A stretch of DNA of 64,000 nt from Pseudomonadota bacterium (lineage in GTDB: Bacteria; Bdellovibrionota_B; Oligoflexia; Oligoflexales; RGVZ01): positions 1 through 64,000 of the forward strand of contig JBEGVZ010000119.1 in assembly GCA_041178085.1 (NCBI GenBank), in the 5' to 3' direction. Shown piece by piece: positions 1 to 64,000 of this stretch. Positions within the stretch are counted from its first letter, which is position 1; the number at the start of each line of letters is the position of its first letter. Under the pieces are notes generated by a model. It had not been told where the DNA came from and made no database searches. It saw nothing but the letters and a program-made list of their open reading frames with translations. A program made the position numbers and the translations under genes.

Positions 1-2475
1 CTTGTCGAGGATCGCGTCTACTTCCACACGCTCCTGTAGCGGGAGAGCATTGCGCACTCCCTCTAGCGCATGAGCTGCGCCGGTTACAGCACCGGCGCCG
101 ATCCCGCGGTAAGCACCTTGCCTCACGGTGAGGAGCTCATGCCGCAATAATCCTGCAACCTCGGCTGCGATGCGCACCTTGAGCGCCTGGCTCGCATATG
201 GTGAAAGCGTAGAAAGGGCATGCGCTGCCGCCGGCAACGCCCGGTAAGAAACCTGACCGGATTGAATCCGGTTAAGTGCTGCGTGTACGGCTTCGTCGGA
301 ACGGTAAGCCGCCAGCGCACGGAAGCATGACGATTCCACAAAACCGTAACGGTCGAGGCAGGAAAATTCCCGCTCAATCGCTGCCAGCAGTGCCGGCTGC
401 CTCTGTGCGCCCAGGCATTCGATCAGGGCGCCACGACAAAGCGGCGGCAACTTTTCGCGAAGGCGGGTCTGGATCACATCGGCAATCCGCTCATCACGGA
501 AAACGCGCGCCGCAGTGGCCAGGGAATTCAGCACGCGGGAATCGGTCTCGCGCGCAAGCCACTGGTAAAGCCCGGCCACACTGGCCTCCGTGTTGCAATC
601 AGCAAAGAATCCAGCGACTTCGCAACGTACGGCCCAGTGGGGTTCACGCGCCATGGCGGTCACCACTGCCTCAACATTTGCCCGCTTGCCAGTCTTCATC
701 AGTTCCTGGGCCGCCAGGATGCGGCCGATGACATCGCGCGCACTGGTGAGCTGGTTCTTCAGCAGATCCTCACCGGGGTTGAATTCCAGCTTGAACAGGG
801 CCCGGCATTTTGGATCGATGCGGACATGATCGGGACGTTTTTCCATCGGGAAAACGAAGTCTTGCTGATCACGTTCAATGACAACCGCCTCAGAGAATTC
901 CTTTGTTTTTCCACCCTCGGAGAAGGTCCAGCCAAAATCCGTCTCGATGGTGAACGGCCTTGCCGCGGGCGACCCCGGTTTTCCGGCTTCGCCAGCCGCC
1001 GCAGCGACCTGCTTTTGCTCGACGGAGAAAGTCCCTTTTTTCGTCGCTTCATCCCACGAAAATGTGACTTTCAAATCCGGATAGCCCTCGCCCAGGATCC
1101 ACTGGTCGAAGAATTTCACTAAAGAACGCCCGGAGTGCTGTTCCAGCTTACGGCGGAAGTCGTCTGTTTCGACCACTTTGCCGTTGTATGTCTTGACGTA
1201 ATCGCGCACGCCGGCCCAGAACGCCTGATCGCCCAGCATGCCGCGAAGCATGTGCAGGCGGCACGCCCCGCCCGGATAAAGGTGCCGGTCATACATTTGC
1301 CAGGATGATTTGAAGCGCCGCGTCACCAGTGGCCGGCGATATTTATCGTCGGCCTCGCTGAAGTAGGCCTGGGCATTTCGCCAGAAATCGGCGAGTGCGT
1401 CGTCCGCACCGTAACGGTCCTCGAGCCAGCATTGTTCCATGTATGTCGCCCACGACTCCTTGAGCCATGCATGAGCAAAATCACGGCAGACAACGCTGTC
1501 ACCGAAAAAACTGTGGGCCATCTCGTGGATATTCACCTGGTCAATGAACCACGCCCACTCGCGGCCGTGCTCCTCGTCGGCGACAAAAATGTCGCTCCAA
1601 CTGACCAGCGAAATGTTCTCCATGGCCCCGCCAAAAGCAGGCAGGGCGAACTGATAATACTTTGGAAAGGGGAACCTGGTATCGAGCTTGCCCGTGATCC
1701 AGCGCAGCATGTCCTTGGTGCGGCCAAAGGATCGCTTCAAATCATCCACCGTGTGGGGTGCCGTCGAAAAGCTGGCAACCGGCAGGCCTTCGAATTCCCC
1801 GTCGTCAGCCTTGATGAAGTCACCGATGGCAAAGCAAATAAGGTAGCTGGGACAGGGTTGCTCAAGGCGCCAGTGGGCCGTCTTGGTGTTGTCACCGTGG
1901 TCCTGTTCGCCGACCAGCGACCCATTGGCCAGGATCGCAAACCGTTTCTCTGCCGTCAGATGGAAATCTATGGTGGTCCGGACGTGGGGCAGGTCGACAC
2001 AGGGGAGCCAGAAACGAGCGCGTTCGGTCTCGTGATCGGTGGCGGCATAAGCTGGCTGCACTTTGGAAGGGTGAGGGGCGGCGTCGAGGGTCGGGTTCAT
2101 AAAGAACAGGCCGGTGACGGGCTTTTCCACCCGGTACACGATTTCGACGCGGCGTTTTTCCCCGCCAGCCCATGCTTTCGCCCAGCGGACGTTAATTTTT
2201 TCACCGTCATAACGCCATGTTATGTCGTGCCCGTCGGGGTCCTTCACCGTCATGTCCTGAAAGGCCACCCCATCCAGAATCAAGCGGTCCGAACCGGCAG
2301 CGCGCGCGACCGCAGTGATGGTCACTGCGCCAGAAGCACTTTGGCCGGTCACGTCGACCTTCAAGTCGATATCCAGGTGGGTGGGTTCGATTTGTTGGTC
2401 CGGGGGGTATTGGTCCTCTGCACCGGGGCCGCTGAAAGCGTCGATCGACAAGTGGCGCAAGCGGTTCAGACACAT
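1..2475 (-). CDS. pepN: M1 family zinc aminopeptidase (PepN-like) with helical C-terminal region; 3' end runs off the window
   Basis: Not in the ORF track, consistent with no stop inside the window. Manual translation from ATG at 2475 (MCLNRLRHL...) gives GGAMEN and HEMAH...WLKESWA (HExxH-x18-E); the same frame is still open at position 1. Confidence 0.88.
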   Translation of the reverse strand, partial: MCLNRLRHLSIDAFSGPGAEDQYPPDQQIEPTHLDIDLKVDVTGQSASGAVTITAVARAAGSDRLILDGVAFQDMTVKDPDGHDITWRYDGEKINVRWAKAWAGGEKRRVEIVYRVEKPVTGLFFMNPTLDAAPHPSKVQPAYAATDHETERARFWLPCVDLPHVRTTIDFHLTAEKRFAILANGSLVGEQDHGDNTKTAHWRLEQPCPSYLICFAIGDFIKADDGEFEGLPVASFSTAPHTVDDLKRSFGRTKDMLRWITGKLDTRFPFPKYYQFALPAFGGAMENISLVSWSDIFVADEEHGREWAWFIDQVNIHEMAHSFFGDSVVCRDFAHAWLKESWATYMEQCWLEDRYGADDALADFWRNAQAYFSEADDKYRRPLVTRRFKSSWQMYDRHLYPGGACRLHMLRGMLGDQAFWAGVRDYVKTYNGKVVETDDFRRKLEQHSGRSLVKFFDQWILGEGYPDLKVTFSWDEATKKGTFSVEQKQVAAAAGEAGKPGSPAARPFTIETDFGWTFSEGGKTKEFSEAVVIERDQQDFVFPMEKRPDHVRIDPKCRALFKLEFNPGEDLLKNQLTSARDVIGRILAAQELMKTGKRANVEAVVTAMAREPHWAVRCEVAGFFADCNTEASVAGLYQWLARETDSRVLNSLATAARVFRDERIADVIQTRLREKLPPLCRGALIECLGAQRQPALLAAIEREFSCLDRYGFVESSCFRALAAYRSDEAVHAALNRIQSGQVSYRALPAAAHALSTLSPYASQALKVRIAAEVAGLLRHELLTVRQGAYRGIGAGAVTGAAHALEGVRNALPLQERVEVDAILDK

Positions 2476-2651
2476 GGCTTAAGACCTCAAGTTTCCGTTG
2501 ACAACTGCCGCCCCCGGCGACATAAGAAGTGGCTCTTCAGGGTGTCGTGTGCCTTCCGGGCTCCCCTTCACTTTGAACAAGCTACTTGATCCGGTTAAGT
2601 TTTTCCATTGTTTGTAGATTGATTTTCTATTGATTTTCTAGGGTTAGCGAC

Positions 2652-2963
2652 ATGTACGCAGTCATCAAAACCAGCGGCCATCAGTTCAAAGTTCAAAAAG
2701 GCGACAAGATTCGCGTCAACCGCCTCAGTGGCAAAGTTGGCGACAAAGTCTCCTTCGACGAGGTTCTCCTGGTCGGCGGTTCCAAAGTTGCTGTTGGCGC
2801 TCCCATGGTCAAGGGCGCTCGCGTGGAAGGCACGATCACCGAGCACACGCACAACGACAAGGTTGTGATCTTTAAATACATGCGTCGCAAAAACTACAAG
2901 CGTACCCGCGGCCACAAGCAAGCCGTGTCGGTGATCGAAATCAACACCATTACCGGCGCCTGA
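2652..2963 (+). CDS. rplU: 50S ribosomal protein L21
   Basis: MYAVIKTSGHQFKV...KYMRRKNYKRTRGHKQ; directly upstream of rpmA. Confidence 0.98.
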   Translation: MYAVIKTSGHQFKVQKGDKIRVNRLSGKVGDKVSFDEVLLVGGSKVAVGAPMVKGARVEGTITEHTHNDKVVIFKYMRRKNYKRTRGHKQAVSVIEINTITGA

Positions 2964-3023
2964 TATCCATCCGGTGAACCCCTGAGGATCACCGCGACGA
3001 ACAGGTGCTGTTGAGGAGCTGTC

Positions 3024-3284
3024 ATGGCACATAAAAAAGCAGGCGGCAGTAGCCGCAACGGTCGTGATTCCAACCCGCAATACCGCGGAATCAAAGTTTA
3101 CGGTGGCGAATCTGTCGTTGCTGGCAACATCATCGTTCGCCAGGTTGGCAGCACGTTCCACGCTGGTCGCAACGTCGGCCGCGGCAAGGACTTCACGCTG
3201 TTTGCCACGGCAGATGGCGTGGTCAAGTTCGAGCGTCTTGGCAAAGACCGTCAAAAGGTTTCTGTCTACCCTGCGCAAGCCTGA
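3024..3284 (+). CDS. rpmA: 50S ribosomal protein L27
   Basis: [16 protein letters not shown] signature; GAGGAG RBS. Confidence 0.98.
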
Positions 3285-3387
3285 TCCGGAAACCGGTCAG
3301 CCGCAATCAAGGCCGCGGGCCTGCATTGATCCACGTGGAAGACACGTCGCAATGCACCCGCGGTTTGTTTTTTGAGACAATTGGACC

Positions 3388-4590
3388 ATGAAGTTTGTCG
3401 ATTCCACTGAGATTCTTATTCGCGCGGGCGATGGTGGCCCGGGCATGGTCAGCTTCAAGACCGCGCGCAATAAACCCAAACTAGGCTGTGATGGCGGCGA
3501 CGGCGGCCACGGCGGAAACGTCATCCTGGTTGGCAATCGCCAGCTCAATACCCTGAGCAGCCTTCGTTATAAGCGAACCTACGAAGCCGGCCACGGGCAG
3601 CGCGGCGGCACCAACAACAAGACTGGTGCCAATGGCGAAGACCTGATCATTCCGGTGCCATTGGGCACGCAGGTTTTTGACGCAGACTCCGGAAAAATGA
3701 CCGGCGAAGTCCTTGGTCATCAGCAGAAGCTCGTCGTCGCAAAAGGCGGCGAACGGGGGCTGGGCAACCAAAGATTCCTGACTTCGACCCATCAGGCTCC
3801 CGAGGAGTTCACGGAAGGCACCAAGGGCGAGACCGCCCACTTGCGTCTTGAACTGAAGCTGTTGGCCGATGTGGGACTTGCAGGGTTTCCCAACGCTGGC
3901 AAATCGACACTGCTTAGCGTCATGAGCGCGGCCAAACCCAAGGTTGCCGACTATCCATTCACGACGCTCGTCCCAAACCTGGGAGTGGTGGAACTCACGG
4001 ACAAGAGTGTCTTCGCGGGCGAATCCTTCGTCATGGCGGATGTGCCAGGGCTGATCGAAGGAGCGTCTGAAGGCAAGGGACTTGGCCATTCCTTTTTGCG
4101 TCACCTCGAACGCACGCAACTGATTGCTTATCTGGTGACTGCGGTAAACGCCGAAGAAATTGCCCCGGTCGACGCCTTGAAAACCTTGCAAGCGGAACTC
4201 GCCAGCTATAGCCCGGAACTCGCTGCTAAACCTGCTTGTGTTGTTCTCAGCAAAACGGATCTGATTGAAGCAGATGACCGCAACCAGGAGATCAAACACC
4301 TGGCAGCACCGATCGAAAAGATGGGACTCGATGTCCTTGCCATCTCATCCGTTGAGCAGGATGGAATAACGGAACTTAAACGCTACCTTTTTGACCGGGT
4401 CACCGCATCCAAGGCCGCACAGCAAGCCGAGGAAGGCGAGGAGACCGTGCTTGACGATTCTGTTCGTGGCAGGCAGACGCGTCGCTGGCTCGATATCCCG
4501 GGGGTTCGCCTGGAATTGACGGCCGACGAGGCCGCCGACATGAAAAAACTGCCGCGCCCTGACCTGCGCACACTGCTTGCCGATGGCTGA
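3388..4590 (+). CDS. obgE: GTPase ObgE/CgtA
   Basis: Gly-rich Obg fold (GGDGGHGG), G1 GFPNAGKST, YPFTT, DVPG, SKTD; conserved rplU-rpmA-obgE order. Confidence 0.97.
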   Translation: MKFVDSTEILIRAGDGGPGMVSFKTARNKPKLGCDGGDGGHGGNVILVGNRQLNTLSSLRYKRTYEAGHGQRGGTNNKTGANGEDLIIPVPLGTQVFDADSGKMTGEVLGHQQKLVVAKGGERGLGNQRFLTSTHQAPEEFTEGTKGETAHLRLELKLLADVGLAGFPNAGKSTLLSVMSAAKPKVADYPFTTLVPNLGVVELTDKSVFAGESFVMADVPGLIEGASEGKGLGHSFLRHLERTQLIAYLVTAVNAEEIAPVDALKTLQAELASYSPELAAKPACVVLSKTDLIEADDRNQEIKHLAAPIEKMGLDVLAISSVEQDGITELKRYLFDRVTASKAAQQAEEGEETVLDDSVRGRQTRRWLDIPGVRLELTADEAADMKKLPRPDLRTLLADG

Positions 4591-5233
4591 TCAGAATCCA
4601 ACTTTGATCATTTTTGGCGGGACTTTTGATCCGCCCCACGCGGGGCATGCAGCCTGTATCATGGCCCTGTGCCACACGTTTCCTTTATCGAAGATCCTGG
4701 TCATCCCAGCTGCGGACCCACCTCCCACACAGCAACTGAAGAAAAAGCCACTTTTGTCTTTTGAAGTGCGCAGTGAGCTTTGTGAGACGTTGATCCGGGA
4801 ACTCGGGGTTGCAGGCGAACGCATAGAGGTCAGCCGGATCGAAGGCACCCTGCCCAAGCCAAATTTTACCGTGAACACCCTGGAGGCTCTGGCCCCGGTC
4901 CTGCAGCAGGCAGGTCAGGGACGCCCTGCCATCACCATCGGAGCGGACCAATTTCAGGCCCTGGATTCGTGGTACCGCCTGGACCGTATCAACGAGATCG
5001 CCGACTTCATCATCATTCCGCGCGGGACAACGCCCATCGTATGGCCCCGGAGTAAAGAAGCTATGCTGGCAAGGCTGTGGACGGTTTCCGTCAAAACCCC
5101 CAATGTGTCCAGCACGGCCATTCGCGAAGCAATGGAAAAAGGCCTTCCGCCGCCAAGGGGAGCCCTGACACCAGCTGTTCTTTCCCGTTTGCAAGAGCTG
5201 GGCGCCAAGGCTATACAGGGCGACACGCGCTAA
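4583..5233 (+). CDS. nadD: Nicotinate-nucleotide adenylyltransferase
   Basis: FGGTFDPPHAGH (HxGH), IGADQ, SSTAIR motifs; ATG at 4583 overlaps the end of obgE. Confidence 0.92.
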   Translation: MADQNPTLIIFGGTFDPPHAGHAACIMALCHTFPLSKILVIPAADPPPTQQLKKKPLLSFEVRSELCETLIRELGVAGERIEVSRIEGTLPKPNFTVNTLEALAPVLQQAGQGRPAITIGADQFQALDSWYRLDRINEIADFIIIPRGTTPIVWPRSKEAMLARLWTVSVKTPNVSSTAIREAMEKGLPPPRGALTPAVLSRLQELGAKAIQGDTR

Positions 5234-5279
5234 GGTCAGCAGGATTGGCCGTTCGCGATAACCTGGAGAGATACCCCAA

Positions 5280-5630
5280 ATGAACGCCAATGAAATCGCT
5301 GCCCTGGCGGCAAAAGCCGCACTCGAAAAGAAGGCAACGAGAATCATCGCCCTCGAATTGCGCGGACTATCAGACCTTTGCGACATCCAGCTCATCTGCT
5401 CTGGCGAAAATGAACGTCAGACCAAAGCAATTGCGGATTCGATTACAGGTCACATCAAGCAAAAGGGTGGCGGAAACCCGGTTGCCGTGGAAGGGCTTCA
5501 GACAGGAAGCTGGGTCCTCATCGATTACGGCTCCGTGATCATCCATGTATTCATGAACGAATACCGCGACTATTACGCGCTTGAAACCCTCTGGCCGACC
5601 GCAAAGGCGATTTCGCTGCCGGGTGTGTAG
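5280..5630 (+). CDS. rsfS: Ribosome silencing factor RsfS (Iojap)
   Basis: WVLIDYGSVIIHVF...RDYYALETLW motif; follows nadD. Confidence 0.95.
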   Translation: MNANEIAALAAKAALEKKATRIIALELRGLSDLCDIQLICSGENERQTKAIADSITGHIKQKGGGNPVAVEGLQTGSWVLIDYGSVIIHVFMNEYRDYYALETLWPTAKAISLPGV

Positions 5631-5752
5631 GTTTCGCAATCCTCTTTAAATACGCTGCTTTGCCTTGATTCCCAATGCCAGCTCAAGCTCCCGGCCTGGC
5701 CGTCCGACACCTCCCTTGTTCGCCGCAGGATTTCCTGGCAACCGGAGGTGTT

Positions 5753-7897
5753 ATGCGTTCAGGGTACAGGGCGTTGCCAGTGGCCGCTCGTCGCGCGACA
5801 AGAACTTCAATCTTTGTATCGATCATTGCAGGCGTGGCTGCCTGCGGACAGACAGGGGAAAGGACCGTCGTCTCCGGGTTACCTGGCGGGCAGAAATCCG
5901 TGGTCTCGAAACCGGTCGACCCGGCCGAAGTCGCACAACTAAGGGAGTCTTTCAACCTGATCAGCGCCAGCGTTCGCACGGAGAATCCTGAAGTCCGCAA
6001 CTCCCGCGCCATCGCAAGGCTGCTGCGGCAACAACGACGCCCTCAAGCCCTTATCGTCCGGACAAAGCCAGAGGCGCTCTCCCTCACCAATCAGCAAAAT
6101 CCAGATACCCCGCTACTCGCAGCAGGCGGAATCGTACAAAAAAGGTTTGTCACCATCCCGGCCCTTCGCGTTGATTTCCCTGACGCCAAAGACGATATCG
6201 ACATGCAAGCCGTCGTCACATTCTTACAAAACAGCCCTCATGTAGCATCGGTGGAACCAGACCTGTACATCAGACCGATTGCCTTACCCAATGACACGCG
6301 CTTCGATGAGCTTTGGGGCCTGAAAAACAATATCGGCGCTGGCCCAGACATCGGAGTGACTCCCGTATGGGGAAAGACGACTGGATCAAAGGACGTTGTG
6401 GTTGGGGTGATTGATTCAGGAGTAGATTACGACCACCCGGACCTGGCAAAAAACATCTGGAACAATCCAGGCGAAACGGGGCTGGATGGCAAGGGTAGCG
6501 ATAAAAGATCCAACGGCATCGACGACGACGCGAACGGTTACATCGACGATTGGCGCGGGTGGGATTTCGTCGACGATGACAATACGCCGAAAGATGAGCA
6601 ATATCACGGCACGCACGTGGCAGGCACAATTGGAGCCGTTGGCAACAACGGTCAAGGAGTTACCGGCGTAAACTGGAAAGTCTCCATTGCCCCCTTGAGG
6701 TTCATGAATTCGCAAGGCGGAGGCTTCCTCAGCGATGCAATTGCTGCGATCGAATACGCAGTCACAATGAAGTTTTTTGCCACCAACAACAGCTGGGGAA
6801 CGAGGGAACCGCCGGACACCCTGCTCGAGGCCGTAAAAAAAACCCGGGATGCCGGCCAACTTTTCATTGTTGCCGCAGGTAACGACGGCCTCAGCAACGA
6901 CCCAGGCAGCATGTATCCGGCCAGCTATCGGTTGGAGAACATGCTTTCCGTTGCCGCCATTGCGGCAGAAGGTTCGCTTGCGTGGTTTTCGAATTTCGGA
7001 CGGGAATCAGTTCACGTCGCAGCACCCGGGGTGGGTATCCTGTCAACGGTGCCGGGAGGAGATTATCGAGTTCTCCGCGGCACATCGATGGCCGCGCCCC
7101 ACGTGACTGGAGCAGCCGCACTCCTGAAAGCCGCTATGCCTTCACTGACAACTTCTGAGATCAAGCGCCGGTTGCTTGCTGCCAGCACGAAATCGACTGC
7201 ACTTTATGACAAGGTCCAGTCGGGCGGAATCATCAACGTCCAGGCGGCACTGAATTACCAGTCAAGCATGGCCGCCTATCCGGAAGTAATTGACCTGCCA
7301 AAATCGATTCGCTTCGGTGCGACCTTAACCACGGACGTTCGGAATCCCTTCGGCGGCAACCTGGTCAATTACCGTTACGGCATTGGACAAGGTATCAATC
7401 CAAACTGCGGCTTGGCGTTGCAGGGCGCGGGAATCAGCGCCCTGGGCCAACCCATCAATCATGATTTCGGAGGCTTTGAGGGTTTTGTCTACCTTTGCAT
7501 CACCGGGATTGATGCCAACGGCGCAGAGGTTCCAAGCCCAAGACCGTCGCAATGGTTGCAAGTCAATGGCACGCCTCCGCAAACACCACACGTGATTTAT
7601 GGAAGTGCGGCCGTCAATCCATCGAACAGACCAACGAGCCGGCAGATACTGATTTCGCGGGTAAAGCGGACTGCGACGTCCGTGCCAGCACCGGCAACTG
7701 TCCAGGCGAGGATCTGCAAGGTTGACGATACAAGCGCTGGCCTGGACCTGGGTTCATGCATGGAGAAAACAGCTACTTTCAAGGACAAGGCTTTGGGGGC
7801 GGGTGTTATATTCACAGGGCTGAGCCGCGGGAATCATGTGCTTGTCGTCAAGCCGCCCTATGGATCAGTTGCGCCTGTACCCTTTACAGTCCAGTAG
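5753..7897 (+). CDS. S8 subtilisin-like serine protease, probable lipoprotein, with C-terminal beta-rich domains
   Basis: Triad VIDSG / HGTHVAG / GTSMAAPH; AAGN oxyanion motif; lipobox-like VAAC; GGAGG RBS before ATG 5753 (the ORF track starts at 5675). Confidence 0.93.
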   Translation: MRSGYRALPVAARRATRTSIFVSIIAGVAACGQTGERTVVSGLPGGQKSVVSKPVDPAEVAQLRESFNLISASVRTENPEVRNSRAIARLLRQQRRPQALIVRTKPEALSLTNQQNPDTPLLAAGGIVQKRFVTIPALRVDFPDAKDDIDMQAVVTFLQNSPHVASVEPDLYIRPIALPNDTRFDELWGLKNNIGAGPDIGVTPVWGKTTGSKDVVVGVIDSGVDYDHPDLAKNIWNNPGETGLDGKGSDKRSNGIDDDANGYIDDWRGWDFVDDDNTPKDEQYHGTHVAGTIGAVGNNGQGVTGVNWKVSIAPLRFMNSQGGGFLSDAIAAIEYAVTMKFFATNNSWGTREPPDTLLEAVKKTRDAGQLFIVAAGNDGLSNDPGSMYPASYRLENMLSVAAIAAEGSLAWFSNFGRESVHVAAPGVGILSTVPGGDYRVLRGTSMAAPHVTGAAALLKAAMPSLTTSEIKRRLLAASTKSTALYDKVQSGGIINVQAALNYQSSMAAYPEVIDLPKSIRFGATLTTDVRNPFGGNLVNYRYGIGQGINPNCGLALQGAGISALGQPINHDFGGFEGFVYLCITGIDANGAEVPSPRPSQWLQVNGTPPQTPHVIYGSAAVNPSNRPTSRQILISRVKRTATSVPAPATVQARICKVDDTSAGLDLGSCMEKTATFKDKALGAGVIFTGLSRGNHVLVVKPPYGSVAPVPFTVQ

Positions 7898-7938
7898 GTG
7901 ACAAACCACTGTAACCGTTATAATTCGCTCTTTGACGA

Positions 7939-8400
7939 ATGTCCCTGGACACACTTTATCGCGAAGGAGTTCCCCTGAAAATCATCCTGGTCAAACAGGG
8001 AAAGGTGGTACTGCCGGGCATTCGTGACCTTTGCAGCATGTACGAAACGCGGCTGAAACGGTTCTACGACATCGAATCCGTGGAGCAAAAATCCACCAGC
8101 CAAAAATCTGCCGCAAAGGCCGGAACCATCACGATCGCCCTGGATGAGCACGGGAAGCAATGGAATACGAAGGAACTTGCAGCAAAGATTCAGGATTGGA
8201 CGGACGATCCACGAATAAAAACTCTGCGCTTCGTCGTCGGTGATGCACACGGACTTTCGCAGGATATCCGCGACACCGCTGATTTTACCTGGGCGATATC
8301 AAAGCTGACCCTGCAAGGGGATCTGGCTTGGCTTCTTTTGTGGGAACAGGTTTATCGCGCCATTACCCTGAACAAGGGAATCCCCTACCACCACGAATGA
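7939..8400 (+). CDS. rlmH: 23S rRNA pseudouridine-1915 N3-methyltransferase RlmH
   Basis: IALDEHGK, FVVGDAHG, EQVYRAITLNKGIPYHHE (SPOUT RlmH C-terminus). True start may be at 7975. Confidence 0.92.
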   Translation: MSLDTLYREGVPLKIILVKQGKVVLPGIRDLCSMYETRLKRFYDIESVEQKSTSQKSAAKAGTITIALDEHGKQWNTKELAAKIQDWTDDPRIKTLRFVVGDAHGLSQDIRDTADFTWAISKLTLQGDLAWLLLWEQVYRAITLNKGIPYHHE

Positions 8401-8661
8401 CTGGGCCGAAACCGGGAAGCGAGCACGGCGACCATTATTGCCGGATTCACCAGAGCCCAAATCACTTCCAACCCAAAAAATTTTCACATCATGCCACTGC
8501 TTTTGACGTGAAAAAGGCATCTTTCACTTGGACGAGATCCCTGGAAGCAACGGGCCCAATGATTGAAGATCCGGGATGGAAGCAAACTTATTTCAGAAAA
8601 TGACAAATTATGTCAGGCCTTGTGGCCATGACTTCCCTGCAACCCGGCCGAAACAGGCGAA

Positions 8662-10779
8662 ATGGTCTCCAACGTTGCCGTATCAGACAAGAACACCAGT
8701 GACAGCGACAAGCTGCTGCGCCGTCTTTACGCCATGCGCAGGTCACAACTGCCACCGATGGGTTCTCGATCATGGCCGTTGATGGCCATTTCAGTCACGC
8801 TTGCAATCGCACTGATGTCGACACTGCTCTCTCTTGCTTGGGTCCAGCGCAGTGAACTTGATTACTTGCGGAACTCCGCCGGCGTGCAAACCTTTGAGGA
8901 CCTGCCGTGGACCGTAGAAATCCCGGGGCGGCCGACTGCAACCCTGGGCTTGGCTGGGCTTGCAGAAATCCGTGTCGCTGAACTCGGCGGCAACACAGGT
9001 TCCTACACCCTGTCCACGGAGATCCCTGCGGAAAAAATGCGAACGATCCGTGGCGGAACATCCAGCGAACCAGTCGTCCTGTCGCTTCCCGCGTTTCCCT
9101 TTGTACGCGCCAGAGTCGAAACAACATGGATCCCGCCTCGCGACTTTGTCGGTGGCGAGAGCCTGACTTTGCCGTACTTGATACCTGAAGGAGGTTTCAA
9201 CACAGACTCGTTCCGCATAAAGGTGACGCTCACTCCGACACCAACCCAGCAAAACATACTTGCTTCGCGCGTAAACCAGGTCCCTCTCTTCCTTGCCGGC
9301 ATGGTTCGCTTTCAGAAGTACCAGGACTTTGCCGCAGCCCGGCGTGTGGGATCCGGAAAACAACTGGCAGACATCGGGCGCATTGTCTTGGCCGTCTTCT
9401 CTGTCTTTCTTTTCATCTTCATTGACAGTTCCGCAGAATGCCTTGCCCTGGGCATTTTCATGGGCCTCAAGGCTCTTGGTGTGGTTGTTTCACAGCGCTG
9501 GCTGAATGACAGCTTTTTGCCTGCACAATTGGTCGCCACACTCCCGCCATTTTTGCTTTCGTTTGCTGATTTCATGCAGCTTTACTTCTTCACCCAGCTT
9601 GCTCGTCTTTTGCCTCCCAGACCGCTGCGCTGGCTGGTGGCCGGCATCGCATTCGGCCTGGTCTATACGTGGGGAGTAAACATCACACCGACTCCGGGGG
9701 GCATAAATTGGCCGGCAGAAGTCTGGCGCTACCGAAACATCCTGATCGGGATCGGCTGCCTTGCCTGTTCATTGCCAGTGGCTGTGCTTTGCTGGCGCGA
9801 TGGAAACTTCCACCGCTCGGCGGCACTGATGCTGGCCTCGTCCGGAGTGATCGTCCAGATTGTGACTCCCATCGCCGTCAACATACCTGGTGTGAGCGAC
9901 ATGGTCTGGTTCCGAACGTGGTACAACCTTTTTGAAACCCACACGCCCTATGTTTTTGCGCTGAGCACATTCATCAACGTGTCGACCCTGGAACAACGAG
10001 TGAAGGCGCTAAGCTCCGCAGCTGTCCATACAAAGTTGATCGAGCGGGAAATGAGCCTGGGGCGCGAGGTGCAGGAAGCACTTTTCCAGCGTCCGGCCAT
10101 GCCCCAGGGAATCACTTTGGCGTTCAGCCACGAGCCTGCTTTATATGTCTCCGGTGACGTGATGTACGCGAACCACGACGCGACCAACAAGACCGTCTCC
10201 GCAGTGATCTGTGACGTGACTGGACACGGAGTGCAAGCAGCACTCAAGGCAAGCATCTGCACGGCCTTGTGTGAATCAATCTGGGATGGTTCCCGCTTGC
10301 GTCCAGGCGACAAGCCGGCCCATCGCATGGAGATTTTCTACCGTCGTGCCGTGGGCTTCTTTTCACGCACGCAGGGAAAAAATGAAGTTCTTGCCCTGGT
10401 CGGATGCGAAGTCTCACTGGAACAGAGAACGATTTCCCTTTACCGGGCCAATGCCGTTCTCCCCATGCAGGTCAGCCGCCCAGATTCCCGGTCCCCCTGG
10501 CGTGCAACGCCGCTGACAATCCCGGCCGAGAGTCCCTTCGAGTTGGACCTCCCCCAGCAGATGACTCCGGAACTCTGTCCCGCTTTCATCTGCCTCTTCA
10601 GTGACGGACTGATCGATTCAAGCCGCGTTTATAAGTCTCTTGTCACCTGGCTTGAAGCGCGCCTTGCCGCCGAGCCCCAGGTCAGCGCAGAGCATCTCAA
10701 GTCAATCATCCTGTCTTTTCCCGGCTGGAACCAAACCAATGACGACCGCACTTTAGCCGTGATCGGGATTGAGATTTAA
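8662..10779 (+). CDS. Multi-TM membrane protein with extracytoplasmic domain and C-terminal SpoIIE/PP2C-like phosphatase
   Basis: N-terminal TM, periplasmic region, about 7 hydrophobic helices, then VSGD, CDVTGHG, FSDG, NDDRT PP2C motifs. Confidence 0.85.
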   Translation: MVSNVAVSDKNTSDSDKLLRRLYAMRRSQLPPMGSRSWPLMAISVTLAIALMSTLLSLAWVQRSELDYLRNSAGVQTFEDLPWTVEIPGRPTATLGLAGLAEIRVAELGGNTGSYTLSTEIPAEKMRTIRGGTSSEPVVLSLPAFPFVRARVETTWIPPRDFVGGESLTLPYLIPEGGFNTDSFRIKVTLTPTPTQQNILASRVNQVPLFLAGMVRFQKYQDFAAARRVGSGKQLADIGRIVLAVFSVFLFIFIDSSAECLALGIFMGLKALGVVVSQRWLNDSFLPAQLVATLPPFLLSFADFMQLYFFTQLARLLPPRPLRWLVAGIAFGLVYTWGVNITPTPGGINWPAEVWRYRNILIGIGCLACSLPVAVLCWRDGNFHRSAALMLASSGVIVQIVTPIAVNIPGVSDMVWFRTWYNLFETHTPYVFALSTFINVSTLEQRVKALSSAAVHTKLIEREMSLGREVQEALFQRPAMPQGITLAFSHEPALYVSGDVMYANHDATNKTVSAVICDVTGHGVQAALKASICTALCESIWDGSRLRPGDKPAHRMEIFYRRAVGFFSRTQGKNEVLALVGCEVSLEQRTISLYRANAVLPMQVSRPDSRSPWRATPLTIPAESPFELDLPQQMTPELCPAFICLFSDGLIDSSRVYKSLVTWLEARLAAEPQVSAEHLKSIILSFPGWNQTNDDRTLAVIGIEI

Positions 10780-10787
10780 GCGCAAAT

Positions 10788-10818
10788 AAAAAATTCCCGG
10801 GCTCCAAGAGCCCGGGAA
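10788..10818 (-). terminator. Intrinsic terminator between convergent genes
   Basis: ttcccgggctc-caa-gagcccgggaa 11-bp stem with an A-run on the left (U-run on the minus strand). Confidence 0.75.
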
Positions 10819-10841
10819 CATTCACTTAGACAGTCAATTGC

Positions 10842-11699
10842 TTACTTCTTAACTTCGAATGAGCAGTTGTAGGTCGGCTCGGCCAGGACCGTCATGACGC
10901 ACTCGACCTTGCGGATAACGTAGGTGGAAGCACCGATCAACTGCGGGTTCACGTTGGCGCCTTGCTCATCAAGCATTGCGATCAAGCCTTCCAGCAAGCC
11001 TGCTTCAACTGCACCAAGGCTGCGTCCAGCCTTCGAAACTTCGCATTCCTTCGTCAAGTTGGCGTCGAAAGTCTGTTTGCAGGAAACTTCATCGGCCTTC
11101 AGCGTCACGGCGCCAAGGATCGGACGGCCGTCAACGGTCTCTGGTGCAACACCAGCGGACTCAAGCGCATTGTGCAGGATCTTCGCTTGATCGCCGGAGA
11201 TTTCCTTGCGCGGGCTTGCGTTATCGTCAGGACGCTTGGCCACTTCGAATTCACAGCGCGTGATCGAGAATGGGCCGTTGCCGCGGGTACACAGCAACTT
11301 GCTCGCTTCGTAATTGTTGACGCCATAGATGGCATGCATGGTCTTGGCACCGGCCTGATCGAGGACAAGAGCAGCTCTCTTGGCCAGGGCGGCATCCTTA
11401 ACTGCAAAAGATTCGCCTTCCTTGCGGAACTGGCACTCGGCGTCCTGCGTCGCGTTCATGGTGATCTTGCAATATGCGCCCTCAGCAGAAATGCTGGTCG
11501 TCACCACGATGATGCGCCCGTCGCTCTGTTCAGGCCTGATTCCGGCATTTCTCATCGCATCAAACAGGGCATCGGCTGACTTGCCGTTGGCTATGCGACG
11601 GACGGGACCTGACGCCTGCTGCTTGATTGAGGAGTTGGTGTTTTCGATACCACAAGCGGTTGCAGCCAGGCCGAAGAGAACAAGAGCGATCTTTTTCAC
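10842..11699 (-). CDS. Hypothetical lipoprotein built from internal Cys-paired repeats
   Basis: GTG 11699 with GGAGG RBS; MKKIALVLFGLAATAC lipobox; two ~120-aa halves ending CEFEV and CSFEV. Confidence 0.85.
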   Translation of the reverse strand: MKKIALVLFGLAATACGIENTNSSIKQQASGPVRRIANGKSADALFDAMRNAGIRPEQSDGRIIVVTTSISAEGAYCKITMNATQDAECQFRKEGESFAVKDAALAKRAALVLDQAGAKTMHAIYGVNNYEASKLLCTRGNGPFSITRCEFEVAKRPDDNASPRKEISGDQAKILHNALESAGVAPETVDGRPILGAVTLKADEVSCKQTFDANLTKECEVSKAGRSLGAVEAGLLEGLIAMLDEQGANVNPQLIGASTYVIRKVECVMTVLAEPTYNCSFEVKK

Positions 11700-11732
11700 G
11701 AGAACCTCCAATTTGAAAGATGGATCTCATTG

Positions 11733-11748
11733 AGCAACCTGCGTGCCA
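11733..11748 (-). promoter_or_regulatory. sigma54 (-24/-12) promoter
   Basis: Minus strand TGGCACGCAGGTTGCT matches TGGCAC-N5-TTGC, about 35 bp upstream of the lipoprotein start. Confidence 0.8.
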
Positions 11749-11847
11749 GTTGAGGTTGGCGGGATTGATGAATTCATAAGTGGGCGTAATGCTTTGGAAC
11801 AGCGGCTAATAAAACCAGATCAGGGGCTCCGCGGCTAGAACGCACCT

Positions 11848-11876
11848 CTGTCAAAAGGCGTGACAGATGACTGTCA
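11848..11876. promoter_or_regulatory. Putative enhancer (UAS) for a sigma54 activator
   Basis: CTGTCA-N7-TGACAG-N4-CTGTCA interlocking inverted repeats 100-128 bp upstream of the -24 box. Confidence 0.55.
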
Positions 11877-11930
11877 AACGCCATCGTACCCATCGGCAGA
11901 TTTCACAATTTTAATAATAAATATAGATAC

Positions 11931-14900
11931 TTAAGTCTCTCGGTAGCGCGCCACCATGCGACTACCCCAGGCACGGACATTATCCAGGTAAAGGTAGACG
12001 CACGGCACCACCACCAGGGAAAGAACGGTGGAGCTGATCAGGCCACCGATTGTGGCAATGCCCATCCCGGCGCGGACCTTGTTGATCTCTCCGTAACCAA
12101 ATGCCACCGGCAACATCCCGGCTACCATGGCAATCGTCGTCATGACGATTGGTCGCATGCGCCGGGTTCCAGCGGTAAAAAGTGCGTCGTGGCGTTCCAT
12201 GCCTTCGGCGCGGAGCTGCTCTGCATAGTCCACGAGAAGGATCGCGTTCTTGGTCACCAGCGCCATCAAAAGGATGATCCCGATCACACCGTAAATGTCC
12301 ATGAACTTGCCACTGACAAGAAGGGCAAGGATCGCACCTACGATCGCAAGGGGCAGCGTCATCAATATTGAAAAGGGAAGGATGAAGGATTCGTAGAGGG
12401 AGGCCATAACCATATAAATGAACAACGCACCGAGTCCGAGCGCCACCACGGCCCCTGCGCGCAAATCGCGCAAGCTTTTCGCCTGGCCCTGGAAGTCCAA
12501 CGAGTAGCCCGGTGGTAACATTGATCCCGCCAGATCACGCAACTTGGTCACGACGTCGTTCAAGGCAAAACCAGGGACAAGGTCACCTTCGATGCGCGCT
12601 GACCGTTTCAAGTCAATGCGGACGATACTGGTGGGACTGACTCCAACCTGGGCCCTGGCAACCGTGTTGAGCGGGACGGCAGCACCGCGGTCGTTGGGCA
12701 TGGAAAACCCGTCAAGGGCCAACGCATCCGAACGCTGGTCCGCCTTGAGGCGCACGCGGATATCGTATTCCTCGCCAAGCTCGCGGTAAACGCCCGCCGG
12801 GATTCCCTCGTAGAGACCCCGGACCTGCTGGCCGATCTCATCGATACGCAAACCGAAAGCGGAGGCATTGTCGCGATTGACCACGACTTGCAGCTCCTGG
12901 CGGCCTGGCTTCAGGTTGGTCTCAAGGCCGGCAACCCCCGGCACCTTTTCCGTAGCCGCTTGAATGAGATCCATCGAAACTTTTCGCAGTACATCGTTAT
13001 CCGGTCCCTGAACGACCATCGTGACGGGCCTGCCGCCACCTGCGTTGCCAGGGTTGCGGATTGATATGGTCAGCTTTTCGACATCCGTGAAAGGGCGAAG
13101 GGACTGGCGCACAGCCGTCTTCACCTGGCTGGTCGTACGGCTCCGTTCCTTGAATGGGACCATGCGGGCATAAACGGAAGCAACATTCGTCTCTTCAAGT
13201 TCATTACCGACGCGGATCGATGTGAACGCAACCTCAGGGGCGTTCTTGCGCACCTGCGCCTCAACCTCGCCCGCGATCCTGGACATGCGTTCAAACGAAG
13301 TGCCGGGCAAGGCCTCAAGGTTGACTTCAAATTCGCCGCTTTCGTCATCGGGCAGGAACGTGAAACCTACTTGCTTCATCAGGCCAATCGATATGGCAAA
13401 GAAAACCGCAGCGGCAATCACTGTCCACCCCTTCTGGCGAAGGCAAATGCGCAGCGCAGCCGCGTAAAAGTTGCTGACGTATTCCCACTGACGGTCGAAC
13501 CAGACCAGCGCCTTGTTCTTTGAGTGCAGATGCTTCAGCGACCCCTTGCGCATGACGTTAGCGGACAGCATCGGCGCAATCGTCACGGCATCAAACGTGC
13601 TGAGGATGATCCCGATGCAAACCGTGACCGCAAAGGCGGCAAAAAAACGGCCCGTAATCCCGGGTATGAAAGTGACGGGGAAAAACACTGCCAGTACGGT
13701 CAAAGATGTCGCAAGGACCGCGACCATCACTTCGCTGGTGCCGTGCAGGGCCGCAGCTTTTGCCTCCATGCCCTTTTCAATCTTGGCCCAGATGTTTTCC
13801 CGGATCACGATCGCGTCGTCCAGAATCAGGCCAACTGATAGCGTCAGCCCAAGGAGCGACATGATGTTCAGCGTATAGCCCATGTAGTGAAGGACGCTGA
13901 AGGATCCGACAATCGTACAGGGCAGTGCAAGGCCAGTGATCAGCGTGGACTGCATCGATCCCAGGAAAAAGTAAACGACGACAATAGCCAGGATACCGGC
14001 GATGACGATGGTTTCAATCACGTCATGGACGCTGGCCCGGATGAACCTTGCGCCGTCATAGACAGCCTCAAGACGGACGCCCTCGGGCAACGAGGCGTTC
14101 ATCTCGCCCAGACCGCCCAAAACTTTTTCAGCGACACTGACCGTGTTTGCGTCCGACTGTTTCTTGACTTCCAGCAACACGGCTGGATCCCCGCCAACGC
14201 GCACAAGATTTGTTTGTTCCTTCAGCCCGTCCTCAACTTGCGCGATATCGGCCACTCGCACCACGCGCCCACCGGGCAGGGTCTTCACGATCGTCGCGGA
14301 AATATCGGCAACGTTGGCGAATTGCCCGATCACGCGCAGGCTCCGGCGCGAGGGCATCTCGCTGATCTCGCCCGACGGAGTGTTGATGTTGCCCTTGCGT
14401 ATTGCGTCGGCAATCTCCGGCACGCCTATATTGAAGGACTGGAGTTTGATCCGGTCGACATGGACCTGCACTTCGCGCTCGCGACCACCGAAGACATTGA
14501 CTTGACCGACGCCGTCGATACGCTGGATGAGCGGACGCACCGTCTGCTCACCCATCAAGCGCAATACGCCTTCATTGTACTTATTTGCCGCTTCTGAATT
14601 TGCAGGTTTGAGGGCAATGGTCGCGATCGCACGGTCTTCGAAGTTCAAGCGTTCGATAAGAGGTTCTTCGATGTCATCCGGAAGGTCACTGCGGATACGC
14701 TGAACTTTGTCGCGAACGTCAGCCTGTGCCGATTTGGCGTCGACCTCAAGTTTGAACTCAACCACAACGCGCGAAATGTTTTGCTGCGACGTCGAGACAA
14801 TACGTTCAATCCCGCCGATCTGGTTGACCTGGTCCTCAATCTTCTTGCTGACCAGGACTTCGACTTCCTCAGGGCCGGCGCCCGGATACCTTGTTGTCAC

Positions 14901-15038
14901 GGTGATGACGGGAGGATCGATCTTCGGGTACAGGTCGACACCAATGCGGTTGTAGCCGATCAAGCCGAGCACGATGAGCAGGCTTTCGATCATGACGACG
15001 AAAACGGGGCGTTCGATGCACAGTTTGATAAAACCCAA
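11931..15038 (-). CDS. RND efflux transporter permease (AcrB/AcrD/AcrF family)
   Basis: 1035 aa; ERPVF N-terminus, TM4 GLILDDAIVIRENI, TM10 KNAILLVD, RMRPIVMTT proton-relay motifs intact; TTG start. Confidence 0.96.
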   Translation of the reverse strand: MGFIKLCIERPVFVVMIESLLIVLGLIGYNRIGVDLYPKIDPPVITVTTRYPGAGPEEVEVLVSKKIEDQVNQIGGIERIVSTSQQNISRVVVEFKLEVDAKSAQADVRDKVQRIRSDLPDDIEEPLIERLNFEDRAIATIALKPANSEAANKYNEGVLRLMGEQTVRPLIQRIDGVGQVNVFGGREREVQVHVDRIKLQSFNIGVPEIADAIRKGNINTPSGEISEMPSRRSLRVIGQFANVADISATIVKTLPGGRVVRVADIAQVEDGLKEQTNLVRVGGDPAVLLEVKKQSDANTVSVAEKVLGGLGEMNASLPEGVRLEAVYDGARFIRASVHDVIETIVIAGILAIVVVYFFLGSMQSTLITGLALPCTIVGSFSVLHYMGYTLNIMSLLGLTLSVGLILDDAIVIRENIWAKIEKGMEAKAAALHGTSEVMVAVLATSLTVLAVFFPVTFIPGITGRFFAAFAVTVCIGIILSTFDAVTIAPMLSANVMRKGSLKHLHSKNKALVWFDRQWEYVSNFYAAALRICLRQKGWTVIAAAVFFAISIGLMKQVGFTFLPDDESGEFEVNLEALPGTSFERMSRIAGEVEAQVRKNAPEVAFTSIRVGNELEETNVASVYARMVPFKERSRTTSQVKTAVRQSLRPFTDVEKLTISIRNPGNAGGGRPVTMVVQGPDNDVLRKVSMDLIQAATEKVPGVAGLETNLKPGRQELQVVVNRDNASAFGLRIDEIGQQVRGLYEGIPAGVYRELGEEYDIRVRLKADQRSDALALDGFSMPNDRGAAVPLNTVARAQVGVSPTSIVRIDLKRSARIEGDLVPGFALNDVVTKLRDLAGSMLPPGYSLDFQGQAKSLRDLRAGAVVALGLGALFIYMVMASLYESFILPFSILMTLPLAIVGAILALLVSGKFMDIYGVIGIILLMALVTKNAILLVDYAEQLRAEGMERHDALFTAGTRRMRPIVMTTIAMVAGMLPVAFGYGEINKVRAGMGIATIGGLISSTVLSLVVVPCVYLYLDNVRAWGSRMVARYRET

Positions 15039-15149
15039 AACCTTCGCCCCCCAACCAAACCTTAACGCCTGCCACGTTCCATTCCACTAACGCAACCCCA
15101 GCCGACACGCCACTTTTCATTTGCTCGCGATTCATCTAAGCTGCGCCCC

Positions 15150-16265
15150 GTGCTGGCAAAGCTTTCTAAAATCGTCACCAGATTGTCCACATCATGGCAT
15201 GCCCTGCGGCCCAAACGCAGGCGCGAGGTCACGGCTGGAGTTGTCTGCCTCGTGCTGATGTTCTGGTTGGTTTTGCGCGGCAAGCCCGCAGACATCCGTC
15301 TGGAGCCTGCGGAAGTCACGTTCATGGCCGGGTACACCGACCAAATCCAATGCATGACCCGTCCCCGGGCGCTGGCTGAAACATTTCTTTCGGTTCAGCA
15401 CGGTGGCCGCCTGGACCGCCTCCTAAAAAATCCGGGGGATCCTGTGAAAGCGGGCGATATCATCGCGGTTGTGGATGAGACAGCGAATGCCGCCGGACTG
15501 AAAAGCGCGCTTAGCGGTTTTCGCCACGCCCAGGCTGACGACGGTCGCATTGCCAGCCTCTACCGCAGTGGTGCCGTGACCCGGGAAGAATTTGACGCGA
15601 CCCGCTCGCGCCTTGATGTGAAACGTGCCGAACTCGAGCAAGCGCGCCAGAAAGTCGAAGACGGCATTGTCCGCTCGCCAGTGGACGGAGTCCTGGCAAC
15701 CGTTGTGTTCAAGCCTGGGGACAAAGTTCCAGATGGCGGCCGCGTTGCCGCGGTCGAAGACCCCGAGGGCACCCAGGCGACTTGCCGGATGCCGTCTGAA
15801 TCAGCTGAAATGCTTGCAAAAAATAATGATGAACGTTCGTCTTTATGGACCGTGGTTGATGCCAATCCACCGTTGACGGTGCAGGTTCCCGCCCGCGTGA
15901 CAGTGCTCCAGGCCGAAGGTGGTTTCCGCGGACTGGATGTCGATGTGCGGATCGAAACCAAAGCGCCCCAGGCAAAACAGACCGCAGGCAAACTCACAGA
16001 AATCAAGCTGCCGATGCAGGAGCGCCAGAACGTGACCAAAATCCCCTCGCTCGCTGTCGTACGCCGCGAGGGCGGTTCTTTTGTCCTGATCCAGAAAGCA
16101 GACGGCGCCTATGCGTGGCAAAGAATGTCCATCCTCAATCAAACTGCTCAAGAAACCATCGCTGCCGACATTCCGGTAGGCGCACGCGTGTTCCTGGTGA
16201 AAGACGACCCGACCAAAATCGAAGCCTGGCTCAACGCGCGCAATCATTCGTCAATTCGCAAATAA
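15150..16265 (+). CDS. RND periplasmic adaptor (membrane fusion protein)
   Basis: N-terminal TM anchor, lipoyl halves (GDPVKAGDII / VRSPVDGVL...PGDKV), coiled hairpin, IPSLAVV. Confidence 0.88.
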   Translation: MLAKLSKIVTRLSTSWHALRPKRRREVTAGVVCLVLMFWLVLRGKPADIRLEPAEVTFMAGYTDQIQCMTRPRALAETFLSVQHGGRLDRLLKNPGDPVKAGDIIAVVDETANAAGLKSALSGFRHAQADDGRIASLYRSGAVTREEFDATRSRLDVKRAELEQARQKVEDGIVRSPVDGVLATVVFKPGDKVPDGGRVAAVEDPEGTQATCRMPSESAEMLAKNNDERSSLWTVVDANPPLTVQVPARVTVLQAEGGFRGLDVDVRIETKAPQAKQTAGKLTEIKLPMQERQNVTKIPSLAVVRREGGSFVLIQKADGAYAWQRMSILNQTAQETIAADIPVGARVFLVKDDPTKIEAWLNARNHSSIRK

Positions 16266-16311
16266 AAAGGCCGCCACGGGGTGCGGCGGAGAATCGCCTC
16301 TCCTACAGGCT

Positions 16312-17307
16312 TCAACCTGAGATGGGAATGCCCAGGCCCATGGTCAGCATCCGCCCGGCAATGCTTGAACGATCCGGGCCATTCGTCTCTGGACGAACGC
16401 TGCCGCGTTGCCGGTATTGCACAAAAATCTCGTGGTTGCCCGCCGAACGAATGGCGGAGCCGATGGCAAAGGTGGCTCCGTGAAAGACTGAAGAAAAAGT
16501 ATCAAAGTGACCGTCACCGGTCTGCCGGACAATATCCGCTCCGTAGCCCGCCGTGATCCAAAGGCGAACCCCCGCCGACTCTGCCTGATAACCCGAGTTC
16601 CAGCCGACCGTCAGGCCGCCGTCTGCGGCAACCAGCTGATAAGGATACATGCGGTCTTCGGTCACCACGCCACGCCGCGCGACCATGGCGTCACCCTGAA
16701 AGTAGCCGGCACCTGCCGAAAGGCCCCAGAAGGGAGTGCCAGCGGCTTTCGATCCCCGGAACGGGAGTTCCACCGGAATCTGTGCCGTGGCCTCCGCTGC
16801 AACACCAGTCAAAGTGGTGTCCGACATGATCCGGAAAGTGTCGTCGTCCTTCTCGGTTTCGTAAACTCCGGGCAACCAGTCCCAGCCGGCACCCAGACGC
16901 ACTTGGATACCGCGATGACGTGCAACGCGCTCACGCTCCTGCGCTTGCAAGTCCAGGGAAAGAATTTCGCTGACACGGGCAGAATCAATTGGTTGTAACG
17001 GTTTCGCCGCATCAGCGGCGGACGTCGACGGAGAAGTCGCTGGCTGTTGGGTGGCAGGGGCCGCTTCAGGGGCCTTGTTCACCGGTCGGCGTTTTTTTTG
17101 AATCGAAGGAGCCTTGGGAGCATCTCCCGTTAGATCAGCGGGCGCCGCGGCAGTTGGCGGTTGAGCCGTTTCCGCGCCACGATGACCCAGGGCCCGGTTG
17201 GCTTCATCCAGAAGAGAATCCAGTGAATCACCAGCAGCGAGCGCCGCAGGGGCGATCCCAATGGTCGCGCTTAAAACGAGAATTTTTTTTAATGCTGTTT
17301 TCAACAA
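16312..17307 (-). CDS. Hypothetical secreted protein, probable outer-membrane beta-barrel with Pro/Ala-rich N-terminal linker
   Basis: Signal peptide (ALA-A), low-complexity linker, amphipathic strands, C-terminal MLTMGLGIPISG. Confidence 0.65.
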   Translation of the reverse strand: MLKTALKKILVLSATIGIAPAALAAGDSLDSLLDEANRALGHRGAETAQPPTAAAPADLTGDAPKAPSIQKKRRPVNKAPEAAPATQQPATSPSTSAADAAKPLQPIDSARVSEILSLDLQAQERERVARHRGIQVRLGAGWDWLPGVYETEKDDDTFRIMSDTTLTGVAAEATAQIPVELPFRGSKAAGTPFWGLSAGAGYFQGDAMVARRGVVTEDRMYPYQLVAADGGLTVGWNSGYQAESAGVRLWITAGYGADIVRQTGDGHFDTFSSVFHGATFAIGSAIRSAGNHEIFVQYRQRGSVRPETNGPDRSSIAGRMLTMGLGIPISG

Positions 17308-17330
17308 ATTAAGAAACTCGCAGATCTAAC

Positions 17331-17350
17331 AGTCAAAAGCTGTTTTGACT
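17331..17350. promoter_or_regulatory. Perfect palindrome, candidate operator in a divergent promoter region
   Basis: AGTCAAAA-gctg-TTTTGACT between the divergent genes starting at 17307 and 17421. Confidence 0.45.
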
Positions 17351-17420
17351 TCTATGCCCGCATGATATCCCACTGGCGTTGTGAAAAGTCCACACTTGCT
17401 TGGCTTTCGACGGGGTTCAC

Positions 17421-18803
17421 ATGGTGCGCTTGCGCTCTCTCGGCAGACTCCTGATGGTTTCGGCAATCTTTGCGACCCATGGTTGTGCAAAGGAAACCAG
17501 CGCGGAAAATCGCAAGCGTGAAGAAACCGAGCGGCAATTCAACCGCCTCGAGAAAGCCACTGGCTCTTATCTCGGTTACGCCCTGACGGGCGACGACCAG
17601 ATCACTCCTCTCGAACTTGACCTCAGCGCGGCCCGCAACCCGGTGGAGGGAGACGACAATCCAGCACTGACGGCGACTCTGCGGATAGGATTATTCGGCG
17701 GCGTCAGGATTTCTTCCCGGTCCGTCTCTTACGACTGGGGCTCGGGCAAAATCACTGCCAGCTTTGACCGCAGCGGCGCGGGGGCCTCAGCGGTTCCCAC
17801 CAACGGCGCTGCTGGCCTGGGCTCGGGTGGATCGCGCAATAGCCCGCTGGAACTGCGGGGGATCCTGCGTGACGGCATGATCGAGTCGGCGGAAATTGAC
17901 GGTCCCAATACGGGGAAGACTCCCGTCCAACTTTCGAAGGCCGGACCGTACTTGTTTTCGGACCAGAGGAGCTACACCTACCAGGTGACCTTTGGTACGA
18001 CGCCAGCCCAAATCGATATCAAGCCCCTTGTCAGTCCGCGCGCCGCACCTGGAACATCCGACTTGCCTTTCCTTCCACCGCTTGAAGCATCGATTCGTTT
18101 TTCTGGCAGCGCCATCGTTCCACAAACGGCGACAGACGTGATTTACGAACCGCTCGCAGGCTTTCTTGAGCTGCAACTGCGCGCCGACGCCAAAATCCGC
18201 GTCGACGATCTGTTCCTGACACGCTCCGCCGTGCAAACGGGACTTCATGGCTGGACGCCGCCCGCGCAGTATGCGGGTCAGGTGATCCAGGGCGCGGCCG
18301 TTGTCGGTGATGCAAGATTCTCTGCAAACTTCCCTGGGCTGGGTGTTGCGCCACCTGACACCCTGCGTCAGCTGCCACCCCGTTATTTCACTGGCACTTA
18401 CCGTGGAAATCAAAGTCCCGTCGAGTTCCCGGCCATCGCATCCCTTGAGTACCTGAACACCCAGGGCACCAACTCAGCAGAGTATCCTTTTCCCGCGTTT
18501 CCCAAATTCCGCTTCAAAGTTCTTGTCTGTAGCGGTGGCCGTCCCCTCAAGGAAGGCACGTACGACATGAGCGCCATGAATCCTCTCGATGGGACAGCAC
18601 GCCTGATCGACACCCGCAATACAGTGGTCAGCGTCCTTGACCTGCGTTACGTCGACGACTGGAACCAGCTCATCGGCCGTTTTACGTCCAGCTCCAGTGG
18701 TGCCATCGACACCCGCGATCCGCAATTGCGCGTCTCTGCAACCAGCGGCATAGGTAACGTCGACTGCAGCTTCACGGCGGAGGCCAGGGAGCTTTCGCCT
18801 TGA
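17421..18803 (+). CDS. Hypothetical lipoprotein with about three beta-rich modules
   Basis: Lipobox-like THGC; stop overlaps the TTG start of the TolC gene; start choice (17400/17421/17454) uncertain. Confidence 0.8.
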   Translation: MVRLRSLGRLLMVSAIFATHGCAKETSAENRKREETERQFNRLEKATGSYLGYALTGDDQITPLELDLSAARNPVEGDDNPALTATLRIGLFGGVRISSRSVSYDWGSGKITASFDRSGAGASAVPTNGAAGLGSGGSRNSPLELRGILRDGMIESAEIDGPNTGKTPVQLSKAGPYLFSDQRSYTYQVTFGTTPAQIDIKPLVSPRAAPGTSDLPFLPPLEASIRFSGSAIVPQTATDVIYEPLAGFLELQLRADAKIRVDDLFLTRSAVQTGLHGWTPPAQYAGQVIQGAAVVGDARFSANFPGLGVAPPDTLRQLPPRYFTGTYRGNQSPVEFPAIASLEYLNTQGTNSAEYPFPAFPKFRFKVLVCSGGRPLKEGTYDMSAMNPLDGTARLIDTRNTVVSVLDLRYVDDWNQLIGRFTSSSSGAIDTRDPQLRVSATSGIGNVDCSFTAEARELSP

Positions 18804-20161
18804 ATCACCCTGCCAGGAAACAGCTGCGTCTTGCATTGCCGGCAATTTTCAAATTGTGCACTTGCGTGTGCGCGGCCGTGGTCATTTGTGCAGGCGCCGA
18901 TGCGTCCAATGAAGCCCCCCTTCAACTCAGTCTGAAAGAAGCCACCACAAGAGCAATGGCAGAGAGCCGCCGGATCAAGAAAGCCAAAGCGGAATATGCA
19001 GCGGCGGCAGCGGATTCGGACATTGCCCGTACGGCTTTTATGCCGACACTGTCCTTCACGTCGAAGACGGGCACCCTGCACGACCGTGACCAGGTGCCCG
19101 GGGACAGGGAACCTCCCGTGACCGCCAGGGATCGCAACCACTACGAAGCCCAGCTGCTCCTGAGGCAAAACTTGTTTTCTGGCTTCAGCGACTTGCACAA
19201 CGTGCGCGCAAGCAACGCCCGTCGCAGCGAAGGGGAATGGGCCCTCAAATCGACCGCGCTCGACGTCAGCCTGGACGTGATCGAGCAATATTTCGGCCTG
19301 CAACTTGCGAAGGCGGAACTCGACGCCGAATTGCAAATCTTCAAACTTCGGGAACAACAGTTCACAGAGGCCCGTAGTCGCGCTGCCCAAGGCAGGGCAA
19401 CCAGCCTCGAGCTGCTTGAATCCGAGTATGCGGTGCGCGCCCAGGAGCCGGTGATCAAATCCCTGGAAAGCGACATCGCCAGCAAATCTCTGCGGCTGGC
19501 CCGCTTGGCGGGATTGCCGCTCGACAAGGGCTTTACACTGACCGACGCCCTGACGGATGTCGGCGCAGTACTGGGTTCATCCAAGCTTCCGGAACTCGAC
19601 AAAGCCTACGCAGAGGCCCTCGAACAAAGCCCCGAACTGAAACGGGCCGAAGCGACCTGGGAGCGCCTGGACTGGGAGCGCGCGCGTGACACGGCCCGGC
19701 ACCTGCCTACCGTTTCCATCGACATTGCGGCGGGTTACCGCTCCGGACTGCGCAGTGACTTTGGCACGGAAGACACCCTGCGTTATTCCGGTTTGGTCAC
19801 CCTCGACGTCCCGCTTTTCTCCGGACTTGGCAGCTTTGACGAGCGCCGGAAAAATTCAGCCTTGCTGAGCGCCGCCGCGGAAGAGCAGGCGATGGCACGT
19901 GAGCAGCTTCTGCAAGACCTGACCGACGCCTACCGGCAACTGGACCTGGCTGAGGCAAAGGTTGCCGCGGAACGAAAAAACAAGGAATTGACCTCCAAGG
20001 CGGTGGAGAATGCGCGCAACCTGTTCCGCAACGGCCGCGCCACCCAGGCCAACCTTCTTGACAGTTATTCCAGGGACTTGGCTGCCCTGCGCAATCACGC
20101 CCGTTCGCTTTACGACCGGGTCATTGCAATTGCCAAAATCAGGATGCTGACGTCTCCCTGA
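18800..20161 (+). CDS. TolC-family outer membrane efflux protein
   Basis: Signal peptide, LSLKEA, two OEP repeats (FMPTLSF...QNLFSG; HLPTVSI...VPLFSG; GRATSLELL / GRATQANLL). Confidence 0.92.
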   Translation: MNHPARKQLRLALPAIFKLCTCVCAAVVICAGADASNEAPLQLSLKEATTRAMAESRRIKKAKAEYAAAAADSDIARTAFMPTLSFTSKTGTLHDRDQVPGDREPPVTARDRNHYEAQLLLRQNLFSGFSDLHNVRASNARRSEGEWALKSTALDVSLDVIEQYFGLQLAKAELDAELQIFKLREQQFTEARSRAAQGRATSLELLESEYAVRAQEPVIKSLESDIASKSLRLARLAGLPLDKGFTLTDALTDVGAVLGSSKLPELDKAYAEALEQSPELKRAEATWERLDWERARDTARHLPTVSIDIAAGYRSGLRSDFGTEDTLRYSGLVTLDVPLFSGLGSFDERRKNSALLSAAAEEQAMAREQLLQDLTDAYRQLDLAEAKVAAERKNKELTSKAVENARNLFRNGRATQANLLDSYSRDLAALRNHARSLYDRVIAIAKIRMLTSP

Positions 20162-20188
20162 GCTCTACTTGACAGGCGGTCGCAATCG

Positions 20189-21079
20189 ATGGGAGGGATG
20201 AAACAAATGGCAGGAGAATCCATGAAAAAATTCGGGCAAATCGCCCTTCGTTGGGCCTCGTGGGCCAGCGCGCTGCTTGCCGTACCGCAAGCCGTTCCCC
20301 TTTGGGCCACAAAAGCCGTCGCGTTGAACAGTGACATCACCGGGATTTATGTTGGTTCCATGCACCTGGTGGACGGCAAGGAACGCGACATTCCGCTCTC
20401 CCTGTCACTTACGCTGACTGATGAAACCGTCTCCACCCCCACCGGACTTGAATATGTGATCGACGGCGCCTTCGTAGTCGACGATGAAGGTGGACCGTAC
20501 ACCTTTACCAAGGTCTCCTATGACCTGGACAACAATCGCTTCGACATGAAGTACAGCCGTCCGCGCATGGATCCGACATCCACTTCGCCATCGAGTCTTC
20601 GTCTGGTCGGCGGACTGGACGAAGATGGCGGTATATCCGGCAAGGTCAGCTCAGGAGTTTTCGGGCCCATCGGAACCTTCAAGGTCAAGCGGGACGATTC
20701 GCTGCATAGCGTGCCCTTCAAACAAAAGTACGTCGGCAGGTGGCAAGGCAGTTTCCGCAACCTTCGCTACAACTCTGACGGCTTCATTGAAATCACTCTC
20801 CAGCCTTCAGCACGCAACACGGAAAATCCACCAGGAATGGAATTTGACTTCACGCCCGGGCGCCGTGGCGGTTATTCGACCAACGGAATCTGGATCGCTT
20901 CGTTCAACGATGTGGTGATCGACTACCTGCGTCGTAAGGTCATCATGAACGACGATGAAGGCACGATCTCGATTGAAATGGACATTGACGTAAACGACAT
21001 GACGATCAGCGGGGAACAAAATTCCGCCGCGTGGGGGCGCACAGTCACCTTCAGTCGCTTGACCCGGGCAGGTCGATGA
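20189..21079 (+). CDS. Hypothetical secreted protein with two beta-rich modules, paralogous to 17421-18803
   Basis: Signal-like N-terminus; TGIYVG...IPLSLSL...VSYD; stop overlaps the mutS ATG (ATGA). Exact start uncertain. Confidence 0.75.
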   Translation: MGGMKQMAGESMKKFGQIALRWASWASALLAVPQAVPLWATKAVALNSDITGIYVGSMHLVDGKERDIPLSLSLTLTDETVSTPTGLEYVIDGAFVVDDEGGPYTFTKVSYDLDNNRFDMKYSRPRMDPTSTSPSSLRLVGGLDEDGGISGKVSSGVFGPIGTFKVKRDDSLHSVPFKQKYVGRWQGSFRNLRYNSDGFIEITLQPSARNTENPPGMEFDFTPGRRGGYSTNGIWIASFNDVVIDYLRRKVIMNDDEGTISIEMDIDVNDMTISGEQNSAAWGRTVTFSRLTRAGR

Positions 21080-23784
21080 CCCTCCGCGAAGATCCTTCCG
21101 CCGCGGGTCAGCAAGCACCGCTGACCCCGATGCTTCAGCAATACTTCGACCTCAAGGCAAAGGCCGAAGGCGCAGTTCTTTTTTTCCGCATGGGCGATTT
21201 TTACGAGATCTTTGGCCCTGATGCCGAGGAAATCGCCCCCAAGATGGACGTCGTCCTGACCAGCCGGGAGCGCGGCGACGCCGAGCGCATGCCTTTTTGC
21301 GGTGTGCCGTATCACAGTGTGAAAACCTACCTGCTGAAACTGCTCCGACAAGGCTACAAGGTCGCCATTGCAGAACAGCTTGAAGACCCGGCCAAGACGA
21401 AGGGCCTTGTCGAACGCGGAATCGTCAAGACGCTCACGCCGGGCTGTATTGACGAACTGGAAGGCATGGATTCCACATCAACGAATCATGTCCTCGCAGT
21501 TTTTGAGTGTCCGGATACCAAGAGATGGTCCGCACTTGTGATTGAACTATCGACCGGTGAGTTGCGCCTTGGACAAGTGAAGTCGAGTGACTTGCCAAGG
21601 CTGGTCCAGGTCTTTCGTCCGCGAGAGGTCTGGGCCCGCGCTTTCCAGCATGATCTGTTGAAGGGGCTGATCCCGGCGGCGCAAGATGACTTCACGCCGC
21701 TGCTGGAACCACTCGCGGAAGGGCCCTTGCGCGACCACGGCCTTGCTGCGCGCTTGCTCGGCGAATGCCTGGGCAAGGCTGGCCTTGATTCGTTCCCGTG
21801 TGGAAAAATAGCTGGCGGCGATGCGCTGGTTGCATCTGCCATCCAACGCCTGCGTAACCTCAATGCGGCGACGACGCAGTTTCGCTCGGTAAAACCCTTG
21901 TTTGACCCGGATCACATGATCCTTGGCCCGACTGCGATCAGAGACCTTGAACTGTTCGAGACTGCACTGCGCCGCCAGCAGGAGGGCAGCCTTGCCCGGA
22001 CCATCGACCGGACCATGACGCCGATGGGTGCGCGCAGGTTGCGCGAGCTTCTGGCAAGACCTCTCGTTGATCGCGAACGCCTCGTTGCACGACTTGACGT
22101 CGTTGAATTCCTGGCAGCGCTTGGTGACAACCGCTTGGCGGAATTCCGCGCACATTTCAAGCGCGCCGGCGACTTGACCCGTCTGGCCACAAGAGTCATG
22201 GGACGCGTTGCCCATCCTGCAGAATTGGCGCAGATACGCCAGACACTTGCCAATGCGCGGGAGCTCTCGGCTGCCATCCATGCGATGGCCACTGTGGGAA
22301 AAAAGGCCCCGCTTCTTGCCGGATTGTCCGGTCCGCTGGAGAAATGTGACGCGGTTCTCAAATTGCTTGCCGGTGCTTTGGCTGAAAATCCTGGTTCACT
22401 GGGAACAGGATGCGGGACCTTCCGGGAAGGATGGGACCACGAACTTGACCGCTGCAATGCCCTGGCTCAAGGGGGCGAAAGCCAGGTAGGTCAGTATGAA
22501 CAGCAGCTGCGCGGTGAAACCGGCATCGGCAGCTTGAAAATAAAATCGCACAAAACTTTTGGGCTTGTGATTGAAATCACACGGGCAAACGCCGGCAAGG
22601 TGCCCGCGGGCTTCACCCGGCGCCAGACCATGGTCAATTGTGAACGTTTCTCGACCCCGGAACTTGATCGTCTGAGTCACGATCTTGTAGCCGCGCAAGA
22701 TGCGGCGATTGCACGCGAAGGGATCCTGTACGGCGAACTCCTGGAAAAAATTGCTGGCTGGCGGGACGAGATTTATTCGTGCGCCGAAGCCATCGCAGAA
22801 GCTGACGTGTGGCAATCATTCGCCTGGCTCGCAATCAAAGAAAAATATTGCCGCCCCATCACTGCCATGCGGCCATCAGCGGGCAACACGGTTGCGCCAG
22901 CGATCCGGCTGCTGGCGGCCCGCCACCCGGTTGTCGAGCACAACGTGGGGCGCACACGATTTGTCGCCAACGATGTGGAGATGCTGGACGGGACCCGGCA
23001 ACTGCTGATCACCGGACCAAACATGGCTGGTAAATCAACGATCATGCGTCAAACGGCGCTTTGCGCGATTCTGCATCAGGCAGGCTGTTTCGTCCCCGCC
23101 GCCCAGGCTGAATTGCCGGTATTTGACCGGGTTTTTACCCGGGTTGGCGCGTCAGATGACCTGTCGCGAGGCCTCTCCACCTTCATGGTAGAGATGACGG
23201 AAGTGGCTGAAATCCTGCGTGAATCGACCTGCGACAGCCTGGTCATCCTGGACGAGGTGGGGCGCGGGACTTCGACTTCGGACGGTCTGGCCATTGCTGC
23301 AGCAATCCTTGAAGAAATCACCACCAGAAATACTGCGTGGACGTTGTTCGCGACCCACTACCACGAGCTTGTCCCGATGGCGGCCAATCTGCCCGGGGTG
23401 CGTCCAGTCCAGACTGAGGTGCTGCAAAAGGGAACAAAAGTGACCTTTACCCATCGCCTGATTCCCGGAGCAGCAGGAAGTTCCTACGGAATCGAGGTTG
23501 CGCGCCTGGCCGGCGTACCGGCAACAGTCCTTACGCGGGCAGCGCGGCTGCTCCAACAACCGGTTGGATCTGAGCCAACAGCTGCCTTAAAAACTGGCAG
23601 CGTCGGCGACCCATCGACAGCCGAAATTGCATACCATCCAGTCCTTGCGAGAATCGAAGCTGCGCGGATCAACCGCATGACGCCCCTTCAGGCCCTGAAC
23701 CTTCTTGCGGAGTTGCAGGCCAGCCTTGCGACCGCCGTGCCCGGCGGCGCGGAAGAGACGCAGGGGAGCCTTTTTCCAGTCTGA
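21076..23784 (+). CDS. mutS: DNA mismatch repair protein MutS
   Basis: LTPMLQQY, FFRMGDFYEIF, GPNMAGKST, STFMVEM, DEVGRGT, SYGIEVA; C-terminal QGSLF clamp-binding-like motif. Confidence 0.97.
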   Translation: MTLREDPSAAGQQAPLTPMLQQYFDLKAKAEGAVLFFRMGDFYEIFGPDAEEIAPKMDVVLTSRERGDAERMPFCGVPYHSVKTYLLKLLRQGYKVAIAEQLEDPAKTKGLVERGIVKTLTPGCIDELEGMDSTSTNHVLAVFECPDTKRWSALVIELSTGELRLGQVKSSDLPRLVQVFRPREVWARAFQHDLLKGLIPAAQDDFTPLLEPLAEGPLRDHGLAARLLGECLGKAGLDSFPCGKIAGGDALVASAIQRLRNLNAATTQFRSVKPLFDPDHMILGPTAIRDLELFETALRRQQEGSLARTIDRTMTPMGARRLRELLARPLVDRERLVARLDVVEFLAALGDNRLAEFRAHFKRAGDLTRLATRVMGRVAHPAELAQIRQTLANARELSAAIHAMATVGKKAPLLAGLSGPLEKCDAVLKLLAGALAENPGSLGTGCGTFREGWDHELDRCNALAQGGESQVGQYEQQLRGETGIGSLKIKSHKTFGLVIEITRANAGKVPAGFTRRQTMVNCERFSTPELDRLSHDLVAAQDAAIAREGILYGELLEKIAGWRDEIYSCAEAIAEADVWQSFAWLAIKEKYCRPITAMRPSAGNTVAPAIRLLAARHPVVEHNVGRTRFVANDVEMLDGTRQLLITGPNMAGKSTIMRQTALCAILHQAGCFVPAAQAELPVFDRVFTRVGASDDLSRGLSTFMVEMTEVAEILRESTCDSLVILDEVGRGTSTSDGLAIAAAILEEITTRNTAWTLFATHYHELVPMAANLPGVRPVQTEVLQKGTKVTFTHRLIPGAAGSSYGIEVARLAGVPATVLTRAARLLQQPVGSEPTAALKTGSVGDPSTAEIAYHPVLARIEAARINRMTPLQALNLLAELQASLATAVPGGAEETQGSLFPV

Positions 23785-23787
23785 CGC

Positions 23788-23860
23788 CGAAGGCGAGGAC
23801 CGCAGTTTACTGTCTGGTAAATGAGGCCCGGAGCCGAGGAGCAACGCAGTAGATCGCCCT
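23788..23860. repeat. Partial (internal) copy of the adjacent MITE/REP-like element
   Basis: 73 bp nearly identical to 23907-23979. Confidence 0.85.
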
Positions 23861-23870
23861 GACAGGACTG

Positions 23871-23994
23871 GCAGGGTGTTGAAAAAGGGTGAGATGCAAG
23901 GCGCGACGAAGGCGAGGACCGCAGTTTACTGCCTGGTAAATGAGGCCCGGAGCCGAGGAGCAACGCGGCAGATCGCCCTTTTTCAGCACCCTGC
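23871..23994. mobile_element. 124-bp MITE/REP-like element with 19-bp terminal inverted repeats
   Basis: GCAGGGTGTTGAAAAAGGG ... CCCTTTTTCAGCACCCTGC (18/19 match); internal TTTAC-N6-GTAAA hairpin; no coding capacity. Confidence 0.75.
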
Positions 23995-24086
23995 TAATGG
24001 GCATTGCACGCTGCTACCTGAAAGGGTTTAATGGTCAGATTGGGACCGGAAGGCCTGTGCCGCAGGGACACCAATGAATTCATTTT

Positions 24087-24962
24087 TTGGACGTGACAGT
24101 GCTGAAGAACCTTTTCAAAAAAGTAATGTCTGGCAAGGAGTCAGACTCAGCCGCTGGCAAAAAAGAAGCCCAAACGGGCAAGGGCAAGGAAGGGCAGAGC
24201 ATGGCGAAAAGCAAACCAACCAAGCAAACTGGCAAGGCAGCAGCCGCCAAGAAACCAGCACCGGCCAAAAAGCCGGTAGCCAAAGCCCAGCCTAAGCAAC
24301 AGGCGAAAGCCCCCCAGAAGCCGGCAGCCAAACCAGCTCCTAAATCTATTGCGGCAAAGCCTGTGGCCAAAGACAAAGGCAAGGTTGAAGAAAAGAAAAC
24401 AGTCACGGCAAAGCCCGTTGCCGCAGCTGCGAAATCAGTCAGCTCCCCGAAATTGAAACCGACACCAACGCTGTCTAGCGCAAAACCAGCGCCGAAGCTG
24501 TCGGCCCGGGATGATGATGGGGACGATGCACCCTCAAAGCCTGTGCGTGCTGGTCTATCGACCGATCTTTTCAGTGAAGAGGAACTGACTACGTTCCGGA
24601 ACCTCCTCAACGAAGAAAAAAGGAAGATCCTTGCCAAAGCGAGGGCTGCTACCGCCAGTGGTAACATTGCCCTGGAGAAGGACGAGATGTATGACGAAGT
24701 CGACCTTGCTTCGGCGACGGTCGAGCAAAACCTGACCTTGAGACTTCTTGACCGGGACCGCAAGTTGCTGGCCGAAATCGATCATGCCATCGACAAGATC
24801 GATACGGGTGACTACGGATTCTGCGAAGGTACCGGCGAGGCAATTCCGAAGCGCCGTCTTGAACTCCGTCCTTGGTGCCGGCACAGCGTCAAGTACAAGG
24901 AGCAGCTCGAACGGATGAAGAAGTCTGGCCGCGGCGTGGCCGACGAGGACGAAGCGTTCTAA
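24087..24962 (+). CDS. dksA: DksA/TraR family transcription factor with long Lys/Ala/Pro-rich N-terminus
   Basis: DEVDLA coiled-coil tip (DxxDxA), YGFCEGTGEAIPKRRLELRPW; true start may be ATG 24201. Confidence 0.88.
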   Translation: MDVTVLKNLFKKVMSGKESDSAAGKKEAQTGKGKEGQSMAKSKPTKQTGKAAAAKKPAPAKKPVAKAQPKQQAKAPQKPAAKPAPKSIAAKPVAKDKGKVEEKKTVTAKPVAAAAKSVSSPKLKPTPTLSSAKPAPKLSARDDDGDDAPSKPVRAGLSTDLFSEEELTTFRNLLNEEKRKILAKARAATASGNIALEKDEMYDEVDLASATVEQNLTLRLLDRDRKLLAEIDHAIDKIDTGDYGFCEGTGEAIPKRRLELRPWCRHSVKYKEQLERMKKSGRGVADEDEAF

Positions 24963-24967
24963 AAAAG

Positions 24968-24996
24968 AAAAAGGCCGGCGAAAGCCGGCCTTTTTT
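24968..24996. terminator. Bidirectional intrinsic terminator
   Basis: AAAAAGGCCGGC-GAAA-GCCGGCCTTTTTT between convergent genes. Confidence 0.9.
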
Positions 24997-25016
24997 ATTT
25001 CTACTCTTGCCTGGAT

Positions 25017-26345
25017 TCAGTTGCACTTTGCCGGTGTGGTCACACCAGTACCATTGGCGGCAAGTGCTTTGTACTGGGTACAAACTGCGGTCAAATTTGC
25101 ACCGGTCAGGCTGCTATCACTTTCAATCTTGGCCGCGAGGGCTTCCACTGCAGTCTTGCTGAACTGACCTTTCAGCGCACTTTGCTGGCTGGCACTGCCG
25201 GTTGCGCCAGAAATGGTGCTTGCTGTCGTCTTGAGTCCGTCCATGGCCTTCGTGATGCTGCCAGAGATGCTCGCAGTGCTTGAACTCATGGCAGCAAACG
25301 CCTGACTTGCTGAATTCATGGCTGACAACATTGCAGCCAACTGGGTTACACCGGTCGCGGCCGTTGGAAAGAGTGTGTTAACGGATCCCATCAGGTCTGT
25401 CGTTGCACCCAGCATATTGGAGGCTGACGTGAAGGTGGTGGACTGATACAGGGTCACGCGTTTTTGCAAATTGCTTTTCGTAGTATCGGTGCCGGTCGAG
25501 TAATTCACGACAGACTGGAAGGCCAGAGCTTCTGCGATATGCGAAAATGCCCAGATCAGGTGGATGCTGCCACGCCGCTTGCCTGAGCGCCGTGTCGACA
25601 CCGGGCAGGTCGCCAGCTTGTCGCGGGGATCATCGGCATCACGGACCGCGTCCTCAATGAAACCGCAAAGGTATTTCGGAACCTGGTTCATTGCCGCGAG
25701 CAAGGGAACTGACCCGCGCAAGTCATCGGTCACAGCGTCTGGCGTTACCAGCGGATAAGACGAGTAGAATGTTTTCCCATAGGTCGTGGAATCCGTGTAC
25801 TCGGTCGAAAGCAGGGGAATGTCCCGCGTATCATCGACATCAACGAGGGAGCTAAGGCTGCCCAGGGTGGACGCGACGTTGGAATCTGCGGTTGTCGCCG
25901 CCGCCAAAGGAGCAGGATTCATCGAATCCTTCTGGATTGCATCCGCCATGACCTCAAGGTCAACCTCCCAGTCACCGGTCAGGCGTTCGGGGACCTGGTT
26001 CAGGTTTGTGGAAGTCGAGCCTGAACCCATGTCGATCAGCTTCTCGATCAAGGTGAAGGTATCCATTCCCCCCTGGGCCAGACTGATATAACCCATGATC
26101 ACGGCGCCATGCTCGTTGTTGGGATCCTGCTTCAACGCCTTTGAAGCAAGCTTGGAGGCATCGCCAAAGGAACCTCGGTCATAAGCTGCGCGCGCACGGA
26201 CCAGAAGGCTGTCGACGCCATCGTCGTCCGCCCATATCTGGTTGATATTGGTACCGGAACCGCATGCAGCAAGGACTGCGGTGACCAGGAAAAGTCCGGA
26301 TACCCTGACCAAAGCTGCCGCGACGCCAATTCTTGAAATACCCAT
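25017..26345 (-). CDS. Hypothetical lipoprotein with N-terminal TPR-like motif
   Basis: LAAC lipobox; ARAAYDRGSFGDASKLASKALKQDPNN TPR pattern; Ser/Thr/Ala-rich helical C-terminus. Confidence 0.8.
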   Translation of the reverse strand: MGISRIGVAAALVRVSGLFLVTAVLAACGSGTNINQIWADDDGVDSLLVRARAAYDRGSFGDASKLASKALKQDPNNEHGAVIMGYISLAQGGMDTFTLIEKLIDMGSGSTSTNLNQVPERLTGDWEVDLEVMADAIQKDSMNPAPLAAATTADSNVASTLGSLSSLVDVDDTRDIPLLSTEYTDSTTYGKTFYSSYPLVTPDAVTDDLRGSVPLLAAMNQVPKYLCGFIEDAVRDADDPRDKLATCPVSTRRSGKRRGSIHLIWAFSHIAEALAFQSVVNYSTGTDTTKSNLQKRVTLYQSTTFTSASNMLGATTDLMGSVNTLFPTAATGVTQLAAMLSAMNSASQAFAAMSSSTASISGSITKAMDGLKTTASTISGATGSASQQSALKGQFSKTAVEALAAKIESDSSLTGANLTAVCTQYKALAANGTGVTTPAKCN

Positions 26346-26360
26346 GCGTGCCCCCGAAAA

Positions 26361-26657
26361 TCACTCGGTGAAAAAGATAATTTTTTCGTCACCGTCGGTG
26401 ACGTGGTATTTGTCCCGAAGAACCTTACGCGCATAAACCTTGGAAGACTTGATTCGCTCAATCTCTGAGCGCATCTCACGATTTTCGTGTTCCAGAGTCG
26501 CAACAGCAGCTTCAAGGCGGCGTGCGCTGTCCTTCAGCTTGAAGTAGGCGCCGATCGAGCTCCGACCGCGAACGATTCCCACGGCCAGCACAAAAACAGC
26601 GAACCATCCGATCCACCGGATCGCGGCACGGATGTCATGTTCCATGCGGAATTTCAT
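26361..26657 (-). CDS. ftsB: Septum formation initiator (FtsB/DivIC family)
   Basis: Single TM, coiled coil (LEHENREMRSEIERIK), ARKVLRDKYHVTDGDEKII. Confidence 0.75.
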   Translation of the reverse strand: MKFRMEHDIRAAIRWIGWFAVFVLAVGIVRGRSSIGAYFKLKDSARRLEAAVATLEHENREMRSEIERIKSSKVYARKVLRDKYHVTDGDEKIIFFTE

Positions 26658-26701
26658 GCCTCGATTGTATCACCGGGCACACGGGGAAGGAATTCGGGCG
26701 G

Positions 26702-28987
26702 TCAGACGTCGTCGAAATCGTAGGTCAATTCACGGCCATTGTCTGGTTCAAGGTGGTGAGCTGCCACCTTGCGCTTGCCCAGACCATCAAAATCAACAAC
26801 CGCCTTAATATGTCCAAACTCGTCAATGATCTGGATCACTTCCCCGCCACCATACGTCGGGTGCTGAACCCGGTCCCCGACTGCGGCCGTGAAAGGCTCC
26901 TGACTGGCCGAGCGGGCGGACCCGGTAGGCGTGTCCCAGCTGTCTTCGTCCCCACCGTGATGACTGCTGCCGCGGAACGAATCGACCACAGCCTTGTGGT
27001 TCATGTCGCTGGCGAGCAGCTCCCGCGGGATTTCCTTGAGGAAACGTGACGGCATGTTGGCCATGGTGTTGTTGAATACCCGGCGACGGAATGCGCAAGA
27101 AAGGGACAATTTTTTCCGCGCCCGGGTCATGCCGACGTAAAACAGGCGGCGCTCTTCTTCCAGGTCTGCTTCATCTTCAGAGGACGTCCCGTAAGGCAAA
27201 AGGCCGTCCTCGACCCCGACGACGTACACCCGGTCGAACTCAAGACCCTTGGCACTGTGCAGGGTCATCAAGCTGACTCCCTGAGCGTTTTCGTCTTCGG
27301 TCGTGACCAGAGTCACTGACTGCAGCCAGTCGGAAAGCGCCTCAAGACCACGCTTTGATCCCTCTTCTTCAAACACTGCCAGCGCGCCGGCAAGATCGTG
27401 GATGTTTTCCAGCTTGTCGACCACTTTGTCCGGGTGCTTGGCCTCAAGCCAGGTACGGTAGCCAGTCAGCTTGACCAGAGTTTCGACAAAATTTGCCAGC
27501 CCCCCGGCAGCAAGCTGCGCGCGCAGTTCGTCCAAAAGTTCTGCAAAGGCACGGTATCTGGGACCCACGCGGGGGGCATTCTCATCGGCCAGAAGACGCA
27601 AGGTCGCAAGCATCGGCTTGCCCCGGCTGGTCGCTGCCTTGGCCAGCTGGTCCACTGCCGTATCACCGATCCCGCGCGCAGGGACGTTGATCACACGGCG
27701 CAGGCTGACATCGTCGGCAGGATTTGCCAGAAGTCGCATGTAAGCCATCAGGTCCTTGATTTCCGCACGGTCGTAAAACCGCAGTGCACCATAGACCCGG
27801 TAAGGGATCCGGTCCCGCCGCAACGCTTCCTCCAAGGGCCGCGACTGGCTGTTGGTCCGGTAGAAGATCGCGACGTCCTTGAGGGGAAATACCGACAGCT
27901 CGTCCAGGATGGAGCGGGCCACTGCCCAGGCTTCGACTTCCTCGTCTGCCTCGATCCGGAACTGGATCGGCTCGCCTTCCTCTTTTGCAGTCCAAAGCTT
28001 TTTTTGGGCGCGCTTGGTGTTGTGTCCAATGACTGCGCTGGCGGCATTCACGATGTTGGCTGAAGAACGATAGTTTTGTTCCAGCTTCAGCACCTTTGCT
28101 TCCGGGTAGGTTGTGCTGAAATCAAGGATGTTCTGGGGACTTGCACCCCGCCAACTATAAATCGATTGATCGTCATCACCGACCACGCAAAGATTGCGGT
28201 GGGACGCAGCCAGGAGCGTCAGCAACTCATTCTGGGTTTTGTTTGTGTCTTGATACTCGTCAACAAGAACGTAACGATACTTCTGCTGCATCGCAGAACG
28301 CACCTTGGCATTGTTACGCATCAAAAAGAGCATGTTCATCAGCAGGTCATCGAAGTCCATGGCGTTGGAAGCCGCCAGGACTTCCTGGTAACGCTTGTAA
28401 ACATTGAGTGCCGCTGGTGGCATGTGCTGCCCGTACATCCGGTTGATGGCATCGCGTTCGTGGGGAAACAACGCCTCGGTCTTCACGTCGTGCAAGAAAC
28501 CGCGGTAATCGCCCACCGTCAGGTTCTTGTCCAGCTTGACGTCGAATTCCTTCAAGACAGCTTTCATGGCCGAAAGGGTGTCGCTGTCATCATAAATTGT
28601 GAAATCAGAAGTGAAGCCAGCCTCATCCGCGTATTCACGCAGCCATCGCGCGCAAGCCGAGTGAAAGGTCGAAATAAGCGCGCGCGAACCGAACGGGGTA
28701 AGCGCCTCGACCCGTCCCCGCATCTCTCCGGCAGCCTTGTTGGTGAAGGTGACAGCAAGGATTTGCCAGGGCGGCACTCCGCTCTCGATCAGATGGGCAA
28801 TGCGGCGGGTGATGACCCGGGTTTTTCCTGAGCCGGCGCCAGCAAAAATCACCATCGGTCCATCAACGTGAGCCGCAGCCTCGCGCTGAACAGGGCACAG
28901 GCCTTCAAGGCAGGCTTCCTTTGCATCCTCGCGGCCCCTGATCCCACCTGGGCGCAAGACGTCAAACAAGTCCGGCTTGCTATTCAA
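26702..28987 (-). CDS. uvrD: ATP-dependent DNA helicase PcrA/UvrD
   Basis: AGAGSGKT, VDEYQDTN, VGDDDQSIYSWRGA, LEQNYRS, TLHSAKGLEF, EERRLFYVGMTRA; C-terminal Tudor-like GDRVQHPTYG. Confidence 0.96.
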   Translation of the reverse strand: MNSKPDLFDVLRPGGIRGREDAKEACLEGLCPVQREAAAHVDGPMVIFAGAGSGKTRVITRRIAHLIESGVPPWQILAVTFTNKAAGEMRGRVEALTPFGSRALISTFHSACARWLREYADEAGFTSDFTIYDDSDTLSAMKAVLKEFDVKLDKNLTVGDYRGFLHDVKTEALFPHERDAINRMYGQHMPPAALNVYKRYQEVLAASNAMDFDDLLMNMLFLMRNNAKVRSAMQQKYRYVLVDEYQDTNKTQNELLTLLAASHRNLCVVGDDDQSIYSWRGASPQNILDFSTTYPEAKVLKLEQNYRSSANIVNAASAVIGHNTKRAQKKLWTAKEEGEPIQFRIEADEEVEAWAVARSILDELSVFPLKDVAIFYRTNSQSRPLEEALRRDRIPYRVYGALRFYDRAEIKDLMAYMRLLANPADDVSLRRVINVPARGIGDTAVDQLAKAATSRGKPMLATLRLLADENAPRVGPRYRAFAELLDELRAQLAAGGLANFVETLVKLTGYRTWLEAKHPDKVVDKLENIHDLAGALAVFEEEGSKRGLEALSDWLQSVTLVTTEDENAQGVSLMTLHSAKGLEFDRVYVVGVEDGLLPYGTSSEDEADLEEERRLFYVGMTRARKKLSLSCAFRRRVFNNTMANMPSRFLKEIPRELLASDMNHKAVVDSFRGSSHHGGDEDSWDTPTGSARSASQEPFTAAVGDRVQHPTYGGGEVIQIIDEFGHIKAVVDFDGLGKRKVAAHHLEPDNGRELTYDFDDV

Positions 28988-30812
28988 CGGTCACCGACTT
29001 CGCAAGGTTTCGGGGCTGGTCCACATCTGTTCCACGCAGGTCAGCCATGTAATAAGCCAAAAGTTGAAGTGGGACGACCGACAGAATGGCCTGCAGGTGA
29101 TCGTCATCGATCTGCGGGCAAGGAATGTAATGCTCACAGATCGAGCGGAAGCGTTCGTCCTCAAGATCCCCCACACCGATGATCCGGCCCTGGCGCGCCC
29201 GAACTTCCTCGATGTTTGAAATCATTTTTTCATACTGGGCGTCGCGCGGCGCAATCGAAACCACCGGCATGTGACGATCGACGAGAGCGATAGGTCCGTG
29301 CTTGAGCTCGCCGCCGGCATAACCTTCCGCGTGGATGTAGGAAATTTCCTTCAATTTCAGGGCACCCTCGGTGGCAACGGGGAAGCTCGCACCCCGCCCG
29401 ATGAACAGCATGTTTTGCGATTCGTAAACCTTCTGGGAAATCTCCTCGATCACACCAGCTGTATTGATCGCCCGATCCACCAATGCCGGAAGGCGTCGCA
29501 TGGCGTCAAATGACTTCTCAAGGGCGCCAGGGAGCAAAGTCTTTCGCCGCGCACCAAGCGCGAGGGCAAGCACATAAAAGCCCAGCACCATTGCCGTGAA
29601 AGCCTTGGTCGAAGCGACCCCCACTTCGGGGCCGGCTTCCATGTACAGGACGGCATTAGACGCGCGCGGGATCGATGAAAAGCGCACATTGCAGATGCTC
29701 ATCACCTGGCATCCACGTTCTGACGCGTGCTTGACGCATGCCAGGGTGTCTGCTGTCTCCCCCGACTGGGACACGGCAATAAACAAAGTTGACTCATCGA
29801 TGCAAGGATTGCGGTAGCGAAACTCACTCGCAAGTTCAACGTTGGCCGGCAAGCGCGTGAAATGCTCGATCATGTATCGGCCGATCTGGCCCGCATAGTG
29901 TGCTGTTCCGCAGGCTACGATCGCGACGTTCTTGATTTTTTTCAAGTCCAGGGCGTCGATCCCGATTTCCTTGTCCGAAAAGCTGCTGGCTTTGAGGTCC
30001 AGCAGGCGACCAAGCATGCTCGACATGACCGCGGGCTGCTCGTGGATTTCCTTCAACATGTAGTGTTTGAAACCCTGCTTGTCGGCACTGGCGGCAGACC
30101 AGTTGAGCACCGCTGGTGAACGCCGGATTTCCTTGCCCGCAAAATCCCAGACATCGATCTTGTCCGGCTTCAAACAGGCAAATTCACCGTCCATCAGGAA
30201 CAGGGCGCGATTGGTGTGCGGCAACAGGGCAAGGGCGTCGCTGGCAAAGAAGTTTTCTCCTTCGCCCGCGCCCACCACCAGGGGACTTCCCTGCTTGACC
30301 ACGTACATCTGGTCAGGCTGACGTGCCCAGATAATGCCAAGCGCGTAAGCACCGCGCAGGTGCTTCACGGTCTCGATGATCGCAGACTTCAAGTCGCCGA
30401 GTTTTTTCAGGGCAGCATCAAGGGTGTGCAAAACGACTTCGGTGTCGGTATCACTCTTGAATTCGACGCCGGTCTTGATCAGCTCTTCCTTGAGTTCCCG
30501 GTAGTTCTCAATGATGCCATTGTGGATGATGACCAGATCACCGTGCAGGTGCGGATGCGCGTTGCGTTCCGTGGGCGCGCCGTGGGTTGCCCACCGCGTG
30601 TGCCCCATGCCCATGGTGGCTGTGGCCGGCAAATCGGCCAGGCGCGGTTCGAGCTGGACCAGCTTGCCCTCGGCCTTGACCAGCTGGATCTTCCCCCGTT
30701 CAAGGACGGCAATCCCGGCCGAGTCATAACCACGGTATTCGAGCCGTTTGAGGCCATCAAAAATCAGCCGCGCACAGGGTTTCTTGCCAATATATCCAAT
30801 GACTCCGCACAT
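28980..30812 (-). CDS. glmS: Glutamine--fructose-6-phosphate aminotransferase
   Basis: MCGVIG, GHTRWATHG, SQSGETADT, DQPRNLAKSVTVE. Confidence 0.98.
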   Translation of the reverse strand: MCGVIGYIGKKPCARLIFDGLKRLEYRGYDSAGIAVLERGKIQLVKAEGKLVQLEPRLADLPATATMGMGHTRWATHGAPTERNAHPHLHGDLVIIHNGIIENYRELKEELIKTGVEFKSDTDTEVVLHTLDAALKKLGDLKSAIIETVKHLRGAYALGIIWARQPDQMYVVKQGSPLVVGAGEGENFFASDALALLPHTNRALFLMDGEFACLKPDKIDVWDFAGKEIRRSPAVLNWSAASADKQGFKHYMLKEIHEQPAVMSSMLGRLLDLKASSFSDKEIGIDALDLKKIKNVAIVACGTAHYAGQIGRYMIEHFTRLPANVELASEFRYRNPCIDESTLFIAVSQSGETADTLACVKHASERGCQVMSICNVRFSSIPRASNAVLYMEAGPEVGVASTKAFTAMVLGFYVLALALGARRKTLLPGALEKSFDAMRRLPALVDRAINTAGVIEEISQKVYESQNMLFIGRGASFPVATEGALKLKEISYIHAEGYAGGELKHGPIALVDRHMPVVSIAPRDAQYEKMISNIEEVRARQGRIIGVGDLEDERFRSICEHYIPCPQIDDDHLQAILSVVPLQLLAYYMADLRGTDVDQPRNLAKSVTVE

Positions 30813-30838
30813 GGGACCGTCCTGAAAAATAATTTGAA

Positions 30839-31927
30839 TTACTGGATCATGCTCATCGGCGGTATGTACTCACCGGGATTGACCACATAGTTTCGCACCA
30901 CCGATCCGGCGCCAATCACGGCGCGATCACCGACTGTCACATCGTCAAGCACCACATGGTGTCCGATCCTGCAGCCGCGGCCGACCTGGGTCTTGCCCTC
31001 CAGGCACACACCCGACCCGACCACGCTGTCTGGACCAATGACGCAGTCCACTTCCACCCTGCAAGTTTGCGGATGATGGAAGGTCACGCCTTCGGCCATC
31101 AGGGCTGCGATCTGGCGCTGCACCAGCATGTTCTCCACGGAAGCCATCTGGACGCGGTCGTTGACACCCAGAAAATCTTGCCAGTCAGCCGCCTCATGAA
31201 TTGCAACCTTCATGCCTTTTTTGGCAGCCAGACCAAGGCAGTCCGTTAGATAGTATTCCTTCTGCTGGTTGTCTGGTTTGAGTTCAGCCAGCAACTCAAA
31301 CAGGACACGTGTCTTGGCAAAGAGGACGCCTGAATTGCACAAGTTGATCTTGCGTTCTTCGTCCGACGCATCTTTTTCCTCAACGATACGCTCAAAAGAT
31401 CCGGCCGGAGTTAGCACAATCCTGCCGTAACCGGCCGGCATGGGGACACGCATCGCCAACACACCGATGTCGGCGCGGGCAGAATGACACATGGCAAGAA
31501 ACCGCTTAATTTCTTGAGAGGAAATTGCCGGCGTATCCCCGGCACAGATCAATAACTCATCGGCCTGGATGCGCTCAGGTTCATCGCCCGATTCGCCTGT
31601 CACCAGCTCGGCATCCGCATAAGGTGGTTTTTTCACGCCCGCCAACGCACGGTATGCCGACGCCGCTGCATCGCCCGTGCCGCGAGCGGAATTCTGGACA
31701 CAGAAAAGGGCGGACTCGAAACGCTTCCAGGAGTCCCTGGCCTCTGCCATCGCCGGGCTGATGACCACTACCTGACGATCGACCCCGGCACGGCTCAGGC
31801 ACCGTACCACCCAGTCCAGCATCGGCAAGCCGCCCATCTTGTGCAGGACCTTGGTCGTATCGCTTTTCATCCTTGTGCCTTTGCCGGCGGCAAGGACGAT
31901 GGCTGCAGTTTTGTGGTTGTTGGTCAT
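30839..31927 (-). CDS. glmU: GlmU-like GlcNAc-1-P uridyltransferase with truncated left-handed beta-helix
   Basis: LAAGKGTRMKS, GTGDA, GYGRI, EYYLTD, GVNDR; only ~80 aa of hexapeptide repeats before the stop; ATG 31927. Confidence 0.9.
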   Translation of the reverse strand: MTNNHKTAAIVLAAGKGTRMKSDTTKVLHKMGGLPMLDWVVRCLSRAGVDRQVVVISPAMAEARDSWKRFESALFCVQNSARGTGDAAASAYRALAGVKKPPYADAELVTGESGDEPERIQADELLICAGDTPAISSQEIKRFLAMCHSARADIGVLAMRVPMPAGYGRIVLTPAGSFERIVEEKDASDEERKINLCNSGVLFAKTRVLFELLAELKPDNQQKEYYLTDCLGLAAKKGMKVAIHEAADWQDFLGVNDRVQMASVENMLVQRQIAALMAEGVTFHHPQTCRVEVDCVIGPDSVVGSGVCLEGKTQVGRGCRIGHHVVLDDVTVGDRAVIGAGSVVRNYVVNPGEYIPPMSMIQ

Positions 31928-32047
31928 GTTTCCAGTCCAAGTTTCCTGACCAGAAGTTACCCCGGCCCGGACGGGGCGGCAACGGTGCAATTTGACGGCA
32001 CTCCGTGCATCTGGCAAAACCTATGGACTGGGCGTCGGCCGAAGCAC

Positions 32048-32812
32048 ATGGGGGTTTTCGTGGGTATCCTGGAAAAATTCAAAACCTGGCGTAAAAGCCA
32101 GCAGGAAGGGAAGATCGCCAAAGCCGCCAAGGCCGCTAAAAACGCGAAGGCGATCCGCGAAGACCGGTGGGCTGCCTTGGAGCTCTTGTGCGACGTGGAA
32201 GACGCAGAACAAGCGATACCGGCCCTTTTGCAAAGGTTTGAGTTCAGCCTCGAGAACGGGATCAACGACGCCAAAGAAAAAGAACTCGCCATGGGCGGAA
32301 TCACCCGCTTCAAGGACCGGGCAGTCCCCCTGGTCATGCAGCACCTGGCTTCAACAACGCGGATTGCCTGGCCCATCAAGATCCTCAGAGCACTCGGCGA
32401 CGACCAATTGGTTGTCGAAGGTCTGAAAAAAGCACTCAATTTTGGCGACACCACCTTTGACCAGGCCCAGACCGACAAGAATTACGACCTCCTCTGCCAT
32501 CTGGTGGAGTTCAAGCTGGGGTCGTTTGCCAGCGAGCTCGGCCGTTTCCTTTCGGACCCTGACGAACGGGTCCGCTTTGCCGCTGCAGAGGTCATGATTG
32601 AACAGAACGAGCTCACGATCGTGCCGCTTCTGGAAGGTTTCCTGATGGATCAGTCGGTGGAGAACATCCGCATCCGGCAAGCAGTCCTGCGGGCTTTCGT
32701 GGAGCGTCAGTGGCCCTTGCAAAAGCCAGAGCAAATCCCCGGCGGGGAAGTCATCCCTGGCGTTTACGTAACCACCAGCAAAACCCTTGCGGTGCGCGGT
32801 CAACACTCGTGA
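32048..32812 (+). CDS. HEAT-repeat protein
   Basis: FLSDPDERVRFAAAEV and related helical repeats; start at ATG 32048 or GTG 32060. Confidence 0.8.
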   Translation: MGVFVGILEKFKTWRKSQQEGKIAKAAKAAKNAKAIREDRWAALELLCDVEDAEQAIPALLQRFEFSLENGINDAKEKELAMGGITRFKDRAVPLVMQHLASTTRIAWPIKILRALGDDQLVVEGLKKALNFGDTTFDQAQTDKNYDLLCHLVEFKLGSFASELGRFLSDPDERVRFAAAEVMIEQNELTIVPLLEGFLMDQSVENIRIRQAVLRAFVERQWPLQKPEQIPGGEVIPGVYVTTSKTLAVRGQHS

Positions 32813-33195
32813 CAGGACCCGCGGTTTCACCGGCATCGATTTGCCAGATTGAGATCCCGGTATCGGACCTGCAAGCATCCTTGAAGTTTTATGAGCATGT
32901 CTTTGGCTGGCGGCGGTCGCCGGCCGAAATCCAGGAATATGTGGTCCTTGAAAGTCCCGATCCGGAAGCCGCGATCGGCGTCAGCTTGATCCCGGGCGCG
33001 ACACCGGCGGGAAGAAACGGTCACGCCCACACCGTCCTGTACTTCAAAGTCCAGAACCCGGATGAGATCGCCGCGCGCGCGGTGACCTGGGGTGGAACCA
33101 AACGATTTGGTCCGCGCAAGGTGCCGTCCTACGGAGAAATCTGGCGGATCACCGACCCGGACGGCAACCAGTTCGGTCTGTTCAAAGGCAGATGA
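32809..33195 (+). CDS. VOC/glyoxalase family protein
   Basis: IEIPVSDLQASLKFYEHVFGW, VLYFKV, ITDPDGNQFGL; GTG 32809 overlaps the upstream stop. Confidence 0.9.
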   Translation: MTGPAVSPASICQIEIPVSDLQASLKFYEHVFGWRRSPAEIQEYVVLESPDPEAAIGVSLIPGATPAGRNGHAHTVLYFKVQNPDEIAARAVTWGGTKRFGPRKVPSYGEIWRITDPDGNQFGLFKGR

Positions 33196-33210
33196 AACGA
33201 TTACCGCGGC

Positions 33211-34338
33211 CTAAACAATACGGCGCGGAATTTCGGGATTAAGGCGGGTCAGGATCTCGTAGTGGATCGTGTCCCCCCAAGCGGCAAGCTCAGACGCATG
33301 GATCGACTCACCACCCTGGCGTCCGATCAAAATCGCCGGCATGCCCACTTTTGCGCCAGCCACTTCGGTCACATCCACCATGGTCATGTTCATGCACACG
33401 CGCCCGACCACGGAACAGCGCGCGCCCTCGACAAGGACATAGGCCTGACTGCCGCTTACGGAACGGGGAAACCCTTCGTAATAACCGACCGGCACGACGC
33501 CAATACGCATCTTTCGCGTCGCGCGGAAGGTGCATCCATAGCCCACGTATTGGCCTGGCCCGATGTCGATGACGGACGTTAGACGCGCGCCCCACGACAA
33601 GACAGGCTGCAATCCGTCTACGTCCCCCGATGTGCTCAGGAAACTCAGGCGCGTAGCCTGGGACGGCCACTGGCCGTACAAACTGATCCCCACCCGGTGC
33701 AGGTCCATGATGCTGTCCGGAAGGATCAGGGTGGAAGCGCTGGAAGCCGCATGGAACAAGGGCTTCATTCCGCGCGCAACGAACGCCGCACGCACATCGG
33801 CAAAGTGAGCAAGTTGCTTGTCGGCGTATTCGTGCTCCAGAACGTCTTCGACGTTGGCAAAGTGGGTGCATACGCCCGAAAGCAGCTCGGGGCGATTGGC
33901 CACGTGGGTCGCAAGCTGCCCGGCAAGGGTTGAGGCTTCGGATGGAGCAAAACCCTGGCGCGACATGCCGGTGTCAAATTCAAGGTGTATGCGGACTGGG
34001 GAAGTCGACGCCAGCACTGCAGCAAGCGCTTCGTGAGTTCCAACGAAAACGTCAGCTGCCGCATCGGCCGCGGCCTGAACTTGATCCGGCATGAAGGGTC
34101 CGCAGACAAGAAGGCGCCCCTGATAGCCAAAACCGCGCAGGCGGCGGGCTTCGTCCAGGTAGTTGACACAAATCCATGCCGGGTTGAGTTGCGCCAGCAC
34201 CTCATAGACCTGCTTGAGGCCATGGCCGTAGGCGTTGGACTTCAGTACGACAGCAAGGCGCTCGCGCCCCACGCGACTTTCAAAGAAGCGGTAGTTGCGG
34301 CGCAGCGCATTGGCATCGATGGTGATTTCACTGAGCAT
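33211..34338 (-). CDS. alr: Alanine racemase
   Basis: VLKSNAYGHG (PLP Lys), HLEFDTGMSRQG, VGYG, GRVCMN, TIHYEILT. Confidence 0.96.
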   Translation of the reverse strand: MLSEITIDANALRRNYRFFESRVGRERLAVVLKSNAYGHGLKQVYEVLAQLNPAWICVNYLDEARRLRGFGYQGRLLVCGPFMPDQVQAAADAAADVFVGTHEALAAVLASTSPVRIHLEFDTGMSRQGFAPSEASTLAGQLATHVANRPELLSGVCTHFANVEDVLEHEYADKQLAHFADVRAAFVARGMKPLFHAASSASTLILPDSIMDLHRVGISLYGQWPSQATRLSFLSTSGDVDGLQPVLSWGARLTSVIDIGPGQYVGYGCTFRATRKMRIGVVPVGYYEGFPRSVSGSQAYVLVEGARCSVVGRVCMNMTMVDVTEVAGAKVGMPAILIGRQGGESIHASELAAWGDTIHYEILTRLNPEIPRRIV

Positions 34339-34388
34339 GGACAGCCCCCAGGCGCTTCCTGCGTTCCCTGCCTACATGATCTCACAGA

Positions 34389-35756
34389 TCATAGGGCAGA
34401 CGTAATTTGCAAGCGCAGCGGGTTTCCGGCCACCGCCGTCCTGGGGAAGCCAGCCGCACCGGCAAGACGGCTTGCGACGGCCAGCGGGTTTGACGTGTCA
34501 ATCATCTGGATCCCGGACTGGCGCAGGGCTGCTGCGCCCCCGGGGATGCGGCTGCGGGCCACGAAGGCAAAATACCCGCGCGGGTACTGCAGACGGCCGT
34601 CGCCAGACTCTGACGAGACGGCACCTGGAGACGTCAACACGACGCCAGCCACATCCCCTTTGCTGCCAGGGGCAAGGATGAGTTGTCCCAGGTTGAAACG
34701 CTCGATTTCTTCGGTGGTCAGGGCCGTCGCCCGCGGGTCGAGCAGGGACAAAGTTGCCTGCTTCAACCCCAGTTCGGGGACACGCGCCTGCCGCGTCAGG
34801 CAGGGGGCATTGATATAGCGGGCGACCGCGACCGCCATCGCCTGGCCGTTTCCACGGGGGACCAGTGCCACGCCAACAGGAACCTCATAGCAACGGTGCT
34901 TGAAATGGACGATGCCAAGGCGGCCGCTCTTGCCGGTGAGTTTCTCGACGCGGTCGATACCGCGCAATTCAAGAACGCCGAGCTTGCGCAGGTCGGAAAC
35001 CTTGCGCGGCATGACCTGCCACGCGTACCGGCTGCCATCACGCTGCGTCACAACAAGGCCCGCAACCCGGATCAACCCTTGGCGGGGGGCCGGAAATGCC
35101 TCAGGGGCCGAGCCGCAGTCTGCCGCGACGCGTCGTGGTGACTCGCGGAAGCCGACGGCTGCAAGCCTCATGGGACGTACGCCCTTGGTGGGCACGACAC
35201 CCTGGCCAGGAAGAACGACAAGCCCGGCCGGCCGGACGCCACACGGGATGTCGACCTTGAACTGGGGCTTGCCGTTGACTTGGTTGACTGCAAACGTGTT
35301 GAGTTCGTCGACCCGAATCCCATCCAAATCCCCGCGCAGGGGTTCGATGATTTTGTAAGCAGACGAATCGATGAAGGGGAGGCGGAACATCCGCCGCTCG
35401 GGCAAGCGAGCGCATGCAGCCAGGGGCCTGGATACCATGGCGGCCAACTGCAGCTTGGTGCCCTGGTCGATCAGGAGGACTCCGATCGGCTGGGCCCCGC
35501 AAGGCAGGTCGAACGCTGCGGAGACGACTGTCTCATCGTGACTGGCATAGAAAAGCTCTGTGAGCGGCAGCACCTGCCAGCGGGATTTCGGAATTTCGTC
35601 AGCGCGGGCGACCGAGGCAGGGCCTGCAAGAGTCACCACCGCAAGGGTGGCCACCACGAAACCGGGGATCAAGCCTGACTTCCGCACCGGGGACCTCGCC
35701 TTGCCTATGTCCTCCGGACCGGTGTAGATACGGGCCTTGGGGGACAGTGAGTTCAT
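34389..35756 (-). CDS. Hypothetical secreted protein with three Cys-paired repeats
   Basis: Hydrophobic signal ending ARA-DE; repeats LPCGAQPIGVLL / IPCGVRPAGLVV / HRCYEVPVGVAL. Confidence 0.7.
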   Translation of the reverse strand: MNSLSPKARIYTGPEDIGKARSPVRKSGLIPGFVVATLAVVTLAGPASVARADEIPKSRWQVLPLTELFYASHDETVVSAAFDLPCGAQPIGVLLIDQGTKLQLAAMVSRPLAACARLPERRMFRLPFIDSSAYKIIEPLRGDLDGIRVDELNTFAVNQVNGKPQFKVDIPCGVRPAGLVVLPGQGVVPTKGVRPMRLAAVGFRESPRRVAADCGSAPEAFPAPRQGLIRVAGLVVTQRDGSRYAWQVMPRKVSDLRKLGVLELRGIDRVEKLTGKSGRLGIVHFKHRCYEVPVGVALVPRGNGQAMAVAVARYINAPCLTRQARVPELGLKQATLSLLDPRATALTTEEIERFNLGQLILAPGSKGDVAGVVLTSPGAVSSESGDGRLQYPRGYFAFVARSRIPGGAAALRQSGIQMIDTSNPLAVASRLAGAAGFPRTAVAGNPLRLQITSAL

Positions 35757-35942
35757 AGAAAGAATGGTTTCTATAACTATTTTATTAAAATATCAACATT
35801 CTAATGAATGCCGGATGAATTTGAAGGGTTGCGTTCACCCGGTGAGTTTGATAACTACACAGAACTTTTTTGAGGGACAGATTCTTAAAAAACAAGAACC
35901 TGTTGAATTTATAGATAAAATTGAGAGTCCACTGAGAGTCCT

Positions 35943-36092
35943 ATGAAACGTACATTTCAACCGCACAACACCCGTCGTCTCAGAACCCATGGCTTCCGTG
36001 CTCGCATGGAAACCGTCGGTGGTCGCAACGTTCTTCGCTCGCGTCGCGCTAAAGGCCGCAAGCGTATCGCAGTGACCGCCTACAAGAAGTAA
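35943..36092 (+). CDS. rpmH: 50S ribosomal protein L34
   Basis: Not in the ORF track (49 aa). Manual translation: [49 protein letters not shown]. Confidence 0.97.
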
Positions 36093-36095
36093 TTT

Positions 36096-36482
36096 TTGAC
36101 GCCTCGGGCTGCCTCATTTCCTAAAAACAGGCGACTGCTGACCAAGACCGACTTTGATCGCACGTTCGAACAAGGCATCAAAGCGGTATTTCCTCATGTT
36201 GTTGTAATCGCCGCCAAAGCGCCCGCCGAAGCTTCCAGCTCTCAAACCCCGGAACGTCTCGGCCTGGTCGTATCAAGGAAAGTAGGCAATTCGGTCGTGC
36301 GAAACCGGGTCAAGCGGATGCTGCGTGAAGCCTTCCGCACCATCACTCAAGACACCGGACTGGACATCGTGGTGATCGCACGCCCGCCTGCAGCAGAAGC
36401 TGCGTTTGAGGACTTGAAGGATGCCCTGGCTGCTGCGCTGACAAAATTGCGCGCCCGGCACCTAGCAGGAAACATGAAGTGA
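36096..36482 (+). CDS. rnpA: Ribonuclease P protein component
   Basis: RLGLVVSRKVGNSVVRNRVKRMLREAFR (RNR motif); follows rpmH. Confidence 0.96.
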   Translation: MTPRAASFPKNRRLLTKTDFDRTFEQGIKAVFPHVVVIAAKAPAEASSSQTPERLGLVVSRKVGNSVVRNRVKRMLREAFRTITQDTGLDIVVIARPPAAEAAFEDLKDALAAALTKLRARHLAGNMK

Positions 36483-36700
36483 TCAAACCTGTCCTGTTGT
36501 CCATGATTGATGTTTACAAGCGAGCCGTCTCGCCGCTTGTCCTTCCCGTTCTTGGGATCGGTTGCCGGTTCCATCCAAGCTGCTCTGAATATGCCCGTGA
36601 ATGCCTTGAGAAATATCCGCTGACCGTCGCCGTTACCAGGTCAACGACGCGGCTGCTTCGCTGCCATCCGTGGAATGATGGGGGAGTCGATTTGCCATGA
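36479..36700 (+). CDS. yidD: Membrane protein insertion efficiency factor YidD
   Basis: CRFHPSCSEY...RLLRCHPWNDGGVD. Confidence 0.95.
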   Translation: MIKPVLLSMIDVYKRAVSPLVLPVLGIGCRFHPSCSEYARECLEKYPLTVAVTRSTTRLLRCHPWNDGGVDLP

Positions 36701-38412
36701 ACAAGATGCCCGATGAACCAGGTCGCGACAACGACCGCACCCGCTCGATGCTTGCCGTGGTAATCTGCGTTCTGGTCTACCTTGGCTATTCCCAGTATCT
36801 GAACCACAAATACCCCGACTACATGAAACGGCCAGCACCGACCGAGGCTGCCAATGTTTCCCAGGTCTCGCAGGTCGAATCACAAGCGCAAACAGAATCA
36901 GGCGTGCCGCAGTCGCAAGCTGCAAAACCGGCTGAAAGCGCCTCTGTTCCCGCGAAGCCGGACATTAAACTAGCGGCAAGCTCCGATCTGACGTTTGAGT
37001 CGGACGTTGCCACGGTCACGGTGGACCAGAATCAGTCGGCGATCCAGTCGGTACTCCTCAAGAAATACATGGATCGTATCGGCGCGGACGGTAAACCGAT
37101 CAACATCCTTGATTCTGCAATGGTTGTGCAAGGTATCGTGGGCGGTTCCAGTGGCCAGCCTGCCGTGACGGGAGTCTTTTCGGCAAAACGTGATGGCGAA
37201 GTCCTGACGCTGAGCCGTCAGGACGGACCGTGGCTCATCGAGCAAACGTTCGCGCCGGGCAAGAGTGAGTTTGACTTCGACGCAACCATCCGTTTCACCA
37301 ACACGTCCGGCCAGCCGCAGACGCTGCGCGGCAATGCTCTCGTCACCCAGACAATCAACACCAAGGTGGCCACAGCAAGCAGCCTCCTGCCAGGCAGTCC
37401 CACGGAGAAACCGCGGATCGTCGCCAACCTGAAGGATTCTGACCAGTTCGTTTACGCCGACAGTTTCTGCGAGGAACGCGGCGCGAAGGAGCTGAGCGTA
37501 AACAACAGCGACGTGCGCTTTTTCGGTTTCGACCGGCACTACTTCCTGGCTGCATTTATCCCGGCAAAGACCAAGACTTCGCTCTCTACCTGGATGATGG
37601 AACGAGCCCCCGGAACTCCGGCAGATCTTTGCTCCGTGGCGATGATGGTCACGGAAGACTTTGGCGTGGTCAACGCAGGTCAGTCTGCGGAGATCGTCCT
37701 GAACGGGTTCCTTGGACCGAAGGTTGCGGAACTCCTCAAACGCAAGAGCGTCTACCTTGCCGACACGCTTGACATGGGCTGGCTCGATGTCCTGGCTCAG
37801 CCGCTGCTGCTCGCCATCAAAGGATTCGAAGGCGTCCTCAAGAACTACGGCCTGGCAATCGTCTTGCTGACCATACTGCTGAAAATCCTTTTCTATCCGC
37901 TAACGAAAAAGGCTGCTGAATCCGCGCACCGGATGAAGAAATTCAACCCGGAGATGCAACGGATCCGCGAGCGTCACAAAGACGATCCGCGCACGCAGCA
38001 GCAGGAAGTGATGCGGTTCATGGCGGCGCACAAGTTGAACCCAATGCAAGGCTGCCTGCCAATCCTGCCGCAGATCCCCGTGTTCCTGGCCTTCTACCGC
38101 GTGCTGTCGTCGGCTATTGAACTGCGCCACGCTCCTTTTTTCGCCTGGATCCAGGACCTCTCGGTTGCGGATCCGTACTATGTCACTCCGCTTCTGTTGG
38201 GTGCGGGAATGTTCATCCAACAAAAGCTCACCCCCATGACCGGAATGGACAAGACCCAGGAAAAGGTCATGCTTGCCATGCCGATCATTTTCACTGTCAT
38301 GATGCTGACCCTCCCCGCAGGGATGGTCTTGTACATGTTGACCAACACGGTCATGTCCATCGCGCAACAACAATGGCTGAATCGCAAACTGACGGAAGCC
38401 GCGGCGGGCTGA
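36697..38412 (+). CDS. yidC: Membrane protein insertase YidC
   Basis: NYGLAIVLLT, NPMQGCLP, ELRHAPF, WIQDLS, LPAGMVLY. Confidence 0.96.
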   Translation: MNKMPDEPGRDNDRTRSMLAVVICVLVYLGYSQYLNHKYPDYMKRPAPTEAANVSQVSQVESQAQTESGVPQSQAAKPAESASVPAKPDIKLAASSDLTFESDVATVTVDQNQSAIQSVLLKKYMDRIGADGKPINILDSAMVVQGIVGGSSGQPAVTGVFSAKRDGEVLTLSRQDGPWLIEQTFAPGKSEFDFDATIRFTNTSGQPQTLRGNALVTQTINTKVATASSLLPGSPTEKPRIVANLKDSDQFVYADSFCEERGAKELSVNNSDVRFFGFDRHYFLAAFIPAKTKTSLSTWMMERAPGTPADLCSVAMMVTEDFGVVNAGQSAEIVLNGFLGPKVAELLKRKSVYLADTLDMGWLDVLAQPLLLAIKGFEGVLKNYGLAIVLLTILLKILFYPLTKKAAESAHRMKKFNPEMQRIRERHKDDPRTQQQEVMRFMAAHKLNPMQGCLPILPQIPVFLAFYRVLSSAIELRHAPFFAWIQDLSVADPYYVTPLLLGAGMFIQQKLTPMTGMDKTQEKVMLAMPIIFTVMMLTLPAGMVLYMLTNTVMSIAQQQWLNRKLTEAAAG

Positions 38413-38439
38413 CCAACAACAAAAGGTATCGGAGGATAA

Positions 38440-39444
38440 ATGAATCACGGAAATCACAACAACCATCACGGCAACCACAGCAACAAGCAGCGTGTCACCA
38501 CGCAGGGAAAAACCCTTGAACTCGCAGTGGTCAAGGCAGCTGTCGCACTTGGTTGCGACCAGGAACAAGTTGCATATGAAGTCGTCAAGGAATCCAAAGG
38601 CGGCATCATGAAGCTTTTTGGATTCGGTCAGGTTGAAATTTCTGCCTGGATCAAAGGCGGGGGTCATGGCGGCCAAGGTCGTCGTGGCGGACGAGGCCGC
38701 GGACGCGGTCGTGGCGGCGAAGAGCGCGTTGGTGCATCCGCGCGCGGCGATCAGCCACAACGGCAAGGAGGTCGTGATGGTCGCGATGGCCGTCATGGCG
38801 GCGGGCGCGGGGAACGCTCCGGACGTGGAGAGCGTGGAGAAAGGGGCGGACGCGGAGAACGCGGGCACCGCAACGAAGAGGCACGTGCTGAGCGTCATGC
38901 ACGCCAGGAAGCACGCACCCCTCGCGAGCCGGCTGTGCCTCTTGAACCTGCCCAACTCGAGCAAGTGGTGGAGGAACTTCGCAGTTTCTGCGCTGAAGTG
39001 TGCAGCCGCATTGTTGGCAAACCCGTCAACGTCCAGGCAACGCTGAATGATGACCGCTTACGCATGGATATCAAAGACGACGAAATCGGAACGATCCTGT
39101 CGCAAAACAGCAAACTGGCAGAATCGCTTGAGCATCTGTTGCGCAAAAAGCCGCGTCACCTGAAACAGGAACTGCCGTTTCGCGTTTTCATTGACGCCGG
39201 CGACAGCCGCCGTTCACGCGAAGAAGAATTGACCAACCTGGCCCGCGAAATGAGCGAGAAAGTGGTCGAAACGCAGCGCCCTGTGGTCCTTAATTACCAG
39301 AGCTCTTACGACCGCAAGATCATCCATACGACGTTGGAAGGTGACGAGCGCGTCTTTACCAAGTCGATCGGCTCGGGATCCAACCGGAAGCTGATGATCC
39401 TGCCGGCTCGCGACAAGAACCAGTCTGACGCCGAGCAGATGTAA
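38440..39444 (+). CDS. jag: Jag/KhpB (EloR) RNA-binding protein with RGG-rich insert
   Basis: Jag N-domain (GKTLELAV...KGGIMKLFG), KH-like region, R3H motif RKIIH; lies between yidC and mnmE. Confidence 0.88.
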   Translation: MNHGNHNNHHGNHSNKQRVTTQGKTLELAVVKAAVALGCDQEQVAYEVVKESKGGIMKLFGFGQVEISAWIKGGGHGGQGRRGGRGRGRGRGGEERVGASARGDQPQRQGGRDGRDGRHGGGRGERSGRGERGERGGRGERGHRNEEARAERHARQEARTPREPAVPLEPAQLEQVVEELRSFCAEVCSRIVGKPVNVQATLNDDRLRMDIKDDEIGTILSQNSKLAESLEHLLRKKPRHLKQELPFRVFIDAGDSRRSREEELTNLAREMSEKVVETQRPVVLNYQSSYDRKIIHTTLEGDERVFTKSIGSGSNRKLMILPARDKNQSDAEQM

Positions 39445-39453
39445 CCATTCCCG

Positions 39454-39472
39454 AAGGGGGCTCCGCCCCCTT
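39454..39472 (+). terminator. Possible terminator or attenuating hairpin between jag and mnmE
   Basis: AAGGGGG-ctccg-CCCCCTT followed by GTTT. Confidence 0.4.
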
Positions 39473-39486
39473 GTTTGGGCCTTTTG

Positions 39487-40854
39487 ATGAAACGGTCCGA
39501 TCCCATCGCAAAAGATTCGATCGTCGCCCTTGCGACCCCACCTGGGGTCGCTGGGGTGGCGATCATTCGCATGTCGGGACGGGACGCCCTCGTTCGCGGG
39601 GCCGCCGTGTTGGGACGGAAAACTCCAATCCCGGACCGGCGTGCATTTGTTTGCTCCATCCACGAACCCGGATCCCACGAAGTGATAGACCAGGCACTTG
39701 TCCTGGCCTTTCGTGCCCCGCGTTCCTTCACCGGTGAAAATTGCCTGGAGATCCACTGCCACGGCGGGCCGTACATCGTTCAGCGCGTGCTGCGCGCTTG
39801 CATGGCCGCTGGCTTTCGTTGTGCCGAGCCGGGTGAATTCACCCGCCGCGCTGTTCTCAACGGAAAAATGGACCTCACAGAAGCAGAGGGACTGCGTGAG
39901 CTCATTGAAGCGCAAACAGAACAGGAATGGCGCGCCGGGCGACAACTATCAGACGGGCGTCTCAAAAACCTGGTGCTGGATTTGCGGCGGCGTCTCCTTG
40001 AGGCGCTTGCTTATCTTGAAGCACGCATTGATTTTCCGGACGAGGGCGATACGGCAGGGGTGTCGCTTGAACACGTCAGGGTGCGTGTTGAGTCCGTGAT
40101 GACAGCCCTGCAAAAGCTGGCGGCGACTTATAACAGCGGACGTGTCAGTGCCGAGGGACTTCGCATTTGCCTTCTTGGCCCGCCCAACGCCGGGAAATCA
40201 TCTCTTCTCAATGCACTGCTTGGACACGAACGTGCAATCGTCTCGGATATTCCCGGGACGACGCGCGACTACATCGAGGAAAAATGCCTGGTTGAAGGGC
40301 GTCTTGTCCGCCTGGTCGACATGGCGGGCGTCAGGGATACCACGGACGCCATCGAACAACTTGGTGTCACTAAGGCCCTCGAGCTGGCCAGTCGCGCTGA
40401 CTTGATCTTGCTGGCAAATGAAGCCGGAAAACCTGTTCCGCCACACGCCGGGATCACACCGGAGATCCGTGCGCGTAGCCTTCAGATCTGGACAAAAGCC
40501 GACCTGGCGCCATCTTTCAAGCCTAAGGCGGGCGAGTGCGCTGTCTCCAGCGTGACGGGTGAGGGGATTGAAGCGCTTCGAAAGCGCCTTGCCAGTGAAG
40601 TGGACAAGCACACGGTACGACTGGATCAGGAACCTGCATGGCTCACCAACGCAAGGCATGCGGATTGTGTGGATACTGCACTCGGCCGCCTTGGCAAAAT
40701 CATGTCACAGATTGCCGGCACCAAAGGGGATCAAGACGAACTACTTGCGTTTGAGCTTCGTGAAGCTGCGACAGCGCTGGGGCTTCTCGTCGGCGAAATT
40801 TATGCCGACGACGTGCTGGATGTGGTGTTCAGCTCATTTTGCATAGGGAAATGA
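39487..40854 (+). CDS. mnmE: tRNA modification GTPase MnmE
   Basis: SFTGEN..EIHCHGG, GEFTRRA, GPPNAGKSS, GTTRD, C-terminal FCIGK. Confidence 0.97.
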   Translation: MKRSDPIAKDSIVALATPPGVAGVAIIRMSGRDALVRGAAVLGRKTPIPDRRAFVCSIHEPGSHEVIDQALVLAFRAPRSFTGENCLEIHCHGGPYIVQRVLRACMAAGFRCAEPGEFTRRAVLNGKMDLTEAEGLRELIEAQTEQEWRAGRQLSDGRLKNLVLDLRRRLLEALAYLEARIDFPDEGDTAGVSLEHVRVRVESVMTALQKLAATYNSGRVSAEGLRICLLGPPNAGKSSLLNALLGHERAIVSDIPGTTRDYIEEKCLVEGRLVRLVDMAGVRDTTDAIEQLGVTKALELASRADLILLANEAGKPVPPHAGITPEIRARSLQIWTKADLAPSFKPKAGECAVSSVTGEGIEALRKRLASEVDKHTVRLDQEPAWLTNARHADCVDTALGRLGKIMSQIAGTKGDQDELLAFELREAATALGLLVGEIYADDVLDVVFSSFCIGK

Positions 40855-41747
40855 TGATTCTGGCATCCACCGAGGCAATGGATCAACCAATGATCGTTCA
40901 AAGCGTGCTGTAAATATGCCGCTGCCAGCGGCGGAAATACTGCAAATCCTGCGGCCAGCCACGGCTTCGTTGACGTGTAACCGTCTTGTTCTTCCATCGA
41001 GCGAATGAGCCGCGCCAGTTCCCACGTGACAACAAAGTGGCCACCCGGAATCCAGGCCAACCAAGGTCGCTCCACGTGACGATGAACCAAGGTATCGTGA
41101 TCGATGTGCCAGACGACCTCGCGCAGGCAAGTCAGCAGCCAGGCCGTGTAATAAACCCCGAAGGTCATCACCACCGTGGCTGCAGCCAGGACGGGGTTGC
41201 GCAAGTCGCCTAGCCGGGCGTTTGCCCGCTGGGATAACCAGACGTGACGGGGATTCATCGGAGCAGTCTGAGCCGCCTGCTCAACACGCGGTGATATGGC
41301 ATCGGCTGCGTCCCTTGCGACAGGGATGATGGCAGGCACCTCAACAAGGGCCGTGACCGGGTCCGTCGTCACCGCAACGGGCGCTGCCAAAGCAGAAAGG
41401 CTGACTCCGGTCGCCGCCAAAGCGCTCATGAGGTCGAATTCAGGATCGGATGAGGGAGCGGCCACGGGCTCAGGATTGGCGACTTCTACCGGCAATGCCC
41501 GCAAGAATCGGGAAGCTTTCCATAGTCCGGCAAAGTCTTCCTCGTCGTACCACTGCGCAAAACCACGCCGGGCAACACTTCGAGCCGATGGCGCCGGATG
41601 AGCGAAGACGTCTTCCGCGGCAAGCGGTCCCTGGACCTGCCCATCTCCATTGCAAACATACCAGTCGTGGCACCAATCCTCGGGCCATGCCGTAACGAGC
41701 GCGGCGGCCGTGGAAGATCCAGAGTTTTCTGCTGCCATCGAGGTCAT
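40800..41747 (-). CDS. Membrane protein with GYF_2-like N-terminus and DUF4234-like C-terminus
   Basis: WYVCNGDGQVQGPL...FAQW; RNPV...TFGVYYTAW TM region; ATG 41747; 3' end overlaps mnmE by 55 bp. Domain names come from pattern recall. Confidence 0.6.
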   Translation of the reverse strand: MTSMAAENSGSSTAAALVTAWPEDWCHDWYVCNGDGQVQGPLAAEDVFAHPAPSARSVARRGFAQWYDEEDFAGLWKASRFLRALPVEVANPEPVAAPSSDPEFDLMSALAATGVSLSALAAPVAVTTDPVTALVEVPAIIPVARDAADAISPRVEQAAQTAPMNPRHVWLSQRANARLGDLRNPVLAAATVVMTFGVYYTAWLLTCLREVVWHIDHDTLVHRHVERPWLAWIPGGHFVVTWELARLIRSMEEQDGYTSTKPWLAAGFAVFPPLAAAYLQHALNDHWLIHCLGGCQNHHFPMQNELNTTSSTSSA

Positions 41748-41970
41748 GATTCTGCCACCAACAAAGGGGGGTCGCGACCAGGTGTGAATCTTTGAGTGAT
41801 CGCGTACTATGATTGTAGCAGGAACACGGTCACGTCTGGATGCTTTTGACACCGGGAAAACAAGCGTGAAATTTGCACAGGCCGTGTTGCGGGATCGAAC
41901 AAATGATGATTCACGGGAAATTGTAGAAAAGACCAAAAACGTTTTTCAGGCCCGACGGCCCGGATGGTGA

Positions 41971-43590
41971 TTGATGGACGCAGCAGCCTCGCAAAATTTC
42001 AAACAACTTTTGGAAATGCGTCAATTTCCTGTCACTTGGCCTGGGCACTACCTGGCCAGCGGCTGGCATCACTCCGGCAAGATGGAGGACACCGGCCAAA
42101 GGCGCCACTCGGTCAATCCAAACACCGGCGAAGAGCTGGTCGCCACGACCACCGAGCGCGAGGCGAAATCGACTCTCGACAAGGCAATCGAACAAGCAGA
42201 ACACGCCCGCCTGGTTCTGAGGACGTTGCCCGTCGAAGCGCGCATGGACGAACTCAGGATGGTTCGCCGCGCACTCGGCGATTTCGCCAGGGAGCTCATG
42301 CTTGCACTACGGTTGGAATCTGGAATGACGCCGGCAGAAGCCGATATGGATCTGGCGGCCGCATCGCGCCATCTGGACTACGTCCTGGAAAATTTTTCGG
42401 CCATTGAAGAAGCCCTGCTGGCACCCGCTCGCCTTGGCTTTGCCAGTCCTGGCAGGAAACAGGATTTCGTGCTGCTTCCAGTCGGAACGACCCTTGGCTA
42501 TATGCCTTTTTCCAATCCACTTTCGACTTTTGCGACGCACGTCAGTGCGTCCCTCCTGGCTGGTTGCCCGTTGATCACAATGCCAAGCCCGCACTGCTCC
42601 CTGGTCGGGATTCTGCTCGGACATATGGTGTCGGAGCTGTCTTTGACCCGCGGCGCACTGCAGATTGTCTTTGGCAACTTTGAAGTGCTGCGCCACGGCC
42701 TCAACAACCGGCAAGTGGCCGCCGTGCTGTTCAACGGATCCCGCGAGCATTGTCAAAGGCTGCGCGCGGAAAGCCGGGCCGTCATCGAACGCCAGCTTGT
42801 CCTGCAATCGGGCGGGAAAAACGCAGTGATCGTGCACGAGACCGCAGACTTGATGGAGGCCGTCCGCATCACCATGGCCGGAGCAATGCGCGGCGCGGGA
42901 CAACTGTGTACCTCAACCAGCCGCGTCTTTGTGCACCGCTCAGTGAGCGAAGCTTTCTGTGGAGCCCTGGAAACTGCCGCAGCTCACCTTGTGATTGGAA
43001 GGACTGACTTGCCGGGACAGGACGACGCCGGCGGGCGGGACCTGCTGGCCGGACGCGGCATGCCACACATGGGCCCCCTGTATGCCGGCAAGGCTGTCGA
43101 CAAGTTCCTTCGCTTTCAGACCATGGCAAGGCGGGAAGAAAAACGCTCGCTGGTCGTCGGAAAGAAACTGCCGGAATTGCGCAGCGGGCACTTCGTGACC
43201 CCAGGGATCCACCTGCTCAAGCAATTCGATCCATCGAGCGCCTACCAGGCAAATGTCATCTTTGGACCCGACATTGCGATCTATGAATACACGGACCTCG
43301 ACCAGACGATCGAAGCGGTCAATTCCACGGACGCTGCGTTTGCTGTGGCGTTTGCCGGCGATCCGGAAGTGATCCGCAACTGGCGTCACCACGTCCTGGC
43401 ACCAAATGTGATCATGAACGGACCAACCACAGAGCACGAAGTACAGCTACCGCTTGCCGGGCGCCTGCAAAGCGGGCATCACCGGTTTCATGGAGCTGCC
43501 CTTGCGCTTTACTTGAGCTATCCCCAGGTGATCCACAGCCACGGCACGGGGATCGACGAATATCTAGCTTCGTGGCGGAAAACCATCTGA
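41971..43590 (+). CDS. Aldehyde dehydrogenase-fold protein with atypical active site
   Basis: VNPNTGE, FNGS, LQSGGKNA, GQLCTSTSRVFV, IFGP. Confidence 0.85.
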   Translation: MMDAAASQNFKQLLEMRQFPVTWPGHYLASGWHHSGKMEDTGQRRHSVNPNTGEELVATTTEREAKSTLDKAIEQAEHARLVLRTLPVEARMDELRMVRRALGDFARELMLALRLESGMTPAEADMDLAAASRHLDYVLENFSAIEEALLAPARLGFASPGRKQDFVLLPVGTTLGYMPFSNPLSTFATHVSASLLAGCPLITMPSPHCSLVGILLGHMVSELSLTRGALQIVFGNFEVLRHGLNNRQVAAVLFNGSREHCQRLRAESRAVIERQLVLQSGGKNAVIVHETADLMEAVRITMAGAMRGAGQLCTSTSRVFVHRSVSEAFCGALETAAAHLVIGRTDLPGQDDAGGRDLLAGRGMPHMGPLYAGKAVDKFLRFQTMARREEKRSLVVGKKLPELRSGHFVTPGIHLLKQFDPSSAYQANVIFGPDIAIYEYTDLDQTIEAVNSTDAAFAVAFAGDPEVIRNWRHHVLAPNVIMNGPTTEHEVQLPLAGRLQSGHHRFHGAALALYLSYPQVIHSHGTGIDEYLASWRKTI

Positions 43591-43662
43591 TCCCTTGGCC
43601 GCAGCCGTTTGTCCCTGTAAAAAGACACATCGGGCATTTTCTCAACCACGGGGAGCCACGAA

Positions 43663-45474
43663 GTGTCACAAGATGTTGCCAGATCCGCCATGGAAAGGGC
43701 CCGCTACTGGGCGACCGCCAAGGCTTTCGACGATGCCACCCGCGCAGAAGTCCAACAACTTCTCGACCGCGGCGACGAACAGGAAATCATCAACCGATTC
43801 TACCGCGACCTTGAATTCGGCACCGGCGGGATGCGAGGCATTCTGGGACCTGGCAGTTGCCGGATGAACCTCTACAATGTCCGCAAGGCCACCACAGCCA
43901 TTGCCAACTACCTGATCGACTTTCACGGCCGCGGCAAGAAATTGTCGGTAGCAATTGCTTATGACTCCCGAAATCGCTCGCAGGAGTTTGCGCGTGCCGC
44001 CGCCGAAGTGCTTGCCGCGAAAGGCATCACCGCCTTGATCACCAAGGAGCTGCGGCCTACCCCCATGCTCTCCTTCATGACGCGACACTTTCAATGCGCA
44101 GCCGGCATCTGCATCACGGCCAGCCACAATCCGCCCGAATACAACGGTTACAAGGTGTATTGGCAAACGGGTGGCCAGCTGGTGCCACCGCACGATCAGG
44201 AAATCGTCCGGCGCTACAGTGAAATCCAGGGTTACGAATCGCTGGAACACATGCCCTACGAAGACGCAAAAAAAGCCGGCTTGATCCGGGAAATTGGCGG
44301 CGAGCTGGACGAGGTTTACTTTTCCAAGATCCAAAGCTTGATGCTACACGGCAAGGATCTGCCAGGGACTGTGAAGTCCGCCTTTAAGATTGTTTACACG
44401 CCACTCCACGGGACTGGATTTTTTCCGGTGACGGAATGCCTGAAGCGCTTTGGTTTCACGAACGTCCTGATTCCGCCGGAGCAAAAAGCCCCGGATGGAC
44501 GCTTTCCAACGGTGAAATATCCAAACCCGGAAGAGCCGGAAGCCCTCGCCATGGCGATCAAGCTGGCACGCGACACGGACGCTGACTTGGTTCTTGGGAC
44601 GGATCCTGACACGGACCGCATCGGCATCGTCGTCCGTGAGGGGACTGAATATGTCATCTTCAACGGGAACCAAATTGGCTGCCTGTTGACCGAGTTTGTT
44701 CTGGAAGGGTTGACCGCTGCTGGCCGGATGCCAAAGGATCCGCTGGTCATCAAAACCATCGTGACGACCGACATGCAGGCCGACATCGCACACCACTATG
44801 GAGCGGCCTGTGAGGAAACCCTGACTGGCTTCAAGTGGATCTGTGACCGGATTGAGGCCTATGCCACCGGCGCCCTCACCCCCAAAAAGACTTACGTTTG
44901 CGGCGGCGAAGAAAGCTACGGATTCCTGATGGACCACTTCGTTCGCGACAAGGACGCCGTGGCTGCCTGCTGCATCGCAGCCGAGATGGTCGCCTGGTAC
45001 AAGCACCAGGGCCTGACCATGTCCCAGGTTCTTGACCGCCTGTTCCTGCGCCACGGGCTTTATCAGGAAGGACTGCATACCATCACGCTGCCCGGGCAAT
45101 CAGGCGAAGCGCGTATCAAACAAATGATGAACGGACTGCGCAAAGCACCCCCATCAACTTTGGCTGGCAAGAAAGTAAAGATCATCCGGGATTATGAGTT
45201 CGGGCGGGTACTTGCCTGCACCCCCAAGGGGCCGGAATTGGTGGGGAATATCACGCTTCCCAAGTCGGACGTGCTACAATTTGAGCTGGACGACGGGTCC
45301 AAGGTCAGTGTCCGCCCTTCCGGCACTGAACCCAAGATCAAGTTTTATGTCAGCGTCCGGGACGGCAGAGCCAAAGGGGCGAGCCTGGCGGAACTTCCGG
45401 CCTTGAAAAAAGAGGCGCTTGGAAGGGTCGAAGAGATCAAGCAGACGTTTGTGGATCTCGCCAGCAAGCAGTAA
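43663..45474 (+). CDS. Phosphoglucomutase/phosphomannomutase
   Basis: LEFGTGGMRG, TASHNP, DPDTDR, GEESYG, RPSGTEPKIKFY. Confidence 0.95.
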   Translation: MSQDVARSAMERARYWATAKAFDDATRAEVQQLLDRGDEQEIINRFYRDLEFGTGGMRGILGPGSCRMNLYNVRKATTAIANYLIDFHGRGKKLSVAIAYDSRNRSQEFARAAAEVLAAKGITALITKELRPTPMLSFMTRHFQCAAGICITASHNPPEYNGYKVYWQTGGQLVPPHDQEIVRRYSEIQGYESLEHMPYEDAKKAGLIREIGGELDEVYFSKIQSLMLHGKDLPGTVKSAFKIVYTPLHGTGFFPVTECLKRFGFTNVLIPPEQKAPDGRFPTVKYPNPEEPEALAMAIKLARDTDADLVLGTDPDTDRIGIVVREGTEYVIFNGNQIGCLLTEFVLEGLTAAGRMPKDPLVIKTIVTTDMQADIAHHYGAACEETLTGFKWICDRIEAYATGALTPKKTYVCGGEESYGFLMDHFVRDKDAVAACCIAAEMVAWYKHQGLTMSQVLDRLFLRHGLYQEGLHTITLPGQSGEARIKQMMNGLRKAPPSTLAGKKVKIIRDYEFGRVLACTPKGPELVGNITLPKSDVLQFELDDGSKVSVRPSGTEPKIKFYVSVRDGRAKGASLAELPALKKEALGRVEEIKQTFVDLASKQ

Positions 45475-45517
45475 GCAAGTCCAGTTCCGGGATGACCGGC
45501 AATGTGGAGTCGTTGTG

Positions 45518-46384
45518 ATGAAAAATTTCTGCTCCCGAGTTGTCCTTGCGGCAGGCGTTGGCCTGATCACATGGTCAGCTGGCATGACGACTGCGGTCTT
45601 TGCTCAGACCAGCGGCCAATACCAGCGTGCGAGCGACGGCGCTGAAGTCGTCATGCGCAAAATGTATCCCAAGAAAGGCCGGTTCGAGCTGGAAGCGACT
45701 GGCGGCATGATCCTGAACCAGTCCTATCTGAACACATTCCTTTTTGGCGGAGGCGCCAACTACTTCTGGTCCGAGACGTGGGGGCTTGGTGCAGAGGTCA
45801 TGATCGCATCCAATTCGGACAAGGACGAGCGTACTTGCCTGGAAAATTTCTATAACGACCCTGAGGACGTCGTCGGCCCTGAATGTGGGTCTGCCGACAA
45901 CCTGAGTGGCCGCGCCAACTATGGGCCGGCCTACGTGCCGATCCGACAAACCAACATGATCCTCGGTGCACACGGAATCTGGAATCCAGTTTATGGCAAA
46001 CAGATTATCCTCTTGCGCGCGGTTACCCACTTTGACCTGTACATGCTGGTTGGTGGTGGCCTTGCGTTCTCGACCTTCTGGCCGCAGCAGTTGAACTTGA
46101 AAGGCACCACGCGGAGCGCCCGCGGCACTTTCAATGCGGATCAGAATGCCACCTCCGGCAATCCAGGTGCCACGCCCGGCGAGAGCGATCTTTACGGAAC
46201 CAATGGCCGTCCTGACCCTGAGTCGACGACCAACATCCAGGGCACCGCTGCCGTTGGACAAAAAATCCACTTCACAAAAAACTTTCACGCCCGGATCGAG
46301 CTCAGAAATTATCTTTTGCTGGGAACAAAGTCGGGTTTTGACAACTTCTTCGCGCTTACCGGCGGTGTTGGTTTCCGCTTCTGA
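45518..46384 (+). CDS. Outer membrane beta-barrel domain protein (myxobacteria/Bdellovibrio type)
   Basis: Signal peptide (VFA-Q), VVMRKMYPKKGRFEL, WNPVYGK, terminal GGVGFRF. Confidence 0.8.
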   Translation: MKNFCSRVVLAAGVGLITWSAGMTTAVFAQTSGQYQRASDGAEVVMRKMYPKKGRFELEATGGMILNQSYLNTFLFGGGANYFWSETWGLGAEVMIASNSDKDERTCLENFYNDPEDVVGPECGSADNLSGRANYGPAYVPIRQTNMILGAHGIWNPVYGKQIILLRAVTHFDLYMLVGGGLAFSTFWPQQLNLKGTTRSARGTFNADQNATSGNPGATPGESDLYGTNGRPDPESTTNIQGTAAVGQKIHFTKNFHARIELRNYLLLGTKSGFDNFFALTGGVGFRF

Positions 46385-46389
46385 CTCCG

Positions 46390-46725
46390 TCAGGCGCCTG
46401 TGCGTTGCTTGATGATGGCGAAAACCTTTTCCAGGTCTTTTGGTGTGATGCCGATTTTGAGCAGGCCGCCGACGTCTATGACGATGGCTTCCTGTTTGAA
46501 GGGTCGCATCAAGTCGCGATGAAACCAGATCCTCTGCAAGTCCATGCCCCAAATCCGCCACTTGCCGGAAAGCAGGCCCAGATTTTTGCGTCGTGCAGAG
46601 CGGATTTCCGTCCAGGCGATCTTGCGCGCCCGGCGGGACGGAAAATAAAAATTGCGGACCAGAATTCCATCTGATCCGCAAGCAACGAGCGAGTCGTCAT
46701 AGATCCATTTTGAACTGCTTTTCAC
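46390..46725 (-). CDS. Small hypothetical protein (possible PH-like fold)
   Basis: ILVRNFYFP...KIAWTEIRS...WRIWG...IGITP; fills the gap downstream of ssb. Confidence 0.7.
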   Translation of the reverse strand: MKSSSKWIYDDSLVACGSDGILVRNFYFPSRRARKIAWTEIRSARRKNLGLLSGKWRIWGMDLQRIWFHRDLMRPFKQEAIVIDVGGLLKIGITPKDLEKVFAIIKQRTGA

Positions 46726-46739
46726 GCCCTGAATCCCGT

Positions 46740-47207
46740 TTAGAAGGGGATGTCATCCAAGGTCGGGTCATACGCGCCGCCAGCATTGGGCTGGCTGCCG
46801 CTGATTTCACCGGATCCCGGGCCGCTGGTGGACGGGGCTGTTCCCATCTCGCCGCGCTCACGGGACTGCGATCCCCCGGCTCCGCCAAGGAATTGCACAT
46901 TCTGCGCCACGATTTCCGTTGTGTAGCGCTTCTGACCGGTCTTGTCTTCCCACGAACGGGTCTGAAGCTTGCCCTCGACAAACACCGTCCGTCCCTTGGC
47001 CAGGTATTTCGCACAGTTTTCAGCTTGCTTGTTCCAAACTACGACACGGTGCCACTCTGTCTGTTCCTGACGCTGGCCGTCGGCGCCCGTACGGTAGTCA
47101 GTGGTCGCCACGTTCAAAGTTGCGACGGCAACCTGGTTGGCGGTGTAACGGAGCTCGGGGTCTTGGCCGAGGTTACCGATGATCAGAACACGGTTCAGGG
47201 ATGCCAT
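46740..47207 (-). CDS. ssb: Single-stranded DNA-binding protein
   Basis: LNRVLIIGNLGQDPE, TEWHRVV, C-terminal DDIPF. Confidence 0.98.
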   Translation of the reverse strand: MASLNRVLIIGNLGQDPELRYTANQVAVATLNVATTDYRTGADGQRQEQTEWHRVVVWNKQAENCAKYLAKGRTVFVEGKLQTRSWEDKTGQKRYTTEIVAQNVQFLGGAGGSQSRERGEMGTAPSTSGPGSGEISGSQPNAGGAYDPTLDDIPF

Positions 47208-47349
47208 GGTTGGAACTCCTTCAAGTGCAGCGCCAGCCGATTACAGGGCCGGCAAGCTTTCGACTTCTTGGGATAGCCGCAAAGCTTTGTCCCCGTCAAA
47301 AGCTAAATTTGGGTTTGCTGAAAATGCCATGCCATGACATCTTCGCTCC

Positions 47350-48858
47350 ATGAAACCTCGACTTACGGATACTGCCAGAAGCCGCTTGAAAATCAGCATG
47401 TTCGTTGCAGGTTGCGCTGGTGTAATGGCGGCCCTCACAGCGACCAGCGGATGTCAGCGCGACGAAAGATTCCCCGCACTGGGCGACCGGATCGCCAGCC
47501 CGGTGGCGATTGTCACCGGTCCAGACGAGCAACACTTCTACGTTTTGAACGCCGATTTTGACCGGACTTACAACGCCGGTTCCATCGTGGTCATCGACGC
47601 CGATGGCAACAAAAAAGCAGTCGTGCCAGTTCCGCGCCTTGGCCGAACGCTCTCCGTCTCGGGGACGAGCCTGCTCGTGACCTTCGACTCCGACGGGACA
47701 AGCAGCGGTCCACAAGCGATCCTGTTTGACCTTTCAGACGCCGCAAATCCCGTTGAAGTGAAGCGCATCGACATGCCTTGCAACCCGCTCAACGTCGTAA
47801 TGCGTGACGGCTACAAATACTTTGCCGTTGCCTGCGAGGCCAATGGCGACACGGGTAGTCTGGCCATTGGGATACTTGACGGGGCCAACACAGTGATCAA
47901 CCTGGTCCGCTCTTACGGCACCGCGCGCAGGGCCATGCACATCGACGTGACCAACGAGCTTTTGTTCGCATTCCCAACCGACTTCGGCTTGCAAACGTGG
48001 ATGGACCTCGACATGGACGACGCGGTCAGCTACGGAACCGACGGATCCCAAACCGCACAACCCAATGAAATCCCGGACGAATACGAAAAAACGCGCAGGG
48101 CCCGCTCCAACACTGGGCAGCGCCGGATTTTCCAATTCGTCGTTTACGATCTGAAGGCAGAAGCGCAGGCCAGCCCAGAGGCTTTCCCCTTCCGGCCAGT
48201 GTCCGACAAACAGGTCGAGAGTGAATTCCGCTGGATCTACTTCAACCCCCAGGGCTTTGGCGGGCTACCCGATTCCGACGCTGGCCTGACGTCAACCACT
48301 GCAACCAGGCGTTACTACAGAACAAACTTCTTCAGTGCCGCGCACGATCCTGAAGACGGTGCCGCCTTTTACCTTTCTCATCGCGGGCACGTCGACGCCG
48401 CCACAGGCATCGGCTCGCCACACGCCAACGACGTTTTGCGAGTAAGCCTGACGGGCGATCCGCGCCCAGCAGCTGACGGAACAGTCCCCAAAACTTCGAC
48501 CTACCTTGGCTTTGAGCGGGTTTACGGAAGGGGCAACGAAGACCACGCCCAGGGGCTGCATTATCCGGGTGATATCGCAGTTCGCCGGGTCGCCGGCCAG
48601 AAGATGCTTTTCGTAAATCATTTCAGGGATTTGGTGAACTGGACGCGTTCCCAGGTCTATTTTGCTGTGGCGGCAAAGACCCTTGGCAATGACTACTGGC
48701 ACAGCGAAAAAGGCAGCGCCGACCCCTACGAATCCTACTACCAGATGGCCGTCACGAAGACCGGTCGCATGGCCGCGTGTTCCTTCTACGGCAGCAAGGT
48801 TATTCTGTTTGATGTTCTGCCCGGTGCTGCTATAAATGAGCGATTGAGCATCCAATAA
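47350..48858 (+). CDS. Hypothetical lipoprotein, probable beta-propeller
   Basis: TSGC lipobox; SPVAIVTGPDEQHFYVLNADFD...GSIVVID blade pattern; ends 19 bp before smc. Confidence 0.75.
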   Translation: MKPRLTDTARSRLKISMFVAGCAGVMAALTATSGCQRDERFPALGDRIASPVAIVTGPDEQHFYVLNADFDRTYNAGSIVVIDADGNKKAVVPVPRLGRTLSVSGTSLLVTFDSDGTSSGPQAILFDLSDAANPVEVKRIDMPCNPLNVVMRDGYKYFAVACEANGDTGSLAIGILDGANTVINLVRSYGTARRAMHIDVTNELLFAFPTDFGLQTWMDLDMDDAVSYGTDGSQTAQPNEIPDEYEKTRRARSNTGQRRIFQFVVYDLKAEAQASPEAFPFRPVSDKQVESEFRWIYFNPQGFGGLPDSDAGLTSTTATRRYYRTNFFSAAHDPEDGAAFYLSHRGHVDAATGIGSPHANDVLRVSLTGDPRPAADGTVPKTSTYLGFERVYGRGNEDHAQGLHYPGDIAVRRVAGQKMLFVNHFRDLVNWTRSQVYFAVAAKTLGNDYWHSEKGSADPYESYYQMAVTKTGRMAACSFYGSKVILFDVLPGAAINERLSIQ

Positions 48859-48877
48859 ACGCTTGTGGCAGTGACCT

Positions 48878-51800
48878 ATGCACCTAAAACGAATCACCGT
48901 TCAGGGCTTCAAGTCCTTTGCTGACAAAATCAGCCTGACCTTTGACCGGGGCATCACTGGTGTCGTCGGTCCCAACGGTTCGGGCAAAAGCAACATCATC
49001 GACGCTGTCCGCTGGGTGATGGGCGAACAAAACGCCAAGAACCTTCGTGGTGAAAAGGCAACGGACATCATTTTTGCGGGTTCAGAACGCCGCAAGACCA
49101 TGTCCATGGCAGAGGTTTCGCTGACCTTTGACAACACCGAAGGTGCCAGCATCTGTCCGCCAGAATACCGGCACGAACCTGAAATCACCCTGACGCGCCG
49201 CCTCTACGCGGACGGCCAGCGGGAATACTTGATCAACCGTAAACCCTGTCGTTTAAAAGACATCGTCGGCTTTTTCGCGATGACCGGCCTTGGTGGGCGC
49301 AGCTACTCAATGATCCAGCAGGGTCAAGTCGACCGGATTCTTAACGCAAAGCCGGAAGACGTCCGCGAAATCCTGGAAGAAGCGGCCGGTACGCTGCTCT
49401 ACAAGCAGCGCAAGATCGAAGCGCAAAAGCGCCTGGAAGCCACCAACCTGAACCTTTCGCGCGTGACCGACATCCTGGCTGAAATTGAGCGTCAGAAGAC
49501 CAGCCTCGAGGAACAAGTCGAAAAAGCCCAGAAGTGGCAGGAAATGAGCACAAGGCTGCGGGAAGAAGAACTTCTCCTGTTCGCCCACAACTTCAAGCTG
49601 TTCAAAGACAAGCTCGACGAAGCCCAGGCAGCCCTTGCCGAGCAGACGACCAAGGAAGCGGAATTCCTGGCTGCGGTTTCACAGTACGAGGCCCGTTACG
49701 AGGAACTCCAGCAGATGCTGGCCGAAGCAGACCCTGAGCTGGCTGCCGTGGTCGAGCAGATCTCGTCTGTCCGCGAGGAGATTGCCCGCGCAGAATCTTC
49801 TGTCAGCAATGCACAGACCCGCATGGACACCGGTGCAAACCGCCTGCGCGACATCGGTCGCGAGATCCAGGAAGACGCCGCCAACCTGGCCGTGATTGAG
49901 GCCCAGGTCGAAGGGGCGACTGTGGAACTTTCCACGGCTGAAAAGCTGGCGACGGAACTTCGCCGGCAACTTGAAGACTTCCAGAATGAAGTCGACGCGG
50001 TCGATGAATCTGCCCAGGTCTTCCGCGCGAAGATCGAAGAGGGTGAAGACGAGATCCGCAACCTGACCCGCCTGATCGACACGAACAAAGTGCGTACCGA
50101 ATCGACCCAGCGCGAGATTGCGCGGGTCGAGAAATTGATCGAAGGCGAAAACACGCGGCGACAGAGCCTTAGAGAAGACGTCGCCCAGGCCCTTGCGATC
50201 GTCGAGTCGGCTCAAGGCAAGGCTGCCGGGCAGCAAGAAGGCCTGGACGTCGAAATCCGTGAAAAGCACTCGCGTGAAGCTGCGGTTGCTGCGCGTTACG
50301 CGCAAATGAAAGAAGCCAACACAACCCGCGACACACTGCGCGAGAAGTACCACGAGTCCCGTGCGCGCCTTGCGTCCTTGCAGGAACTTGATGAGCAGGG
50401 GGCGACAGACGCCTCTGCTTCACTCAACAAGCTTTACGAAACCGGCACTGTCGACCGCGCCAACGTCCCGGGGCTTTTTGCTGAGCAAATTGCCTGGAAC
50501 AGTAACTCCCAGGAACTGCCGAAGCCTGCAACGCAGGCCTTTGAACGCTGGGCGGAGCGCATCGTCATCACCGGTGTCGATGGCCTGAACCAGGTCGTAC
50601 GCGCAGCGTCCAAGGCGGAGGTGACTCCACTGCCCGTGACCTTGCTGGCGCGTTCCGTCACGCTCAAGTCAAACAGCCAGTTCGCCAGCCAGGTCGCATC
50701 CTGGGCATCTGCTTATGATGCCGTCCCGATGGGTGAGTTCCTACGGATTGACTCCAAACCTCATGCCAGCGGTGAAGCGAAGAGCGGGCTCGAGGCGCTT
50801 CTCTCCCGTCTTTACTTCGTCCCGGCACTGGCCATGGACCAGGCTACGCTTGGAGAGATGCCAGCCGGCCTGATCGCCTTTACGGCACAAGGGCTTTGCA
50901 TAACCGGTGAAGACGACTTCCTGGTGAGTGGCAAGGGCGGAGCCAGCGTCTTGAGCCGCAAGTCTGAACAAGAATCGCTGGCCAAGGCGCTGAAGCAAAT
51001 CGAAGGGGACCTCGCCCGCGCGCAGTCGCTGATCGATGAGCTGGAACTTAAAATCAACGAAGACCGCGCCGTCGTCACAGAAATCGACGGACGCCTTCAG
51101 CAACAAAATGCGACTGTTCTGGCGATCATGTCGGAACTCCAGTCCGCGCAGCAGGTTGCAACGCACAAGCAGGAGTTGCTTGCTGCACAAGAGCAAACCA
51201 TGGCGGAACTGTCCCGGCAGGACGAGCAGTTCAAGTCGGAACTGGCAAATCTGGAGACCTCGCGCACTTCGCTGGAAGAGGAACTGCGCAACGCCGAAAT
51301 CGAATTGGCAAGCATCCGCGAAGAAGCTTCAGGGCTTGAGGAAAGACGCGAGGAAGTCTTCCGCCAGAACCAGCAGCGCTCTGTCGACCTGGCCAAGTCA
51401 GAGGCCCGGGCCAATGCCCTGCGCGAAAGCTTCACCCATGCACGGGCTCAGCAAGAACTTCTGCAAAACAAGCTGAGCCGCCGTTATGAAGAACAGGCCT
51501 CCCTGCAAGGGGACATCGACGCAGCTAAAAATCTGCTGGAACACTCTCAAAACAGGATCGAGGGACTGATTGCCCAGCGCGCTGAGCTGGACGAGAAAGT
51601 CGCGGAAAAACGCGAAGCTCAAGCCGGCATCCATGAAGAACTGCGAGTGATCGACTCGCGCCTCAAAGAGTGCCGTGACCACCAGGCCAAGGTGCAAAAG
51701 AGCCTGTCGGACAAGAACGTCCAGATCGAACGTGCAACCATGGCCATCTCGAGCGTGACGGCCCAGGCCCAGGAGAAATACCAGCTCGACATCGCAACCT

Positions 51801-52696
51801 ACGAATTCACCTTTGACCCTGAATTTGAAGCAGACAAAACTGCGCGCAGCGTCGGCAGCTTGCGTGGTCGCATTGAATCCCTTGGCCCGATCAACATGAT
51901 GGCCCTGCAGGAGTTCGAAGAGCTGACCACACGCGAGAACTTCATCCGCACGCAACAGGATGAGATCAACTCCAGCATCATGCTTCTCAATGAGGCCATT
52001 GGAGAGATCGAAGTTTCCTCGAAAGACAAGTTCCTGGCGACGTTCCACATCATCAACCGCGAATTTGGCCAGCTGTTCCCGATCCTTTTCCCGAACGGGG
52101 AAGGGCACCTGGAACTGACCAACCCGGAAGATCCGCTTGGTGGTGGCGTCGAGATAATGGTCCGCCTGCCTGGCAAAAAGCAGCAGAGCATGAACCTGTT
52201 CTCGGGTGGAGAAAAAGCCCTGACGGCGATCTCACTGATCTTTGCATTGCTTAAGACCAAGCCGACACCGTTCTGCTTCCTTGACGAAGTTGATGCGCCG
52301 CTCGACGAAGCCAACGTCGGCCGCTACAACCGTGTCCTCGATGCGCTTTCGGACCAGTTCCAGTTCATCATCATTACCCACAACCGCCGCACGATGGAGG
52401 TCCTTGACACCCTCTACGGCGTGACGATGCAAGAGCCAGGCGTCTCCAGCATCGTTGGCGTGGACATGAAGAAGGACTTGCCACCTCACTTGCGCAAGGC
52501 GTTCAAGGAAGAGGGTTCAAAGGAGGCCGTCAAGCCGGCTGCTTCGGCGGCTCCGACGACGAGGATCTCTGGCGCCACGGCAGTGGACGAGGGCGAATCC
52601 AGACCAGCTTTGTCGACGGAACCTGTGGAACTTGCCCCGGACTTTGACACGGACATCCCCGTGCCGGTCGAGGCACTGCAGGGCAAACTTGAATAA
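48878..52696 (+). CDS. smc: Chromosome segregation protein SMC
   Basis: GFKSF, GPNGSGKSN, IQQG, long coiled coils, FSGGEKA, LDEVDAPLD, ITHN. Confidence 0.97.
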   Translation: MHLKRITVQGFKSFADKISLTFDRGITGVVGPNGSGKSNIIDAVRWVMGEQNAKNLRGEKATDIIFAGSERRKTMSMAEVSLTFDNTEGASICPPEYRHEPEITLTRRLYADGQREYLINRKPCRLKDIVGFFAMTGLGGRSYSMIQQGQVDRILNAKPEDVREILEEAAGTLLYKQRKIEAQKRLEATNLNLSRVTDILAEIERQKTSLEEQVEKAQKWQEMSTRLREEELLLFAHNFKLFKDKLDEAQAALAEQTTKEAEFLAAVSQYEARYEELQQMLAEADPELAAVVEQISSVREEIARAESSVSNAQTRMDTGANRLRDIGREIQEDAANLAVIEAQVEGATVELSTAEKLATELRRQLEDFQNEVDAVDESAQVFRAKIEEGEDEIRNLTRLIDTNKVRTESTQREIARVEKLIEGENTRRQSLREDVAQALAIVESAQGKAAGQQEGLDVEIREKHSREAAVAARYAQMKEANTTRDTLREKYHESRARLASLQELDEQGATDASASLNKLYETGTVDRANVPGLFAEQIAWNSNSQELPKPATQAFERWAERIVITGVDGLNQVVRAASKAEVTPLPVTLLARSVTLKSNSQFASQVASWASAYDAVPMGEFLRIDSKPHASGEAKSGLEALLSRLYFVPALAMDQATLGEMPAGLIAFTAQGLCITGEDDFLVSGKGGASVLSRKSEQESLAKALKQIEGDLARAQSLIDELELKINEDRAVVTEIDGRLQQQNATVLAIMSELQSAQQVATHKQELLAAQEQTMAELSRQDEQFKSELANLETSRTSLEEELRNAEIELASIREEASGLEERREEVFRQNQQRSVDLAKSEARANALRESFTHARAQQELLQNKLSRRYEEQASLQGDIDAAKNLLEHSQNRIEGLIAQRAELDEKVAEKREAQAGIHEELRVIDSRLKECRDHQAKVQKSLSDKNVQIERATMAISSVTAQAQEKYQLDIATYEFTFDPEFEADKTARSVGSLRGRIESLGPINMMALQEFEELTTRENFIRTQQDEINSSIMLLNEAIGEIEVSSKDKFLATFHIINREFGQLFPILFPNGEGHLELTNPEDPLGGGVEIMVRLPGKKQQSMNLFSGGEKALTAISLIFALLKTKPTPFCFLDEVDAPLDEANVGRYNRVLDALSDQFQFIIITHNRRTMEVLDTLYGVTMQEPGVSSIVGVDMKKDLPPHLRKAFKEEGSKEAVKPAASAAPTTRISGATAVDEGESRPALSTEPVELAPDFDTDIPVPVEALQGKLE

Positions 52697-52983
52697 AAAG
52701 CATTGCTAATCATTTCGCTCGCGCAATGATCTTTGCGTCATGGACGTAGGGAACGTTAACAGTCAGCGTCAACGTCTCCATGGAAACGTCATAGGTGTAT
52801 TGATCCGGGCCAAGGACAGATTCTTTTCCGTCGGCAGCTATCAGGAGCTGGTATTCGTCGGTTATATACTTGGCAGGGACCTGATGGGAGCGGAACAGCT
52901 TCTTTGACGCAAACCCCTGCAACCACGCCAAACCCTTTGAATAGTCGGCCTCACACACTGAGGACCTGAAATCCGCTGCGCTG
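52350..52983 (+). repeat. 634-bp direct repeat, left copy (smc 3' end plus 3' end of the vWA lipoprotein gene)
   Basis: Ungapped match to 59778-60411 at constant offset 7428; about 22 mismatches by manual count. Confidence 0.95.
52710..52983 (-). pseudogene. 3' fragment of the vWA lipoprotein gene at 60138-61985
   Basis: SAAD.RSSVCEADYSKGLAWLQGFASKKLFRS...AKIIARAK is near-identical to that protein's C-terminus; homology stops at 52983. Confidence 0.92.
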
Positions 52984-53096
52984 GCGAGTACACTCACCCT
53001 GGCCTGGTTATCCCGAGGAATTCGTTGCATGGTCGGGTGGCTGTATTAGAAAACGAGTACACTACAATCCAATCACCGGATGTGCAAAAACCAGAT

Positions 53097-53762
53097 CTAT
53101 TGGCATCGCGCTTCAATCATACAACCGTCCTCGTCTGGGGAAACCGAATTAATGAGGCAGCGGCGATCGCTGATCGCAATCTCATCGTCCACTTTGTAGG
53201 CGCCACAACCGCCCGGGACCACCAAATACTGAATCGAAGCGTAGGGCGTCGGACCCTCCAGCGTTAAAGGGCACCGGATGATACCGACGGTCCACTCAGT
53301 CTGCTGCGTTCCCGGTGGTGAAAGGCGCTGACAATTTGAACCATGAGATTGTCCCAAAAGAAAACGATTGGCATTGTAATAGCAACATGTCTCGGTTGTA
53401 CCGTCGGTTTCTGGAACTGGTTCCCCTGGGTCGCAAAACCCGTTGACTGCGTTGATATTGTACTGATCTCGGGGGTAGATCGTACTCAGTAACCCACAAT
53501 CGCGCGGATTCTCGACAGGCAACGATAACTCAATTCTCATGGAGCCCTTTAAGCGGACACAGCAATACATATTTTCTGGCGGACCATCTGACGTTGGCTC
53601 TGGCGTACCTTGCTCAAGCAGGGACAACCGGGAATTCTCGCCCGTAGGATATTCGTTGACCTTCGTCCGTCGATCCAATGCCTCATCCACTGTGCAACCA
53701 TATATCAAACAGACACCCATAGTCCCGATCGCAAATCGGCTAACGAATCTAGAAATGGTCAC
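53097..53762 (-). CDS. Cys-rich hypothetical lipoprotein
   Basis: GTG with GGAGG RBS; LIYGC lipobox; two CC-C-C modules plus further Cys. Confidence 0.75.
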   Translation of the reverse strand: MTISRFVSRFAIGTMGVCLIYGCTVDEALDRRTKVNEYPTGENSRLSLLEQGTPEPTSDGPPENMYCCVRLKGSMRIELSLPVENPRDCGLLSTIYPRDQYNINAVNGFCDPGEPVPETDGTTETCCYYNANRFLLGQSHGSNCQRLSPPGTQQTEWTVGIIRCPLTLEGPTPYASIQYLVVPGGCGAYKVDDEIAISDRRCLINSVSPDEDGCMIEARCQ

Positions 53763-53915
53763 TTAACACCTCCAGAATAACCGAAATATTCAAATGCCAC
53801 CCGACGCGGATAACTAAGCCTAGGTCAGAAGCGCGACCATGCATCATGATTGCATGTTACCTGTCGACCCAACAGCTCTGGGACCAAAAGTCATCCAAAC
53901 ACGGCAGAGTCCTTT

Positions 53916-54260
53916 TCAATCTCCAATCGTCTGAAGGGGACCACTAACTGGGTCAGCTGTCGAAAAGTCAGACGCCAATCCACGCGTATCCGTAAAATTG
54001 CAAGCTGGCGAGGGAAGGTTGGGCGCGGTTGAACCAAGCAAGTGGCATTCCAGCGTCTGGTGACAATGCCCATTAGTAAAAATTTGAAACATCACCTTAC
54101 AGCTCTCTCTCTGGCCCGTCTCGGTGCATCTTTCAAAAATTTGATACAATCTCTCTCGGCACGGGCCGAGATAAGACGTCGGCCCTGACGCAAAACCAAG
54201 GTCCACGATCGACGCAAGTAACGTACATAGAACAAATGCAAAAACCACGAATCTCACCAC
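53916..54260 (-). CDS. Small Cys-rich secreted hypothetical protein
   Basis: GAGGGAGG RBS, hydrophobic signal, six Cys in the mature region; may be prematurely stopped. Confidence 0.55.
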   Translation of the reverse strand: MVRFVVFAFVLCTLLASIVDLGFASGPTSYLGPCRERLYQIFERCTETGQRESCKVMFQIFTNGHCHQTLECHLLGSTAPNLPSPACNFTDTRGLASDFSTADPVSGPLQTIGD

Positions 54261-54540
54261 GTTTGCCCTCCCTCGCGTCGTTAAAACAATAATCTCGGGC
54301 TGACCGTACGGTTACTGGGACCCCAGAGTCCAAAACGTCTTTCCACTCTGACGTCAGCGGTCGGCAAAGCAAAAAACTTAATAAGGCTTTTTCAGTGACA
54401 CTAAATCTCGCGCCATTCCCGGATGTTATCGTGTTCGCCCATTACACTTTATCAAGTGTAGTACGGTCTCCTGTTTGCTGAGGTTTACACGCGGGTGCCA
54501 TCGACCTGGTGGTTGAGCGCTATTTAGTCGCCCGGGATTT

Positions 54541-54702
54541 GTAGGAAATTGAAGCGCGGTTTGGATTCTATGGAACCCACCCTACGCCCCCGCCAATTTC
54601 GTTGGCCCATCCGTTACGCACCGGTATTTCGGGCTTCCCTAGCTATCCAACACCGCCATCATTCGACCAATCCCTGAGCGTCCCCATTTTTTAGTAAACA
54701 CT
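54541..54702 (-). mobile_element. IS91/ISCR-like terminal remnant 1 (oriIS-like end)
   Basis: GTAGGAAATTGAAGCGC at 54541-54557 resembles the ISCR oriIS pattern TAGGAA.TT.AA.CGC; 54616-54702 is nearly identical to 56868-56953. Confidence 0.6.
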
Positions 54703-55014
54703 CGGTGTCTCCATGCTTAATTGATTCTCGACATACGGCGATCACCTAGCTCCTCACACATCAAAATCCCAGAAGCCGTACCCCCCGTATTGTCTCATCG
54801 GACCATTGCACAGGGTTCACTCTTCTCTGGAGCTATCTAAGATCGATGAATTTTTGATGAATCCAGAAAATATTATCAGATTCCCTAAAGTTGGCATGGA
54901 CTCATACCGAATGATTGACCGGATAACAAACGAAGAGGCCTCAAAGAGCAATTGAATGGAAAATTTTTGGTTGAGACCGAGAGCAAGGGTTTCGCAGAAA
55001 CGGAGGGTCAAGTT

Positions 55015-56508
55015 ATGACTCAAAAAATCCGACTGCTCGTCGCGTTGCTTGTCATCTCTGCGTGCGATGCAGATTCAGGGATGACCGGACGCAGCGCCCA
55101 GCCGTCTAGGGTAACAGGGAATCCAACAACGGGTGCTCTTTGGATTGTTGACGGCGAGGAAATCAAAACCGTGGACGATGGCGTTGGGGCTTTGATCAAA
55201 TTTTATGACCCAGCCCCCCAGCCACTAAACACCATGCCGCCCCGAAATCAGCCTATGACGCCGCCAAATAAGTCCATTCTGACCGTCTGCTCGTCTTCGG
55301 AAATTCCCGGGAGAATTAAAGAAAATGGACGCTGCCTTTTGACAGCAGCCCATTGCGTCCAGGAGGAGTGGGGAACTCTCACAAGAGATTTTTTTTATCG
55401 GCAACATTACTACGCCAGGTTCATCGACGGTAAGGGCGACAACCTGGACGAGATTCAAAAGGGTCATGTCAACCGCTCAATCCGAGTCAAGCCTCACCCT
55501 TATTACCGCTTGTCCGTGCAGCAAGTCACATCCGAACCTTATTCCAACATGGACCTGGCATTGGTTTGGCAACGTCCGTATGCATGCAAGCTGGAAAAAG
55601 GTCGCGATTGGGGACACAAATGTGAAGAGAAGGATCCCAATGCAGTCAAAATTCAATGGCACCCTCTTGTGCTCGCATTTGACCGTACAAAGGAAGGACA
55701 ATTGCTGGATCATGTCGGCTACGGCAGATCCAGAATAGATGACGATGATTTCAGCACATCAGGCATTAAGAGACGCGGGCAAACAATTTTGAAAGACGTT
55801 TATGAATCCGACGTAGGTTTGGGAGCTTTCTATATTTATGGAACAATCGAAGGAAAGTCACAAATAGTCGAGAAAGGCGACAGCGGTAGTCCGATTTTAG
55901 TCAATCGGAAAGTTGTTGGTGTAGTAAGTGCGCGACATGAGGCGGGAGAGCGAGGTACCGCCCTCTTTCCGTTTCTCAACCATCAATTCGTAGCAAACGA
56001 ACGAGTATTCGAGCCGGCAAATCAGAAATGGCATTGGGGTGAAGCGGCTAAATTCTGTCGCCCAAAACCCCTCTTATCTTTGGATGTTCAGGTCTTTGCA
56101 GAGGGTTCAGATTCTGCGCAAGTCGTAACCGATTTCAATCGCGGCAACATCGACGTCGAAATTATCGACCCTGTTGAGGAATACGAGAAACGTGCCGGCA
56201 CCTGTGACAAGACCGAGGAGCCAACACAACTATGTTTAGTCGATTCTGTCGTTGAGGAAATCACACTAAAAGCAAAGCCGAAGAATAACTTCCGCTTCAT
56301 ACGGTGGGTATCCAGAATCCCCGGCGCAGAATTATGCCCCTGTGGGAATAGCACATCGACCGAGTGTCGAATCAACACCAACAACATCTCATGGAGGCAA
56401 GAGAACGAAGGGATTCAGTGCGCTGCACAGTTTGATATTGCATCTAGTCCACCGGGATCATGCGATATCCCGTCGCTTTCTGGCACGAGATGCGGTCTCC
56501 AAGACTGA
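55015..56508 (+). CDS. Trypsin-like (S1) serine protease lipoprotein with Cys-rich C-terminal domain
   Basis: GGAGG RBS before ATG 55015; ISAC lipobox; LTAAHC, MDLAL, GDSGSP triad motifs. Confidence 0.9.
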   Translation: MTQKIRLLVALLVISACDADSGMTGRSAQPSRVTGNPTTGALWIVDGEEIKTVDDGVGALIKFYDPAPQPLNTMPPRNQPMTPPNKSILTVCSSSEIPGRIKENGRCLLTAAHCVQEEWGTLTRDFFYRQHYYARFIDGKGDNLDEIQKGHVNRSIRVKPHPYYRLSVQQVTSEPYSNMDLALVWQRPYACKLEKGRDWGHKCEEKDPNAVKIQWHPLVLAFDRTKEGQLLDHVGYGRSRIDDDDFSTSGIKRRGQTILKDVYESDVGLGAFYIYGTIEGKSQIVEKGDSGSPILVNRKVVGVVSARHEAGERGTALFPFLNHQFVANERVFEPANQKWHWGEAAKFCRPKPLLSLDVQVFAEGSDSAQVVTDFNRGNIDVEIIDPVEEYEKRAGTCDKTEEPTQLCLVDSVVEEITLKAKPKNNFRFIRWVSRIPGAELCPCGNSTSTECRINTNNISWRQENEGIQCAAQFDIASSPPGSCDIPSLSGTRCGLQD

Positions 56509-56837
56509 CATCTCGTTTTTTGACCTTTGCGTTATAAACGGGATTGTAGAATTAACGAAGCACCTTGAGACCAGCTCGCGGCAATCTTCCAGGATCATGA
56601 AGGGAGAAGCTAACGGGACTTTAACAAAACTCCCTGAGGTTGCTATCATTGTAGTTAAGAGGCCGAGAGTTGTCTTTGAGGAGTTTAACCCTAAGAACAA
56701 GGTGAAAACTCGGTAGCAGTCGCCAGAGGCGGCGATTAAGTTTATATAAATCAAAAAACCAAAAATTTTCCTTCGCCATTCCCGGATATTCGCCGTCACT
56801 CCAAGACGAGATGCGTCATCGTCTCCCGCGGCCGATT

Positions 56838-57242
56838 GCAGAAAATCAAAGCGCGGCTTGGGTTCTAACGCACCGGTATTTCGGGCTTCCCCAGCTATCC
56901 AACACCGCCATCATTCGACCAATCCCTGAGCGTCCCCATTTTTCGTAAACACTGCCTCACCGGCACCATTTTTCAGAGCGCATACCGCCACCAATTGAGC
57001 AGAGAAATATTCCCAGCCTGGCGACGGCGTCTGATCCGTGCTGGCATCGACTGCAGGATCAGCGTCAAGCCCCATCAACATGGGCTTATAGTAAGACGAG
57101 GCGCATGCGGGGGATCACTGGCAAGTCCGACGTGACGCAGGTAGCGCCGCGCCTCATTCAGGTGGCAGATTGCCGCTACGACGCACAGTTCTCCGCCGCA
57201 AGTGCAGCGGGTGATGTCGATGTTAAAAACACGGGATAAAAG
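56838..57242 (-). mobile_element. IS91/ISCR-like remnant 2: transposase C-terminal fragment plus degenerate oriIS-like end
   Basis: LLSRVFNIDITRCTCGGELCVVAAI...YLRHVGLASDPP matches the IS91-family C-terminal pattern; downstream DNA is shared with remnant 1. Confidence 0.75.
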
Positions 57243-57416
57243 CCCTGATTCGCAAATCGCTATTGCGGCTATTGGGCCTATTGAAAAGAAAAAAAAATTT
57301 CCCTGTGACATCCATCACGAATTGAATTCCAAGAGATGAATTTGGTTGATCTGGCGTAGCTAATCCAATATCAATCGCGCGCTTTCTTAATTAAAAAAAC
57401 GTCATAAAAGGATCCG

Positions 57417-57938
57417 ATGATGAAAGCTTTCCTACGCATCCTCTCTTGTTTTGCTGTCTCCGTTAGCGTTCTAGCCTGCGGTGAAATCCGGCCCGTGGCG
57501 ACCTTGTCTGAAAGCAGCGCCATCGGAGCAAGTGCCGGCGAATTGGCCCAGAAATTGGAAGCTATCATGGAGGGGACCCTTTACTACAGTGAGGCCGACT
57601 ATCCATGGACGGCTTTCCATTCTAGGGTCGCTGTCTCGAAACTTTATGGCGAAAATGAGTTGCGCCTTGCTCTTCGCGTACCAGCAGGCGCACCGATTCG
57701 AGTTTACTCAGCAAACGATACTCGTGAAATCTGGCAATCCCTGCGAGAAGATAATTCCAGCGATCCGCAAGCCGCGACCCGTTATGGAAAACTGCACTCT
57801 GTAATGCATGAAAACCTGCAGGATGTCCGTTTTATAAAAATCGGAAAGGGAGACAGCGGCGCACTGGATTTTTTCGTCGTGGGACGCGACGCGCGCGGAT
57901 TCCTGATCGGGGTGAAAACCATCAAAGTTGAGACCTGA
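57417..57938 (+). CDS. Nuclease A inhibitor (NuiA)-like lipoprotein
   Basis: GTLYYSEADYPW, RY.KL...ENLQDVRFIKIG, FFVVG...G.LIGVKT..VET; VLAC lipobox. Confidence 0.85.
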   Translation: MMKAFLRILSCFAVSVSVLACGEIRPVATLSESSAIGASAGELAQKLEAIMEGTLYYSEADYPWTAFHSRVAVSKLYGENELRLALRVPAGAPIRVYSANDTREIWQSLREDNSSDPQAATRYGKLHSVMHENLQDVRFIKIGKGDSGALDFFVVGRDARGFLIGVKTIKVET

Positions 57939-57963
57939 TCCTAGTTTCCTAGAATCTTTGCCT

Positions 57964-57993
57964 AAGGCTGCCAGTTGATCCTGGCGGCCTTTT
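57964..57993 (+). terminator. Intrinsic terminator after the NuiA-like gene
   Basis: AAGGCTGCCAG-ttgatc-CTGGCGGCCTT followed by TT. Confidence 0.65.
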
Positions 57994-58259
57994 CGCTATC
58001 ATCGGACGAAATTCGATGTTGCCGCCTCACAGAGAAATGCCAACAGTCGTACCTACCTCATGGCCGAGTGGATAAAGGCCACGCACAAGAGTGAAAAAGG
58101 CACCATGACCGAATCCACTTTGGAGCGGTCGCCTTTCCGAATAAACCCATTTAGTTCGGGTTGTTAACCTCGTGCACGCCCTGTTTCTAGGCAAATCATT
58201 CTCGCCCTAATATTCGGTCAAACCATCGAAATCACAGCTAAAGGCGCCATGAAGCAGCC

Positions 58260-58275
58260 TGGTACACGAGCTGCA
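58260..58275 (+). promoter_or_regulatory. Possible sigma54 promoter
   Basis: TGGTACACGAGCTGCA (GG-N10-GC), about 50 bp upstream of ATG 58324. Confidence 0.45.
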
Positions 58276-58323
58276 TCCACAGGCCAATAGTGCGAATTGA
58301 CTTATCGAAGGAGAAACAAAGTC

Positions 58324-58770
58324 ATGAAAAAAATTGTTTTTGTTTTGGGCACATTAGCTGTGGCTGCATGCGGGACAAATCTAGATCAAAGCAATTTGGC
58401 GACCCAGCGTGACACAAAATCGCAAGCCAAGAAGGAAAAAATTGCAAAAATTCCGGGGCTTGTTGGCCAAGATCGACAAGGCCGGCTGGAATTCTACGGG
58501 ATCGATCGTAAGGAGCAAACCATCGCGATACGCGTACCGGTAGTCGACGGATTTTTCACCCAAACTGACATCAAAAAAATGATGGATTGCAGTGTTAAAA
58601 GGCAAACGCACGCCATCACAGTCGAAGTTCACAAGAGCACGCAAACTGGCGTACCCACTGGCATCCCAGGGGTGACGATCGAAACTCACATGCCGAAATA
58701 CAAAAATATTCGCTGTGAAAAAATGCCAGGTTTTCTCGCTGAATGGCGACTGGTAGTCAACGGCCGATAA
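58324..58770 (+). CDS. Hypothetical lipoprotein
   Basis: AAGGAG RBS; MKKIVFVLGTLAVAAC lipobox. Confidence 0.85.
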   Translation: MKKIVFVLGTLAVAACGTNLDQSNLATQRDTKSQAKKEKIAKIPGLVGQDRQGRLEFYGIDRKEQTIAIRVPVVDGFFTQTDIKKMMDCSVKRQTHAITVEVHKSTQTGVPTGIPGVTIETHMPKYKNIRCEKMPGFLAEWRLVVNGR

Positions 58771-58831
58771 AATTGCTCGCACGACAATTGAACTGAAACA
58801 AATAATCCAAATTTTTTTAGAGGAGAGATTT

Positions 58832-59245
58832 ATGCGTAGTTTTCTGGTAACAGCGATGATGGTTTCCGCGGGCGGATTTATAGCATGTAAAAGCGGTTCT
58901 CAAGGGGATCTTTCCTTTTCTGCCAATGCGGCAGACGCTTTGAAATGCAGAGCCCAAATTGAAACTGTACAAGACATCCACCTTGATAACCGAGGTAAAA
59001 CCCTGCAATTGGAACCGCAGGGTGGCGAACCCTTGCTGTACGCAGCGAACGACGCGGGCATTTCATATAATGCGTCGGTCGACGACGAAGCAGGCGTGAT
59101 TGATTTCCAGATTTTCGACAAGACACCCAAGACGGGATTCAAAGCTACATCCAAAGGATTCGTTCCAGACGGCAAGTACCGGCGTAACAGCAGCAAGCTG
59201 GAAGTTACAAACTCCAAGGGCCGTTTCACGATTTATTGCGAGTAG
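58832..59245 (+). CDS. Hypothetical lipoprotein
   Basis: GAGGAG RBS; FIAC lipobox; beta-rich with a Cys pair (LKC...IYCE). Confidence 0.85.
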   Translation: MRSFLVTAMMVSAGGFIACKSGSQGDLSFSANAADALKCRAQIETVQDIHLDNRGKTLQLEPQGGEPLLYAANDAGISYNASVDDEAGVIDFQIFDKTPKTGFKATSKGFVPDGKYRRNSSKLEVTNSKGRFTIYCE

Positions 59246-59408
59246 CAGTCGCTCGTCAGGGCAGGCACCAAACAGTGCCTGACCCTGGCACAGTGAAAGC
59301 CTTGACGCGCGTCGCACCAGGCCAATACCTGCGAATGATATCTTCATCTGCGGATGCCCCGAAAGAGCGCAATAAAATCGGAGCACCAGAAGCAGCGGTA
59401 ACATTGAT

Positions 59409-59662
59409 TTATTCAGGGCCTGGCGAGATCATCTGGTCCGTGCTGGCATCTACTGCAGAACCGGCATCAAACTCCATCACCACCGGCTTATAATGAGGCA
59501 GGACGCATGCCGGGGATCACTGGCAAGTCCGACGTGATGAAGGTAGCACCGCGCCTCATCCTGTTCACAGATTGCCACTACGGCGCGCAACTCTCCGCCA
59601 CAGGCGCAGCGAGTGATGTCGACATTAAAGACACGCGAGAGAAGATTCGCCCAGCTCGACCC
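59409..59662 (-). mobile_element. IS91/ISCR-like remnant 3: transposase C-terminal fragment
   Basis: SSWANLLSRVFNVDITRCACGGELRAVVAI...YLHHVGLASDP; DNA homologous to about 57007-57242. Confidence 0.78.
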
Positions 59663-59777
59663 ATTAAGATCGTCTAGACTAGATATCTTTTCAAGAAACT
59701 CCAGCGGGATGATAAGCAGGGGGGACGTCCCATCACAGGCGATTGAAGCTTGATCTGCTGCATTTTTTGGATTTTGA

Positions 59778-60124
59778 CGGACCAGTTCCAGTTCATCATC
59801 ATTACCGACAACCGCCGCACGATGGAGGTCCTTGACACCCTCTACGGCGTGCCGATGCAAGAGCCAGGCGTCTCCAGCATCGTTGGCGTGGACATGAAGA
59901 AGGACTTGCCACCCCACTTGCGCAAGGCGTTCAAGGAAGAGGGTTCCAAAGAAGCCGTCAAGCCAGCTGCTTCGGCGGCTCCGACGACGAGGATCTCTGG
60001 CGCCACGGAAGTGGACGAGGGCGAATCCAGACCAGCTTTGTCGACGGAACCTGTAGAACTTGCCCCGGACTTTGACACGGACATCCCCGTGCCGGTCGAG
60101 GCACTGCAGGGCAAACTTGAATAA
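59778..60124 (+). pseudogene. smc: Duplicated 3' fragment of smc
   Basis: DQFQFIIITDNRRTMEVLD...EALQGKLE; no 5' part; the H-loop His (THN) is changed to Asp (TDN). Confidence 0.93.
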
Positions 60125-60411
60125 AAAGAATTGCTAATCATTTCGCTCGCGCAATGATCTTTGCGTCATGGACGTAGGGAACGTTAACAGTCAGCGTCAA
60201 CATCTCCATGGAAACGTCATAGGTGTATTGATCCGGGCCAAGGACAGACTCTTTTCCGTCGGCAGCGATCAGGAGCTGGTATTCGCTGGCCACATACTTG
60301 GCAGGGACCTGATAGGAGCGAAACAGCTTCTTTGATGCAAACCCCTGCAACCACGCCAAACCCTTTGAATAGTCGGCCTCACACACTGAGGACCTGGAAT
60401 CCGCTGCGCTG
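59778..60411 (+). repeat. 634-bp direct repeat, right copy
   Basis: Matches 52350-52983. Confidence 0.95.
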
Positions 60412-61985
60412 AAAAGGATTTTAGACTCCGCTGATGGATCTACTGCGCATCCAGAGGCATTTCCTGCCCCCGTGTTGCCGATCACCGAGACTGTAAAATT
60501 TCCAGGGCCAAAAAGGTTTACGGCCCTCGTTCGCAAGAGTGCTGGTAAATCACCGGCGTTGGTCACGCCATCATAGTTTATGAATCCGCCTTTTTGCTGG
60601 CCGTACCATGTGCTGAACCATACTTCGCCACTGAAAATGTCGTCTGGATAGACCTCCTTGAAATAATCGACAACCGATGGATAGGTCTTTCCCTGGTAAA
60701 TGAACGGCGCTGGATTGATGTTATTCCATTCGACGGGCACCGACGATCCGACCTGGTGCGACCATTGAAGCACCGTGTTGCATGTGTCGTTGTCACTCAA
60801 ACGATATTTCCCGGATTGAATCTCTGCGGCGTAGGTTTGCCTGAAATACTGCAAGTAATCTGCCCTCTGTTCGGTTGTGCACGCTTCATGGGAATTCATT
60901 GGTTTCGATGGATCACAAAGTGAATTGATCTTGCACCGTTTTTGTAGCCTTTGGAGGCTAGGCTGGCGGTCGCAATAGCCGTCATTGACAGTGCTGTCGC
61001 ATTTTGCCTGATAATTCATGGTCACGACGGTTTGCAAACTCCTGGCAATGGCATTGGTGTTTTGGTAGGCAAGCACGGTTTGCTTGTTGGCGTACGGACA
61101 GGGCAGTAACCTGCTTGTCTGGTCCTCATCCGAAATGATCAGGAACGCAACGCGGTCCTTGCTGGCAAAGATTTTATTCGGACCATCGTTATCCAGCATG
61201 GCTGCCATGGCGCAAAGAGGCATCTCTTCGGGATTTCCGCGATCTCCCAGGATGATCTCTTGCTTCAGCTTCGACCGCACGGCCGCGAAATCCTGCGCCG
61301 ACATGTTGTCGGTAAATTTAAGGGTCCCGTCCTGGCTGGTGAATCCGGACTGGTTGATGACGAATTTTGTCATGGCCTCTTCCGGGACGAAATCGAGCTC
61401 GTTGGAAGTTGCCGTGATCCAGATGCCACCCTTCCTGACCGTCGGGATGAAGGCAAGGGACGGTTTCAATGTGTCAGAAAGGATCTCGGAATAGTGAAGT
61501 CCAGGCCAGGTTGCGAAGGTGTTACCCAGGGGAAGATGCTTCAGGACATAATTGTTCAGGTAATTTGTCCCAAAAAACTTGAAGGTCCGGTTGAAGATTG
61601 ATGAAGAGTAAAGATAAACGGTCACATTCTTACCGCGGACGCTTTCCATGGCTGAATCAAGGGCCTTCGCCAAGAGCTGTTGCTTCGGCACCATGGACGA
61701 AGAGTCGTCAACAATCAGGACCAGCTTCAAGGGCTCTGACGTGTCATCAAAGCGCAAGTTCAGGGCAAAATCTGGCGCCTTCGCCGGGGCAACTTGCGGA
61801 CGGTCAAGCGGGCGCCCCGTTATCGCGCTTTCGGTCTGTTGGACGATTGCATGATTGTCGGGGCCGTTTGAGTCCGTAATGCCTGAAAACTTAGCGATGC
61901 GAGAACAGGCTGTCGTCGCCAGCAGGCTGGCGATCGGAATTAAGAACTCGAATCGCATCCGGAATTTTAGGCTTCCTCTCAGCAT
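60138..61985 (-). CDS. vWA (MIDAS) domain lipoprotein with Cys-rich insert
   Basis: TTAC lipobox; LVLIVDDSSSM (DxSxS), FLIISDEDQ. Confidence 0.85.
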   Translation of the reverse strand: MLRGSLKFRMRFEFLIPIASLLATTACSRIAKFSGITDSNGPDNHAIVQQTESAITGRPLDRPQVAPAKAPDFALNLRFDDTSEPLKLVLIVDDSSSMVPKQQLLAKALDSAMESVRGKNVTVYLYSSSIFNRTFKFFGTNYLNNYVLKHLPLGNTFATWPGLHYSEILSDTLKPSLAFIPTVRKGGIWITATSNELDFVPEEAMTKFVINQSGFTSQDGTLKFTDNMSAQDFAAVRSKLKQEIILGDRGNPEEMPLCAMAAMLDNDGPNKIFASKDRVAFLIISDEDQTSRLLPCPYANKQTVLAYQNTNAIARSLQTVVTMNYQAKCDSTVNDGYCDRQPSLQRLQKRCKINSLCDPSKPMNSHEACTTEQRADYLQYFRQTYAAEIQSGKYRLSDNDTCNTVLQWSHQVGSSVPVEWNNINPAPFIYQGKTYPSVVDYFKEVYPDDIFSGEVWFSTWYGQQKGGFINYDGVTNAGDLPALLRTRAVNLFGPGNFTVSVIGNTGAGNASGCAVDPSAESKILFSAADSRSSVCEADYSKGLAWLQGFASKKLFRSYQVPAKYVASEYQLLIAADGKESVLGPDQYTYDVSMEMLTLTVNVPYVHDAKIIARAK

Positions 61986-62075
61986 GTAACGGAGTATCGG
62001 ATCCGGGGCGACCGATGCTTACGGGTAATTCGGCTTTACGATTAACCATCCATTATCATTGATGATATTAGACCA

Positions 62076-63395
62076 TCAGAGAGGCTTGTAGGGCTGAAAG
62101 AACTGGTTGAGTCCAAGGGACACACCTGATGTCCTGATTTCGTTGCTCCGACCCCAGCCATAATCGATTCGAAACACCAGCCGGTGAACCTTCGGAATGG
62201 CAATGCGTACACCAGCACCAGCCGAACGAAAGACGTCTTTTTTCGCGTCAGCAAAATCGTCACCTGCGATGCCGGCGTCCGTGAACAGGACTCCTGCCAG
62301 CTTCACAGCGCGTGAAGTAAACACTTCTGAACGCAGTTCGAGGTTGCCGTAGGCGGCAAAGGGGCCCTGACGAATACCGTCTGGAAAACCCCGCACGGAG
62401 TCAAAACCGCCTAGATGAAACACGTTGGAAATCGTCGGCGCCCCGGCAGACTGCATGTAAGCATGTGCTGCCATGTTGAACGTCTGCACCGGGCGCAGGA
62501 AGGCAAATCCCTCGACTTCCGCATAACGAGAATCACCGGGGTTTTCGACACCCGCCGAACGGGACACGCCCCACTTTAAACTTGCACGGACCCCGTCAAG
62601 CAACTGGTCCTCGACTGCCATATTGTCAAACACTGCCGACAGCAGAAGACGGTTCTCAGACGATGCGTCACCTGCCGGTAAATCGATTCCGGTCAAGGGA
62701 CTGCCTTCGATCGAGGGACGGCCGTCGCGCCTGCTCAAAAACTCAAACCCAGCCTGTAAAATCAGCGGATCCAGCGGACCGGTAATAGAATCAATCAACG
62801 AAAAAAGATGCTGGGCGCGGACAAAAGAGCTGTCAAAACCGAGTACCCCCGTTTCGTTTCCTGCTGCGTCATAAAAAGTCCGGCGGCGAAAATCCCGCCA
62901 TAGCTCAATCCCGGCAGAACTCCTGCCCTGTCCAGCGCGCGGAAGTTTTGCCCAGAGCGTGAATCCCGCCGGCGCACTGCCATATTTTTTGGTTTCCGCA
63001 CCCAGGGTGACCAGGCGGCCAAGAGCGTGGGTTTCATAAACCCCGGCGACCAGCAGGGGAGTACCGCCGCCGTAAGCGCCACGCACGACCGGGATGGTTG
63101 TCCATTTTTCTTCCACGTCGATCACGAGGCGACCGTCCGCTAGACGGACGTCCACGCGCAGGAAAACATCCGTAGTCAGGAGTTTCGTGCGGATACGCTC
63201 CAGGTCAGCGTTCGCCAAATCGGCTGGCAAGGCCAATCCAAGATAATGTTTGAGCCAATCCGGATCGGTGCGGGAGATTCCGCGAAATTCAAAATCACGG
63301 GCAACTTCCCCGTAGCAGGAACCCTGCGCAAACAAGAACAGGAAAAATGCGCAGGCATAAGGCAGCGCGCTGCGCCAGCAAGAAAGCCAGCTCAC
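62076..63395 (-). CDS. Omp85 (BamA/TamA) family outer membrane protein with a single POTRA domain
   Basis: FRGISRTD...IDVEEKWT POTRA; LGGFDSVRGF, SAGAGVR, RIDYGWG, QFF. Confidence 0.88.
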   Translation of the reverse strand: MSWLSCWRSALPYACAFFLFLFAQGSCYGEVARDFEFRGISRTDPDWLKHYLGLALPADLANADLERIRTKLLTTDVFLRVDVRLADGRLVIDVEEKWTTIPVVRGAYGGGTPLLVAGVYETHALGRLVTLGAETKKYGSAPAGFTLWAKLPRAGQGRSSAGIELWRDFRRRTFYDAAGNETGVLGFDSSFVRAQHLFSLIDSITGPLDPLILQAGFEFLSRRDGRPSIEGSPLTGIDLPAGDASSENRLLLSAVFDNMAVEDQLLDGVRASLKWGVSRSAGVENPGDSRYAEVEGFAFLRPVQTFNMAAHAYMQSAGAPTISNVFHLGGFDSVRGFPDGIRQGPFAAYGNLELRSEVFTSRAVKLAGVLFTDAGIAGDDFADAKKDVFRSAGAGVRIAIPKVHRLVFRIDYGWGRSNEIRTSGVSLGLNQFFQPYKPL

Positions 63396-64000
63396 AGAAA
63401 CGGATCCACGTGGGAAAGATAACGGCTTACGTATTCCTTCACGCCCTCTTCAAGGCGCGTAAATGGTTTCGTGTATCCACCCTCTTCACGCAGCCGGCCA
63501 AGGTTGGCTTCGGTGAAATACTGATACTGGGCTTTCAAATCCTCTGGCATCTCGATCCACTCAAACTTGGATTCGGGCTTGCCAACCGCAGCAAACACCG
63601 CACGGCCAAGATCCGCGAAGGAACGGGCCTCGCCGCTACCAACGTTATAGATACCGGATTTTGCCGCCTCATTGGGGCGCATGAAGTGACTGATGACCTG
63701 AACCACGTCCTTGACCCAGACAAAATCGCGGCGCTGTTCGCCGTGGCCAATCCCGTCTTTATAGGACTTGAAAAGCTTTAGGATGCCCCGGTCCCTGACC
63801 TGGGGAAAGGCATGAAAGACAACGCTGGCCTGCCCCCCCTTGTGGTACTCCTGTGGGCCATAGACGTTGAAAAACTTAAGTCCCGCCCAAAACGGGGGAC
63901 GCTCGCGCTGTTTCAAGACCCACTGGTCGAAGAGATGCTTGCTGTAACCGTACGGGTTGATCGGCCGGAGGCGGCTGAGAAGCTGGGGATCGTCCGAGTA
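63392..64000 (-). CDS. hldD: ADP-L-glycero-D-manno-heptose 6-epimerase; 5' end lies beyond the window
   Basis: Frame open from 64000: PINPYGYSK, GLKFFNVYGPQEYHKG..ASV, QRRDFVWV, YQYFTEA. Confidence 0.93.
   Translation of the reverse strand, partial: YSDDPQLLSRLRPINPYGYSKHLFDQWVLKQRERPPFWAGLKFFNVYGPQEYHKGGQASVVFHAFPQVRDRGILKLFKSYKDGIGHGEQRRDFVWVKDVVQVISHFMRPNEAAKSGIYNVGSGEARSFADLGRAVFAAVGKPESKFEWIEMPEDLKAQYQYFTEANLGRLREEGGYTKPFTRLEEGVKEYVSRYLSHVDPFL

Follow-up and report, generated by a model that had tools for sequence, protein, structure and literature searches.

The window analysed here comprises the first 64,000 nucleotides of contig JBEGVZ010000119.1 (C119) from a 3.0-Mb genome (G000). 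Within it, smc is separated from a vWA-fold gene and an omp85-family gene by an island that lies between two copies of a 634-bp direct repeat (Table 1). The two copies are on the same strand at an offset of 7428 bp and align without gaps, with 22 of 634 positions mismatched (96.5% identity) and a perfect-match run of at most 73 bp. The 6.8 kb enclosed by them consist of additional genes and three IS91/ISCR end remnants. Among direct repeats on the same contig (≥150 bp, ≥88% identity, spacing 0.8–30 kb), this one ranks as the longest of three in the genome, and an IS91 remnant is absent from the other two, both on contig C7. The repeat coordinates, length, offset and lack of indels given in the initial annotation were exact on recomputation. 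Its assignment of the repeat halves, with both host genes whole, also held: smc scores 873 bits against TIGR02168 (cut-off 567), and the vWA protein has 615 residues, compared with 622 and 629 in homologues. The sequence just inside the left copy (52984–53030) was compared with the vWA gene as a diverged paralogue, and few residues align.

Table 1. Genes, repeat copies, element remnants and cargo in the window.
Feature	Position	Strand	Remarks
smc	48878–52696	+	intact core gene, 1272 aa; TIGR02168
Left repeat copy	52350–52983	+	intact smc 3′ end and orphan vWA-gene 3′ end
Orphan vWA-fold gene 3′ end	52710–52983	-	about codons 525–615
Cargo 1	52984–54536	.	GC 0.51; two ORFs
Cargo 1 ORF	53097–53762	-	Cys-rich; without Pfam family
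Cargo 1 ORF	53916–54260	-	without Pfam family
Remnant A	54537–54702	-	oriIS-type end, transposase gone; end faces cargo 1 and left repeat
Cargo 2	55015–56508	+	trypsin-family serine protease; PF00089, E 3.5e-6, over cut-off
Remnant B	56834–57247	-	degenerate oriIS-type end and last about 40–55 transposase codons
Cargo 3	57417–59245	+	NuiA-like protein and two small ORFs
NuiA-like protein (cargo 3)	57417–57938	+	PF07924, E 1.6e-15
Small lipobox-bearing ORFs (cargo 3)	58324–58770, 58832–59245	+	
Remnant C	59400–59734	-	5′-truncated, internally deleted transposase tail, ori-less; 43 bp from right repeat
Right repeat copy	59778–60411	+	orphan smc 3′ end and intact vWA-gene end
Accessory vWA-fold protein	60138–61985	-	615 aa; invariant D-x-S-x-S
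omp85-family gene	62076–63395	-	core; convergent with smc in relatives

The host genes differ in their distribution. smc was found in the fetched loci of all six congeners, and the vWA gene in none of the six and in one of 21 family genomes. The accessory region therefore comprises everything between the stop codons of smc and omp85 (52697–62075), and the earlier description of the site as a core-gene junction is correct for smc and not for the vWA gene. The motif and the modelled fold of the latter's product mark it as a vWA protein: D93, S95 and S97 are unchanged across 19 sequences, and the structure model (pLDDT 85) has vWA pilus adhesins (E 7e-6) and integrin beta chains as its best Foldseek matches, at a low whole-chain TM of 0.2–0.25. 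Pfam vWA matches are weak and occur in 3 of the 19 family members. A metagenome scan for loci of this gene returned 61 pattern matches, none of them confirmed.

All three remnants lie on the same strand, in the ISCR1 orientation, and B and C are 80% identical to each other. Remnant A is 78–79% identical to element ends on contigs C18 and C56; its end motif occurs once in the window and in none of 100 shuffles, and contigs from runs X1, X3, X4 and X5 stop at 54539. In remnant B the transposase stop lies at 57075, 241 bp from the element end (236 bp in ISCR27). This remnant shows 85% amino-acid identity to residues 315–354 of the transposase on contig C80 and 78–82% nucleotide identity to the C56, C18 and G002 copies. 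Remnant C matches the C80 transposase at 77% (residues 302–354) and 65% (228–247) amino-acid identity; extending it towards the right repeat gave only weak similarity, the C56 stretch used having missed the needed part. The ISCR27 oriIS is matched at 14 of 20 positions in remnant A, 15 of 20 in the C18 copy and 11 of 20 in the degenerate end of remnant B. The element end is sharp, as 19–22 of 24 distinct family motif matches keep the next three bases, after which conservation ceases; no terIS could be defined.

A Pfam search of the remnants themselves gave no matches. The C80 transposase matches PF04986 with 85 bits (cut-off 20.9) and carries H-x-H and Y-x-x-R motifs; it scores E 6e-59 against NF052416 (ISCR_clade_Ia) and E 7e-10 against NF033538 (IS91), both below the cut-offs. 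The remnants group with IS91/ISCR elements both by an HUH (Y2_Tnp) transposase, through the C80 protein, and by an oriIS some 200–300 bp beyond the transposase stop with a sharp end. The C80 copy, which has a frameshift and is truncated where the contig ends, is the only near-complete one in G000, and no intact transposase was found in the island or in this assembly, which is 96% complete and may leave a copy unassembled. PF04986 occurs in 15 of 22 genomes, and element remnants are common in the accessory DNA of the family; intact transposase frames of 500 aa are present in L073 and L074. The initial annotation was right that the island has no integrase or tRNA (no tRNA in the window; PF00589 and PF00239 matches on other contigs only), and what it overlooked is a likely mobile-element cause, given three remnants inside. 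By integrase, short att repeats and tRNA-like target, the island is not of the integrase type. A dif-like site in the element end is not supported: a strict dif core pattern has no match in G000, so the host dif is not locatable, and only five loose cores with one mismatch lie in the island.

The cargo 2 product is a predicted protease in which the His, Asp and Ser motifs are all present and which starts with a lipobox-like sequence. Neither its gene nor the NuiA-like gene of cargo 3 was found among 21 family genomes. The survey of the smc 3′ locus proposed with the initial annotation revealed different cargo or an empty site in relatives: the smc–omp85 spacing is 27–45 bp where empty, 2.4–2.7 kb with other cargo and 9.4 kb here. 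G001, G002 and G008 carry different, remnant-free cargo, and none of the five relatives' loci checked has an element remnant between smc and omp85. Around element ends or transposases elsewhere, 32 distinct other regions were compared. A non-IS direct repeat (>200 bp, 90–94%) brackets the ori in two of them (L097 and L058), and same-strand remnant pairs flank cargo in at least five. A literature search returned nothing on this locus and a single study of sul4 hosts for IS91 in Oligoflex- taxa.

Comparison of the two arms gave 10 synonymous differences over about 144 sites and 11 non-synonymous ones over about 468 (Fisher p 0.015); attributing every one of the 11 non-synonymous changes to decay makes the synonymous excess non-significant (p 0.15). 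Five differences fall within 8 bp (p 0.0006 by simulation), where the orphan state resembles the homologue P0002. Four changes in the orphans are of the decay type, H1168D and T1183P in the right-copy smc end relative to the intact gene, and S530F and Y558H in the vWA end. Since the differences are biased to synonymous sites, they point to a sister strain as the putative donor of an arm, plus some later decay.

Contigs were compared for seven of 11 runs (X1–X7). An X6 contig crosses the fusion of remnant C with the smc end, its short side being 30 letters against a tool minimum of 31, and contigs of X5 and X7 include position 59762; the right-hand fusion junction is therefore present in at least one other sample. 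Pieces of cargo 3 occur in X2–X7. Cargo 1 and 2 have no contig cover in X2, X5 and X7, which we do not read as absence. In these genes, divergence between the window and other strains is ~2–4%. In an X2 contig, remnant B and cargo 3 are joined to a copy of the omp85 end (62119–62249), and the same joint recurs in X4; the arm at the site is another one in these runs. A loop contig of about 3.0 kb in X2 could represent either a circular molecule or a duplicate that is integrated. In X1, the depth of the island contigs is 18–25 (18–20 for cargo 1 and 2) vs 26–27 in the flanks, which fits coverage bias or a minority of cells without the island alike. As an empty site is invisible at word length 31, contig depth gives no conclusion on excision.

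Taken together, the island probably originated from a circle that an IS91/ISCR element had produced. With its cargo and a 634-bp chromosomal arm of sister-strain origin, this circle would have entered the matching host arm by a single crossover; we favour this origin with reasonable, not high, confidence. An element without terIS, fused to an smc end, would have copied beyond its own end by rolling-circle read-through, collecting the arm and then blocks of cargo over several rounds, as the three remnants suggest. Circularisation would have taken place at remnant A's ori, with rescue by one homologous recombination into the host arm leaving smc and the vWA gene whole; later deletions would have gutted the transposase. 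The order on the transposase strand supports this: full repeat, 5′-truncated transposase, ori, cargo, partial repeat. Several points count against it. Significant transposase homology ends 43 bp before the right repeat, no conserved end triplet is present at the left repeat end (52983), and an outer repeat of this kind is missing from 30 of the 32 other regions; because remnants are common in the family's accessory DNA, those here could be passengers. Among the contigs, no circle, terIS or empty site in this strain was observed. Single-crossover integration of a circle, as first proposed, is still the best reading. Today the structure has the appearance of a relic that is mostly stable. The switchable cassette envisaged earlier is not supported: divergence between the arms is 3.5% without homogenisation, the orphan parts bear changes of the decay type and the right fusion recurs in other samples. 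RecA excision via perfect stretches of up to 73 bp would be possible in principle.

The duplicated arm might instead stem from additive recombination at a hypervariable smc/omp85 site, whose versions in two strains were brought together by transformation, transduction or unequal exchange, the IS91 remnants being passive debris in the cargo. We consider this a minority possibility. The remnant-free cargo at the site in three relatives, the wide spread of remnants in the family and the allele-like arm differences agree with it, as does the attribution of most IS801 fragments to rearrangements in PMC3189936. It leaves unaccounted for that all three remnants are oriented as the ISCR1 model requires, one of them 43 bp from the repeat, that the geometry recurs in L058 and L097, and that in the X2/X4 joint a remnant again adjoins the duplicated end of a core gene. 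It is improbable, in our view, that the smc/vWA junction was first duplicated in tandem within this lineage, with insertions brought by the element then separating the copies, deletions trimming the result and divergence taking place in situ. Such a history would explain the four decay-type changes and the loss of the synonymous excess when every amino-acid change is taken as decay, and three left-copy letters in X5 are compatible with an ancestral state. Against it, 4–5 decay changes predict ~3 synonymous differences vs the 10 seen (p 0.0003–0.001), and the five changes grouped in 8 bp bring the orphan nearer to a homologue.

That the assembly is a chimera of two co-occurring strains seems very improbable. 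It derives from a short-read metagenome, no compared contig spans the whole stretch, X1 contigs for the vWA-end alleles have depths of 15.8 and 10.7, which sum to about that of the flanks, and the low depth of cargo 1 and 2 in X1 would suit a chimera too. Independently assembled X1 contigs nevertheless traverse all four repeat edges with no differences, a collapsed contig of depth 36 fits two copies near 25, and the X1 listing has no branch joint inside the island. Identical runs of at most 73 bp are short enough for read phasing, and the fusion crossed in X6 and the cover of 59762 in X5 and X7 argue in the same direction. A further idea, which we hold to be unlikely, is that the smc/omp85 junction still serves as a landing site: rolling-circle circles from sister strains would enter via whichever of the neighbouring gene ends they carry and leave by RecA, the smc end having been used in X1 and the omp85 end in X2 and X4. 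If so, a wild freshwater population would keep swapping sets of secreted or surface proteins without an integrase.

The preferred origin, integration of an IS91/ISCR-made circle, has its nearest counterpart in ISCR1 complex integrons. These are ordered as repeat, truncated ISCR, ori, cargo and partial repeat, and the model of Toleman et al. 2006, as presented in PMC7707992 and PMC13023784, combines a rolling-circle circle with homologous recombination. The island shares with them, as outlined in these sources, a full gene-end copy, a terIS-less element, an oriIS towards the cargo, a partial second copy and the proposed route. With ISCR-type remnants in the ISCR1 orientation, the analogy drawn in the initial annotation is closer than first thought. 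It extends to the geometry of complex integrons and not to their intI1/cassette/qacEdelta1-sul1 definition: the duplicated arm is the smc/vWA junction rather than qacEdelta1-sul1, integron integrase and cassettes are lacking (no PF00589 match on contig C119), and transposase tails alone persist, in three remnants, between arms 96.5% identical. The cargo comprises protease, NuiA-like and lipoprotein-like genes and no resistance genes. The island is likely an instance, from the environment, of gene capture by the known ISCR route and not a new kind of island; the mechanism is not new, and the element in the island is dead. If this is right, it represents a chromosomal, non-clinical case of the ISCR1 complex-integron route in which a core-gene end serves as homology arm and non-resistance cargo moves between strains of a wild population, and it would favour seeing the clinical structure as a single instance of a general means of adding genes while leaving the target intact.

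Two other systems bear comparison. IS801 right-end fragments occur in accessory DNA of Pseudomonas syringae, with adjoining DNA mobilisable, according to PMC3189936; here, too, short ori-side pieces of an IS91-family element are scattered in accessory DNA. A difference is that the sole near-complete copy in G000 is defective. ISCR2 (ISVsa3) brackets units such as ISCR2-catD-tet(X4)-ISCR2, as described in PMC7722449. The island differs from these in having no intact element, old B and C remnants and an outer repeat of host DNA; it resembles them in that cargo 2 and 3 lie between same-strand partial copies of one element, an arrangement also found in L089, L091 and L055.

The two direct copies of the 634-bp segment align without gaps at an offset of 7428, with 22/634 positions mismatched, and the homology ends abruptly at either side. 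The left copy comprises the final 116 codons of the intact smc gene and an orphan end (a partial second copy) of the convergent vWA gene, while in the right copy the smc end is the orphaned part, joined to the terminus of the 615-aa vWA-fold gene, which is intact. The GC content between the copies is 0.49–0.51 vs 0.58 in the flank. The gapless alignment agrees with the initial annotation, in which both host genes are whole and neither integrase nor tRNA is present: the window lacks tRNA genes, and neither a tyrosine recombinase nor a resolvase gave a match on the island's contig.

To judge whether this layout is an assembly chimera, we compared the window with 7 of the 11 metagenome runs containing part of the stretch. 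Run X1 is probably the source of the window and is therefore no independent sample; its assembly route differs from the window's. Contigs of X1 run across each of the four repeat edges without a difference, although none covers the whole stretch. The longest perfect stretch shared by the copies is 73 bp, and a collapsed repeat contig has a depth of 36, which fits two copies near 25. The right fusion (59777/8) is crossed by an X6 contig with 30 letters on its short side, and position 59762 is covered in X5 and X7, with a 2-base insertion in X5. Against this, the vWA-end allele contigs have depths of 15.8 and 10.7 (neighbouring shared piece ~28, by subtraction), and cargo 1 and 2 have depths of 18–20 vs 26–27 in the flanks. 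The lower cargo depth reflects either coverage bias or a minority without the island, as contig depth fits both. On balance, we regard a chimera as very improbable.

Three island stretches, absent from the initial annotation, match an IS91/ISCR rolling-circle element on four other contigs of the genome (C18, C56, C80 and C133). The C80 copy has a frameshift and is truncated at its contig's edge; its product is a transposase of the IS91 family (PF04986, 85 bits), whose best NCBIfam match, ISCR_clade_Ia, scores below that model's cut-off. A 90%-identical transposase occurs in a record labelled Pseudobacteriovorax and another in a record labelled Oligoflexales. No intact copy of the transposase turned up in the assembly. 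The window has a single instance of the end motif, vs none in 100 shuffles, and 7/22 family genomes have it at 24 places altogether, with low counts for reversed-pattern controls. Conservation ceases three bases past the motif, and other contigs, from X1, X3, X4 and X5, terminate at 54539, in remnant A. Compared with ISCR27 as described in PMC8894482, the motif is identical to oriIS at 14–15/20 positions, and its distance from the transposase stop is 241 bp, vs 236 bp.

Coordinates of the repeat copies, cargo and element remnants
Feature	Position	Strand	Description
Left repeat copy	52350-52983
Cargo 1	52984-54536
Remnant A	54537-54702	minus	bare element end
Cargo 2	55015-56508		trypsin-family protease
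Remnant B	56834-57247	minus	element end + transposase tail
Cargo 3	57417-59245		NuiA-like + lipobox ORFs
Remnant C	59400-59734	minus	internally deleted transposase tail, no end; 43 bp from right repeat
Right repeat copy	59778-60411

OriIS-type ends are abundant in two relatives (11 matches in G005, 5 in G003), with the same three final bases and several at contig ends, and probably represent a recently active subfamily. On C56 (796-4255) and C80 (1500-2633), translations suggest an AAA ATPase and small antitoxin-like/HTH genes beside transposase relics. By eye, remnants A and B share a short stretch beyond their ori ends, at ~54411 and ~56774; it may be chance or the trace of a common insertion site.

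On the transposase strand, the parts run as intact vWA gene with smc-end copy, truncated transposase, cargo 3, second tail with ori, cargo 2, ori, cargo 1, partial vWA-end copy and intact smc, the same order as in ISCR1 complex integrons. The published model for the latter (PMC7707992, PMC13023784 and PMC3575428) invokes oriIS rolling-circle read-through and a circular intermediate that homologous recombination then inserts. The island probably began likewise with rolling-circle read-through from oriIS beyond the element; this would have formed a circular intermediate, which could then have been inserted by homologous recombination. Of 35 screened regions that surround an element end or a transposase, 32 were left after removal of the island locus and two duplicates. 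Outer geometry like the island's was seen in 2/32, and the outer repeat was absent from 30/32. In L058 (2234-7878; record titled Caldimonas), the 225-bp 94% repeat is itself a gene end: one copy is joined to a truncated Y2 transposase, and ori (at 3166), cargo and a partial gene-end copy follow, a textbook ISCR1-like geometry. Upstream in the longer copy there is also a stop. In L097 (9628-14267, G003:C7), two direct copies of the start of a glucokinase gene (235 bp, 90%) flank an oriIS-type end, and the DNA behind ori has no match to the transposase (non-Y2); by eye, it may be an integrase-core fragment. Same-strand remnant pairs flank cargo in at least five regions (L055, L089, L091, L094 and L107). 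Since element remnants are common, their being passengers in the cargo stays a real rival to read-through.

The arms differ by 10 synonymous, 11 non-synonymous and 1 intergenic change, a threefold synonymous bias per site (p 0.015). An 8-bp stretch contains five of the differences (p 0.0006), and there the orphan is closer to a homologue than the intact gene is. Four changes look decay-like in the orphans, one hitting the conserved His in the H-loop of the smc ATPase. Had the copies diverged in place, 4–5 decay changes would predict ~3 synonymous differences vs the 10 seen; counting all 11 non-synonymous changes as decay raises the expectation to 6.8 (p 0.15). An arm that came from a sister strain and later decayed in part fits best, and divergence in place is less probable. 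Strains differ by ~2–4% in this region.

In relatives, smc and a gene of the omp85 family lie convergently. The survey of the smc 3′ locus that the initial annotation called for did yield different cargo, with gaps of 45 bp (G003), 27 bp (G005), 2439 bp (G008), and 2657 and 2715 bp (G001 and G002, each with one large unrelated gene) vs 9379 bp in the window; in G004 and G006, smc is followed by other genes within the stretch examined. The vWA gene was found in 0/6 congeners and 1/21 family genomes (66–100% complete) and is thus earlier cargo, so that the proposed core-gene junction does not hold. The protease and NuiA-like genes were found in 0/21 family genomes. In X2 and X6, smc proceeds differently past 52674 with another C-terminal tail; the final smc codons therefore seem to vary with downstream cargo. 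A 3026-base X2 contig leads from a copy of the omp85 end (62119-62249) through remnant B with cargo 3 and deleted vWA pieces to omp85, covering window positions 57021-59402, 61429-61783 and 62003-62249. Its ends overlap by 30 bases, and its 62249/57021 joint recurs in X4; the unit is either a free circle or an integrated omp85-end duplicate at the same site.

The failure to find an intact transposase, the diverged, unhomogenised arms and a right fusion common to several samples make a largely stable relic likelier than the switchable cassette first suggested. Tandem ISCR1 units are reported to change copy number in culture (PMC13023784), but their arms are not described there as diverged, in contrast to the island's. 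The rolling-circle capture route is already published for resistance loci; the literature searched, with few subscription papers, describes neither this locus nor duplications of this kind in the bacterial order.

The D-x-S-x-S motif of the vWA gene product is invariant in 19 aligned homologues, and its structure model has matches among integrin chains and adhesins that contain vWA. A simple lipobox pattern matches 3/6 cargo ORFs, and a surface location of the cargo proteins is predicted. The NuiA-like nuclease-inhibitor gene (57417-57938) has a signal-like N-terminus, with no partner nuclease seen in the island. Elsewhere in the genome (G000:C7, 11232-18178), two more direct repeats (158 bp at 98%, 252 bp at 91%), free of IS91 remnants, accompany small toxin–antitoxin-like genes.
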